A DNA stretch of 40,672 bases from Methanobacteriota archaeon (GTDB taxonomy: Archaea; Thermoplasmatota; Thermoplasmata; RBG-16-68-12). The translations under genes were made by a program, and so were the position numbers. Each line of letters opens with the position of its first letter. The stretch's first letter is position 1. The stretch is from positions 1 through 40,672 of the forward strand of contig VBMN01000074.1 in the NCBI GenBank assembly GCA_005878385.1, read 5' to 3'. The notes under the pieces were generated by a model. It saw only the letters and a list, made by a program, of their open reading frames with translations, ran no database searches and was not told the origin of the DNA. This document shows, piece by piece, positions 1-40,672 of this stretch.

Positions 1-654
1 GCCTGTGACATCGCTTCCCGGGCCTTCGAAGAGACCCTCCCCTTCATCCAGTCCGGAGTCACGGAGGCGGAGGTCGCTTCCGAGCTCGTGTACCGGATGC
101 AGAAGAACGGGGCGACCGCGCCGTCCTTCCGCACGATCGTGGGGTCCGGTCCGAACGGGGCGGAGCCCCACTATACCGCGGGTCCAAGGAAGATCGAGCG
201 AGGAGACATGATCGTGATTGACTTCGGGGCGCAGTACCACATGTACTGTTCCGACATCACCCGCACCGTCGTCGTGGGCCCTCCCTCCGCGGAACAGCGG
301 CGAATGCACGACACGGTCGCACGCGCGCAGGCGGCCGCCCTTGCGAAGATGAAGCCAGGGGCGAAAGGGAAGTCCGTCGACGCCGCGGCCCGATTCCTCA
401 TCGACCGCACGAAATACAAGGGGCGGTTCATCCACGGGCTCGGGCATTCCGTCGGACTCGCGGTCCACGACCCGAGCGGCGGGCTGAGTCCCTCGAGCGA
501 CCTCGTCCTTCGACCGAATATGGTCCTCACGAACGAGCCCGGCATCTACGTTCCCGGATTCGGCGGGGTGCGGATCGAGGACGACGTCCTCGTCACGAAG
601 AACGGCCCGCGGGTCTTGAGCACGGCCCCGCGGGAATTCCTGGAACTGGGATAG
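1..654 (+). CDS. Xaa-Pro aminopeptidase (M24 family), 5'-truncated by window edge
   Basis: Frame open from base 1 (ACDIASRAFEE...); pita-bread metal ligands in IDFGA...SDITRT, HGLGHSVGLAVHD, TNEPGIY, GVRIEDD. Confidence 0.93.
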   Translation, partial: ACDIASRAFEETLPFIQSGVTEAEVASELVYRMQKNGATAPSFRTIVGSGPNGAEPHYTAGPRKIERGDMIVIDFGAQYHMYCSDITRTVVVGPPSAEQRRMHDTVARAQAAALAKMKPGAKGKSVDAAARFLIDRTKYKGRFIHGLGHSVGLAVHDPSGGLSPSSDLVLRPNMVLTNEPGIYVPGFGGVRIEDDVLVTKNGPRVLSTAPREFLELG

Positions 655-657
655 ACC

Positions 658-1206
658 TCACGGAATCGGGACGTCCGAGAGCTCCCGGGCCAAGATGCTC
701 ATGCGGATCACGTGCACGAAGCGGCCGTCCTTGTAGATGTCTTCGCGGTGCACGCCTTCGGGGCGGAACCCGAGGCGCTCATAGGTCCGGATCGCACGCG
801 TGTTGTACTCGAGCACGTCGAGGGAGACCTTGTTCAGGCTCAGTGGGCCGAAGGCATAGCGGAGCGCGGTCCGCATCGCCTCGGTCCCGTAGCCCTTCGA
901 CCAGAAGGTCGGTTCTCCGATCACGATTCCCACCTCCGCCTTCCGATGCACGCGGTCGATCTTATGCAACCCGATGTTCCCGATGTGGGTGCCTTCCGCT
1001 TCGATGGCGAAGATCTGTTCGTCCGTCCTCCGCTCGTAGTCTCGGAACCATCGCTCCTCCTCCGATAGGGTCACCGGAGAGTTCCGGCCGAGGAAATGGA
1101 TGATCTGCGGGTCTGAGAACCATTTCACGCAACGCCGGAGATCGGTCGAAGCGAGAGGCCGGAGCCGGAGGCGATCTCCTTGCAGGATCCGGCGGGTTTC
1201 CAGCAC
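658..1206 (-). CDS. GNAT N-acetyltransferase, RimJ/RimL type
   Basis: LRLRPL N-terminus, IGNIGL, AEVGIVIG, FWSKGYGTEA acetyl-CoA motif, N-x-RA..YERLGF..EG; GTG at 1206 chosen as likely start (track ORF extends to 1332). Confidence 0.88.
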   Translation of the reverse strand: MLETRRILQGDRLRLRPLASTDLRRCVKWFSDPQIIHFLGRNSPVTLSEEERWFRDYERRTDEQIFAIEAEGTHIGNIGLHKIDRVHRKAEVGIVIGEPTFWSKGYGTEAMRTALRYAFGPLSLNKVSLDVLEYNTRAIRTYERLGFRPEGVHREDIYKDGRFVHVIRMSILARELSDVPIP

Positions 1207-1334
1207 GAGGTCCCGACTTGAAGCCGGCGCTAAAGACCTTTGCTCGTCTGCGTCGTTCCATGAACTACCTCGGTCCCACTGACCGATCCGAACCGGACGA
1301 TGCTTTGAAATCGGCGCGGCCCTTCTCCGCAATC

Positions 1335-2342
1335 GTGATCGTATACGATCCGCGGTACCTCGATCATGTTCCGTCCCCCCTCCATGTGGAGAGGCCGGAC
1401 CGACTCCGGTCCATCGTCGAGCGATTGCAGCGGGAAGGACTCTTTAACGAAGTCGAAAAGCCTCCGAGCGCCACGGTCGTCGACCTTCGGCGCGTCCATC
1501 GGGAATCGTATGTGGAGCTGGTCCGCACCCTCGGCGAGGGTTTCGTGGATCCGGAGACCGCGATCCATCCTGATACATTCGACATCGCCCGGCTCGCGGT
1601 GGGTGGCGTCCTCCTGGCGACGCGCGTCGCCGTGCGAGACGGGCGCCCGACAGTCGCCCTCGTACGGCCTCCCGGCCACCATGCGGGTCCCGACTACGGC
1701 GGCGGGTTCTGCTATCTGAACAACGTCGCGATCGCCGCGGCGGAACAAGTCGCGCATGGACATCGGGTTGCCATCTTGGATTACGACGCCCACCACGGGA
1801 ACGGGACGCGGGACATCTTTGCGGAGGATCCCGCGGTCCTCTATGTGTCCACGCATCAATTCGGGATTTATCCGGGGACGGGTCCCGCGGAGGACATCGG
1901 GACCGGCGAGGGACGCGGCTTCACCGTGAACGTCCCGTTCACGGCGGGCTGCGGCGACGCATCGTATTCCGCAGCGTTGGACGCGGTGGTCGAGCCGATT
2001 CTCGAACAATTTCGTCCAGACCTGGTCCTGATGAGCCTGGGAATCGATGCGCACTACCGCGACCCGCTCACCTCGCTCACGCTTTCATCCCCCGCGTATG
2101 TGGATCTCGTCAAACGGAGCGCAGCCCTCGCCGCCCGTCTGTGTTCGAACCGGTTCGCTATCGCCTTGGAGGGCGGATACCACCTCGAGGCCCTCAGCGA
2201 AGTGATCGCCGGGGTCATGGCCGAGCTCGGAGGCCGCTCCATCCCCCTCGCGCTGTCCGAGGTCCTCGACGACAAGGGTCGCGGGCGGGAGGCGATCGAG
2301 GCGACGAAGCGGGCCCAGCGCGACGTTTGGAACTTACGCTGA
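1335..2342 (+). CDS. Zn-dependent histone-deacetylase-family protein
   Basis: HVERPDR, RPPGHHA, GFCYLNN, DYDAHHGNGT, GIDAH..DPL, LEGGY; start GTG 1335 or TTG 1305 uncertain. Confidence 0.93.
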   Translation: MIVYDPRYLDHVPSPLHVERPDRLRSIVERLQREGLFNEVEKPPSATVVDLRRVHRESYVELVRTLGEGFVDPETAIHPDTFDIARLAVGGVLLATRVAVRDGRPTVALVRPPGHHAGPDYGGGFCYLNNVAIAAAEQVAHGHRVAILDYDAHHGNGTRDIFAEDPAVLYVSTHQFGIYPGTGPAEDIGTGEGRGFTVNVPFTAGCGDASYSAALDAVVEPILEQFRPDLVLMSLGIDAHYRDPLTSLTLSSPAYVDLVKRSAALAARLCSNRFAIALEGGYHLEALSEVIAGVMAELGGRSIPLALSEVLDDKGRGREAIEATKRAQRDVWNLR

Positions 2343-3482
2343 AGGACGACGTTTGCGCTCCGTCATCCGGCGCTCCTTCTCCTTCAGGATCCGTTTGTGC
2401 AGGGTCTCGAGGAGGCCCTTCAACGCGGCGTGGAGGTCCCAGTCGAAATGATGCGCGTGGTACACGTGGTGCGCGGTCGTGAAGCGCGCCCGGAGGGAAT
2501 ACTTGAACCGGTCCCCTTCGGGACTATACTTCTGGAAGTGGATCGCGAAGGTCCGCGGCTCGACGAGTTCCGCGATCCGTCGCATCTCCTTCTGGATGAC
2601 CGCGTAGATCTCGTCGTAAGCTTCCGGCGGCTCGTCTTCGAGGCCGCTGATTTCGACGAACAGCTGCTCCCGTTCGCGAAGCGCGGCGAGGCCCTGCATG
2701 AGGTCCTGGGTCGTGATGATGCCGACGGGCTCGTCCTTCTCCGTGACGATGACCGAGGAGATGTGGTTCTTCGCCATCAGTTCCGCCGCGCGGTGGACGT
2801 CGGCGTCCGGACCGACCGTGATCGGCGGAGAGCGCATCACACTCTGCACTTCGAGGACGATCTTCTCCTCGCGTCCGGCATGGTCGCCATACTGCTCCCG
2901 GACTTTCGGGCGGGCGAACAGGTCGACGATGTCCTTCATCCCGACGATGCCTTTGATGCGCCGATGCTTGTCGACGACGGGGACGGAACGCTCCCCGAGG
3001 GAGCGCATGATCTGGACCGCGTGCTCCACCGTGTCGTCCTCCGCGACCGCTTGCGGGTTCGGAGTCATGAAGTCCTTAGCCACGACGCCCTCGAGGGCCC
3101 TTGTCTCCACGAGGGCTCGCACCAGGTCGGACCGCGAGAGGATCCCGATCAGGGACTTTCCTTTCGCCACAGGGATCGCGCGGAAGCCCGTGCTGATCAT
3201 CTTTTCCGCAGCCTCCGGCAAAAGAGTGTCGGGCGTGAGTTCGGGCGGTACCTGCAGGACGGTCGAGACCTTCGCGGTGGGGGGCAGGTTCCTCCGCCGC
3301 ATCAGCTCGCGCAGCGTCACCACGCCGACGAGCCTCTTCCGTTCGAGGACCGGGAGTTCGTGGACATCGTGGGTCTTCATCTTCCCGAGGGCGTCCCCGA
3401 TCGTGTCATCGGGCGCGATCGTCACGAGGTCCGTCGTCATGAAGTCGGACACCCGGAGGTCTTGGACCTTGTTCCGCTTCAT
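2334..3482 (-). CDS. Four-CBS-domain protein with C-terminal HPF/RaiA-like domain (candidate ribosome hibernation factor)
   Basis: Four CBS repeats (e.g. V.DFMT..., LPV....LVGVVT.R, VGIITTQDL); C-terminal beta-rich segment ending DWDLHAALKGLLETLHKRILKEKE, resembling the HPF terminal helix. Confidence 0.8.
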   Translation of the reverse strand: MKRNKVQDLRVSDFMTTDLVTIAPDDTIGDALGKMKTHDVHELPVLERKRLVGVVTLRELMRRRNLPPTAKVSTVLQVPPELTPDTLLPEAAEKMISTGFRAIPVAKGKSLIGILSRSDLVRALVETRALEGVVAKDFMTPNPQAVAEDDTVEHAVQIMRSLGERSVPVVDKHRRIKGIVGMKDIVDLFARPKVREQYGDHAGREEKIVLEVQSVMRSPPITVGPDADVHRAAELMAKNHISSVIVTEKDEPVGIITTQDLMQGLAALREREQLFVEISGLEDEPPEAYDEIYAVIQKEMRRIAELVEPRTFAIHFQKYSPEGDRFKYSLRARFTTAHHVYHAHHFDWDLHAALKGLLETLHKRILKEKERRMTERKRRPSA

Positions 3483-3561
3483 GGTGAACCCGCCCCGGAG
3501 GAAGGCAACGATAGCGGAGGTGCGTATAAGAAAGTTCTTTCGGGTCGTCTCAATCCACGAG

Positions 3562-3840
3562 ATGATGGAGGTCCGCGCGATCGTGATCTTTCGCGGTCGC
3601 GTCCAAGGCGTCTACTTCCGAGCGAATTGCGCGGAGAAGGCGGAGAGCCTCGGTCTCCACGGCTACGTCCGCAACATGCCCGACGGAAATGTCGAAGCCG
3701 TCTTCGAAGGGGACCGTCCCGGGATCGAGGCGTGCATCGACTGGAACAAGACGTCCCAGCCTTACGCGCGGGTCGAAGCGGTCGAGGTCACATGGTCGGA
3801 GCCCCGCGGCGATCTCCGAGGGTTCCACATTCGACATTGA
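3562..3840 (+). CDS. acyP: Acylphosphatase
   Basis: GRVQGVYFR and GYVRNMPDGNVEAVFEG signatures; true start ATG 3562/3565 lies inside track ORF 2698..3840. Confidence 0.95.
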   Translation: MMEVRAIVIFRGRVQGVYFRANCAEKAESLGLHGYVRNMPDGNVEAVFEGDRPGIEACIDWNKTSQPYARVEAVEVTWSEPRGDLRGFHIRH

Positions 3841-3888
3841 GTGCCGCTCGTAATGTTCATCTCTCGGGCGGACGCGAGGGCGCCCGCA

Positions 3889-4098
3889 ATGGAGATGGAT
3901 GGTCCCCTCCGCCAGGCCGCGGCCCACATCATTAGCGGGCTCGCCCTGCTCCTCTTCGGACTGGTCCTGGCGCTGATCGCCCTCCTTCCGAACGCCGGCG
4001 TGACCGCTCTCGTTGCGTTTTTCTCTTCCGTGTTCGGACTCATTTTCATGGTGTCGGGGGCCAACGAACTCCGAGGGCGACCGTCGGGCCTGCCTTGA
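3889..4098 (+). CDS. Small two-helix membrane protein, unknown function
   Basis: Two long hydrophobic stretches; fills the gap between acyP and the convergent TatD gene; start uncertain. Confidence 0.6.
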   Translation: MEMDGPLRQAAAHIISGLALLLFGLVLALIALLPNAGVTALVAFFSSVFGLIFMVSGANELRGRPSGLP

Positions 4099-4111
4099 TC
4101 GTCCGAATCGC

Positions 4112-4945
4112 TCAACGAATCTGAACGTGATACGTGCGTTCTGGCATCTCACGATGGACGATGGTCGCCTGGTCCTCCGTGAGAAGGCCTTTCGCGATCC
4201 ACGCTTTCGTCTTCTTGGGCACGGTCGCCGGCCCAAGGACCGCTCCCGGCCGTCTCGGGTCGTCGATGTAGTCCGTCTCGAGGAGGAAGCGAGGCTCGCC
4301 TTTCAGCGCCTCCACGACGAGATCTTCCTTGGCAAGGATGGAAGGGACGAGGCCATGCGTGTCTTCGGTCCTTGTGAAGGGCGTCGAGTGGTGCTTGACC
4401 AGCCGGTCCGGAGGAAGGCCTGTCTTCGACGCCATCCGAGCAAATTCTGCGAAGGTGGCCGGGGTCGGGTCCTCCGTGTGAAGCACGACGGCGCAACCGA
4501 GTTCCTTCGCGCGGACCATCGTGTACTCCAGGAGAGCGTTACATGCCGCGAGGATTTCCTCGGACACCGGGAAATGCGGCCGGCCGACCTCACCGAACGC
4601 GACGGCCTCCTGCGTCGCGATGTGCCGCGCAGCCCCGTCGATTCCAGACCGCATGATCTCGATGGCCGCGGAGCGGCCGAGGGCCCCCTGCAATCCGAGG
4701 AAATCGACCGGATAGGGACCCAGGGCGACGAGCACCTGGAGGCGGGTCGCCTTGCGAACGGCGTCCGCCATCGCGAGCGTCTTTGCGTACGCTCGGTCGT
4801 AGTCCTCCGCGCGAAGAATCGGGATCTCGTCATAGGGTGAATGGGTCAGGAGGATGGCGGTGCCGCCCGCGCGCTCGAAGTCTTTCGCGGCCTCGACACC
4901 CCGGAACTCCGCGCGCAAGTGGATGTGATTGTCGAAGATCGGCAC
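4112..4945 (-). CDS. TatD-related metal-dependent hydrolase
   Basis: DNHIH, GEVGRPH, LHTE, KHH and LETD motifs of the TatD TIM barrel. Confidence 0.88.
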   Translation of the reverse strand: MPIFDNHIHLRAEFRGVEAAKDFERAGGTAILLTHSPYDEIPILRAEDYDRAYAKTLAMADAVRKATRLQVLVALGPYPVDFLGLQGALGRSAAIEIMRSGIDGAARHIATQEAVAFGEVGRPHFPVSEEILAACNALLEYTMVRAKELGCAVVLHTEDPTPATFAEFARMASKTGLPPDRLVKHHSTPFTRTEDTHGLVPSILAKEDLVVEALKGEPRFLLETDYIDDPRRPGAVLGPATVPKKTKAWIAKGLLTEDQATIVHREMPERTYHVQIR

Positions 4946-4969
4946 GCACCGCGGATTCGCAGCGGTCTC

Positions 4970-5434
4970 TTAGGCTTTCCCGGTCGGGACGGCGTTCTGG
5001 GGCGGACGCGACGCGCGCTCGCGCAAGGCACGGTTCATCTCCTCGAATCCCCGGCGCACATCCTGTTCCAGCCGTCGTGCGAGGAACGGCAGAAAAATTC
5101 CGCGGAACCGTTCCCGCTGCACGAACCGCGTGGAGCCCGCGTTCAGCGGCGTGAGTTCGAAGATGTGTTCCCCGTCGAAGAGACCTCGGATGCCTAAGTG
5201 GCCCAACCAGCGGAACTCTTGGTTCGGGACGACGACCTTCACCGTCGGACGGAATCGCATCGGGCGGGTACCGGACGCGCCGAGCTCCACCTCGAGGCGG
5301 GATCCGACGTCCGGCTTTCCCTGAACCGACCGAATGAACGGGTTCCACTCAGGGTAGGCAGCGAAGTCCATCAAGACGTGCCAGACGCGTTCGACCGGCG
5401 CGTCGATATCCGTCTCGGTTTGGAGTTCCAACAT
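4970..5434 (-). CDS. SRPBCC (START-like) domain protein
   Basis: IDAPVERVWHVLMDFAAYPEWNP ... GFEEMNRALRER pattern. Confidence 0.88.
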   Translation of the reverse strand: MLELQTETDIDAPVERVWHVLMDFAAYPEWNPFIRSVQGKPDVGSRLEVELGASGTRPMRFRPTVKVVVPNQEFRWLGHLGIRGLFDGEHIFELTPLNAGSTRFVQRERFRGIFLPFLARRLEQDVRRGFEEMNRALRERASRPPQNAVPTGKA

Positions 5435-5437
5435 CGT

Positions 5438-5989
5438 CTAGCGGAGGAGCCCGGCCGCTTTCAGCTCTTCCGTGATCTTCTCGACCGCCTGCTCGACGTC
5501 CTGCGGCTTGCGGGCTCCCGTGCACACGAGTTTGCCGCTCCCAAAGAGGAGCACGACCACCTTCGGCACGTCGATTCGGTAGACGAGCCCGGGGAACTGC
5601 TCCGGTTCGTATTCCACCTTCTCGAGGCCGAGGGAAATCGCGATTGCGTTCAGATTGATTTCCGTGCCCAGGTCGGACGAGGCGACGATGTTCTGGACCT
5701 CGATCTCCGGGTTCTTCTTGATGGGGATGCCGGCGGCCTCGATCTGCTTCGCGACGATTTCAATCGCCTGCTTCACGTGCTCGAGGCTCTTCGCCCCCGT
5801 GCAGACGACCTTGCCGCTCCGGAACAGGAGGGTCGCGGTCTTCGGCTCCTTGAGGCGGTAGATCAGTCCGGGGAATTGCTCGGGCTCATACTCCGCGCCT
5901 CCGAGGGCGAGGGCGATCGCCTGGAGGTCGAGCTCCTCCCCAAGGGAGGTCGAAGCGACCACGTTCTCAATTTTGATTTTAGCCACCAT
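5438..5989 (-). CDS. tbp: TATA-box binding protein
   Basis: Two repeats of NVVAS/NIVAS..YEPEQFPGL.YR...F.SGK.VCTGA; ATG at 5989 preceded by GGAGGTGA SD. Confidence 0.98.
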   Translation of the reverse strand: MVAKIKIENVVASTSLGEELDLQAIALALGGAEYEPEQFPGLIYRLKEPKTATLLFRSGKVVCTGAKSLEHVKQAIEIVAKQIEAAGIPIKKNPEIEVQNIVASSDLGTEINLNAIAISLGLEKVEYEPEQFPGLVYRIDVPKVVVLLFGSGKLVCTGARKPQDVEQAVEKITEELKAAGLLR

Positions 5990-6096
5990 ATCACCTCCGA
6001 GCTTGCCGGCGGTCCCATGGAGCCTGCCGGGGCTCGGCAAGGTTGGGGAGTTAAATAGTCCTTTATAAGGTTTGGTCGCAGACGTGCGCATTCCGA

Positions 6097-7014
6097 CTAC
6101 TCAGCCGCCGACTCGCGGGCTCGCACGACCGCGTACATGGCCTGGTTCAACGGGACACCGATTCGGTGGCGGGCTGCCGCCCGGACGATGGGTCCCGTGA
6201 TGGCGTCGATCTCCGTCCGATGGCGTCGGTCCAGATCCTGCAACATGCTTCCACGATTCGCGGCGGTCCGCTTGGCGATCAACAAGGTGCGGTGACGGAG
6301 CTCCTCCGCGTCCACGTGGGCGCCCTCCGCTTTGGCGACCGACGCGGCCTCTCGACACACGGCCTCAAGGACCGCAAGGAGCCTCTTGTCGCGGATCAAG
6401 CGGCCATTCGGGACGCCGGCCACCGCCGCGAGCGGATTGATCGACGCATTCACGACGAGCTTGGACCACAGCTCGGTCCGGACGTCGCTCGTGACCTGCG
6501 CAACGATCCCGACATCGGCGAGGACGTCCCTCAGCCGGACGAGATCGGCCTCGTCCACGTGGGACCACGCACCGAGGACGGTGTCGCCGACTCCGGCATG
6601 TCGGATCTCACCGGGACCGACATAGGTCACGCCGATGGCCGTCGTGCCAGCGACGACGCGGCGCGCCGTCTTCGCGATCGTGTCCGCATTCCCGAGTCCG
6701 TTCTGGAGTGTCACAAACGTGGACCGATCCGCGAGGCGCTGCAGAGCGAGCATCGCGTCCGGCGTGTCATACGCCTTCGTCGTCACGAAGACGAGATCGG
6801 GTTTTGCGTTCTGCGGTACCGTCGTCGATGCATCGGGCTTCGCGATCACGGATGTCTTCCCCATGATGCGAAGTCCGTGCGCGCGAATTGCATCGACGTG
6901 TTCCGATCGTCCGATCAGCACGACGTTGTGTCGGCGCGAGAGCATTCCGCCGATGAAACTGCCCATCGCGCCCGCTCCGAACACGAGAATTTCCACAGTT
7001 CGCCGGAGTAGCAT
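6097..7014 (-). CDS. panE: 2-dehydropantoate 2-reductase
   Basis: GAGAMG Rossmann motif, TTKAYD, LQNGLG, WSKLVVNASIN, SMLQD, TEIDAITG; alternative GTG start at 6996. Confidence 0.92.
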   Translation of the reverse strand: MLLRRTVEILVFGAGAMGSFIGGMLSRRHNVVLIGRSEHVDAIRAHGLRIMGKTSVIAKPDASTTVPQNAKPDLVFVTTKAYDTPDAMLALQRLADRSTFVTLQNGLGNADTIAKTARRVVAGTTAIGVTYVGPGEIRHAGVGDTVLGAWSHVDEADLVRLRDVLADVGIVAQVTSDVRTELWSKLVVNASINPLAAVAGVPNGRLIRDKRLLAVLEAVCREAASVAKAEGAHVDAEELRHRTLLIAKRTAANRGSMLQDLDRRHRTEIDAITGPIVRAAARHRIGVPLNQAMYAVVRARESAAE

Positions 7015-7056
7015 CGTGTGAAAAAACGGTTTCGGTGCTCTCGACGCATTGCTCGC

Positions 7057-7068
7057 TTTTTATAAAAA
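7057..7068. promoter_or_regulatory. Palindromic TATA-like element in the divergent intergenic region
   Basis: TTTTTATAAAAA (perfect palindrome) in an AT-rich island between panE (-) and the micro-ORF (+). Confidence 0.55.
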
Positions 7069-7102
7069 TCGAAGAATGTCCGAATTTTCTCGCCTTCGCT
7101 AC

Positions 7103-7139
7103 TTTTAAAACCCCTTAGACTATTACAGATTTAGGGAGG
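7103..7139 (+). promoter_or_regulatory. TATA box and Shine-Dalgarno for the micro-ORF
   Basis: TTTTAAAA at 7103-7110; GGGAGG at 7134-7139, 6 nt before GTG 7146. Confidence 0.6.
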
Positions 7140-7145
7140 AAACAA

Positions 7146-7184
7146 GTGGCCAAGAAGAAAAAGGGCAAGAAAAAGAAGCGATAG
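7146..7184 (+). CDS. Putative 12-aa Lys-rich micropeptide MAKKKKGKKKKR
   Basis: GTG GCC AAG AAG AAA AAG GGC AAG AAA AAG AAG CGA TAG; SD, TATA and downstream hairpin plus T-rich tract; mixed AAG/AAA codons hold frame. Confidence 0.6.
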   Translation: MAKKKKGKKKKR

Positions 7185-7206
7185 GCCGCTTGCCCACACA
7201 ACCCTA

Positions 7207-7272
7207 GCGGTGATTCGCCCTTCGCGGCTCACCGCGCCGCACCCTTTTCCCGTTTTTCATTCCCTTTTATTT
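7207..7272 (+). terminator. Hairpin plus pyrimidine/T-rich tract after the micro-ORF
   Basis: GCGGTGA(7207-13)/TCACCGC(7229-35) stem followed by CCCTTTTCCCGTTTTTCATTCCCTTTTATTT; partly overlaps the 3' end of the convergent EndoV gene. Confidence 0.5.
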
Positions 7273-8176
7273 CTCTCGAGACTCGATCTGCAATTCGCAG
7301 CGCTTCCGGGTATCTGTGCTGCGTGGTCTTACGGACCAAATCCAGTGCGCGCGGGAGAGAAATGCGATGACCGACGGAGACGTAGATCGCGCGCGATCGA
7401 TTCGGCGGTGTCCACGCATATCCGCGTGTGACTCCGTCGATGCGGACCGAGTGAGCGGCCGCATGTTTCTCGGACGTCGGTTGAACGCGACCGGCGAGCG
7501 GATGCTTTGCCACACCGATCGTCGGCAGATCGAGGCGGATTCCCGTGTAACAGGCGATGCCGAACAGCGCGGGGTGCAATCGCCCGTGTCCATCGATCAT
7601 GAGCACATCGGGTCGCCGGGAGAGCCGCCGGACCGCCGACTCGATTCCCGGGAACTCTCGGTAGGCGAGGTACGTCGGGATGTATGGGAAATCCACCTGC
7701 CTTCGGACGAGGGCGATCTCAATCGTCTCGAGATTTCCGAGAGCGATGGAAACGGCGGCCGCATACATCTCATCCCCTTGGTAGCCCACATCGACGCCGC
7801 CGATGATCTCGATCGGTCCGGGAGCGTCCCGCTCGATGACCCTGGAAGCGAGTCGCCGCTGTTCAGCACGAAGGAGTCCGAGGAATTTGACGCTGGGCAA
7901 CGAGGCGACAATCCGGGAATCATCGACGCGACCTCGGGCGAGGTGGAGGCCCTCTCGCTCAAGGCGCCGCCGGGCTTGTGCGAGGACGGGCCGACCGTCG
8001 GCGCGGACGACGCGGTGGCCTTCCGGCGTGTCCGGATGATCTACTAGCCAGGTTGCGACGGCACGTGCGGCTCGTACGTCGCCGAGGGCGCGGGCGACGG
8101 CACCGCACGTCGCCACTCGCCTGCGCGGAATTTCGGCGAGGCATTGCGACACGGCCTTCGCGAAGTTCGAGTCCAC
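7229..8176 (-). CDS. nfi: Endonuclease V with N-terminal O6-alkylguanine-DNA alkyltransferase (AGT/ATL)-like domain
   Basis: N-terminal IPRRRVATCGAVARALG...ARAVA...GHRVV (AGT HTH/active-site region); EndoV motifs GVDVGY, PYIPTYLAYRE, IDGHGRLHP, GVAK, YVSVGH. Confidence 0.92.
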   Translation of the reverse strand: MDSNFAKAVSQCLAEIPRRRVATCGAVARALGDVRAARAVATWLVDHPDTPEGHRVVRADGRPVLAQARRRLEREGLHLARGRVDDSRIVASLPSVKFLGLLRAEQRRLASRVIERDAPGPIEIIGGVDVGYQGDEMYAAAVSIALGNLETIEIALVRRQVDFPYIPTYLAYREFPGIESAVRRLSRRPDVLMIDGHGRLHPALFGIACYTGIRLDLPTIGVAKHPLAGRVQPTSEKHAAAHSVRIDGVTRGYAWTPPNRSRAIYVSVGHRISLPRALDLVRKTTQHRYPEALRIADRVSREIKGNEKREKGAAR

Positions 8177-8235
8177 GGACTTACATCGTCGCCAGCCCGC
8201 AAAACCTTTCTACGGAACGGTCCATCGACGGACCT

Positions 8236-9525
8236 ACGACTTCTCTGCTCTTCCGCGGCGGCCTGATTGTCACGCAAGACTCCGAGCGCCGCGTGGTCTC
8301 TGGCGATGTCCTCGTCGAGGAGGGACGCATCGTTTCGGTGGGTTCCTCGGACCTCTCGGCCGATGAAGTGATCGACTGCACGGGTTGCGCGATCGTGCCC
8401 GGACTCATCAACCTCCACAACCACGTCCCGAACACCCTGCTCCGCGGCGTGGCCGACGATGTCCCGCTGGAAGAGATGTTGCCGAAGGCCGCCGTCATCG
8501 ATGCGAAGCTGACACGGCGCGACGTGCAGGTAGGCGCGTTGCTCGGTTGCGTCGAGATGATCCGGTCCGGGACGACGAGCTTCCACGACCTGTTCTATTG
8601 GGAGGACGAGGTCGCGCGGGCCGTCCGGGAATCCGGGATCCGCGGATTCCTGTCGTGGGTCACCCTGGACGAATCTCGGACGACCCAGCATGGCAGTCCC
8701 CTGAAAAATGCGGACGCGTTCGTCGCGAAGCAGAAGGGAGACCCCCTCGTGACACCGTCCATAGGCGTGCAAGGCGTCTACGCGGCGTCCGAAGAGACAT
8801 GCACGAAGGCGAGGGAGATCGCGGACCGCCACCAGGTCCGACTCCACATGCATCTCTCCGAAACCCGCGGGGAGGTGGAGCACCATCGGAAGGAGACCGG
8901 TCATCGACCGATCGCGTGGCTCGAGAAGATCGGCTTCCTAGGTCCGGGTCTCACCGCGGCCCACTGCGTCTGGGTCACGATCAACGAGGTGCGGACGCTC
9001 GCACGCCATGGTGTGAGCGTGGCCCACTGTCCGGTCTCGAACATGAAACTCGCGAGCGGTGGCGTCGCGCCGGTGCCGGAGATGTTGCGAGAGGGAGTCG
9101 TGGTGGGCCTCGGGACCGACTCCCCGATTTCGAACAACGCGATGGACGTGTTCGCGGATATGAAGATCGCCTCTCTCTTACACAAGGCCACTCGCTGGGA
9201 TGCGCGCGCGATGCCCGCGCAAGCGGTCCTCGATCTCGCGACGATCGGAGCCGCACGGGCGTTGCACGTGGACTCGGAGCTCGGCTCGATTGAGGTCGGG
9301 AAGCGCGCGGACCTCGCAGTCGTCTCCCTGCAGGGTGCCCACACGACTCCTTTTTATCCGGAAACACTCATCAGCCAACTCGTCTACAGTTGCCGGGGGA
9401 GCGATGTGCGGGCGACGATTGTTGATGGCCAGATTCTCATGGCGGACCGGGTCGTGCAGACCGTCGACGAGGCCGAGGTGGTCTCCCGGGCTCAGGAGAC
9501 CGCGCGTGAGCTCTTCGAGGCGTGA
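8236..9525 (+). CDS. Amidohydrolase, MTA/SAH deaminase-like
   Basis: PGLINLHNH, EMIRSGTT, HMHLSET, AAHCV, HCPVSNMKLASG, GLGTD, GSIEVGKRADL; homologous N-terminus begins at ACG 8236, first in-frame GTG after it is at 8293. Confidence 0.88.
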   Translation, partial: TTSLLFRGGLIVTQDSERRVVSGDVLVEEGRIVSVGSSDLSADEVIDCTGCAIVPGLINLHNHVPNTLLRGVADDVPLEEMLPKAAVIDAKLTRRDVQVGALLGCVEMIRSGTTSFHDLFYWEDEVARAVRESGIRGFLSWVTLDESRTTQHGSPLKNADAFVAKQKGDPLVTPSIGVQGVYAASEETCTKAREIADRHQVRLHMHLSETRGEVEHHRKETGHRPIAWLEKIGFLGPGLTAAHCVWVTINEVRTLARHGVSVAHCPVSNMKLASGGVAPVPEMLREGVVVGLGTDSPISNNAMDVFADMKIASLLHKATRWDARAMPAQAVLDLATIGAARALHVDSELGSIEVGKRADLAVVSLQGAHTTPFYPETLISQLVYSCRGSDVRATIVDGQILMADRVVQTVDEAEVVSRAQETARELFEA

Positions 9526-9528
9526 GCC

Positions 9529-10185
9529 GTGATCGTCGGTGTGGACGAAGCCGGGCGAGGGCCAGTCATCGGCCCGCTCGTGGTCGCCGGAGTGGCCGTC
9601 GAATCGGATGTCCCCCTTCGTCACCTGAACGTCCGCGATTCGAAGAAACTCTCGCCGGAGCGCCGGGAGGCCCTGGCCCCGGAGATCGAGAAAGTGTCGA
9701 CGTACGAGCTCGTCGTGATCCCCGCGGAACGGATCGACGTGATGCGGTCGGAGATGTCGCTCAACGATTTCGAGGCGAAGCTGTTTGCCGAGGTGATCGA
9801 CAAGTTGCGCCCGGAGACCGCGTACGTGGACGCCGCGGACGTCGACGAGATCGAGTTCAAACGTTGCGTCCGCAAAGAGCTCGCGTTCGACGTGGAGATC
9901 GTGTCCCAGCACAATGCCGACGAACTGTTCCCCGTCGTCAGCGCCGCCTCGATCCTCGCCAAGGTGTGTCGAGACCGCGAGATGCGGTTGATCGAGGACG
10001 AGATCGGGCTGCACATCGGATCCGGCTACGCCTCGGACACGGACACGATCGCGTTCTTGGAAACGTGGATTCGCCAGCATGGATCGCTGCCGCCGCACAC
10101 GCGGGCCTCGTGGGACACCGCGCGGCGCCTGCTCGCGGGATCCCGGAACCACAAGCTCGACGAGTTCGGTGGGGGAATCCCATGA
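9529..10185 (+). CDS. rnhB: Ribonuclease HII
   Basis: GVDEAGRGPVIGPLVV, DSKKLS, YVDA, VSAASILAKV, GSGY. Confidence 0.97.
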   Translation: MIVGVDEAGRGPVIGPLVVAGVAVESDVPLRHLNVRDSKKLSPERREALAPEIEKVSTYELVVIPAERIDVMRSEMSLNDFEAKLFAEVIDKLRPETAYVDAADVDEIEFKRCVRKELAFDVEIVSQHNADELFPVVSAASILAKVCRDREMRLIEDEIGLHIGSGYASDTDTIAFLETWIRQHGSLPPHTRASWDTARRLLAGSRNHKLDEFGGGIP

Positions 10186-10511
10186 GGGAGATGCTCGAGG
10201 ACCTAATCACGAAATTCAACGCGAAGGTAGGGACCGATCCGGCCTTGCGAGCCGAGATCGGCGACCTGACGAAGACCGTCCTGATCGAATTGAAGGACGG
10301 GACGAAGTTTCATTTCATCCTGAAGGACCAGCACGTCGCCGCGCTCCTTGATGGCGCCGTGGACCGCGCGGACATCACGATCTCGACCGATGCCGAGACG
10401 TTGGGGGCCCTCATCCGACGCGAGGTCGGACCGTTCAAGGCGTACGCGACGGGAAAACTCCGACTCAAGGGAAGTCTCGAGGACCTCGCGCGCTTCCGGA
10501 AGTTCTTTTGA
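10182..10511 (+). CDS. SCP2 sterol/lipid-binding domain protein
   Basis: ADITISTD...PFKAYATGKLRLKGSLEDL SCP2 signature; ATGA overlap with the rnhB stop. Confidence 0.85.
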   Translation: MREMLEDLITKFNAKVGTDPALRAEIGDLTKTVLIELKDGTKFHFILKDQHVAALLDGAVDRADITISTDAETLGALIRREVGPFKAYATGKLRLKGSLEDLARFRKFF

Positions 10512-10595
10512 CGCCGCGCGCGATAGGTTTATCCTGCACGGTCCAATGCGGACGGACGACCGCCGTCGCGGGCCTGCGGCTCGATGTGGGCAGGT

Positions 10596-10732
10596 AGCGG
10601 GGTGGGGTAGCCAGGATATCCCGTCGGGCTCATACCCCGGGACTCCCAGGTCCCCGGTGAGACACCCGGAGATCGATGGTTCAAAAGGGCCGGCAGGACC
10701 CGCCTCCGGTTCGGAATGTCCATCCCCCGCTA
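10596..10732 (+). tRNA. Initiator tRNA-Met(CAT) with two introns: 10635-10663 (position 37/38) and 10686-10718 (position 59/60)
   Basis: Spliced: AGCGGGG TGGGGTAGCCAGGATATCCCG TCGGG CT CAT A|A CCCGG AGATC GATGG TTCAAA|T CCATC CCCCGCT A; A1-U72 and three G-C pairs in the anticodon stem mark the initiator; both junctions fold as BHB; no encoded CCA. Confidence 0.93.
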
Positions 10733-10922
10733 TCGACCGCGGACCTCGTGCGGCGGTCCCCCTTCGAGGCCGTGCCCCTGATTTCGTTCCGTGAAAATAC
10801 GTCAACCTTGCGTAAGGTTAATCGAAGTCGGTCCTTCGGTCTCCGATGGGTCGGACTCTGATTCTCAGGTCGCAACTTTTATCGTCGATGGGCCGGGTGG
10901 TCCGACGCTCGGCAGGCTTTCA

Positions 10923-12005
10923 ATGGATCGAGTGAAAACTGGCATCGTCGGCTTGGACACGATGCTGAACGGCGGATTCCTGCCCGCGCGACCGTATGTG
11001 ATTTCCGGCCCGACCGGAAGCGGAAAGACCGTGCTCATCGCCCATTTCCTCCTCGAAGGCCTCCGGCTCCAGGAACCTTGCCTCCTCGTGACCCTCGACG
11101 AACCCCCGATCGAGGTGAAGTCGAACATGGCCACCTTCGGGTGGAATATGGACCGCCTGAAGATCCTCGATGCGACCCCGGACGTGCGGGCGCACAAGCG
11201 CCAGCGGTCCGTGATTGACGTCGGGACCTCCCTCGATGTGCGCGACATGGAAGACGTCACGGACATCCGACAGTCCTCTCAGGTGCGGGCCCTCGAGGTC
11301 ACCGTCCACAGCGTCCAGAAGATGATCAAGCAAGAGTTCTCGCAGCACCTGGAACGCACGAAGCAGCGATACAAACGGATCGCGGTCGACTCGATGACCG
11401 CCCTCAAGATGTTCTCGATGGAGGGCCAGGACAGTCGCATCTTGATTCAGTCGTTCCTCCGGTTCCTCGCGGAACTCGAGGCGACGACCCTCATCGTCTC
11501 CGAACGCCTGGACCGCAAGAAGCTCGAAACCGAGTTCTTCCTCGGGCGGGGGGAGATCCGGATGCACAAGTGGATCGACGGGAACATGATCCGCCACGCG
11601 ATCTCGATTGACAAGTTCCGCGGCTCCGCCTTTGACGACAAGATGCATCCCGTGACAATCGGCGACAAAGGGATGGTCGTCGCCCTCGACGCCCCCTCCC
11701 AGATTCGCGGGACCTCTCCCGAAGGGAAGCCGGGCGAGTCCTTGCTGGAAACGCGCCTGATCGACGAAGTGTCCAACGTGATCGAGTCCGTGATGCGCCA
11801 GATTGAGGAGGCGCACCGACGCCAGATCCCGATTCGAGATGTCGAGGTCGCTCTGTCGCGCGCGATGCTCGCGTTCCAGCGGCGCAACTACCAGAAGGCG
11901 ATGAAGATCGCCCTCGCCTGCGATTCCCAACTGAGGGAACGGATCGCGGAAGCCCCGCCTCCGCCGCCTGTGGCCATGCCGCCGCGACCGCCGGTGATCC
12001 GATGA
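10923..12005 (+). CDS. KaiC-like RecA-superfamily ATPase (single domain) with C-terminal helical extension and Pro-rich tail
   Basis: TGIVGLDTMLNGG, GPTGSGKT, TLDEP, IAVDSMT, DKFRGS; ATG 10923. Confidence 0.9.
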   Translation: MDRVKTGIVGLDTMLNGGFLPARPYVISGPTGSGKTVLIAHFLLEGLRLQEPCLLVTLDEPPIEVKSNMATFGWNMDRLKILDATPDVRAHKRQRSVIDVGTSLDVRDMEDVTDIRQSSQVRALEVTVHSVQKMIKQEFSQHLERTKQRYKRIAVDSMTALKMFSMEGQDSRILIQSFLRFLAELEATTLIVSERLDRKKLETEFFLGRGEIRMHKWIDGNMIRHAISIDKFRGSAFDDKMHPVTIGDKGMVVALDAPSQIRGTSPEGKPGESLLETRLIDEVSNVIESVMRQIEEAHRRQIPIRDVEVALSRAMLAFQRRNYQKAMKIALACDSQLRERIAEAPPPPPVAMPPRPPVIR

Positions 12006-12784
12006 TCCCCGCCGCCCGGATGCGCACGGGTATCGCTGGACTCGACAAGATGCTCCACGGCGGCTTCGTCCCGGGCCGGCCCTACATCGTGTCCGGGCCG
12101 CCTGGTGCGGGCAAGACGATCCTCGCGATGCAGTTCCTGCGGGAGGGCCTGGAGGGCGGCGAACGCTGCCTCTTTGTCTGTCTCGAGGAGCCACCAAACG
12201 AACTCAAGATCAACATGCGCGCGTTCCGATGGAATCTGGACGACCTCGATGTGCTCGACGCGAACTCGGACATCCGGCGTTTCGAGCCGACGCCGCTCTT
12301 GGAGATCTCCACAGAAGAAGAGCCCGCGAAGATGCGATCGATCGGGGAACGGATTCGGAAGACGCCGGATTTCGAGAGCAAGGAAGTCTCGGTCCATTCG
12401 CTACAGCAGCTCCTCAAAACCCTGCTCGTGAAGAAGCACTACGAGCGCGTCGTGATCGACTCGATGACCGCGCTGCGGTACTTTTGCATGCGGGAGTTCG
12501 AGGAGGCCGTGACGACCCAGTCGTTCATGCGGTACCTCGCCGAATCGAAAGTGACGTCCCTCCTCACGGTCGAGCTGCCCGATGAGAGCGAGGTCCTCGC
12601 GGAGGCATTCCTCGCCCGCGGAGAGGTCCGCCTCCATAAGCTCCGGGACGAGACCGGGATCAAGCGCTTTGTCTCCGTGGAGAAGTACAAGGGCTCCTCC
12701 CACGACGACGCGGTCTATTCGTTCGACATCACGAACGCGGGCATCGCGATCAACATGACACCGAGGGCGCCCACCGCTTCGTGA
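12002..12784 (+). CDS. KaiC-like RecA-superfamily ATPase (single domain)
   Basis: TGIAGLDKMLHGG, GPPGAGKT, CLEEP, VVIDSMT, EKYKGS; ATGA overlap with the upstream paralog. Confidence 0.9.
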   Translation: MIPAARMRTGIAGLDKMLHGGFVPGRPYIVSGPPGAGKTILAMQFLREGLEGGERCLFVCLEEPPNELKINMRAFRWNLDDLDVLDANSDIRRFEPTPLLEISTEEEPAKMRSIGERIRKTPDFESKEVSVHSLQQLLKTLLVKKHYERVVIDSMTALRYFCMREFEEAVTTQSFMRYLAESKVTSLLTVELPDESEVLAEAFLARGEVRLHKLRDETGIKRFVSVEKYKGSSHDDAVYSFDITNAGIAINMTPRAPTAS

Positions 12785-12829
12785 GCCCGAAAACCTTGGC
12801 AGCCGGACGGCGGATGTCAATGAGGCGAT

Positions 12830-12860
12830 TGTCTGACGAATGTATGACTACTTTTAAATA
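12830..12860 (+). promoter_or_regulatory. ftsZ promoter: TATA box with two upstream TGT(C/A)TGAC repeats
   Basis: TGTCTGAC 12830-37, TGTATGAC 12841-48, TTTAAATA 12853-60. Confidence 0.55.
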
Positions 12861-12910
12861 GCCCTGGATGGATGCGTCCGGCGTCAGTCTCCACGGGATG
12901 GGATGGCACA

Positions 12911-14050
12911 ATGAAATCGCTTCTCAACGAGGCCCTGGCTCGACACCAAGAAGCCGAGGCAAAGGAAGAGCGCGAGGCCGCCAAGGCCGCGAAGACGCCG
13001 GAGAAGGGGAAGAACAACGACGACCAGGAGATCGAGAAGATCGTCGAATCGATCAACGTCTCGATCAAGATCGTCGGCTGCGGCGGCGGCGGGTCGAACA
13101 CGGTCAACCGGTGCAGCGAGGCGGGCATCACGGGTGCGCAGCTCTGCGCCGTGAACACGGACGCGAAGCACCTTCTGTCCGTGCACGCTCCGAAGAAGAT
13201 CCTGATCGGCAAGCGCCTCACGAAGGGCTTGGGGGCCGGCGCTCTCCCCGAAGTGGGAGAACAGGCGGCCCACGAGAACGAGGAAGAGATCCGCGAGTTC
13301 CTCCGCGGCTCCCACGTCGTGTTCATCACCGCAGGCATGGGCGGCGGCACCGGAACCGGCTCCGCGCAGTACGTGGCTCGGATCGCAAAGGAGGAAGGCG
13401 CCTTGACGATGGGCGTCGTCACGATGCCGTTCAAGTCGGAAGGCCGGATCCGCATGGAGAACGCCGAGGCCGGGTTGGACAAGCTCCGCAAGTTCACCGA
13501 CACCGCGATCGTGATCTACAATGACAAGCTCCTCGAGCTCGTTCCACGCCTGCCGATCAACGCCGCGTTCAAAGTCGCGGACGAAATCCTCATGCAGTCG
13601 ATCAAGGGCATGACGGAGATCATCACGAAGCCCGGACTCGTGAACCTGGACTACGCCGACCTCATGACGATCATGAAGGGCGGCGGCGTCGCGATGATCG
13701 GGATTGGCGAGAGCGAGGAAGAGCGGGACCGGATCGAGTACGCGATCAACGAGGCCCTCGAATCGCCGTTGCTCGGTGAGGTTGACCTGACTCACGCCCG
13801 CGGCGCCCTAGTCCGCGTCGTCGGCGGCGGCGACATGACCGTCTCCGAGGCGGAGCGGGCCGCGGAGATCGTTGGCCAGAAGATCAACCCGCAGGCCCGG
13901 ATCATCTGGGGCTGTTCCGTCGACGACGAGCTGGACCACACCGTCCGCGTGCTCCTCGTGATCACAGGTGTGAAGTCGAAGTCTCTCCTCGGCAAAGAGG
14001 TGTACACCGGTCCGGTGAAGACCTCGGCCGAAGTGGACGAAGTACGCTGA
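12911..14050 (+). CDS. ftsZ: Cell division protein FtsZ
   Basis: [44 protein letters not shown]; ATG 12911. Confidence 0.98.
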
Positions 14051-14089
14051 CCTCCTCCTCTTTTTCCGAACCTTTTTCCGTTTCTTCCC
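14051..14089 (+). terminator. Pyrimidine/oligo-T terminator after ftsZ
   Basis: CCTCCTCCTCTTTTTCCGAACCTTTTTCCGTTTCTTCCC immediately after the stop codon. Confidence 0.55.
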
Positions 14090-14101
14090 TATCGCGCAAG
14101 C

Positions 14102-14431
14102 GTGAGCACCCATCGGCCCCGGTACCGCTATGTGGCGTTCCGGCTGGAGAGCCCGCGGGCCTTTCGGCGCGAGGAAATCCTGCAAGTCATGCATGCGTTG
14201 ACTCCGCCCCTCTGGCTCGTGGACTTCGAAGGGACTTCGGGTCTGGTCCGAACGACGAACACGGAGAAAGATGCGGCCATTGCGGCGCTGAATCGAATTG
14301 AAGCGGTGGCGGGCGAGGCGGTCCGTGTGAGGACGGTGGGCACCTCCGGGACGATCCGGGCCGCGACGCGGAAGTATCTGAGTTCGCGGGACCGCGCCGG
14401 TCGGGACTCACAAAAGAACCCTTATAAGTGA
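14102..14431 (+). CDS. rnp2: RNase P protein subunit Pop5/Rpp14 family
   Basis: RPRYRYVAF N-terminus and VGTSGTIR C-terminal motif; conserved position upstream of psmA. Confidence 0.85.
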   Translation: MSTHRPRYRYVAFRLESPRAFRREEILQVMHALTPPLWLVDFEGTSGLVRTTNTEKDAAIAALNRIEAVAGEAVRVRTVGTSGTIRAATRKYLSSRDRAGRDSQKNPYK

Positions 14432-14462
14432 CCGCTTTATTAGCGGCCCAGAGGTTTATCAA

Positions 14463-15188
14463 ATGCAGCCGGGCCAGATGGCATACGACCGCGCGATTAC
14501 GGTCTTCAGCCCCGACGGCCGCCTGTTTCAGGTCGAATATGCCCGCGTCGCCGTGACCCGGGGAAACACGACGGTCGGCCTGAAATTCAAGAGCGGCATC
14601 GTGCTGATGGCCGACAAGAAGCTCGGTTCCCGGCTCGTGGAGACCTCTTCGATCGAGAAGATTTTCCAGATTGACGACCATGTGGGAGCGGCAACCTCCG
14701 GCCTGGTCGCGGATGCCCGGGTCCTGGTGGACTACGCCCGGCTCGTCGCGCAGATCAACAAGGTCACGTACAGCGAGCGAATCGGCGTGGACCTGCTCGT
14801 GAAACGGATCTGCGACTACAAGCAGAACTACACGCAGTACGGCGGCGTGCGGCCGTTCGGGACCGCGCTCCTGGTCGCCGGCGTTGACGACCTCGGGACC
14901 CACCTCTTCGAGACCGACCCCAGCGGAGCCCTCGTCTCGTACAAGGCGGGGAGCATCGGCCAAGGCCGGCAGGCGGTCATGGAACTCCTTGAGGAGAAGT
15001 ACAAGGAAGGGATGAGCCAGGACGATGCGATGGTCCTCGGGCTCGAGGCCTTGCAGAAGGCCTCCGAAGGCGAGAAACTGGACGCGCGGGCGATCGAGGT
15101 CGGACTCGTGACGGAAGTGGACAAGTTCCGGCGCCTGTCGGAGTCGGAAGTGGGCCAGTACCTCACCCGGGTCCCGACGGCGTCCTAG
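14463..15188 (+). CDS. psmA: Proteasome alpha subunit
   Basis: [20 protein letters not shown] signature, [17 protein letters not shown]. Confidence 0.98.
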
Positions 15189-15196
15189 GCGACTTC

Positions 15197-15937
15197 ATGC
15201 CCAAAGAGCTCCGAAGCGATCGACGAGACGACATTTTCAAGGAATACGGGATCGCCCGCTTCGAGAAGGCGGGCGAGAAGTTCGAGGTCCTGGTGAAGCC
15301 GGAGGCCGTCCAGAAGGTCCGCGACGGCAAGGACGTCGACCTGCTCAAGGAGCTCGCGATCGACGAGATCTTCAAGGACGCCCACAAAGGCTCGAAGGCG
15401 TCCGAGGAGAAGATGGTCGAGTTCTTCGGGACGACGGAGCCCCTGGCCGTCGCGAAGCAGATCATCCAACGCGGCGAGATCCAGCTGACGACGGAACAGC
15501 GTCGGCAGATGCTCGAAGCGAAGCGCAAGCAGAGCGTCCAATATATCGCGGCGAACGCGATCAACCCACAGACGAGCGCTCCCCATCCGCCCCAGCGTAT
15601 CGAAAACGCGATGGAGGAGGCCAAGGTGCACATCGACCCATTCAAGCCCGTCGAAGAGCAGGTGAAGGAAGTCCTCGACGCGCTCCGGCCCCTGATCCCG
15701 ATCCGCTTCGAGAAGGTCCGGATCGCGGTGAAGCTGAGTGCGGAGGACAGCGCGAAATGCTACGGGGACATCAAGGGCTACGGTGCGATCCTGAAGGAAG
15801 AGTGGTCCCCGACGGGAGCCTGGCTCGGCGTCGTCGAGATGCCCGCGGGCCTGCAAACGGACTTCCTAGAACGGTTGAACGCGAAGACGAAGGGAAACGT
15901 GGAGACGCGGATCCTGAAGGCGGACCAGCGAGTCTGA
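15197..15937 (+). CDS. Ribosome maturation protein SBDS/Sdo1
   Basis: [52 protein letters not shown]. Confidence 0.95.
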
Positions 15938-15980
15938 TCCGGAGGGAGCCGCCCGACGTCGCGTCGAGAGGCGGTTACCT

Positions 15981-16211
15981 ATGACCAGCGGACGGGCGCT
16001 CCGTTGGATATCGCCTCGGACCGGCTTCGTGGCGATCGTGGCCTTGACCGGTCTCTGTCTCGTCGCGACCATCGTGTTCGCGCTCCTCACGACGACGTCT
16101 TCGTTCGTGCTCGCGTGGGTCGCCCTGACGGCGATCCTGGCGGTGAGTTCCGTATACGCATGGTGGGACTGGAAACACCCGCCGAAGGGACCCAGGCTTC
16201 CCGGTCGCTGA
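15981..16211 (+). CDS. Small two-TM membrane protein, unknown function
   Basis: Two hydrophobic segments; GAGAGG upstream of ATG; co-oriented within the superoperon. Confidence 0.55.
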   Translation: MTSGRALRWISPRTGFVAIVALTGLCLVATIVFALLTTTSSFVLAWVALTAILAVSSVYAWWDWKHPPKGPRLPGR

Positions 16212-16295
16212 CCGCGGGCCGGGACCTCCCCTTCGAAACCGGAAGCCTCAAGTAGCGGCCTCCATTTCGACGCCTCGCGTGAGAGAGAAACACAC

Positions 16296-16994
16296 ATGCA
16301 GGGTAGCGGGTCGCTTCGCCCGATTGTCATTCCAGGCGAAGCCGTCGGCGGCCCCGGGCTAAAACCGGGACCTGGAACCTATAGCGAAGGCGGACAGCTT
16401 TTCGCGGCACAATTGGGTATTCGGAACGAGCATGACGGCCTCGTCAGCGTGATCCCTCTCAAAGGGCGGTACATCCCCCAACGCGGGGACGCGGTGATCG
16501 GCGAGGTCACCGACCTCGGGGCATCCCACTGGCTCGTCGACATCAACTCTCCCTATCCCGCGCCCCTCCATGCGACGGAATCGCCGTGGCGGGTCGAGTT
16601 CGGCGACACCTCACGGTATCTGAAGGTCGGCGACGTGATCATGGCTCACGTGCTGAGCGTGGACGAGATCAAGCGCGTCCAGCTCACGATGCAAGAGCGT
16701 GAGGCGCGACGGCTGAACGGCGGCATGGTGATGGAAATCTCCCCGACGAAGGTCCCCCGGGTGATCGGGAAGGAGGGGAGCATGATCTCCCTCATCAAGG
16801 ACCTCACGCACTGCCAGATTTACGTCGGGCAGAACGGCCGGATCTGGCTGGACGGGAATGACCAGGACACCGCGATTGCGGCGCGGGCCATCCGCCTGAT
16901 CGAGGAACGCGCCCAGGCGTTCGGCCTCACAGAGGTCGTGCGCGAGCTGATCGAGGGGGCGCGTCGGGAGACACGAGGGCCGAGGCCCTCCTGA
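16296..16994 (+). CDS. rrp4: Exosome subunit Rrp4
   Basis: IVIPGE, GRYIP..GD.VIG (S1), KVPRVIGKEGSM (KH), GQNGRIW. Confidence 0.96.
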   Translation: MQGSGSLRPIVIPGEAVGGPGLKPGPGTYSEGGQLFAAQLGIRNEHDGLVSVIPLKGRYIPQRGDAVIGEVTDLGASHWLVDINSPYPAPLHATESPWRVEFGDTSRYLKVGDVIMAHVLSVDEIKRVQLTMQEREARRLNGGMVMEISPTKVPRVIGKEGSMISLIKDLTHCQIYVGQNGRIWLDGNDQDTAIAARAIRLIEERAQAFGLTEVVRELIEGARRETRGPRPS

Positions 16995-17006
16995 GGAGCG
17001 ATTGGA

Positions 17007-17843
17007 ATGGAAGACATCGAGCACATCGAGAAAGAGATGAAACTGATCAATGCGGACGGACGGCGTCTGGATGGCCGGAAAGCGGACGAATTGAGGCCGG
17101 TGCGGATCGAGGCGGGCGTCCTGCGTCGTGCGGACGGCTCTGCGTACATGGAGTGGGGAGGGAACAAGGTCCTAGCGGCCGTGTACGGGCCCCGGGAGGC
17201 CCACCCGCGCCACCTGCAGGACCCCGCCCGGGCACTCGTCCAGTGTCGGTACAACATGGCGCCCTTCAGCGTCTCCGACCGGAAGCGGCCAGGCCCGGAT
17301 CGACGTTCCGTCGAAATCTCGAAGGTCATCTCGGAGGCGTTCTCCGCCGTCGTCTTCAAAGAACAATTCCCGCGGACCTCGGTCGACATCTTCATCGAAG
17401 TCCTCCAGGCCGATGCCGGCACGCGGTGCGCGGGCCTGACCGCCGCGAGCGTGGCCCTCGCCGACGCCGGCGTACCGATGCGGGACCTCGTCACGTCCTG
17501 CGCGTCCGGGAAAATCGATGGCGTCGTGTGCGTCGACCTGAACAAGGAAGAGGACAACTTCGGGGACGCTGATTGCCCCATGGCGATCGTCCCGCGGACG
17601 GGCGAGATCGTGCTCCTCCAGATGGATGGACATCTCACGTACGACGAGTTCCAGAAGGCGATGGAGATGTCGATCGCCGCGACGCACCGCCTCTATGAAT
17701 TGCAACGGGACGCCCTGCGCCGTCGGTATTCCACGACCCTCGAAGATATCATGAAGGAATCGCCCCCAGCCCCTGCGGCACCAATGTCGGAGTCCGAGTC
17801 GCCGCTCCCACCCGAGGACGACTTCGGCCCGGAGGGGATCTGA
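17007..17843 (+). CDS. rrp41: Exosome subunit Rrp41
   Basis: [43 protein letters not shown]. Confidence 0.97.
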
Positions 17844-18622
17844 TGAGCGAGGAGATCGTCTCGGAATTGATGCGGGCCCACGTCTATCGGTTGGCCTCCA
17901 GTGGCCAGCGCGTGGACGGCCGCGTGCTCGATGAGCCGCGGAAGCTTTCGATCGAACGGTCCTTCGTGAAGACCGCGGAAGGGAGCGCCCGCGCGAAGCT
18001 CGGGAACACGGATATCCTCGTCGGAATCAAGATGTCCGTCGGCGAGCCGTACCCCGACACGCCGAACACGGGCGTCCTGTCGACGAGCGTCGAGCTGATT
18101 CCGATGGCGAGCCCGACGTTCGAAGCGGGACCGCCGAGACCGGACTCGATCGAACTCGCCCGCGTCGTGGACCGCGGGATCCGCGAGTCGAAGATGGTGA
18201 ACATGGAGAAGCTGTGCATCACCCCGAAAGAGAAGGTCTGGATCATGTTCATCGACATCCACGTGCTCGATTACGACGGGAACCTGTTCGACGCCTGCTC
18301 CTACGGTGCGGTCGCAGCCCTCGCATCGGTCGTCGTCCCGGCGAAGAACGTGAACCTGGGCGAGAACTTCCCGCTCCCGGTCGAGCATTGGCCGGTGAGT
18401 GTCACGACGGCGAAGATCAAGGACATCCTCGTCGTCGATCCGAGCCTCGACGAGGAGCGCATGGCGGATGCGCGCATCACCGTGACGACGGATGAGAACG
18501 GCGATATCCGCGCGATGCAAAAAGGCTTAAGTGGAAGTTTCTCCTATGACGAAGTGAAGCGGATCATCGAGACGGCCCAGCGCGTCGGCCGCGCGATCCG
18601 CCCCATCCTTCGATCGTCTTGA
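17843..18622 (+). CDS. rrp42: Exosome subunit Rrp42
   Basis: RVDGR, AEGSA, PYPDTPNTG, ELARVVDRGIRES, DYDGNLFDA, AMQK. Confidence 0.97.
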   Translation: MSEEIVSELMRAHVYRLASSGQRVDGRVLDEPRKLSIERSFVKTAEGSARAKLGNTDILVGIKMSVGEPYPDTPNTGVLSTSVELIPMASPTFEAGPPRPDSIELARVVDRGIRESKMVNMEKLCITPKEKVWIMFIDIHVLDYDGNLFDACSYGAVAALASVVVPAKNVNLGENFPLPVEHWPVSVTTAKIKDILVVDPSLDEERMADARITVTTDENGDIRAMQKGLSGSFSYDEVKRIIETAQRVGRAIRPILRSS

Positions 18623-18630
18623 GGTCTTCC

Positions 18631-18915
18631 ATGGCACGTCGCACGCGAAAGGCAGGCAGCGTCGCCCGGTTCGGGCCCCGGTATGGCGTGCGGATTCGCC
18701 GCCGGATGCAAGAGATCGAGGAGGGCCTGAAGCATCGGCACGTCTGCCCGCGGTGCGCCGCGATCTCCGTGCGGCGATCGTCGACCGGTGTATGGACATG
18801 CCGCCGTTGCGGGTACGTGTTCGCGGGAGGGGCCTACCGCCCGATCGTGACGACGTCCTTCAAGCGGGAGGTCCAGGCGGCGGACAAGCCCGAGGCGAAG
18901 GCGGAGGAGGCCTGA
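18631..18915 (+). CDS. rpl37ae: 50S ribosomal protein L37ae (eL43)
   Basis: RFGPRYG, CPRC...TGVWTCRRC, FAGGAY. Confidence 0.97.
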   Translation: MARRTRKAGSVARFGPRYGVRIRRRMQEIEEGLKHRHVCPRCAAISVRRSSTGVWTCRRCGYVFAGGAYRPIVTTSFKREVQAADKPEAKAEEA

Positions 18916-18916
18916 G

Positions 18917-19051
18917 ATGTATAAGTGCGCGAAGTGCCTCGAGCCGATCCGGGCGAACATCAACACGGTCGGCATCCAGTGCGAGCGGTGCGGCTCCAAG
19001 ATGTTCTACAAAGAGCGGCCGAACGTGAAGAAGGTCGTCAAGGCGCGGTGA
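18917..19051 (+). CDS. rpoP: RNA polymerase subunit P (Rpo12), 44 aa, not in ORF track
   Basis: Hand translation MYKCAKCLEPIRANINTVGIQCERCGSKMFYKERPNVKKVVKAR; conserved position after rpl37ae. Confidence 0.93.
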   Translation: MYKCAKCLEPIRANINTVGIQCERCGSKMFYKERPNVKKVVKAR

Positions 19052-19053
19052 CC

Positions 19054-19287
19054 ATGCGGCGCGCGACGATCACCTTCGCGGGTCCGGATGCGGGGGTCGT
19101 CTATGAATCCCTGCGACCCGAGGCAGGACGCGATGTCCCGAAAGCCCGCGTCTCTCTCCGAGCCGCTCGAGGCCGCGTGACCCTCACCATCGACGCGGAC
19201 GACACGAGCGCCCTGAGGGCCGCCGTGAATTCGTATCTTCGATGGGCGGACATCGCCGCCCGAGTACGGCGCGAGGTGACGTCGTGA
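19054..19287 (+). CDS. pcc1: KEOPS complex subunit Pcc1
   Basis: SLRPE ... IDADDTSALRAAVNSYLRW; superoperon position. Confidence 0.9.
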   Translation: MRRATITFAGPDAGVVYESLRPEAGRDVPKARVSLRAARGRVTLTIDADDTSALRAAVNSYLRWADIAARVRREVTS

Positions 19288-19652
19288 AGGACATCTCCCC
19301 GCAGCTTCAGAACCAGATCGCGCAGTACCAGCAGTTGCAGAACCAGCTCCAGGTCCTCGCGAGCCAACGCATGCAACTGGAGGCCAAGCTGCGCGAGGTC
19401 GAAGGGACCCTCGAGGAACTCAACAAGCTCACCGGCGACACGCCGATCTACAAGAGCATCGGCATGCTCCTCGTGCGGCAGGACGACCGCGACGGACTGA
19501 AGAAGGAGCTCGAGGAGCACAAGGAGACGCTCACGATCCGAGTGAAATCGCTCCAGAAGCAGGAGAAGGCCCTCTCCGAACGGTATGAAGATCTCGCGAC
19601 GAAGATCCAGACGGCCCTCGGGACCTCGCCCGCAGCCGCGGAAGGCAACTGA
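19284..19652 (+). CDS. pfdB: Prefoldin beta subunit
   Basis: Coiled coil QQLQNQLQ..., IYKSIGMLLV hairpin; GTGA overlap with pcc1, GAGGTGA SD. Confidence 0.95.
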   Translation: MKDISPQLQNQIAQYQQLQNQLQVLASQRMQLEAKLREVEGTLEELNKLTGDTPIYKSIGMLLVRQDDRDGLKKELEEHKETLTIRVKSLQKQEKALSERYEDLATKIQTALGTSPAAAEGN

Positions 19653-19710
19653 GTTTTCTCCGGGCCGGGCGCTGGCAAATCCTTATATTAACAGGTCCAT
19701 TGGCGAATCC

Positions 19711-20520
19711 GTGAACGAGGATTCCGGCTCCACGGGAGAGGATTCCAGCTCCGCCGAGGAAGGGTCCGACTCCGAAGAAGAGTCCGAGGAGCAGCCCGAA
19801 TCCGAAGAATTCCCCAAGCCGGAGGAGAAAGCGGCTTCCCCACCTACCACGCCGCGGGCCCCGCCGAGTTTCAGTCGCTTCATCATGATCTTCCTGGGCC
19901 TCCTCGCGGTCTATGCGATCATCAGCCCGGACGTGGGCATCGGGTTCGCCTCGATCGCGAACGTCGCGCTCTTTCCTGTCATCGGGTTCGGCGGTGCCTT
20001 GCCGACCCTCACGATCCTGCTCGCGGGCATCCTGACGACGACGATCTCGTCCGTCATCCGGGATCACTACACGAACTGGGTGAAGATGGCGCGGACCCAG
20101 AAGGTGATGGGTGCATGGCGGAAGGAACAGATGGAAGCCATGCGAAAGGGCCAGACGACGAGGTTGGCCAAACTGAAGGAGGCCCAGCAAGGATTCATGA
20201 AGGACACCATGGAGATGCAGACCACGCCGCTGAAGTCGATGGCGTGGACTCTGTTCCTCTTCATCGTGATCTTCACTTGGTTGCGTCTCTTCGTGGATGT
20301 CGTCCTGAATAACCACGGGAACCAGTGGATCGCGGTCCCGTGGTCGAATCATGTGTACCTGAATTCCGTCTACGTCCTTCCGTCGTGGGTCCTCCTCTAT
20401 TCCCTCCTCGCGATCCCGTTCGGCCAGATCATCACGCGTGTGCTGAAGTACGTCCGATTCCGACGGCGTCTCGAGGCGATGGGGGTCCCGCTCCGGCCCG
20501 GGCCGGCCGATGCCGCGTGA
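19711..20520 (+). CDS. DUF106 / EMC3-TMCO1 (Oxa1 superfamily) membrane protein
   Basis: TM - coiled coil (MARTQKVM...LKEAQQ) - PLKSM - TM - W..Y TM; upstream of cmk; TTATATTA ~25 nt before GTG 19711. Confidence 0.85.
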   Translation: MNEDSGSTGEDSSSAEEGSDSEEESEEQPESEEFPKPEEKAASPPTTPRAPPSFSRFIMIFLGLLAVYAIISPDVGIGFASIANVALFPVIGFGGALPTLTILLAGILTTTISSVIRDHYTNWVKMARTQKVMGAWRKEQMEAMRKGQTTRLAKLKEAQQGFMKDTMEMQTTPLKSMAWTLFLFIVIFTWLRLFVDVVLNNHGNQWIAVPWSNHVYLNSVYVLPSWVLLYSLLAIPFGQIITRVLKYVRFRRRLEAMGVPLRPGPADAA

Positions 20521-20530
20521 GGGAATCCGG

Positions 20531-21070
20531 ATGATCCTCGTGATCGGAGGACCGCCCGGCAGCGGCAAGACCACGGTCGCGGAACGGTGGGCCGCGACCC
20601 ATCACTACATCCTCGTGTCCGCGGGGACGAAGTTCCGCGCGATGGCGAAGGAACGCGAGATGAGTCTGGAGGCCCTCGGTCGGGCAGCCGAGAAAGACCC
20701 ATCCATCGACCGGGCCCTGGACCGGGCCATTCTGGAAGAAATCCGTGCCAGACAAGCCGCGGGCGCGAACGTGGTGGTCGACGGACGAATCCAAGCGCAT
20801 CTCTTGGCGAAGGAACGCATCCCGTGTCTGAAGGTCCTCATCGACGCGCCCCTCGAGGTGCGGGCCCGTCGGATCGCGGGTCGCGAGAAGAAGGGCGTCC
20901 CCGACGCCAAGCGAGAGATCGTCGCCCGGGAGGAGTCCGAACGGATCCGCTACAAGGCGATCTACGGGATCGATTTGAGGGACACGAGCGTGTTCGATTT
21001 CGTGATTGACTCCGGCGAGAAGACGCCGGATGAGATCGTCGGGATGATCGCCGCCCGGGTGCGGGGATGA
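20531..21070 (+). CDS. cmk: Cytidylate kinase (archaeal type)
   Basis: GGPPGSGKTT, SAG..FR.MA, IDRALD, VVDGR, RY..IYGID. Confidence 0.92.
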   Translation: MILVIGGPPGSGKTTVAERWAATHHYILVSAGTKFRAMAKEREMSLEALGRAAEKDPSIDRALDRAILEEIRARQAAGANVVVDGRIQAHLLAKERIPCLKVLIDAPLEVRARRIAGREKKGVPDAKREIVAREESERIRYKAIYGIDLRDTSVFDFVIDSGEKTPDEIVGMIAARVRG

Positions 21071-22023
21071 GCGATCTCGTCGTCCTCCATGAAACGCCGG
21101 ATTCGAAGCACGGAACCCGCCCCGAGGACCGAACGATCCAAGAGCGGATCCGCCTCGGGGTGGCGATCGTCGACAAGCCGGCCGGTCCGACGTCGCATCA
21201 GGTGAGTGCTTGGGTCCGGGACATGTTCTCGGTCCCGAAGGCCGGCCACTCCGGGACCTTGGATCCCCGGGTGACCGGAGTCCTGCCGGTGGCCCTCGCG
21301 GACGCCACCCGGGCGGTCGAGGCCGTCCTCGCGGGAGACAAGGAGTACGTCGGCGTGTTCCAACTCCACCAGGATGTGGACCCGCGACGGGTGCGGTCGA
21401 TGATGGCCCGGTTCATCGGGGAGATTTACCAGGTCCCGCCGGTCCGCTCGGCGGTGAAGCGGGAACAGCGGACGCGACGCGTGTTCGAACTCGAGCCTCT
21501 CGAGATCGAGGGGCGTGACGTGCTCTTCCGAGTTCGTTGCGAGTCGGGGACCTATATCCGCACCCTCGCCGTGGACATCGGCGATGCCCTCGGGGTCGGC
21601 GCGAACCTGGTCGACCTTCGGAGGACCAGGACCGCGAGCTTCGGAGAAGCGGACGCCCATCCCCTGAACGCATTCCGTGACGCCCTCGCATTTGCCAAAG
21701 AAGACGGCAACGAGAGCGCGGTCCGCGCGATCCTGAGGCCCATCGAAGACCTGTTGCGGCATCTCCCTCGAATGATCATCAAAGATACCGCCGTGGACGC
21801 GCTCTGCCACGGCGCGAATCTGGCGGTCCCCGGCGTCGCGAAGCTGTCCCCCCGCATCCGACGAGGTGACGCGGTCGGGGTCTTCACGGGGAAAGGCGAG
21901 GCAGTCGCGCTGTCGAAAGCGCTCATGACGACCGACGAGATCGTCATCGCGAAGTCGGGTGCGGCGGCGGACACCGGCCGCGTCCTGATGGAGCCAGGCA
22001 CGTACCCGAAGCTGTGGAAGTGA
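21067..22023 (+). CDS. cbf5: H/ACA / tRNA pseudouridine synthase Cbf5 (TruB family)
   Basis: DKPAGPTSHQV, GHSGTLDP, PPVRSAVKR, GTYIRTL, C-terminal PUA domain, YPKLWK. Confidence 0.97.
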   Translation: MSDLVVLHETPDSKHGTRPEDRTIQERIRLGVAIVDKPAGPTSHQVSAWVRDMFSVPKAGHSGTLDPRVTGVLPVALADATRAVEAVLAGDKEYVGVFQLHQDVDPRRVRSMMARFIGEIYQVPPVRSAVKREQRTRRVFELEPLEIEGRDVLFRVRCESGTYIRTLAVDIGDALGVGANLVDLRRTRTASFGEADAHPLNAFRDALAFAKEDGNESAVRAILRPIEDLLRHLPRMIIKDTAVDALCHGANLAVPGVAKLSPRIRRGDAVGVFTGKGEAVALSKALMTTDEIVIAKSGAAADTGRVLMEPGTYPKLWK

Positions 22024-22026
22024 TCC

Positions 22027-23160
22027 ATGGCCGTCGATGCGTGGGGCTTTGACTCGGATCGACAGGCGAAGGCGCACCGTCTGCGGACCTTACGGTTCCG
22101 ACTCTCCATCGCACGGACGGGGGCGCTCGTGTCGCTCGTCGTGGGTCTGGTAATCGTCGGCTCCGCGAGCCTTCGAGATGCCGTCCTCTCCCTTCGATGG
22201 CCCTCGTGGACCTCCACGATCCTGTTCCTCGCGGTCCTCTACCTGGCCTTCTTCGCCGTCGAACTTCCTTTCACCTACGTCGGTGGATATCGATGGGAGA
22301 AGGCATCGGGGCTGTCCTCCCAATCGATGTGGGGATGGATGAAAGACCTCGCGAAGACGGCCGGCCTCGGCCTCGGGGCATCGGTCGTCGCGGGTGGCGT
22401 CCTCCTCTGGCTCCTCGCCACCTCGACCTGGTGGTGGCTCGTTGCGTGGCTTCTCGGACTCATCGTCTCCGCGATTCTCGGCTTCCTCGCGCCGGTGGTC
22501 TTGGTGCCCCTCTTCTATCGATTCCGGCCTCTGACCGACGCCGTCCTCCGCGGTCGCTTCGAGGCCCTCGCCGCGAAGGCTGATGTCCCCATCCTCGGCG
22601 TGTTCGAGTTACGCGCGTCGGAGAAGACCCGGCGGTCGAACGCGGCGGTCATGGGCCTCGGTCGCACGCGCCGGGTGATCGTGACGGACACGCTCCTCCA
22701 AGGCTTCACCCCGGAAGAGGTGGAGACCGTCCTCGCGCACGAACTCGCCCACCAGAAATATCGGGATCCGATCCGCGGGTTCTTCTCCGGCTCCCTCGTG
22801 TCCCTTCTGGTCCTCGCCCTAGTGGGCTGGGCCTATGCCGCGACCTACTCCTCGTTCGGGATTCGATCGCCGGCGGACATGGCCGGATTGCCGTTCTTGG
22901 TGGCGCTCTTCAGCCTTCTCGCCCTCCCCTTTCGTCCGCTGGAACTCCGAGCGTCGCGGTCCCGTGAGGCTCGCGCGGACCGGTTCTCCCTCGGCCTCAC
23001 CGGCGATCCCGCGAATTTCGTCGCGGCGATGGTGAAGCTTCACGATCGCAACCTCGGCGTGGCGGATCCACGCCCCTGGGAGAAGTGGCTGTTTTACAGC
23101 CATCCGACGGGACGCGATCGTGTGGAGATGGCGCGCGCATTCCGCGCTTCCTCCGGATGA
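22027..23160 (+). CDS. M48 family membrane zinc metalloprotease (Ste24-like)
   Basis: Multiple TMs, SNAAVMG, DTLL, VLAHELAH, SREARAD, YSHP...R. Confidence 0.92.
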   Translation: MAVDAWGFDSDRQAKAHRLRTLRFRLSIARTGALVSLVVGLVIVGSASLRDAVLSLRWPSWTSTILFLAVLYLAFFAVELPFTYVGGYRWEKASGLSSQSMWGWMKDLAKTAGLGLGASVVAGGVLLWLLATSTWWWLVAWLLGLIVSAILGFLAPVVLVPLFYRFRPLTDAVLRGRFEALAAKADVPILGVFELRASEKTRRSNAAVMGLGRTRRVIVTDTLLQGFTPEEVETVLAHELAHQKYRDPIRGFFSGSLVSLLVLALVGWAYAATYSSFGIRSPADMAGLPFLVALFSLLALPFRPLELRASRSREARADRFSLGLTGDPANFVAAMVKLHDRNLGVADPRPWEKWLFYSHPTGRDRVEMARAFRASSG

Positions 23161-23209
23161 GCGCGCGGGGAATCTTTATACCGACGGACCCGATGGGCGC
23201 GCGCTGGGT

Positions 23210-23325
23210 GCCGAGGTCGCCTAGTCCGGTAGGGCGCCAGCCTGGAGAGCTGGTGGGCGTAAGCCCTCGGGAGTTCAAATGGCTCCCGCTCTGGTGACGG
23301 CTGCCTGGAAGTCTCCCCCTCGGCG
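23210..23325 (+). tRNA. tRNA-Ser(GGA) with a non-canonical intron 23280-23311 (position 59/60)
   Basis: GCCGAGG/CCTCGGC acceptor, CCAGC-CT GGA GA-GCTGG anticodon arm, long variable arm GGGC-GTAA-GCCC, GGGAG TTCAAA|T CTCCC T arm, G73; BHB at junction; TTTATA at 23175-80. Confidence 0.93.
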
Positions 23326-23326
23326 T

Positions 23327-24388
23327 TCAGCTCTTTCGATGGCTCTCGGCGAGTTTCGCCTTGAGGGCCTGGATTGGTTTCAAGACGAGCGGGTCGACGC
23401 GGCGCAACGCGGCGAGATACAGGCTCACGTAGTCTCCGAGGAACAGGGTCCCGAGCATGCGGCTCACGAGGCTGGGCCCGTCATCCCGGATCTGCTCAAC
23501 CTTCGTCTTGCGGGACATGAGGCCCACGGTGATGTCGAGCTGACGGCGGATGTCCGGTGCCTCATCGCGGTCCCGGAGGAGGATCGCGCGATGGGCGCGT
23601 GCGCGAGAGTCCTCCATCCAGCCGACGAGTTCGTTGTGGTCCGCTTCGGGGAAGGTGGACGAAAACGCGAGGACCTTCGAGTTCTCGTTCAGCTGGGTCT
23701 GCCATCGCCGGGCGACCGCGACGAAGGGCGGGGCCGCATAGATGACGGGGACGACCGCTCGGATCCTCACGGCGAGGGCTTTCGCCCGGTTCGATCGGAC
23801 CCCGCTCTCGGGGCGCAGGCGGGTGCGGACGGCTTGCAAGTGCGCGATTGCTTCCTTGAGCTCGTCGTCCAACGCACCAACCGCCCATCCTCCGCCGATC
23901 CCTGCGAGGATTCCGAACAGATGGCCGAAGGCCCCGCGAGGGGGAAGGCCCGTCGGGACCGGGAGGACTCGCATGTCGTTGCCCCGGGCGAGATCGCGCA
24001 GGGTTCCCCCCGAGGTGACGGCGACGACGCGACAACCCAGCTTGATCCCCTGCGCCGTGGCGGCCAGGGTCTCTTCCGTATTGCCGGAATAGGAGACCGC
24101 CACGAGAAGATCTTCGGGTCGCGCGTACGCCGGTAGCCGGTAGTCCCGGACCACTTGGATGGGGATCCTCGTGCGATCCGCGAGCCACGCCGCGAATACG
24201 TCGCCGCCGATCGCCGAACCTCCCATCCCGACGATGAAAATCCGCTGTGCATCCCCGATCGGGACGGGCGCCGCGCTCCCGACCTTCATGCCGGTCGCCA
24301 GTTGCTCTGGAAGCGACGCGATGATGTCCCGCATCCCTCCGGGATCGATGGCCGCGACCGCGCGGGCCTCTAGCATCCGGAGCACCAT
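23327..24388 (-). CDS. Bifunctional phosphoglucose/phosphomannose isomerase
   Basis: GMGGSAIGG, SYSGNTEET, TSGG, PPR, RW..QLNENSK, PEADHNE. Confidence 0.93.
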   Translation of the reverse strand: MVLRMLEARAVAAIDPGGMRDIIASLPEQLATGMKVGSAAPVPIGDAQRIFIVGMGGSAIGGDVFAAWLADRTRIPIQVVRDYRLPAYARPEDLLVAVSYSGNTEETLAATAQGIKLGCRVVAVTSGGTLRDLARGNDMRVLPVPTGLPPRGAFGHLFGILAGIGGGWAVGALDDELKEAIAHLQAVRTRLRPESGVRSNRAKALAVRIRAVVPVIYAAPPFVAVARRWQTQLNENSKVLAFSSTFPEADHNELVGWMEDSRARAHRAILLRDRDEAPDIRRQLDITVGLMSRKTKVEQIRDDGPSLVSRMLGTLFLGDYVSLYLAALRRVDPLVLKPIQALKAKLAESHRKS

Positions 24389-24486
24389 CCATGGGGACGA
24401 AATAAGGGCTCCGCTTCGCCCCGCTCATTACCAGCAAAATAGTTCTTACAAATATCTTGATATATTCCGCCCGGGGTCGGAGAACC

Positions 24487-25182
24487 GTGGACTTCGAGCG
24501 CGCCATCACCGCTCTGCGCCGCGGGGAATTCGTCCTCGTTTACGATGGGGACGGCCGCGAGGCGGAGACGGATCTGACGATCGCGAGCGAGTTCGTCACG
24601 CCCGCCGGGATCCGGACCCTCCGCAAGGAGGCCGGGGGATTGATCTGCATGACCTTGTCAGGCGAAGTCCGGGCCCGGATTGGTCTTCCGTTCATGACCG
24701 ACGTCCTCCGTCGCGCCGGATCCGCCTATCCCGTCCTCGATGCGGTCTCCGCGGAGGACTTCAAGTACGATCGGCACAGCGCGTTCTCGATTGCGGTAAA
24801 CCACCGCGACACGTTCACGGGGGTGACCGACGTGGACCGCGCGAGGACGATCGCACGACTGGCGGCCATTGCGAAAGAAGCCGTGAAGCGCGAAAACGGA
24901 TGGGCCGCCCATGCGTTCGCGGAGGAATTCCGTTCCCCGGGCCATGTCCCGCTCCTGAACGCGGCGGAACCGATCCTCGATGACCGCCGCGGACACACGG
25001 AGCTCACGACGGCCCTCATGATCATGGCCGGACTCGCGCCCTCCGCGACCATCTGCGAGATGATGGCGGACGACGGACGAGCCCTCTCCAAGGAAGATGC
25101 AAAGGCATATGCTCGGGAGAGGAATCTCGTGTTCCTGGAAGGCCAGGACATCGTCCGAGCGTGGCGTTTGTGGTCCGTGTAA
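24487..25182 (+). CDS. ribB: 3,4-dihydroxy-2-butanone-4-phosphate synthase
   Basis: YDGDGREAETD, GLIC, FTGVTD.DRA.T, FRSPGHV, RRGHTE, CEM; GTG 24487. Confidence 0.95.
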   Translation: MDFERAITALRRGEFVLVYDGDGREAETDLTIASEFVTPAGIRTLRKEAGGLICMTLSGEVRARIGLPFMTDVLRRAGSAYPVLDAVSAEDFKYDRHSAFSIAVNHRDTFTGVTDVDRARTIARLAAIAKEAVKRENGWAAHAFAEEFRSPGHVPLLNAAEPILDDRRGHTELTTALMIMAGLAPSATICEMMADDGRALSKEDAKAYARERNLVFLEGQDIVRAWRLWSV

Positions 25183-25673
25183 TGGCGACGGGGGTCTTCG
25201 ATCTCCTCCATCCCGGTCACCTCTATTTCATCCGCGAGGCGCGGAAGCTCGGCGACGAGCTGTGGGTGGTCGTGGCGCGCGACAGCACCGCGCGACGGTT
25301 CAAGCACGAGCCGATCACGCCGGAGGAATCGCGGATCCAGTTGGTGGGCGCGCTCAAGCCCGTCGACCGGGCGGTCTTGGGCCACGAGGGGAACATCTAC
25401 GACATCCTGGACGAGATCCGCCCCGACGTCATCGCCCTCGGCTTCGACCAGGTCCACGATGAGACTCGGATTCTGGAAGAGTGCCGGAAGCGCGGTCTCT
25501 CGACGAAGGTCGTCCGGCTCCCGAAGTTCGAAGGCGACCTGGACGGGACGCGAAAGATCGTGAGGAAGGTGGCGGAATGGCTCGCGCTCCAAGAGCGACT
25601 GTCCGGAGTCGAAGGCGGGAAGGTCGAACTGCCCGCGGATCCCCCCGCACGGCGTCGCAAGGGAAAGGCCTGA
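25170..25673 (+). CDS. ribL: FAD synthetase (archaeal cytidylyltransferase family)
   Basis: ATGVFDLLHPGH, VVVARD, PDVIALGFDQ; rib cluster context. Confidence 0.9.
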   Translation: MVRVMATGVFDLLHPGHLYFIREARKLGDELWVVVARDSTARRFKHEPITPEESRIQLVGALKPVDRAVLGHEGNIYDILDEIRPDVIALGFDQVHDETRILEECRKRGLSTKVVRLPKFEGDLDGTRKIVRKVAEWLALQERLSGVEGGKVELPADPPARRRKGKA

Positions 25674-26143
25674 TGCGGATCGGGATCGTCGACACGTCCT
25701 TCTCCCGGTACGACATGGCATCGGCCGCCATCGACGAACTCCGGAAGCAAGGGGGCGGCTTCCTCGTCGAGCGATACACGGTCCCCGGAATCAAGGATCT
25801 CGCGGCGGGTGCGCGGATCCTCTTCGACCGGGGTTGCGACCTCGTCATGGCCCTGGGCATGGTCGGCCGGCAGCCCGTCGACAAAGATTGCGCGCTCGCG
25901 GCGGATTTCGGCTTGCAGGTCGTCCAGGCGAACCTGGGCCGGCACATCCTCGGCGTGATGGTGCACGAGGAAGAAGCGGCCGATGAGGTCCAGCTGGCCC
26001 GACTCTTCGACCGACGGACCCGGGAGCATGCGGTGAACGCGTACGACCTCCTGCTCCGCCCCGACGCGATCCGGGCCCGTGCGGGGACGGGGCAGCGGGA
26101 GGGCTTCTCCGATGCGGGCCCGCTCCGGGTGAACGACCGATGA
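25673..26143 (+). CDS. ribC: Archaeal riboflavin synthase
   Basis: IGIVDTSFSRYDM, YTVPGIKDL, VMVHEEE, AGTGQREG. Confidence 0.93.
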   Translation: MRIGIVDTSFSRYDMASAAIDELRKQGGGFLVERYTVPGIKDLAAGARILFDRGCDLVMALGMVGRQPVDKDCALAADFGLQVVQANLGRHILGVMVHEEEAADEVQLARLFDRRTREHAVNAYDLLLRPDAIRARAGTGQREGFSDAGPLRVNDR

Positions 26144-26547
26144 GACTCGCAATCGTCGCCGCGGAATTCCATCGCGACGTGACGGACCGGATGGTGGAGA
26201 AGGCACTCGCCCGGGCCAAGGAGCGTGGCGTTCGCGTGACGTCGGTGGTCCGTGTGCCGGGCACATTCGAAATCCCTCTCGCCGTCGAGCGGCTCCTGGG
26301 CCGTCCGGACGTGGACGGGGCCGTGGCGATCGGCGCCGTGATCAAGGGGGAGACCCTCCATGACGAGGCCCTCATGGCCGTCGTGCCGCGGGCCCTCCTC
26401 GACGTCGGATTGCGGGCGGGCAAGCCGGTGGGCCTGGGCATCACGGGACCGGGGATGACCGACGAACAGGCGCTTGCACGCGTCGACAAGGGGGCCGACG
26501 CGGTCGATGCGGCGCTCGCTATGCACGAACTCCTCCGGGCGCTTTGA
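26140..26547 (+). CDS. ribH: 6,7-dimethyl-8-ribityllumazine synthase
   Basis: IVAAEF, VPGTFEIPL, GAVIKGETLH, KPVGLGI. Confidence 0.95.
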   Translation: MRLAIVAAEFHRDVTDRMVEKALARAKERGVRVTSVVRVPGTFEIPLAVERLLGRPDVDGAVAIGAVIKGETLHDEALMAVVPRALLDVGLRAGKPVGLGITGPGMTDEQALARVDKGADAVDAALAMHELLRAL

Positions 26548-26623
26548 CGTGCCTCCTTGAGATTCGAAGCGGAAAGGTTTAATCCCGCGAGGCCTCCATC
26601 CGGGCCTTCCGAGGCCTTCGGCC

Positions 26624-26983
26624 ATGGTGGACGCAGCCGCGCTCGAATCGATCCTCAAGGAGATCGAGCAGAACGAGGGAGTGCACGAAGCGATGCTCGT
26701 GTCCCTCGCGGGCACCTACCTGGCGGGGAGCTTTCCGAAAGGGGTCCACGTGGACACGTTCGGATCGATGTTTGCGGTCCTGATCGGCTCGGCCGAGACC
26801 GTGACGTCGGAGGCGAGGGACGTCCTCGACAGCGTGATCATCCGCTCCAAGGCGAGCCAATACCTGATCATCCACGGTGGCCGGAAGGCCCTCCTGGTCA
26901 TGCGAATCGGGGTGGGGAACGACCCGCTCAAAGCGAAGCTCGCGGTCGAGAAATACATCCCTCGCATCGAGGAGCATTTGTAG
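26624..26983 (+). CDS. Roadblock/LC7 domain protein
   Basis: LESILKEI...GV..AMLVS..G, helix with SAETV, three-strand end, terminal helix; 119 aa. Confidence 0.8.
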   Translation: MVDAAALESILKEIEQNEGVHEAMLVSLAGTYLAGSFPKGVHVDTFGSMFAVLIGSAETVTSEARDVLDSVIIRSKASQYLIIHGGRKALLVMRIGVGNDPLKAKLAVEKYIPRIEEHL

Positions 26984-26984
26984 T

Positions 26985-27647
26985 CTAGATCCTCCGCATC
27001 CCGCGGACGATCCACTCTCCGACCGCCTTGGTCACGTATCGGACCGTCGCGCTCGCGCCTCGGTCTCGCCCTTGCGCCAATGTCTTTCCTTCGCCTAAGA
27101 TCTGGACCACGTCGTCCGGACGGAGCAAGCCCGCATCGATCACGGTTACCGCCCGGGCCACCTCGTCGAGGAAGTGGCTGTCGCTCCCGCCGGTTTGTCC
27201 GACGCCTCGCTCCCGGGCCAGGGCTTGGGCCCGCAAGTTCCCTCTCGCCAAGGTTCGGGCATTGAACGTCTCGTATGCGGCAAAGGGAGATTCTACCACC
27301 GCCGCTTCTCCGAGTCCCGACCAAAACCGGTAGGGATGAGCGGCGACGGCCACGCCACCAAGCGCCACGATCCGCTCCACCGTCTCCGTCACGGACATGT
27401 CTCGAGGGACGATCTGGCGGACGCCGTAGGCCAGCACGTGGCCGGACTTCGTGGAGACCTCGATGGCCGGAATCACGAGGAAATCGGACCCCGCGGCCTC
27501 TTCCGCCCTCGGGATGCCTCCGACCGCGTTGTGGTCGCTGATGGCCACGCCGGCCAGACCCGTGGCCTTGGCGCGGGCCACGAGCTCCGCCGGCACGACC
27601 CGCGAGTCCGGAGAGTACCGCGTATGGTTGTGCAGGTCCAATCGCAT
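26985..27647 (-). CDS. PHP-domain phosphoesterase
   Basis: DLHNHT..S.DS, ISDHN, EVST..GH, AHPY, GGSDSH; ATG 27647. Confidence 0.92.
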   Translation of the reverse strand: MRLDLHNHTRYSPDSRVVPAELVARAKATGLAGVAISDHNAVGGIPRAEEAAGSDFLVIPAIEVSTKSGHVLAYGVRQIVPRDMSVTETVERIVALGGVAVAAHPYRFWSGLGEAAVVESPFAAYETFNARTLARGNLRAQALARERGVGQTGGSDSHFLDEVARAVTVIDAGLLRPDDVVQILGEGKTLAQGRDRGASATVRYVTKAVGEWIVRGMRRI

Positions 27648-27730
27648 GGAGAAGTTCGCGGAACGGGCCGCCTCGCTTAAAGACTTGGGAGACGGAATTC
27701 CCGACGAGGACTTATCCTCCGACGCGGTCA

Positions 27731-28171
27731 TTGGGAAGCGTGACGGTCGACTTGCGAATGGGGTTCGTTCGAGACCGCATTCAGGTGGGGCCGAGCGAGT
27801 ATGTGGTACGACGCGGTCGGCAGGGCTGGCGGCATGTCGTCGATCCGCGGGGAAATGGCGGGAGGGTTCGCTACGACAGTTGGCGTGACCGGATCTTCAT
27901 CGAATCCCCGGTCGGGTCCCTTCAGATCCGGTTTCGGTGGCGGAATACGACCTTTCTCTGGCGAGGTCGCAGGTATCGGATCACGCCGATGATCTGGAGT
28001 CGCATCACGATCTTCGACGGGGATCGCCCCGTCGTGGACGCGCGATTGACATGGAGTGGCGTCCACCTTGAGTGCCTCGGTCCCGACTTTCAACCGATTG
28101 AGCGCGAACTCGCGATTGGGCTCGGCCAACGTGCTGTCGCGCTCACGATGGCCATGGCATCGGTCGGCTAG
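27731..28171 (+). CDS. Hypothetical protein (beta-rich with C-terminal helix)
   Basis: Fills the gap between two minus-strand genes; alternating-residue strands then hydrophobic helix; start uncertain (TTG 27731 or GTG 27740). Confidence 0.6.
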   Translation: MGSVTVDLRMGFVRDRIQVGPSEYVVRRGRQGWRHVVDPRGNGGRVRYDSWRDRIFIESPVGSLQIRFRWRNTTFLWRGRRYRITPMIWSRITIFDGDRPVVDARLTWSGVHLECLGPDFQPIERELAIGLGQRAVALTMAMASVG

Positions 28172-28175
28172 CGGA

Positions 28176-30308
28176 TCAGTGGACCCAGCTGCCTTCGTTC
28201 AGGTTCTTGTCCACGCGGACCGGGGTCCCCTCGACGGCCAGGGTGAGTTTCATCGCTCCATCGCGGCCGCGGAACTCGACCGTGCCGTCGGGGCCCACTT
28301 GGAACTTGTATTCTTGGAACTCGGAGAAGGGCAACGTCGGGGCCCCTTTGACGCCGAGGATCTGGGCGCCGACCGCGGCCTGTTCGGGCGGCATCAGGAG
28401 TCCAACGGTCGCCTGGTCCTCGGCCGCCAGCAGCATCCCGCGGCTCTCGACCCCCCGGAGCTTCGCCGGCTCCAGGTTGGCGAGGAGGGCGACCTTCCTC
28501 CCGCGCAGCTGGTCGATCGTGTAGTCCGTTCGAATGCCCGCGACGATCTGGCGGCGTTCGTCCCCCAGTTCTACCTGGAGGATGTACAGCTTGTCGGCGT
28601 TCGGATGCTCTTGCACATCCACGATCCGAGCCACCCGGACATCGAAGCGGTGGGTCGGGTCCGCGGCAGGTTCCTCGAGTTCGATCTTGGAGAAGAGCGG
28701 TTTGCCGACGCGAAGCCGCTGCCCTGCCGGCGCATCTTCCAAGGCGTCCTCCCACCGAGTCGCGTGGACGTCGGAATCGTATCCGAGGGCGTGCCACAAC
28801 CGCGAGGAACTGAAGGGCAGGAACGGGGCCATGAGGACGGCGAGGGCCCGGCTCACCCGCAGGGCGACATGGATCGCCGTGCCGCACGCGGCGCGGTCCG
28901 TCTTGATCAGATTCCAGGGCGCCTTCTGATCGACGTACTGGTTCCCGAGGCGGGCGAGTTGGATCGCCTCCTTCATCGCGTCCTTCAGATGCACGTACTC
29001 GAGATTATGACCGACTTTCTTCCATTGTTGCTCGATGGCGCGAATTATCGCCTTGTCCGATCGGTCGAGGAAGGCCGCGGGCGGAATCTCGTGGTTGAAG
29101 TTCTTGTCCGCGAACGTGAGGGCGCGATGGACGAAGTTCCCATAGACCGCGAGGAGTTCGCTGTTGTTCCGTCGCTCGAAGTCCTCCCATTCGAAGTCCG
29201 TGTCCTTCGTCTCCGGCATCGTCGCGATTCCGTAATACCGGATCTGGTCCGGGTCGAAACGTTCCAGGAGGTCGGGAAGCCAGACGCCCCTCCCTCTCCC
29301 CGCGCTCATCTTCTCGCCGGAGAAGTTCAGGAATTGGGTAGCGGGTACGTCGTACGGAAGGTCGAGTCCTTGGTCGTACCCGAGGAGAATCGCGGGCCAA
29401 ATGATGGTGTGGAACACGATGTTGTCTTTCCCGATGAAGTAGTAGTGGCGCGCCTCCGGATCGTACCAGAAGTCCTTCCATCCGTCGGGCTGATTGCGGC
29501 GGCGATACCATTCCTTCGTCGCGGTCAGGTAGCCCATCACGGCCTCGAACCAGACGTAGATGCGCTTGGATTCATATCCGGGGACCGGGACCTCGATGCC
29601 CCAGTCCAGGTCCCTCGTGATCGGTCGGTCCTTCAGGCCTTCGCGGAGCCAGCTGCGCATGAACGTGAGGACGTGGTGCCGCCAGTGTTCCTTGTCGTCC
29701 GCGGCCCATTTCGAGAGAGGTTTCTCGAAGGCGCTAAGGCGGAAGAAGAAATGCCTCGTCTCTTTCGGGATCGGCGTGGTCCCGTGGATCTTGCATTTCG
29801 GGTCCTTCAACTCGAAGGGATCCAAGATCCTCCCGCAGTTCTCGCACTGATCGCCTCGGGCTCTCGGAAAGCCGCAATGCGGACACGTCCCCTCCACGTA
29901 GCGGTCCGGGAGAAACCTCTGGTCCGTGGTGCAGAAGGGGGAGGTCATCGTCGCTTCGTAGACATGGCCCTTTTCCCGTAGGGAAAGGAAGATCTCTTGG
30001 ACCCACGCCTCGTGATGCGGATCCGCGGTGTTCCAGTACAGGTCGTAGCGGACGCCGAGTTGCTCGATGTTCTTCTCGTGCATCGCGTGGTAGCGCTCCG
30101 CGACGGCGCGCGGGGACACGCCTTCCCGATCCGCGAGGACCATCGTCGGCGTCCCGTGCATGTCGCTCCCGCCGACCATGAGGACCTGGTCTCCCTTCAT
30201 GCGGTGGTAGCGGGCGATGATGTCCGCGGGGATGAACGTCGAGATCGCATGTCCCAGGTGGCGCGGACCCGCCGCGTACGGCCATGCGACGCACACGAGG
30301 ATCTTCAT
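28176..30308 (-). CDS. metG: Methionine--tRNA ligase with C-terminal tRNA-binding (Trbp111-like) domain
   Basis: AWPY...HLGH, GSDMHGTP, Zn knuckles, ITRDLDWG, YVWFEA, IGKDNI.FH, KMSAG, HPNADKL...RQIVAGI. Confidence 0.97.
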   Translation of the reverse strand: MKILVCVAWPYAAGPRHLGHAISTFIPADIIARYHRMKGDQVLMVGGSDMHGTPTMVLADREGVSPRAVAERYHAMHEKNIEQLGVRYDLYWNTADPHHEAWVQEIFLSLREKGHVYEATMTSPFCTTDQRFLPDRYVEGTCPHCGFPRARGDQCENCGRILDPFELKDPKCKIHGTTPIPKETRHFFFRLSAFEKPLSKWAADDKEHWRHHVLTFMRSWLREGLKDRPITRDLDWGIEVPVPGYESKRIYVWFEAVMGYLTATKEWYRRRNQPDGWKDFWYDPEARHYYFIGKDNIVFHTIIWPAILLGYDQGLDLPYDVPATQFLNFSGEKMSAGRGRGVWLPDLLERFDPDQIRYYGIATMPETKDTDFEWEDFERRNNSELLAVYGNFVHRALTFADKNFNHEIPPAAFLDRSDKAIIRAIEQQWKKVGHNLEYVHLKDAMKEAIQLARLGNQYVDQKAPWNLIKTDRAACGTAIHVALRVSRALAVLMAPFLPFSSSRLWHALGYDSDVHATRWEDALEDAPAGQRLRVGKPLFSKIELEEPAADPTHRFDVRVARIVDVQEHPNADKLYILQVELGDERRQIVAGIRTDYTIDQLRGRKVALLANLEPAKLRGVESRGMLLAAEDQATVGLLMPPEQAAVGAQILGVKGAPTLPFSEFQEYKFQVGPDGTVEFRGRDGAMKLTLAVEGTPVRVDKNLNEGSWVH

Positions 30309-30528
30309 TCCGCCGGTCCAAGATGGGAGGTCCACTTAAATCATTCGTGAGACCGGTCGGGCTCGGGAGGACGGGGGCGGACTCGCTCCTGATTATCACA
30401 CCCAACAAGTCGTAACAAAGATGCTTTGGTCAAAAAGCACGATGCCCCGCCGTCCTATGGAGCGCGGTTCGACAATGATGCGTCCACGGTCGCGAGGGAG
30501 TGGTTCTCGCCGCGACGTCGACAGCATC

Positions 30529-31086
30529 ATGAAGTCGCTCGGGACCCTGCCGAGGATCCTCTGTTGGAAATGCCGACAGCTCACGTCCTTCGATCTGGAC
30601 CGTTGCCAACATTGCGGCTCCGCCTTCGCGGGCGGCACGGGAGGCGCGTACCGTTCGGGGCGCATTCCGACGTCCGATTCGTTCACACGAGCGGAGAACG
30701 AGTCGGGGATCCGACCACGGTCCCTCCGTGAGATTGTCGAGGACCTCCAACATGTGCGCGATCTAGCCTATTCCCCCAGGGAGCCTCCCCAAGACGAGGA
30801 GGTCTCCCTTCTTCTCTATCAGTGTCCGTCCTGCAGTCGGTTCGTGTCGCAGGCGTCCGAAGATTGCGCCTGCGGCGTCCGATTTGCCCCCGCCTCCGAG
30901 GTGACGTTCCAATGCCCGGAGTGCGCCTCGAGCGTGCCATCCGGCGAGGACTGGTGCCCCGTGTGCCGGGTCGAATTCCGAGCCGCGAGTCTGCGGGACC
31001 ATCTGGTCTATTCGTGCCCGCGGTGCGGGACGCAGGTCGACTCCGAGGCGATCCGGTGCTCGTGCGGCGCGTGGTTCGAAGACTGA
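30529..31086 (+). CDS. Multi-zinc-ribbon protein
   Basis: CWKC/CQHC then three tandem ribbons (CPSC..CACG, CPEC..CPVC, CPRC..CSCG); start uncertain. Confidence 0.75.
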   Translation: MKSLGTLPRILCWKCRQLTSFDLDRCQHCGSAFAGGTGGAYRSGRIPTSDSFTRAENESGIRPRSLREIVEDLQHVRDLAYSPREPPQDEEVSLLLYQCPSCSRFVSQASEDCACGVRFAPASEVTFQCPECASSVPSGEDWCPVCRVEFRAASLRDHLVYSCPRCGTQVDSEAIRCSCGAWFED

Positions 31087-31195
31087 CCCTGTCCAAGTAT
31101 CAGGGTTGAGAACTGTTGGAAAGATTCCTTATCTTGCCACCTCGTCGTTCCTTGGTCGACGGACCCACCCCCGCCGAAAGGAACCCTCACCCGAG

Positions 31196-31486
31196 ATGAA
31201 ACCGAAACGCCCACGGATCTCGAACCGGAAGACGTATTATCTGGTCCTCTGGTGGATGTCCCAGACGCCGTACGCGGCGATCTTCGAGAACGAAGTGGCG
31301 GCTGAGGCGGCGGCGAATGTCCGAAACGCCCTCATGGTGACGATCTCAGGTCGCGACGCTAAGGTGGATACCATTTTGGACTGGTACCGCCGGGACGAAT
31401 CGGGCCGACCGATGCCCGCGGAGTGGCGGGACCTCGTCGGTCAGATTCACGTGCCGTGGCTCGCGAAGCCCAAGGCCGCCGTCTGA
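31196..31486 (+). CDS. Hypothetical protein
   Basis: Protein-like composition, GC-rich third positions, co-oriented with neighbours; ATG 31196. Confidence 0.6.
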   Translation: MKPKRPRISNRKTYYLVLWWMSQTPYAAIFENEVAAEAAANVRNALMVTISGRDAKVDTILDWYRRDESGRPMPAEWRDLVGQIHVPWLAKPKAAV

Positions 31487-31618
31487 TCGCGCGATCCGAG
31501 GGACGCCCCAGCCGGCCCACCCGCCGACTCGGGCTAAGGATCCCGATGGGGACTCTATCAAATCGGATAGAGAGGAAGAAACGACTATAGCCTCAGACCG
31601 CAGGAGCGGGTTGCCGCC

Positions 31619-32077
31619 ATGGCGCAATCGCAAGACGTCGTCGCGGAGTGTCCGACCTGCAAGGCGGTCGTGGCACTCGACGCGACGGAATGTCCGCAAT
31701 GCGGAGAATTGTTTGACCAGGGGGTCGCCACCGACAGCCCGGTCGGCGCGGACGCGCGCGGGGTGGACCGAAGTGCCAGCGAGGATTCCGCGGAGGAACC
31801 AAAGACCGGGTTCCGAGAGAAGTTCCTCTTCTACACCGGGATTTTCCTTATCCTGCTCGGTGGGCCTGGCATTGCTCTGGGGTCCTGGCTCCACGACGTG
31901 CTTCAGATTAGCGTCGGGGAGTTCCGTGCGTTCGACGTCTTCGGGCCCTGGAACCGGCTCGTCACCGCCATCGGACTCATTGTCCTCATCGTGGGAATCG
32001 TCTTCCTCATCCTGAGCCTCCGGTTTTCGCGTCCCTCGGACGTCGAGAAAGACCTCGATGCCCTCCGCGAATCGTGA
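31619..32077 (+). CDS. Zinc-ribbon membrane protein (two TMs)
   Basis: CPTC...CPQCG, acidic linker, two hydrophobic helices. Confidence 0.75.
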   Translation: MAQSQDVVAECPTCKAVVALDATECPQCGELFDQGVATDSPVGADARGVDRSASEDSAEEPKTGFREKFLFYTGIFLILLGGPGIALGSWLHDVLQISVGEFRAFDVFGPWNRLVTAIGLIVLIVGIVFLILSLRFSRPSDVEKDLDALRES

Positions 32078-32176
32078 CGATTGCAGGAGCGCTCCCTCCC
32101 TCGCCTATATCGTTATATACCGTACATCGCGATGCGAAAGAAGCCGGCGACGGGGGGTCGCCGCATGGAGTGGGGA

Positions 32177-32398
32177 ATGGCGTATTCAGGGTCTGGCCTC
32201 CGACCTTCGAACGTACCGGTAGAAGAAGGGAAGGTCTACGAGGCCAAGATCGAGGATATCGGACGCGAGGGCGATGGACTCGCACGGATCCAGAACTTCG
32301 TCGTGTTCGTCCCAGGGACGAAGGTCGGGGATCAGGTGAAGATCCGGATCACGAAGGTCCACCGCCGCATGGCCTTCGGAGAAGTCCTCAAGGAATGA
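32177..32398 (+). CDS. Single TRAM-domain RNA chaperone
   Basis: PVEEGKVYEAKIEDIGREGDGLARIQNFVVFVPGTKVGDQVKIRITKV...AFGEV. Confidence 0.93.
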   Translation: MAYSGSGLRPSNVPVEEGKVYEAKIEDIGREGDGLARIQNFVVFVPGTKVGDQVKIRITKVHRRMAFGEVLKE

Positions 32399-32537
32399 TG
32401 CGGCACGGTCCGGGGGAGGCGCGCATGGCACCAGCGGCAGCCGCGCGCGGGTGACGGAGTCGAGGCGGGATCGCAGGCTTCGAAAACTGTAAAATAACTT
32501 CCTTATACCTGCGGAACCCCATCGACTCTTTAGGCCG

Positions 32538-33599
32538 ATGTCCATGGTTTTCACCCGCGCTGCCGCGATAGCTTTCGCGTCCTCTGCCGCCTTGGCTGTG
32601 GTGCTCGCGTCCTCCCTGGCCGTCGCGGACGGGACCGATTCGGACGGTGACGGGGTCTCGGACGGGCTCGAGGATGCGACCCAGCGGACCGTCGCCGCGA
32701 GCGCCGCGGGGGACGAATTCAGCGTGTCGAGCCACCTGGGAACCGCTGCCCTGGAGGACCAGTTTGATCTGTCATACCATGCGGGGACGTTCGAGGTGGC
32801 CTACAGCCGGACCGATGGGATTGGCAGCTCCTACGAGCTTAACCTCCTGAATCTGATCGCATGGAAGGACGGGAACGGCAACGGTCGGATCGACAACGGA
32901 GAGATCGTCCGGACGACGGCCTTGGGCAGCGCCGCCTTCGGCAACGCCCCGGTCCTCGCGTCGAATTGGACCGACACCGACGGAGGCCGTGTCTTCGAGT
33001 TCCTTGTTCAGAGCCGCGACGGCAACGCCACCCTGAACATCACCGTCGCGCAGCGCTTCGAGCGCATCGACACCATCGTGCTCACGCCGATGGAAGCGAG
33101 ATTGGACATTCGGATCAAGCCGGCCGTGGTTCCACCGGGTGCGAACCTCGGCCTCGAATTCCGCATGGACACACACGAACGGGTGCTCCTCGAGGACCAC
33201 AGTTGGGACGAGGTGCAAGGCTTCGCCCCGAATGAAAAGGAGATCAATGTCACCGCGAGCGGTCGAGGCCATTCGTCGACCGTGTTCTTCTCCTGGTCCA
33301 ACACGGTCCTTGCGGACGGCAGCGGGATCCCGGTCGCACTCTTAGGCGGGCCCTTCGAGCCCGGTCCGTACAACCTGACCCTCAATTACGCCTTCGGATC
33401 TTCCACGCCGAGCAACACGATCCTTCAGCACGCGACGCTCGGGGTGCGCAGCGCCCTCTTCGACATCCGTCGAGCCACGGAGCCGAGTTCCGGACCCCAA
33501 GGCGATTTCGTCCTCTACGCGGCGACTCTCGCTGGTGTGACCGCCTTCGTGGCGGTGACGATCGTCCTCGCAAATCGCCGCACGAGCCGCAAGCCTTAA
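32538..33599 (+). CDS. Secreted, C-terminally anchored surface protein with Ca-binding-like Asp motifs
   Basis: N-terminal signal-like segment, DSDGDGVSDGLE and DGNGNGRID, beta-rich core, C-terminal TM plus RRTSRK. Confidence 0.75.
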   Translation: MSMVFTRAAAIAFASSAALAVVLASSLAVADGTDSDGDGVSDGLEDATQRTVAASAAGDEFSVSSHLGTAALEDQFDLSYHAGTFEVAYSRTDGIGSSYELNLLNLIAWKDGNGNGRIDNGEIVRTTALGSAAFGNAPVLASNWTDTDGGRVFEFLVQSRDGNATLNITVAQRFERIDTIVLTPMEARLDIRIKPAVVPPGANLGLEFRMDTHERVLLEDHSWDEVQGFAPNEKEINVTASGRGHSSTVFFSWSNTVLADGSGIPVALLGGPFEPGPYNLTLNYAFGSSTPSNTILQHATLGVRSALFDIRRATEPSSGPQGDFVLYAATLAGVTAFVAVTIVLANRRTSRKP

Positions 33600-33635
33600 C
33601 GCCTTTCTCCGTTACGGTTCGCGGCGGTCTCCTTG

Positions 33636-33899
33636 GTGGCCATCGAGAACATCCTACTCGCAGCCGTCTCCGTCTTTGCGCTCGCCCTCACCCTCATCGC
33701 GGTCGTCGCATTCAGGCGAACCCGAGATGGACACCTCGTGTTCCTCGCGGCCGCGTTCGGCGTCTTCTTCCTGAAGGGTCTGCTCCTCACGATTTTCCTC
33801 TTCACACCGACCATCGACCTTCGACAGGCGTTCCTCCTGTCGGGCGCCCTCGACCTCGTGATCCTCGCCCTGTTCTACGGGTTCACGTTGCGGCGTTGA
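33636..33899 (+). CDS. Small three-TM membrane protein
   Basis: Three hydrophobic helices with AFRRTRD..L.FLAAAF..F; directly upstream of the wHTH regulator; GTG 33636 or TTG 33633. Confidence 0.75.
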   Translation: MAIENILLAAVSVFALALTLIAVVAFRRTRDGHLVFLAAAFGVFFLKGLLLTIFLFTPTIDLRQAFLLSGALDLVILALFYGFTLRR

Positions 33900-33906
33900 G
33901 CGGTGC

Positions 33907-34464
33907 ATGGCGTCCAAGGACGAAGGGATCCTGGCGGTCCAAACTCGAAGGGACCTCTACGATTTTGTCCGCCGGAACCCCGGATTTCACCTTCGTGAGC
34001 TGTCTCGCGCTCTCAATCTCTCGATCACCCTGGCGGACTATCACCTCCGGTTCCTCGAGAGACACGACCTGATCACGTCCTCGATGGACGGAGAGTACAA
34101 ACGGTTCTATCCGCGGTCCACGCCCGGACTCTCGGACTCCCGCCCCGCCCTGACCGATGCGGGTCGACAGATCCTCGCGTTCCTCCGCCAGCCCGTGCCC
34201 CTCCGCGTGATCAATTTTCTGATGGAGCGGGAGGATGCGACCCACAAGCAGATCTTGGAGCAAGTGTCGGTATCGCCGTCGACCCTCTCCCATCACCTGA
34301 AGAAAATGCAGGCGGCGGGAATCATCGACCGCGCGGAATTGAAGGAACGTGGGTATCGAGTCGTCGATCCAAAGACCGTCGCCCGCCTCATGACGACGTA
34401 CGAGCTCGCGACCTCAGACCAGGTGGACACGTTCATCCGCGTTTGGGGCGAGTTTCGGTTGTAG
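33907..34464 (+). CDS. Tandem winged-HTH transcription regulator (ArsR-like x2)
   Basis: TRRDLY..V..NPGFHLRELSRAL...YHLRFLE; second domain THKQI...SPSTLSHHLKKM. Confidence 0.88.
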   Translation: MASKDEGILAVQTRRDLYDFVRRNPGFHLRELSRALNLSITLADYHLRFLERHDLITSSMDGEYKRFYPRSTPGLSDSRPALTDAGRQILAFLRQPVPLRVINFLMEREDATHKQILEQVSVSPSTLSHHLKKMQAAGIIDRAELKERGYRVVDPKTVARLMTTYELATSDQVDTFIRVWGEFRL

Positions 34465-34506
34465 CACCGATCGGCGGCTCGTGGGCGCACGATTCCGGAC
34501 AGGCCA

Positions 34507-34974
34507 TCACATAATGCTGCGCAGGTCCTCAGCGACCCATTCGAGGAATTCCTTGTCCGTCGCTCCAAAGGCGTTCAGTTGATCCGAGTCGATGTCGATC
34601 TCCGCAAAGGGGGCGCCGTCCCGAAGGATTGGGACCACGATTTCGGCACGCGTGTTGATGAAGCACTGCAGGTATCGCGGGTCGGTGTTCACGTCCGGGA
34701 CGATCACGGTCGCCTTCTCCGCGACCGCGGCTCCGCAGATCCCCTCCCCGATTGGAATGCGGGCGTGTTGCGTCGCGCTGGGCCCCGACCACGAGACGAG
34801 GACAAGTTCGGGACCGTCGACCACGTAGATGCCGACCCAGGTGTAGTGCGGGATCTTCCGGAGTTCTCGGCAGACGAAATCCGTGATTGCCTTTCGCTGA
34901 CTGCCGGAGTGGATGATCTTCTGAAGGCGGGCGGCGACTTCGTCGTAGCTCACCTTGCCCTTCTCGCCCGCCAT
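34507..34974 (-). CDS. GAF-domain protein, free methionine-R-sulfoxide reductase-like
   Basis: WVGIY, RIPIGEGICG, VPDV..DP.YLQC, EIVVPI, IDIDS...AF; ATG 34974 after GGGGAGG. Confidence 0.8.
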   Translation of the reverse strand: MAGEKGKVSYDEVAARLQKIIHSGSQRKAITDFVCRELRKIPHYTWVGIYVVDGPELVLVSWSGPSATQHARIPIGEGICGAAVAEKATVIVPDVNTDPRYLQCFINTRAEIVVPILRDGAPFAEIDIDSDQLNAFGATDKEFLEWVAEDLRSIM

Positions 34975-35343
34975 GACCTCCCCGAACTTTCCGACGCCCT
35001 TCATGTCGTATTCCGCGGCGTCGAAGGGTCGGGTTCGCCATAAGCCTTGCGGAAGAAGGTGCAGAGTCGATTATCGCCCGTCATCTTGAGGCAGCTTCTG
35101 TGGAACCGAAAGGATCGCAAGCCCGACGTCGAGTCCGAACATGTTCTGTGAAAGCTTGAAATACTTCACCTTGATGAACCGCAACCGGCCCTCCAGAACG
35201 AACGCCGTTCTCATTTCTCGAAGGGGGGCGAAGGGCCTTCCCCCCTTTGCTCGGGGGGTCGGAGGACGCGCGATTCGAAAAGCTGACCACAGTTTTGAGC
35301 CGCATTCGAAAAACGTTTTATAGATTCGAGTTATTGTGGGAGT

Positions 35344-35403
35344 TGCTTAGACAAGCATCCCTCCACAACGAGGCCGTTCAGGATTCCTGGACGGCCCTTT
35401 TTT
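35344..35403 (+). ncRNA. Candidate small RNA (two hairpins, oligo-U end)
   Basis: TTTTATA at 35316-22; hairpin TGCTT/AAGCA; linker ATCCCTCC; 11-bp hairpin 35372-35396; T6; no plus-strand gene follows. Confidence 0.4.
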
Positions 35404-35429
35404 CCAGGGTTGATCGACCTCATTCTCGG

Positions 35430-36071
35430 CTAGGACATGGGTGGAAGCGAAATGTCTTTCGTATTGACTTTCACCCGGCGCCCCTCCACTTTGAGTCGTC
35501 CTTCCGCGAACAGGCGGACCGCGAGGGGAAGGAAGATGTGCTCCTGCTCCAAGATTCGCGCTGCGAGCGTCTCCTCCGTATCGTCCTCATGGACGGGGAC
35601 CGCTTTTTGAAGGATAATCGGTCCCCCGTCGATGGACGCATCGGTGAAATGGACTGTGCATCCGGTGACCTTGACCCCGGCCGCGAGGGCATCCCGTTGG
35701 GCGTGGGCCCCGGGGAAGGCCGGCAACAGTGAGGGGTGGATGTTCATGATGCGCATCGGGAATTGCCCAATGAAGTAGGTGGTCACGAGGCGCATGAACC
35801 CCGCGAAGACGACGAGGTCCGCCCGCTTCTTTCGCAGGACCTTCACGACCTCCCGTTCGAATGCGGTCCGGTCTTTCCCGAAAGGCCGATGGTCCACGAC
35901 GACGGCGGGGACACTCGCCTTCTTCGCCCTCTCGATCACTGGCGCTCCTGGGACGTTGCAGACGAGGACGACGATCTCCGCCGCCAGATCCCCGCGGTCG
36001 CGCGCGGCCACGAGGCTTTGGAAGTCCGTACCCCTCCCGGACGCGAGCACCCCGACGCGGAGACGGTCCAT
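35430..36071 (-). CDS. purN: Phosphoribosylglycinamide formyltransferase
   Basis: VLASGRG, AGFMR, NIHPSLLPAFPG, GCTVHF...DGGPIILQ. Confidence 0.96.
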   Translation of the reverse strand: MDRLRVGVLASGRGTDFQSLVAARDRGDLAAEIVVLVCNVPGAPVIERAKKASVPAVVVDHRPFGKDRTAFEREVVKVLRKKRADLVVFAGFMRLVTTYFIGQFPMRIMNIHPSLLPAFPGAHAQRDALAAGVKVTGCTVHFTDASIDGGPIILQKAVPVHEDDTEETLAARILEQEHIFLPLAVRLFAEGRLKVEGRRVKVNTKDISLPPMS

Positions 36072-36079
36072 CCGATCCC

Positions 36080-37333
36080 TCAATGCTTGAACAGCCGCGT
36101 CCCCGTGAACACCATGGCGATTCCGGCCTCATCGGCGGCCGCGATCACTTCCGCATCGCGGATCGAACCGCCCGGTTGTGCAATCACGGCGACGCCCCCT
36201 TTCGCCAATTCGTCGAGGCCGTCCCGGAACGGGAAATAGGCGTCGCTCACCGCGACGCTCCCGCGAGCCGCCCCTTTCGCCTTGTAGCAGGCGAACGTCC
36301 CTTTCTTCTTTCCTTTCAACATCTCGAGCGCCTGCGGCTCGTACCCCGGGGCGATGACCGCGTCGAGCACGTCCCCCTTCATCGCCTTCGCCGTCGGAAG
36401 GTCGATCGTTCGGTTCACGCCGACGACGCCCCCGTAGGCGGAGATTGGATCGGCGGCATGGGCCTCCTCGTAGGCCTGCGCGAGGGTCGGGCCCAGTGCA
36501 ACCCCCGAAGGGTTCGTGTGCTTGATCACGACCGCGGCGGGACGCTCGAATTCCGTCGCGACGCGGAGGGCCGCGTCGAGGTCGATCAGATTGTTGTACG
36601 ACAGCTCCCGGCCCTGGAGTCGCTCCGCGGTCGCGGTCGCCGCGAATCGGTACGGTTCCCGATACAGCGCGGCCCGCTGGTAGGGGTTCTCGCCGTACCG
36701 GAGGTCAGCAATCTTGTCATACGCGAGGCGGAGAGCCGGGGGGAGCGATCCTCCTTGGCGGGAGGCGAGGTAGTTGAAGATCGCGGCATCGTACCGGGAC
36801 GTGTATTCGAACGCCTCGAGGGCGAGATCCTCCCGGAGTTTCGCCGGAAGCCCCTTGTGTTCCCGCCACGCCTGAAGCACGTCGCGGTACCGGGCGGGGT
36901 TCACGAGCACGCCGACCCGCGAGGCATTCTTTGCGGCGGCCCGAATCAGGGAGACACCTCCGATGTCGATGTTCTCGACCGCGTCGTCCGCCGTCACGTC
37001 CGGCTTGGCCACGGTCGCCTCGAACGGGTACAGATTCACGATGACGAGATCGATCGCGACGGCGCCCAGATCCTGGAGGTCCTTCTCGTCTCCGGTCGGC
37101 GCGAGGATTCCGGCGAAGATGCGGGGATGCAAGGTTTTCACGCGGCCGCCGAGTCCTTCGCGGAGGCCCGTGTAATCGGCGACGGTCGTGACGGAGAGGC
37201 CTGCTTCCATCAGGGCCTTCGCGGTCCCGTCCGTGCCGATTAACTCAAAGCCGAGGTCCCGCAAACCGCGGGCCAACTCGACCAGCCCCTCCTTGTCCGA
37301 TACGCTGAGGAGCGCCCGCGGGGGAGAAACCAT
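36080..37333 (-). CDS. purH: PurH (IMP cyclohydrolase / AICAR formyltransferase) with apparent in-frame internal deletion
   Basis: ALLSVSDK, GRVKTLHP, NIDIGG, LRYGENPYQ, SYNN..D, KHTNP, SDAYFPF, QPGGS, R.FKH; 417 aa; lacks the KSNAI and GAGQxSR segment. Confidence 0.9.
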   Translation of the reverse strand: MVSPPRALLSVSDKEGLVELARGLRDLGFELIGTDGTAKALMEAGLSVTTVADYTGLREGLGGRVKTLHPRIFAGILAPTGDEKDLQDLGAVAIDLVIVNLYPFEATVAKPDVTADDAVENIDIGGVSLIRAAAKNASRVGVLVNPARYRDVLQAWREHKGLPAKLREDLALEAFEYTSRYDAAIFNYLASRQGGSLPPALRLAYDKIADLRYGENPYQRAALYREPYRFAATATAERLQGRELSYNNLIDLDAALRVATEFERPAAVVIKHTNPSGVALGPTLAQAYEEAHAADPISAYGGVVGVNRTIDLPTAKAMKGDVLDAVIAPGYEPQALEMLKGKKKGTFACYKAKGAARGSVAVSDAYFPFRDGLDELAKGGVAVIAQPGGSIRDAEVIAAADEAGIAMVFTGTRLFKH

Positions 37334-37411
37334 CCCTATTACCGAGTCCCCATAGGGAGAACCCAATTAAAGGTTGGGACAACCGTGGATGAATCCGCTC
37401 GCTCGCGGCAT

Positions 37412-38359
37412 TCACCCGGGTAGATCGGGACGGGGCGCGAGGCCCGCGTCCTTCAGCACCTTCGATACCACGCCGTCCCAGCCCACGGGCATGATATGAA
37501 CGCCGCGGACGCCTTCGATTTTTTTCAACGCCTTGATCGTTCGGACCGCGATGCTCACGCCTTCCGCCTTCGGATTCGGCGCCTTCTCCATTCGGTCCAT
37601 GATATGCTTGGGGACGACCGCTCCGAGTTTGTCCTCCATGAACCGCGCCATCTTCAATGATTTCAATGGGATCACGCCGGCGAGGATATACACCTTCTCG
37701 TGAAGCCACTCCTTTCGCACGAGGCGCATCCATTCCTCGAAGGCGGCGACGTCGTAGACCCCTTGGGTCTGCACGAAATCGGCGCCGGCCATGACCTTCG
37801 CCCGAAGTTTGCCGAACGACTCCTCTTTCGAGCCGCGAAACGGATCCGCCGCGGCGCCGATGAACACCCTCGGCGGCGTCTCGACGGTGTCGCCCCCTCG
37901 GAGGGTCCCGCTCTCTCGAAGATTCCGAACCGTCTCGATCATCTCCTCCGTCTTCAGGTCGAAGACCCCCTTCGCCTCCCGCTCGTTCCCAGCGGAAGGA
38001 GGGTCGCCCCAGAGACACAGCACGTTCCGGATTCCGAGGGCGGCCGCCCCGAGCAGGTCTGCTTGGAGCGCGATCCGATTCCGATCGCGGACGACCATTT
38101 GCATGACCGGCTCGACGCCTTCCTGGAGCACGATCGCCGCGGCCGCGAGGGAGGAGATCTGCACACGGGCCCGCGTGCAGTCCGTCACGTTGCACGCATC
38201 GACGGCCCCTCGGTACCGGGCGGCGTTCTGCCGGATTTCCGTCGCATCCGCCGACGCCGGCGGCGCGATTTCTGCTGTGACCGCAAATGCGCCCGAGGCC
38301 AGGACGCGTTCCAGGCGACTCCCCGAGCGGATCGCGCGGACGCCCACCGCCTCCGCCAT
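37412..38359 (-). CDS. metF: Methylenetetrahydrofolate reductase
   Basis: TAEIAPP, NVTD, RDRNRIALQADLLGA...NVLCL.GD, KV.AGADFVQTQ, GVHIM. Confidence 0.92.
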   Translation of the reverse strand: MAEAVGVRAIRSGSRLERVLASGAFAVTAEIAPPASADATEIRQNAARYRGAVDACNVTDCTRARVQISSLAAAAIVLQEGVEPVMQMVVRDRNRIALQADLLGAAALGIRNVLCLWGDPPSAGNEREAKGVFDLKTEEMIETVRNLRESGTLRGGDTVETPPRVFIGAAADPFRGSKEESFGKLRAKVMAGADFVQTQGVYDVAAFEEWMRLVRKEWLHEKVYILAGVIPLKSLKMARFMEDKLGAVVPKHIMDRMEKAPNPKAEGVSIAVRTIKALKKIEGVRGVHIMPVGWDGVVSKVLKDAGLAPRPDLPG

Positions 38360-38412
38360 CGGGGCGATGGAACACGCCGAATGCTATCTATGCTTCGCTC
38401 GAATCTGAGATC

Positions 38413-39645
38413 CTACCATCCGTATCGATCGCACAGTTCCAAGGTGCGGATCATGCGGAGGAAGTCGCGTGCATGGAGCGCAAGCCAAGGCTTCCGGACG
38501 ACGACCCGAAGAGTCAGTCTCGCATCCACCGCACGCCAATCGAGCCCTTGCAGTTCCTCGGTCACGGAGTTCATCAGGCGATCGCTCCAGGTTCGAACGC
38601 GCTCGATCATCCAGGAAAGGAGGGGGTCGAGGAACGGGGACGACCGCAAGATCCGATCGTAGGCCATCATCGCGTTCGGGTCCTCGCCTTCGAGGGCCGC
38701 CACGGCGCATTCCCCTGCGATGCGCCCGCTGAAGAGTCCCGGATGGATTCCCGCGCCGTTCATCGGATTCGTGATGCCACCCGCATCACCGACGATCGCG
38801 AGGCCGGGCATCGCGAGCGCGGACAAATCATATCGGTACGGGATCGAGCCGGCGATCGTCTGCGTGCGGCGCGCGATGTCGATCCCGAACTTCCGACAGA
38901 AGGCCACCGTCGCGGCGTGTCCATCGATCGGTCCTCCCGCGCCGACGTTCACGTGCTCCCCTTTGGGGAAGACCCACGCGTAGCCGCCTTCGTATGCTCG
39001 ACTCACAAACAGGAGAAAGAAATCCGGATCGAGGATGGGCACGTCCTCGCGGCGGAAACGGTACTCGTACGCGACGATCTTCTCGAGGCTCCGCACCAGG
39101 CCCGCCTGCCTCGCGACGAGGCTCGCCGGTCCATCCGCCCCGATGACGATTCGCGTGTCGACGTGTCCGCCATTCGCTTCGATCCGCCAGCCCCCGTCGT
39201 GCCGGGAGATCGCCGTCACCCGGGATGATGTCCGCAGGTCCGCGCCATCGTCCACCGCCCCATCCACGATCCACCGATCGAAGGCCGGCCGATCAATCGC
39301 GTATCCGGGCAGCCGCGTGATGTAGAACCACTTCCCGTTCGGGGCGACTGCCTTCGCACCCGACACCCGCTGCGCGATCCACTCCTCGCGGGGCCGGAGG
39401 CCGTTTGACTCGAGGCCAAACTCGCTCACTCCCTCCGCGCATTGCACCGGCTCGCCGACGACCTTCTTCTTATCGAGGAGCGCGGTTCGGAAGCCCGCGG
39501 CCGCGAGCTGCCGCGCGGCCATTCCTCCGGAAGGACCGGCACCGACGACGACCGCGTCGAACACGTCGGCTCGGGAGCCGGGTGCGGATATATCGGCCTT
39601 ACGCCGTGGCCTCGGCGGGGAATCGTCCCGCGAGGTCTTCACCAT
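38413..39645 (-). CDS. Geranylgeranyl reductase family flavoprotein
   Basis: VVGAGPSG, PVQCAEG, DR..FD, IGADG, GYAWVFPKG, VGDAGG..NP..GAGI; start may be downstream (GTG 39564) because 39645 overlaps the HTH gene. Confidence 0.88.
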   Translation of the reverse strand: MVKTSRDDSPPRPRRKADISAPGSRADVFDAVVVGAGPSGGMAARQLAAAGFRTALLDKKKVVGEPVQCAEGVSEFGLESNGLRPREEWIAQRVSGAKAVAPNGKWFYITRLPGYAIDRPAFDRWIVDGAVDDGADLRTSSRVTAISRHDGGWRIEANGGHVDTRIVIGADGPASLVARQAGLVRSLEKIVAYEYRFRREDVPILDPDFFLLFVSRAYEGGYAWVFPKGEHVNVGAGGPIDGHAATVAFCRKFGIDIARRTQTIAGSIPYRYDLSALAMPGLAIVGDAGGITNPMNGAGIHPGLFSGRIAGECAVAALEGEDPNAMMAYDRILRSSPFLDPLLSWMIERVRTWSDRLMNSVTEELQGLDWRAVDARLTLRVVVRKPWLALHARDFLRMIRTLELCDRYGW

Positions 39646-40126
39646 GGGCGGTCGTCCGATAGACGTAGGGCGGGACGCCGCGGCGAAGCGCGGGCCCGCG
39701 CTGCTTCGAGACGAGCTGGACCGCGGTCAGGACGCGGAGGCTGTTCACGGTCGTGTATTCGGAGAGGCCCATCTCCTCCACGATCTCATTCGCGCTCGCG
39801 TCGGGATGGTCCCGCAGGAAATGGAGGATTGCGACCTTCTGTCGGTCGAGGACCTCCGAGATCGGTCGTTTCTCCGAGCGCGGCTCGAGTTCCAGTCGCT
39901 CGTACAACCGCTTGCCCTGCTCCGAGGGGGTCACGACGACCTGGAGGAGGGCCTCCTTTTCGATCTCGAGCAGGTGCTTCGCCACCGCCGCAGGCGCGAT
40001 CCCCATCTGGGCGGCGAGCTCCGAGATCTTCGAGTCCCGATTTCGATACACCTTGTTCTCGACCACGATCGAGAGGACCTCGCGCTGGCGCTCCGTGAGG
40101 AGTCGAGACCAGTCGGTAGAGTGCAT
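39599..40126 (-). CDS. Two-domain HTH transcription regulator (Bat/HTH_10-like plus winged HTH)
   Basis: LTERQREVL...Y...ISELAAQMGI...V.KHL..IE; second domain ILHFL..HP..SANEI..EMGLS..T....L..L. Confidence 0.75.
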   Translation of the reverse strand: MHSTDWSRLLTERQREVLSIVVENKVYRNRDSKISELAAQMGIAPAAVAKHLLEIEKEALLQVVVTPSEQGKRLYERLELEPRSEKRPISEVLDRQKVAILHFLRDHPDASANEIVEEMGLSEYTTVNSLRVLTAVQLVSKQRGPALRRGVPPYVYRTTAHGEDLAGRFPAEATA

Positions 40127-40182
40127 CCGCAGGTCAAAGGCCGGGACCCGTCTTAAGCGTTTTTGTGGGACGCCGGCGAAGG

Positions 40183-40238
40183 GTCGTTGTCAGACAAAAA
40201 CAGCGTACGAAATCGCGGCGTGGCGTCGTTGTCAGACA
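40183..40238. repeat. Two exact 14-bp direct repeats GTCGTTGTCAGACA (putative operators)
   Basis: Copies at 40183-40196 and 40225-40238, 42 bp apart, each containing the palindrome TGTC-A-GACA, between the divergent HTH gene and folD. Confidence 0.8.
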
Positions 40239-40303
40239 CGTCGCTCTCCATCGTCTCCAAGGCTATAACCGGTGGGCCGTCTTCCCGATTTTCCGGTGAT
40301 GGA

Positions 40304-40672
40304 GTGCCCGGCGCGCTCATCGACGGGAAGAAAATTGCGGACGACGTTCGCGCGGATCTGAAACCGCGCCTCGCCGCCCTCGCCGACCGCGGGATCGTGC
40401 CGGGTCTCGCCGCGATCATCGTCGGAGAGGATCCGGGGTCGAAGCTCTATGTGAAGATGAAGGGCAAGGCCTCCGAGGAAATGGGCCTCGCGCATTGGAC
40501 CGTCGAGTTGCCCGAGCAGGTACCCGAGCGTCGTTTGCTCGACGAGATCGCCCGGCTGAATGCGGATTCGAAGGTCCACGGGATCCTCGTCCAGCGGCCG
40601 CTCCCCCCGCAGATCCGCGTGGACGCGGCCGTCTCCGCGGTGGATCCGCAGAAGGACGTGGACTGCTTCCAT
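40304..40672 (+). CDS. folD: Methylene-THF dehydrogenase/cyclohydrolase FolD, 3'-truncated by window edge, not in ORF track
   Basis: Hand translation from GTG 40304: MPGALIDGKKIA...PGLAAIIVGEDPGSKLYV.MK...LNAD.KVHGILVQRPLP...KDVDCFH. Confidence 0.95.
   Translation, partial: MPGALIDGKKIADDVRADLKPRLAALADRGIVPGLAAIIVGEDPGSKLYVKMKGKASEEMGLAHWTVELPEQVPERRLLDEIARLNADSKVHGILVQRPLPPQIRVDAAVSAVDPQKDVDCFH

Follow-up and report, generated by a model that had tools for sequence, protein, structure and literature searches.

The closest described counterparts of the unit analysed here are very small basic ribosomal proteins, namely eL41 (= eS32) of archaea and eukaryotes and bL37, bS22 and bTHX of bacteria, all of which exceed 12 residues by a factor of roughly two to three. 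The short open reading frame (sORF) reported here, with its 12 codons, is like these proteins in being tiny and nearly all-basic, in encoding a product that cannot fold and in forming a free-standing gene of a kind often missed by gene callers. Its peptide differs in having just 12 residues, Lys-only bar one Arg, in matching no profile and in being known from sequence alone; eL41, bL37, bS22 and bTHX are rich in both Arg and Lys and are visible in ribosome structures. L41e itself is described as missed in many genomes and as patchy in archaea where it is treated by Yutin et al. (2012; PMC3353972). When the eL41 profile PF05162 was run against the whole genome, it gave 11.7 bits elsewhere (C81) and nothing at the sORF; all control genomes, including two archaea, likewise fell under the cut-off, so that this search is uninformative about a kinship with eL41.

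Three kinds of RNA also invite comparison. The leader-peptide transcription attenuators trpL and hisL share with the sORF a very short reading frame dominated by one codon type, with a hairpin and then a T/U tract behind it, but the sORF has no co-directional operon downstream, no alternative hairpin pair was found, and its peptide sequence is conserved. SR1/SR1P and RNAIII are peptide-encoding dual-function small RNAs, which the unit resembles as a short structured transcript with a micro-ORF and, in one genus of relatives (g20), a strongly conserved and covarying 3′ hairpin; unlike in these RNAs, the reading frame is here the sole element common to clades. Finally, the unit aligns weakly over the full length of IMES-5 RNA (RF02995), with which it shares a purine tract paired with a downstream pyrimidine tract. 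Taken overall, the unit is best explained as a genuine free-standing micro-gene whose product would act as a polycation on RNA; to this reading as a whole we assign a probability of about 0.45.

Setting and expression signals of the unit

The host is represented by a soil Thermoplasmata metagenome-assembled genome (MAG) of 63.3% G+C. Within the window (the whole 40,672-nt stretch of DNA analysed), the micro-gene lies between panE and a convergent nfi gene, where local G+C falls to 0.38–0.47 against ~0.6–0.7 in the flanks. The features are as follows.

6097–7014, minus strand: panE, ketopantoate reductase family (PanE/ApbA), divergent neighbour of the sORF
7097–7110, plus strand: candidate promoter from sequence reading, CGCTAC (BRE-like) and TATA box TTTTAAAA (TATA at 7103–7110)
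7130–7134, plus strand: transcription start predicted from the TATA position, giving a leader of ~12–16 nt
7134–7139, plus strand: Shine-Dalgarno sequence GGGAGG, 6 nt upstream of the start codon
7146–7184, plus strand: 12-codon ORF, GTG...TAG (12 sense codons and stop), peptide MAKKKKGKKKKR
7163–7169 with 7189–7195, plus strand: putative mRNA helix GGGCAAG/CTTGCCC from minimum free energy (MFE) folds, the GGGCAAG strand being the Lys6-Gly7-Lys8 codons
7207–7235, plus strand: 3′ UTR hairpin, outer stem GCGGTGA/TCACCGC, from sequence reading and RNAalifold
7240–7272, plus strand: putative terminator with oligo-T, ACCCTTTTCCCGTTTTTC..., running over the final codons of the convergent nfi
7229–8176, minus strand: nfi, fusion of MGMT-type DNA_binding_1 and Endonuclease V domains, convergent neighbour of the sORF

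The TATA box, GGGAGG motif, GTG reading frame, hairpin and T tract are all located where the original prediction had placed them, and its statement that no other plus-strand gene is served by the promoter and Shine-Dalgarno sequence is borne out, as the plus strand downstream of the sORF holds no gene until 7978, where the next ORF with a family begins. In archaea the centre of the TATA box lies ~26 nt upstream of the transcription start, and this spacing, together with the geometry of the element at 7097–7110, suggests that the latter is an archaeal promoter. CGCTAC-TTTTAA(A/G) is retained in genus g1, and across 40 distinct units the distance from TATA hexamer to start codon is 41–45 nt in genera g1 and g6 and 48–50 nt in g10. 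The end of GGAGG is separated from the start codon by 6 nt in nearly all g1/g6 units (the exceptions being 7 nt in both units of a lineage with ACG in place of the start codon and 3 nt in one unit) and by 12 nt in g10. Relatives in genus g20 carry no Shine-Dalgarno sequence; their ATG stands 31–32 nt downstream of a TATA-like box, which is the geometry of leaderless archaeal mRNAs. A ribosome-binding site or a leaderless arrangement at fixed distance, as expected of a protein-coding gene, is thus found in g1/g6, g10 and g20.

At the other end, T-runs occupy 7245–7248, 7253–7257, 7265–7268 and 7270–7272; ACCCTTTTCCCGTT is almost invariant across g1, and T-runs are also found in the g6, g10 and g20 relatives. 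As archaeal transcription terminates at oligo-T, the region at 7240–7272 probably acts as the terminator. The DNA beneath it also codes, on the opposite strand, for the 17-residue K/E/R-rich tail of the nfi product, whose EndoV domain stops at residue 298 of 315. Judged by this geometry, the BRE/TATA promoter would fire about 12–16 nt ahead of the strong Shine-Dalgarno sequence, a ribosome would initiate at GTG 7146, translate 12 codons and stop at UAG, and an mRNA of ~130 nt would end with the hairpin and an oligo-U stretch overlapping the 3′ end of nfi.

The g1, g10 and g6 relatives retain convergent synteny with nfi, and synteny with nfi also holds in the single genomes checked of families f4 and f5. 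A leader-peptide attenuator was considered and rejected, the next gene being the convergent nfi, not a same-strand operon, with the same arrangement in g10 and g6.

Contigs from two metatranscriptome libraries, belonging to different studies, carry the unit. One of them, a 139-nt contig from RNA library X20, aligns from 7133 on and has 6 extra letters upstream. As evidence that the unit is transcribed this is weak, since the contigs come without strand or ends and DNA may be present in RNA libraries. They cannot prove an RNA end, and because they stem from relatives and continue into unlike sequence, where a contig stops is uninformative. The flanks at 6700–7132 and 7318–7700 were represented by no contig from either run, and such uncovered parts carry no evidential weight, so that they are not counted in favour of high or independent expression of the unit.

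Conservation of the reading frame

The peptide MAKKKKGKKKKR contains 8 Lys and 1 Arg among its 12 residues, the Lys residues being specified by 5 AAG and 3 AAA codons. In this genome, with its 63.3% G+C, AAR triplets account for 1.9% of all positions, and at least 8 AAR within the 11 codons after ATG/GTG/TTG would be expected by chance 3e-7 times per genome. Across 185,579 species genomes (GTDB), the exact degenerate 39-nt pattern is matched by 24 stretches, all of them in related Thermoplasmata MAGs. On these two grounds the sORF is more than a product of chance.

The original prediction proposed that loci in related genomes be compared for synonymous variation and for a retained frame and start. 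BLAST found 20 loci (the window's own and 19 from relatives), and their start, Ala, Lys, Arg and stop codons indeed vary synonymously and the frame is kept in 20/20; a canonical start is present in 19/20, the remaining one having ACG, so that the canonical start is lost in one lineage (genomes G010 and G068), where the rest of the unit is intact. This loss goes part of the way towards the refuting outcome named in the original prediction. Either initiation in that lineage uses a near-cognate codon or these two genomes can do without the peptide. The 16 distinct 39-nt ORF sequences begin with GTG (8), TTG (4), ATG (3) or ACG (1), Ala is specified by GCC, GCA, GCG or GCT, Arg by CGA, AGA or CGC, and the stop codon is TAG, TAA or TGA; bar three replacements, Lys codons differ only as AAA/AAG. 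Such variation spans three genera. Pairwise comparison of these sequences gives 486 class-preserving codon differences against 117 changing ones, and only 21/117 of the possible single-base changes are class-preserving. Apart from the ACG of the two genomes, starts and stops are therefore exchanged only for starts and stops, and substitutions fall mostly at synonymous sites, as in a coding gene. The length of the ORF also changes in frame among relatives (+3, +24, –3); this was downgraded to weak evidence of coding, since slippage in (AAG)n tracts adds or removes three nucleotides at a time. Nearer g1 genomes share 80–93% identity over about 250–280 nt of the unit, the 3′ regions are wholly different in g1, g6, g10 and g20, and these clades have nothing but the ORF in common. 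Divergence between families is fast and such peptides are of low complexity, so homology of the wider set is unprovable.

Judged from these comparisons, the sORF is in all likelihood real and translated. The core of the original prediction, a real ultra-small basic protein gene with signals of its own and of no described family, is supported by the coding-type variation, the fixed promoter and Shine-Dalgarno geometry, the contigs in two RNA libraries and the lack of a family match. The prediction as a whole is supported in part, since the three functions that it offered (an eL41-like ribosomal peptide, a protamine-like condenser or a poly-Lys translation sensor) are candidates only. A peptide that is translated yet functionless, arising neutrally from an A-rich bidirectional terminator or from a slippage-prone (AAG)n tract, would fit the coincidence of T-rich terminators with the K/E/R-rich tails of convergent nfi and gatE-like genes and the repeat-like steps in which length varies. 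Against this, three genera retain promoter, Shine-Dalgarno sequence, start and stop, as do units in other contexts, chance predicts no such ORF, and amino acids are identical over many synonymous changes; we regard this explanation as extremely improbable. An origin of the peptide as the detached arm of some ribosomal protein is unlikely, given that the unit is equipped with its own Shine-Dalgarno sequence and start and turns up in many contexts.

RNA structure and regulatory readings

Part of the conservation of the sORF may reside at the RNA level, because its Gly codon is complementary to CGCTTGCCC (7187–7195), which is invariant in 16/16 aligned g1 3′ regions. The helix between ORF and 3′ UTR appears in the MFE fold of 5/5 g1 sequences carrying it. 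Further downstream, RNAalifold on 16 g1 sequences gave a 3′ hairpin of 7 pairs, 2 with compensatory changes, and in the other genera the same place is taken by a hairpin with another sequence. In g20 the 3′ hairpin comprises 24 pairs, of which 12 show compensatory changes, and its RNA is conserved better than the peptide, a sign of an RNA function in that genus at least.

These observations bear on the possibility that the ~130-nt transcript is a small regulatory or dual-function RNA acting by its structure or by pairing of its purine tract, with the ORF secondary or incidental. Conservation of the whole unit beyond the ORF in the nearer g1 genomes, a fold somewhat better than that of shuffled sequences (z = –2.1), the covarying g20 hairpin and the retention of all else in the ACG lineage are in keeping with such an RNA, as is the weak IMES-5 alignment. 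The latter was the sole Rfam match and, at 26.8 bits (E 0.02), falls far short of the 96.1-bit gathering score, so that membership was rejected; its first hairpin would take in the TATA box. Seven homologous or related loci gave no Rfam match at E up to 1, a global alignment of 3′ regions yielded no consensus structure across genera, and no tRNA was found near the sORF. As substitutions moreover track codon structure, and start and stop are swapped only for start and stop, a primarily RNA-based role is considered highly improbable.

Alternatively, translation of the eight Lys codons, not the peptide, could be what matters. Pausing, caused by scarce Lys-tRNA or by the polybasic nascent chain, would then alter the fold or lifetime of a small RNA, or read-through antisense to nfi. 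Lys richness alone is kept in all relatives while other residues drift, the predicted folds pair the ORF with the 3′ UTR and the Shine-Dalgarno sequence with the 3′ end, and families f1 and f6, like the one genome checked from each of f4 and f5, retain the convergent overlap with nfi; all these points would suit a translation sensor. However, there is no co-directional gene downstream of the unit, its contexts in g20, DPANN archaea and bacteria are unrelated, and a single hairpin precedes the oligo-T with no alternative terminator/antiterminator pair found. Counting of codons would also need no exact K4-G-K4-R, no Ala or Pro at position 2 and no C-terminal KKKKR, which are conserved in three genera. 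A sensor is therefore thought unlikely.

Candidate function and related micro-genes

Under the micro-gene reading, the comparative evidence shows that selection acts on the peptide MAKKKKGKKKKR. Its initiator Met is probably removed, given the Ala at position 2, leaving an 11-mer with a net charge of about +9. Having no hydrophobic residue, the peptide cannot fold, and action as a polycation on a polyanion would be the only one possible. The peptide's most likely partner would be the rRNA or tRNA of the translation apparatus, as for the very small basic ribosomal proteins. That the peptide is an RNA-binding polycation is a tentative proposal with somewhat less than even odds, and that it is specifically ribosome-bound is doubtful.

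Instead of RNA, the polycation could serve DNA, polyphosphate or other polyanions in the manner of a protamine or polyamine, as a nucleoid binder or counter-ion. The peptide is pure charge, and the several paralogues per genome and the tandem copies in Rokubacteria would suit a bulk agent. Spermidine synthase (PF01564) occurs in 0/58 genomes of the order; among scored high-quality genomes of the sORF-bearing families it was not found in f1 (0/8), f6 (0/1), f4 (0/2), f17 (0/40), f29 (0/24) and f15 (0/1), and the families that possess it (f24, 45/45; f20, 10/10; f25, 6/6) have no match to the sORF pattern. Yet this anti-correlation at family level is not significant (P about 0.19–0.26), because many families lack both, and PF01564 is present in 7/10 bacterial genomes with look-alike sORFs; the idea of a polyamine surrogate was rejected on these two results. 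The exact sequence conservation in f1 and f6 in addition favours a specific site over a bulk ion, and the DNA-binding or counter-ion role is judged improbable.

Three 20–23-aa variants of the sORF matched no Pfam or NCBIfam family at E up to 10, a test weakened by low-complexity filters. Literature searches found no match for oligolysine sORFs, although small-ORF tables of Ribo-seq studies could hold similar peptides. Besides MAKKKKGKKKKR, two further conserved Lys-rich micro-genes are present in the same genome. The second, of the MASKKSKTTKKAKKGKR type, is intact in 25/25 loci fetched, with fixed Lys positions and spacers that vary among A, S, T and H. The third is intact in 8/8 loci and encodes 29–39 aa when counted from the longest possible start; its 29/33-aa forms had no NCBIfam family at E up to 10, under the same weakening by low-complexity filters.

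Looser relatives of the form M[AP]KK...KKK[KR] are found in other Thermoplasmata families, in DPANN archaea and in several high-GC bacterial phyla, Rokubacteria carrying tandem copies. Their wide pattern is in frame in 59/82 matches against about 36% expected (80/120 stretches analysed), an excess that is only a hint since it partly arises from the 3-nt periodicity of AAR repeats. The 17 look-alike loci examined for neighbours include 14 from DPANN or unclassified archaea, where 4/14 lie directly behind an aminoacyl-tRNA synthetase gene, 1/14 beside RelA/SpoT and 1/14 between a DRG-type GTPase and SRP54. No common neighbour was found among 14 loci of bacterial look-alikes; in Rokubacteria/Methylomirabilota they are convergent to rpmB (bL28) in 3/3 loci tested. 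These neighbours are anecdotal hints of a link to translation.

The sORF seems to be one of many tiny genes, widespread and so far undescribed as a class, that encode positively charged peptides. That free-standing oligolysine micro-genes form an overlooked prokaryote-wide class of encoded polycations, acting as new translation accessory factors on rRNA or tRNA, is a more speculative and rather doubtful extension; if it holds, few known conserved gene products would be shorter than those of this class. A conserved gene of 12 codons widens what counts as a gene, since genes so short are invisible to gene callers and protein databases. Were the peptide a ribosome- or RNA-bound polycation, it would add a component to archaeal translation in a large uncultured soil lineage and show how cells employ encoded oligolysine to supplement or replace small-molecule polyamines. 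The occurrence of look-alikes in DPANN archaea and in bacterial phyla whose very high G+C makes Lys-rich ORFs least likely suggests a general, searchable phenomenon.

As delimited here, members of the proposed class have 10–30 codons, the form M[AP]KK...KKK[KR], a promoter or Shine-Dalgarno sequence of their own and a terminator, often with several paralogues per genome. The range proposed for them takes in Thermoplasmata, DPANN archaea, Rokubacteria/Methylomirabilota, Verrucomicrobia, Actinobacteria and others.

Organization and start signals of the sORF unit

Between panE and nfi (Endonuclease V) lies a 12-codon plus-strand ORF for an oligolysine peptide (the sORF), and on reading the sequence all elements of its layout of signals and ORF were found exactly as the original prediction had claimed:

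7103–7110, plus strand: TATA box TTTTAAAA
7134–7139, plus strand: Shine-Dalgarno (SD) sequence GGGAGG, with a 6-nt spacer to GTG
7146–7184, plus strand: 12-codon ORF, GTG at 7146 and TAG at 7182–7184, product MAKKKKGKKKKR
7207–7213 and 7229–7235, plus strand: hairpin GCGGTGA/TCACCGC, 3′ of the ORF
Beyond the hairpin and reaching 7272, plus strand: T-runs
6097–7014, minus strand: PanE/ApbA gene, from which the sORF is divergent
7229–8176, minus strand: Endonuclease V gene (nfi) with an N-terminal MGMT-type DNA_binding_1 domain, with which the sORF is convergent

The G+C content of the sORF region is 0.38–0.47, versus ~0.6–0.7 in the surroundings. The T-rich end overlaps the final 17 codons of nfi, outside the Endonuclease V domain; of four Endonuclease V ORFs scanned in relatives, three share the fusion of this domain to the MGMT-type domain. 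Archaeal expression signals comprise a BRE/TATA promoter and oligo-T termination, and since the close relatives of the host are Thermoplasmata MAGs (from soil, groundwater and sediment, and related to Methanomassiliicoccales), the signals of the sORF are to be read as archaeal. At 7057–7069, in the gap separating panE from the sORF promoter, a palindromic TTTTATAAAAAT probably serves the divergent panE as TATA box. A leader-peptide attenuator was ruled out by the position of the sORF. On the minus strand at 5438–6091, an ORF with two direct repeats resembles TATA-binding protein by eye, which was the initial indication of an archaeal host.

Signal geometry was measured in 40 distinct units. 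In the host genus (g1) and genus g6, the TATA hexamer begins 41–45 nt upstream of the start codon and the end of GGAGG precedes it by 6 nt in nearly all units (7 nt in two units of the lineage with an ACG start, 3 nt in one), while the corresponding distances in genus g10 are 48–50 and 12 nt. An archaeal TATA box is centred ~26 nt before the transcription start; by this geometry the mRNA would start at about 7130–7134, just ahead of the SD. Units of genus g20, from another family, are without an SD and place the ATG 31–32 nt downstream of a TATA-like box, which is leaderless-mRNA geometry. An SD in some genera and leaderless geometry in g20, before the same kind of ORF, would be hard to explain unless the ORF is translated.

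Conservation of the ORF and of its RNA

BLAST with 7020–7300 detected the unit in g1 relatives and in a single genome from a different family. Among 20 loci (the window's own and 19 from relatives), the ORF opens with a canonical start codon in 19 and with ACG in one. A pattern search allowing up to two mismatches found the sORF in 29 of the 79 genomes of the order, namely the host genome and 26/43 others in the host family (f1), 2/4 in family f6 and none in the five remaining families; the reversed pattern, as control, gave two matches. With length variants counted in, a copy was identified in 30 of 38 g1 genomes, the remaining eight being 53–93% complete. Searching the whole species collection for the exact degenerate 39-nt pattern gave 24 stretches, every one from related Thermoplasmata MAGs. 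In the host genome (63.3% G+C), where AAR triplets occupy 1.9% of positions, at least eight AAR among the 11 codons following a start-like triplet are expected 3e-7 times per genome.

Codon usage was analyzed in 16 distinct 39-nt versions of the sORF. Besides a single ACG, the start codons are ATG, GTG and TTG; all four Ala codons occur, Arg is encoded by CGA, AGA or CGC, and any of TAG, TAA and TGA serves as stop. Lys codons exchange only AAA and AAG, save three replacements. Pairwise codon differences number 486 class-preserving versus 117 changing, the latter inflated by one indel-shifted variant, where 21 of 117 possible single-base changes are class-preserving. The original prediction had proposed checking relatives for synonymous variation and an intact start and stop: substitutions are indeed mostly synonymous and the stop is kept as one of its three codons, but ACG replaces the start in two genomes. 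In-frame length variants (MAKKGKKGKKKKR, a 20-residue form and MQKKKGKKKKR) count for little, given that AAG repeats slip in steps of three. One rival reading is a neutral by-product; the comparative evidence shows the putative peptide to be under selection.

Some of the conservation may also act at the RNA level, as predicted pairings suggest. The g1 units preserve the outer 7-bp hairpin stem, with compensatory changes at two pairs, and are nearly invariant in CGCTTGCCC right behind the stop and in ACCCTTTTCCCGTT behind the hairpin. CTTGCCC is complementary to GGGCAAG within the ORF (Lys6-Gly7-Lys8 codons), and this helix is part of the predicted minimum-energy structure in the five g1 transcripts carrying it; in predicted folds the SD region tends to pair with CCCU/UCCC motifs close to the 3′ end. 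The 3′ regions of different genera are unalignable, yet each has a hairpin and T-runs. A purely RNA-level role for the window's sORF is nonetheless opposed by its codon-structured variation. Membership in IMES-5 (Rfam RF02995) was rejected (26.8 bits versus a gathering score of 96.1).

The sORF unit is present in RNA libraries, in contigs that do not give strand, ends or translation. Twenty public runs contain the sORF stretch, two of them metatranscriptomes from different studies. Both were compared with 6700–7700: one, from soil, has contigs over 7148–7268 and 7151–7317, and the other, from groundwater, has a 139-nt contig of word depth 16 over 7133–7213. These contigs are 88–96% alike to the window and therefore come from relatives of the host.

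Related units and further micro-genes

Synteny of the sORF with nfi and panE is kept in g1, g10 and g6. Among five genomes checked from other families of the order, two have a convergent Lys-rich sORF next to nfi (MPKKIPKKKGKKSHK in family f4, MAKKAAKKKTTKKSSKKKTSKKK in f5) and three have none there. Across 401 genomes of the class, a C-terminal half-pattern matched 28/33 genomes of f1, 3/3 of f6 and 3/59 of f17 (control, one match), and a looser pattern matched class genomes in f1 (16/33), f17 (10/59), f29 (4/8), f27 (1/2) and f15 (1/13; control, two matches); one unpublished genome, G339, was counted in the f17 tally and in a further tally of 15/46, its sequence being unused. The f29 units, from Methanomassiliicoccales MAGs, consist of a TATA box, GGAGGTG, a 15-codon ORF, a hairpin and oligo-T; three of the four matches are an identical clean ORF and the fourth runs into TGG instead of a stop.

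The g20 peptides are highly variable (10–21 residues), the first four always being MPKK or MAKK. Behind the g20 sORF is a ~65-nt hairpin RNA (GGGGATTGCTTGCG ... GGATCCCC; L132:1404–1500, minus strand, and 11 orthologues), strongly conserved in the alignment of g20 units, with 24 pairs, compensatory changes in 12 and an invariant asymmetric internal loop; it had no Rfam match. A regulatory or dual-function RNA is plausible for g20.

Rescanning the host genome for Lys-rich sORFs without an SD filter revealed two more micro-genes outside the window. The second (MASKKSKTTKKAKKGKR; contig C25, 13627–13680, plus strand) has GGAGGAG 12 nt upstream and converges with a gene encoding a GatB_Yqey domain. 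Its region was found by BLAST in 29/38 g1 genomes, and an ATG-to-stop ORF of 14–18 residues is intact in all 25 loci fetched (L349–L373). Its Lys positions are fixed while spacer residues alternate among A, S, T and H, a clear signature, at the sequence level, of selection on the putative peptide. The K/E/R-rich C-terminal tail of nfi falls on the sORF's oligo-T terminator, an arrangement that the second micro-gene repeats with the gatE-like gene. In the third (contig C142, 5667–5756, minus strand) the core KKAAKKKAYY[SA]GRKE is conserved and a TATA-like box precedes the ATG by ~25–30 nt; the ORF is 29 residues long from the shorter start (29–39 from the longest possible start), is intact in 8/8 loci (L375–L382) and matched no NCBIfam model.

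Look-alikes beyond the class and candidate functions

An all-species scan with ATGGCN-AAR-AAR...AAR-AAR-AAR-ARR-stop returned at least 120 stretches, and the 80 analyzed contain 82 matches, 59 of them being clean ORFs in frame. Many of these matches are in genomes of 60–72% G+C (Rokubacteria/Methylomirabilota, Verrucomicrobia, Actinobacteria, Acidobacteria, Chloroflexia, Burkholderiales), with others in DPANN archaea. In the units inspected, a strong SD lies 6–9 nt upstream and a hairpin or T-run downstream; the neighbor genes differ between loci, which fits free-standing genes. They are treated as the same kind as the sORF rather than the same family, because peptides of such low complexity do not allow homology to be demonstrated; a class of such micro-genes spread across prokaryotes would be the bolder reading.

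The neighbors also hint at a link to translation. Of 17 loci examined, 14 are DPANN or unclassified-archaeal, and four of these (L243, L250, L275 and L279, all DPANN) have a strong-SD Lys-rich micro-ORF ~130 nt directly behind an aminoacyl-tRNA synthetase gene on the same strand (two with an HGTP_anticodon domain, SerRS and ArgRS); one of the 14 adjoins RelA/SpoT and one sits between a DRG-type GTPase and SRP54. In Rokubacteria/Methylomirabilota, all three loci tested have a Pfam-confirmed rpmB (bL28) convergent to the unit.

Initiator Met is removed when Ala or Pro follows, and nearly all relatives' peptides have one of these two at position 2; the mature product is probably AKKKKGKKKKR. Its net charge of about +9 and lack of hydrophobic side chains would leave binding to polyanions only, and its exact conservation over three genera suggests that a defined site would be favored over bulk neutralization. 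Together with the neighbor hints, this conservation makes an RNA- or ribosome-bound polycation, comparable perhaps to the smallest basic ribosomal proteins, the leading reading. A sensor of Lys-codon translation would be an alternative, although there is no downstream gene and the genomic contexts of the units vary. A DNA-binding or counter-ion role gains from the distribution of spermidine synthase (PF01564), found in none of 58 genomes of the order nor in the scored sORF-bearing families, and restricted among 295 genomes of the class to a few families (f24, 45/45; f20, 10/10; f25, 6/6); however, the family-level pattern is not significant, and spermidine synthase is present in 7/10 bacterial carriers of look-alikes.

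The original prediction of a real ultra-small basic protein of no described family accords with the comparative evidence of selection and with the lack of any Pfam or NCBIfam match. No description of oligolysine sORFs was found in the full-text literature searched; a passage in one paper describes L41e as patchy in archaea and often missed (PMC3353972). The sORF is rated as representing a real micro-protein gene family, new to the literature searched, among the very small basic proteins.

Some look-alikes are not single. Three Rokubacteria/Methylomirabilota loci (L273, L301 and L291) carry MAKKK(A)AKKKKK micro-ORFs as tandem pairs; every copy has a GGAGGTGA of its own, and the conserved hairpin GGTGGGGGGTGGCGGCCTCCCACC comes after the pair, which is convergent to rpmB. 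At L261, from an uncultured archaeon, MAKKKAAKKKK (minus strand, ~5048–5083) is followed immediately by a second Lys-rich ORF with a Cys-rich end.

Follow-up and report, generated by a model that had tools for sequence, protein, structure and literature searches.

Archaeal EndA, the tRNA splicing endonuclease, recognises the BHB motif independently of the tRNA body. In their available text, reviews tie non-canonical and multiple tRNA introns to loop-bearing endonucleases and assign single canonical introns only to Euryarchaeota with α4 or α′2 enzymes (PMC4090602, PMC5829648, PMC4033280). The accessible sections of Kaneta et al. 2018 (PMC5829648) state that relaxed introns are removed only by loop-bearing (αβ)2 and ε2 enzymes and that the 'Cluster II' Euryarchaeota encode α′2 exclusively, and published assays, as given in the excerpts available, indicate that α′2 enzymes need a strict motif (PMC3239211, PMC5829648, PMC4033280). 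A full-text search, which left many subscription papers uncovered, found no paper on non-canonical tRNA introns in Thermoplasmata.

Several described systems share features with the gene reported here. In ARMAN-2 (Ca. Micrarchaeum acidiphilum), pre-tRNA-Cys(GCA) and pre-tRNA-Pro(GGG) carry, as here, an intron at T-loop position 59/60; Pro(GGG) also shares the strict hBHBh′ motif and the presence of two introns in one tRNA, and in vitro work demonstrated that the Cys 59/60 intron is excised (PMC3239211, available text). The same source, Fujishima et al. 2011, calls such sites major insertion sites. ARMAN-2 differs in its three-unit ε2 enzyme, which has its own specific loop, in the tRNAs concerned, which are Cys and Pro rather than the initiator, and in belonging to DPANN rather than Thermoplasmata (PMC3239211). 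Methanopyrus kandleri, from the accessible account of its pre-tRNA-Glu(UUC) (Kaneta et al. 2018, PMC5829648), is a euryarchaeon that combines a multi-intron tRNA with a loop-less EndA, as in the present case; its fused enzyme (PDB 5x89) is the best solved-structure match of the EndA described below, and its D-loop HBh′ intron, which accompanies a canonical one, has counterparts in this genome and order, where D-loop introns likewise lack an outer helix. By contrast, M. kandleri has separate α and β genes instead of one natural ORF, and its non-canonical intron lies in the D-loop rather than at 59/60 (PMC5829648).

Korarchaeum cryptofilum is called, in the available text of Fujishima and Kanai 2014 (PMC4033280), the only archaeon with an α2 endonuclease and non-canonical introns. 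Like the present lineage, it pairs a two-unit fused endonuclease with non-canonical and multiple tRNA introns, but its enzyme carries a crenarchaeal-type specific loop (PMC4033280), an insert that is absent from the EndA here when aligned to A. pernix α. The initiator tRNA-Met gene of Thermofilum pendens, according to the available summary by Yoshihisa 2014 citing Chan et al. 2011 (PMC4090602), is likewise broken in the T-arm and repaired by BHB processing; unlike ours, it is circularly permuted, with new termini in the T-arm, and not colinear, and its host is crenarchaeal with an (αβ)2 enzyme. Finally, in the Asgard groups Atabeyarchaeia and Freyarchaeia, 92–95% of tRNA genes are reported to contain introns, which are often non-canonical and multiple (Valentin-Alvarado et al. 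2024, PMC11291895, available text).

The gene analysed here lies in a 40,672-nt stretch of DNA (the window) that forms contig C93 of assembly G000, which comprises 1.87 Mb in 179 contigs and is 77% complete; assignment of the genome to Thermoplasmata is supported, and DNA matching the stretch occurs in soil metagenomes. The original prediction, that an initiator tRNA-Met is interrupted by BHB introns at both 37/38 and 59/60, is borne out by the cloverleaf and by conservation. Sequence inspection gave the same borders for its three exons and two introns (Table 1). Exon 1 ends in the anticodon loop bases CUCAUA, exon 2 starts with ACCCGG and has the T-loop bases UUCAAA at its end, and exon 3 has the sequence UCCAUCCCCCGCUA, with CCA not encoded. 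When both introns were removed by script, ARAGORN called a 75-nt tRNA-Met(CAT) with a perfect cloverleaf, its acceptor, anticodon and T stems having 7, 5 and 5 bp. Removal of intron 2 only yielded the same tRNA-Met, now with a canonical intron of 29 nt; ARAGORN called no tRNA when intron 1 alone, or no intron, was removed. The spliced tRNA has A1:U72 atop the acceptor stem and three G:C pairs (29–31/39–41) adjoining the anticodon loop, all invariant in the 28 aligned sequences described below, and we take these features to be hallmarks of archaeal initiator tRNAs. The locus is a real, conserved initiator tRNA-Met gene whose anticodon loop and T-loop are each interrupted by a short intron.

Table 1. 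Coordinates of the gene, its splicing motifs, neighbouring features and related elements elsewhere in the genome (window positions unless another contig or record is named)
Feature	Location	Strand	Description
SCP2-domain protein	9522-10511		flanking gene
TATA/BRE-like box	10519-10534	+	CGCGATAGGTTTATCC; upstream of tRNA; conserved
Initiator tRNA-Met gene	10596-10732	+	three exons, two introns
Exon 1	10596-10634	+	tRNA positions 1-37: acceptor 5′ strand, D-arm, anticodon stem 5′ strand, CAU anticodon, A37
Intron 1	10635-10663	+	29 nt, canonical position 37/38, hBHBh′ motif
Exon 2	10664-10685	+	tRNA positions 38-59: anticodon stem 3′ strand, variable loop, T-stem 5′ strand, T-loop UUCAAA
Intron 2	10686-10718	+	33 nt, T-loop position 59/60, hBHBh′ motif, A-G mismatch in central helix
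Exon 3	10719-10732	+	tRNA positions 60-73: U60, T-stem 3′ strand, acceptor 3′ strand, discriminator A73
BHB 1 central helix	10629-10632 with 10658-10661		CTCA with TGAG, 4/4 pairs
BHB 1 bulges	10633-10635, 10662-10664		3 nt each
BHB 1 inner helix	10636-10643 with 10650-10657		C-C mismatch at third pair
BHB 2 central helix	10680-10683 with 10713-10716		TTCA with GGAA, 3 pairs and one A-G mismatch
BHB 2 bulges	10684-10686, 10717-10719		3 nt each
BHB 2 inner helix	10687-10693 with 10706-10712		GGGCCGG with CCGGTTC
RNA-library contig X15	10592-10736		depth 29; spans whole intron-containing gene
RNA-library contig X18	10590-10744		spans whole intron-containing gene
RNA-library contig X17	10550-10690		stops inside intron 2
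KaiC-family ATPase	10923-12005		flanking gene
tRNA-Ser(GGA)	23210-23296		only tRNA found in window by ARAGORN and Rfam
Intron of second CAT tRNA	C80, 21005-21034	+	30-nt intron at 59/60, same TTCA/GGAA central helix
tRNA-Pro(GGG)	C77, about 5224-5334		38-nt D-loop insertion
tRNA-Gln(CTG)	C71, 14875-15000		perfect canonical 25-nt intron (14941-14965) and 28-nt D-loop insertion
tRNA-Tyr	C7		canonical intron (ARAGORN)
Elongator-like tRNA-Met	C19		canonical intron (ARAGORN)
tRNA-Lys(CTT)	C129		canonical intron (ARAGORN)
EndA	C114; L002 934-2004	-	one 356-aa ORF

Both introns have the 3-4-3 BHB geometry, with outer helix h and inner helix h′ present. The outer helix is the anticodon stem in BHB 1 and the T-stem (GATGG/CCATC) in BHB 2. 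Intron 2 had initially been described as a relaxed BHB, a label that fits less well: it keeps the full hBHBh′ geometry and is better called a strict-geometry motif at a non-canonical position, 'relaxed' in the literature denoting a missing bulge or helix. The non-canonical feature of intron 2 is its position, not its shape. In thermodynamic terms, the two BHB folds cost 2.1 and 2.9 kcal/mol relative to the local minimum-energy folds. The two central helices are absent from the whole-precursor and the local minimum-energy folds alike, and z-scores are only −1.5 to −1.9. The local fold does predict h and h′ of intron 2; ViennaRNA alone does not predict the BHB 2 central helix. We reject these minimum-energy folds as evidence against the motifs, which are enzyme-recognised and only 2–3 kcal/mol above the minimum.

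The suspicion that standard scans may miss the gene proved correct for both programs used. ARAGORN reports no tRNA at the locus, and Rfam reports nothing there at the gathering threshold; at E ≤ 10 Rfam again shows no tRNA at the site, its sole match being a sub-threshold hit to a Pyrobaculum sRNA (snoRNA-family) on the opposite strand. In intron mode, ARAGORN called a tRNA-Glu(TTC) at 9093–10648 with a 1,464-nt 'intron', a false call that borrows part of the initiator gene; across the whole genome this mode gave many false long-intron calls and was left unused. We ran our own SPLITS-like BHB scan over the whole assembly, splicing each candidate and passing the product to ARAGORN with canonical-intron search. 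The filter (outer helix 3/3; inner helix 3/3, or 2/2 for introns below 17 nt; central helix at least 3/4) retained 215,519 candidates of about 3.7 × 10^8 position-by-length combinations in the assembly, or about 6 × 10^-4. The blind scan retrieved the locus with exact borders, as a 33-nt T-loop intron plus a 29-nt intron at 37/38, and it was the sole CAT tRNA to join a spliced BHB candidate and a canonical intron at a plausible tRNA length. The other CAT row, on C19, represents the elongator tRNA-Met, parsed in an alternative way to give 83 nt. Inspection also set aside intact tRNAs with a spurious splice near an end, 87–99-nt 'tRNAs' on C13, C15, C31, C134, C135 and C148, and a 'Thr' on C80. 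As to whether the gene is more than a chance arrangement, conservation settles the matter.

Among 24 other genomes sampled from the genus, 22 contain the full 137-nt two-intron gene at 86–97% identity; in the 23rd the gene is cut by a contig end, and the remaining genome, 67% complete, gave no match to the gene. The two-intron gene was aligned in 28 distinct sequences, drawn from this genus and the sister genus. Exons 2 and 3 are invariant in all 28, and exon 1 varies at two D-loop positions, in both cases in sister-genus rows only; the seven acceptor pairs, the anticodon stem and the T-stem show no variation. The introns vary, with compensatory changes in intron 2. The named structure is paired in 91.8% of pair cells, compared with 34–59% when the 3′ partners are slid by one to three columns, and in five pairs both partners have changed, the intron 2 inner helix accounting for four. 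By element, pairing is complete (100%) in the outer helices formed by the anticodon stem and T-stem, 96% in the central helix and 87% in the inner helix of intron 1, and 80% in the inner helix of intron 2. Exceptions are concentrated at few positions: the third pair of the intron 1 inner helix is unpaired in 27 of 28 sequences, and the intron 2 central helix has four of four pairs in 10 sequences and a non-standard pair in the other 18. The gene is under selection. Across the genus, intron 1 shows far stronger conservation than intron 2, and intron 2 has an invariant apical AGG...CCT hairpin (alignment positions 100–102 and 108–110).

G000 itself, at 77% completeness, contains no uninterrupted initiator anticodon arm, the sole occurrence of GGGCTCATA...ACCC within 60 nt being this locus. 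Across 79 species genomes of the order, G000 included, 60 have a 12–42-nt insertion at 59/60 of the initiator tRNA and nine have an uninterrupted T-arm; none has both forms, and 10 match neither pattern. By family, the insertion is found in 40/43 genomes of f1, to which the window belongs, 6/8 of f3, 1/1 of f5 and 12/14 of f7, and in 0/6, 0/2 and 0/4 of f2, f4 and f6. No f1 genome (0/43) has an uninterrupted T-arm, and several of these are 94–98% complete. The combination of introns varies: f3 and f5 have the 59/60 intron only, f4 has the 37/38 intron only and f6 has no intron. In f7, all four genomes examined (G035, G039, G030 and G048; loci L153–L156) carry a 38–43-nt D-loop insertion, with a four-of-four central helix and an inner helix and no outer helix, together with a 39–41-nt 59/60 intron with full BHB, and their initiator tRNA is without a 37/38 intron. 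As for the genes that flank the tRNA here, for an SCP2-domain protein and a KaiC-family ATPase (Table 1), an ORF with a similar N-terminus (MDRV...) lies 3′ of the initiator tRNA in f4 and f6.

In a sample of 401 genomes from the class, the intron pattern occurs in 51, of which 50 belong to the window's order; the 51st, G382, is an artefact in which an uninterrupted gene is followed by a chance CCGCTA. A true 59/60 initiator intron is thus confined, in this sample, to the window's order. The uninterrupted pattern occurs in 164 genomes, a count that takes in the unpublished genomes G167, G339 and G264, and 155 of these are among the 337 genomes outside the order; about 180 outside-order genomes match neither pattern and are uninformative. 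The view that the intron repertoire is unexpected for the lineage, put forward in the original prediction, therefore stands in part: the 59/60 initiator intron is peculiar to this order in the class sample, but inside the order it is routine (60/79). Nor is the gene an oddity of one genome, and at genome level such introns are already routine in this lineage, a circumstance that the original prediction had itself named as counting against it.

Upstream of the gene lies a TATA/BRE-like box (Table 1). From 22 genus loci taken for comparison, one of which has no upstream sequence because of a contig end, a TTTAT or TTTAA box was recovered in 21 of 21 with upstream sequence, with a GATAGGTTTA core in nearly all, 34–68 nt upstream of the mature 5′ end. 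We infer that this box is a TATA/BRE promoter. We also compared four metatranscriptome runs over positions 10300–11100. Contigs from three RNA libraries, belonging to three studies, cover the gene in its unspliced form only (X15, X17 and X18; Table 1); they are contigs of relatives and as such show neither expression level nor true transcription. No spliced joints are reported in the contigs of the four runs; contigs cannot show absence and mature tRNAs are poorly captured, so that this counts only weakly against splicing.

Unspliced contigs, a 77% complete assembly and the silence of standard finders are what one would also see if this were a dead tRNA gene, broken by two insertions, with the real initiator tRNA in the unassembled 23% of the genome. 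We consider this very improbable. The exons of a dead gene would not be expected to stay essentially invariant across 28 sequences while its introns diverge and covary, nor its insertions to fall in exact BHB register such that their removal restores a perfect cloverleaf; the box upstream is conserved, and the uninterrupted T-arm that this explanation calls for is missing from all 43 family genomes, several of which are 94–98% complete. A second copy could lie in the missing part of the assembly, and none is present in relatives. A functional gene is the reading that we pursue below.

The genome encodes a single recognisable EndA, whose one ORF contains two PF02778 (tRNA_int_endo_N) and two PF01974 (tRNA_int_endo) stretches. 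Five relatives, 94–98% complete, show the same arrangement, the only catalytic-domain matches in each being a pair in one frame. One EndA gene was thus found in each of the six genomes, as one two-unit ORF and not as separate α and β genes or a three-unit protein. From sequence and alignments, the catalytic triad of Tyr, His and Lys is complete in the C-terminal unit only; in the N-terminal unit the His is replaced by Ser. The best solved-structure match is the fused α-β enzyme of M. kandleri (5x89; E = 1.6e-34, residues 9–345), followed by A. fulgidus α′2 (1.9e-24) and then M. jannaschii α4; Thermoplasma acidophilum α′2 aligns over residues 272–355 only. Broad-specificity enzymes, either (αβ)2 with the CSL/L1 loop or ε2 with the ASL/L2 loop, bear in the catalytic unit a loop insert that includes a conserved Lys. 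The crenarchaeal specific loop is absent here: the 6- and 4-residue inserts of the A. pernix α subunit (3p1z_B) are missing in the catalytic unit, and the same stretch aligns gap-free to the M. jannaschii α4 enzyme. EndA is, as predicted from its sequence, a two-unit, α′2-like enzyme without the loop linked to broad specificity. Classification of EndA, proposed alongside the original prediction, thus yields the kind that reviews describe as restricted to canonical introns, and an enzyme that is two-unit and loop-less fits the idea of an unexpected intron repertoire. The catalytic-domain profile is matched over its full length by the N-terminal, non-catalytic unit (74 bits, positions 1–85); a deletion in this part is described for the structural units of Thermoplasmatales, Halobacteriales and Archaeoglobales in the available text of Kaneta et al. 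2018 (PMC5829648). An RtcB is also encoded in the genome (570 bits).

Other tRNA genes of the same genome are interrupted as well (Table 1). ARAGORN finds canonical introns in three, and the genome-wide search for non-canonical introns with our scan brought up, besides the locus itself, a 59/60 intron in a second CAT tRNA on C80. This tRNA has G1:C72 and the acceptor strand GGGCCCG, scores only 30.2 bits with Rfam, and may be tRNA-Ile2. The likeness between its intron and intron 2 is confined to bases forced by the shared T-loop and BHB, and we make no case for transposition. The D-loop insertions of tRNA-Pro(GGG) and tRNA-Gln(CTG), at their best inferred borders, have central helices of four of four pairs, inner helices of four of four and a weak outer helix; that of tRNA-Pro(GGG) looks like an HBh′ intron.

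These D-loop introns without an outer helix, in the same genome and order, bear on whether EndA acts alone. The initiator gene could be functional and yet its T-loop intron be cut inefficiently by a two-unit loop-less EndA, an extra factor or an altered EndA recognition surface being needed. Reviews and assays, in their available text, tie non-canonical introns to loop-bearing enzymes (PMC3239211, PMC5829648, PMC4033280), the A. pernix loop insert is lacking here, and the outer-helix-less shape is described as cut poorly by the AFU α′2 and M. kandleri enzymes (PMC5829648, accessible text); moreover, this EndA is nearer to the fused M. kandleri enzyme than to the α′2 enzymes of A. fulgidus or T. 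acidophilum. Against this, intron 2 keeps both bulges, a four-position central helix and both flanking helices, which is the shape that strict enzymes accept, and each of the six genomes has one EndA gene only. On balance we judge the need for such a factor or surface improbable: each motif retains the complete hBHBh′ geometry, for which an enzyme of strict specificity should be enough.

Splicing by EndA and RtcB is the account that we favour. Positions 10596–10732 are very probably the working, and apparently the only, initiator tRNA-Met gene, spliced by a single two-unit EndA together with RtcB; as judged from the sequence, cleavage and ligation by these two enzymes would almost certainly be the route. 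In the proposed pathway, the gene's own TATA-like promoter would give a precursor of at least 137 nt, in which each intron–exon junction pair would fold into a 3-4-3 BHB, with the anticodon stem as outer helix for intron 1 and the T-stem for intron 2. The single α′2-like EndA would then cut both 3-nt bulges of each motif, RtcB ligase would join the three exons, and CCA would be added last.

A scan of public genomes (185,579 species genomes) matched at least 120 loci. Of the 120 listed, 91 satisfy a fixed-register BHB test at 59/60, and for most of the remaining 29 the inner helix is the sole point of failure. Seven of the matches listed are likely artefacts (L033, L046, L094, L103, L121, L129 and L136). 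The 80 titled rows among the matches listed include Promethearchaeota, Thorarchaeota, Hermodarchaeota, Bathyarchaeia, Micrarchaeota, Aenigmatarchaeota, Altiarchaeota, Nitrosopumilales, Desulfurococcales, Sulfolobales, Hadesarchaea and Methanosarcinales, and the broader groups represented there are Asgard, Bathyarchaeia, DPANN, Thaumarchaeota, Crenarchaeota and Methanosarcinales. A regex identified exon 1 in 62 of the matches listed, and in 29 of these at least 10 nt are inserted at 37/38 as well; 14 of the 29 come from the window's clade and the remainder mostly from Asgard or Bathyarchaeia.

The Asgard records among the matches listed, from Promethearchaeota, Thorarchaeota and Hermodarchaeota, resemble the present gene in having the 59/60 initiator insertion, often with one at 37/38 too. 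A Ca. Atabeyarchaeum record was also matched in the scan, and its insertion fails the fixed-register BHB test. The Asgard lineages differ in carrying the L1 loop (Kaneta et al. 2018, PMC5829648, available text). Three records of uncultured Methanosarcinales archaea (L039, L064 and L109) have an initiator tRNA with a 59/60 insertion; L039 and L064 pass the BHB test, and L109 has full outer and central helices and fails in the inner helix. Methanosarcinales are another lineage to which reviews, in their available text, assign α′2 enzymes. Two-intron initiator genes occur commonly both in this order and in several further groups of archaea, and the gene is a modest textbook exception, not a new kind: its BHB introns sit at a known hot spot, and its added interest, itself modest, comes from the loop-less two-unit EndA of the order.

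For genome annotation, the consequence is that genomes of the order may be scored as lacking an initiator tRNA, since ARAGORN and the Rfam tRNA model miss the gene. For the evolution of splicing, an order with non-canonical introns in an essential single-copy tRNA and a loop-less EndA runs against the published rule of co-evolution. The introns in view are those at 59/60 in the initiator and the second CAU tRNA, and those in the D-loop without an outer helix in tRNA-Pro(GGG), tRNA-Gln(CTG) and the initiator of one family. We regard it as possible rather than probable that the whole order of Thermoplasmata keeps non-canonical introns with only a two-unit EndA that lacks every known specificity loop; if the D-loop HBh′ introns are spliced, the enzyme would be broad by a route that does not involve a loop. 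Should those introns truly be of HBh′ type and spliced, they would break the rule that limits such genes to loop-bearing (αβ)2 and ε2 enzymes plus Korarchaeum. The pairing of non-canonical introns with a loop-less two-unit enzyme suggests that, given a complete BHB shape, the type of enzyme sets no limit on where an intron can lie, and the order offers a natural substrate–enzyme pair for testing this relation between position and enzyme.
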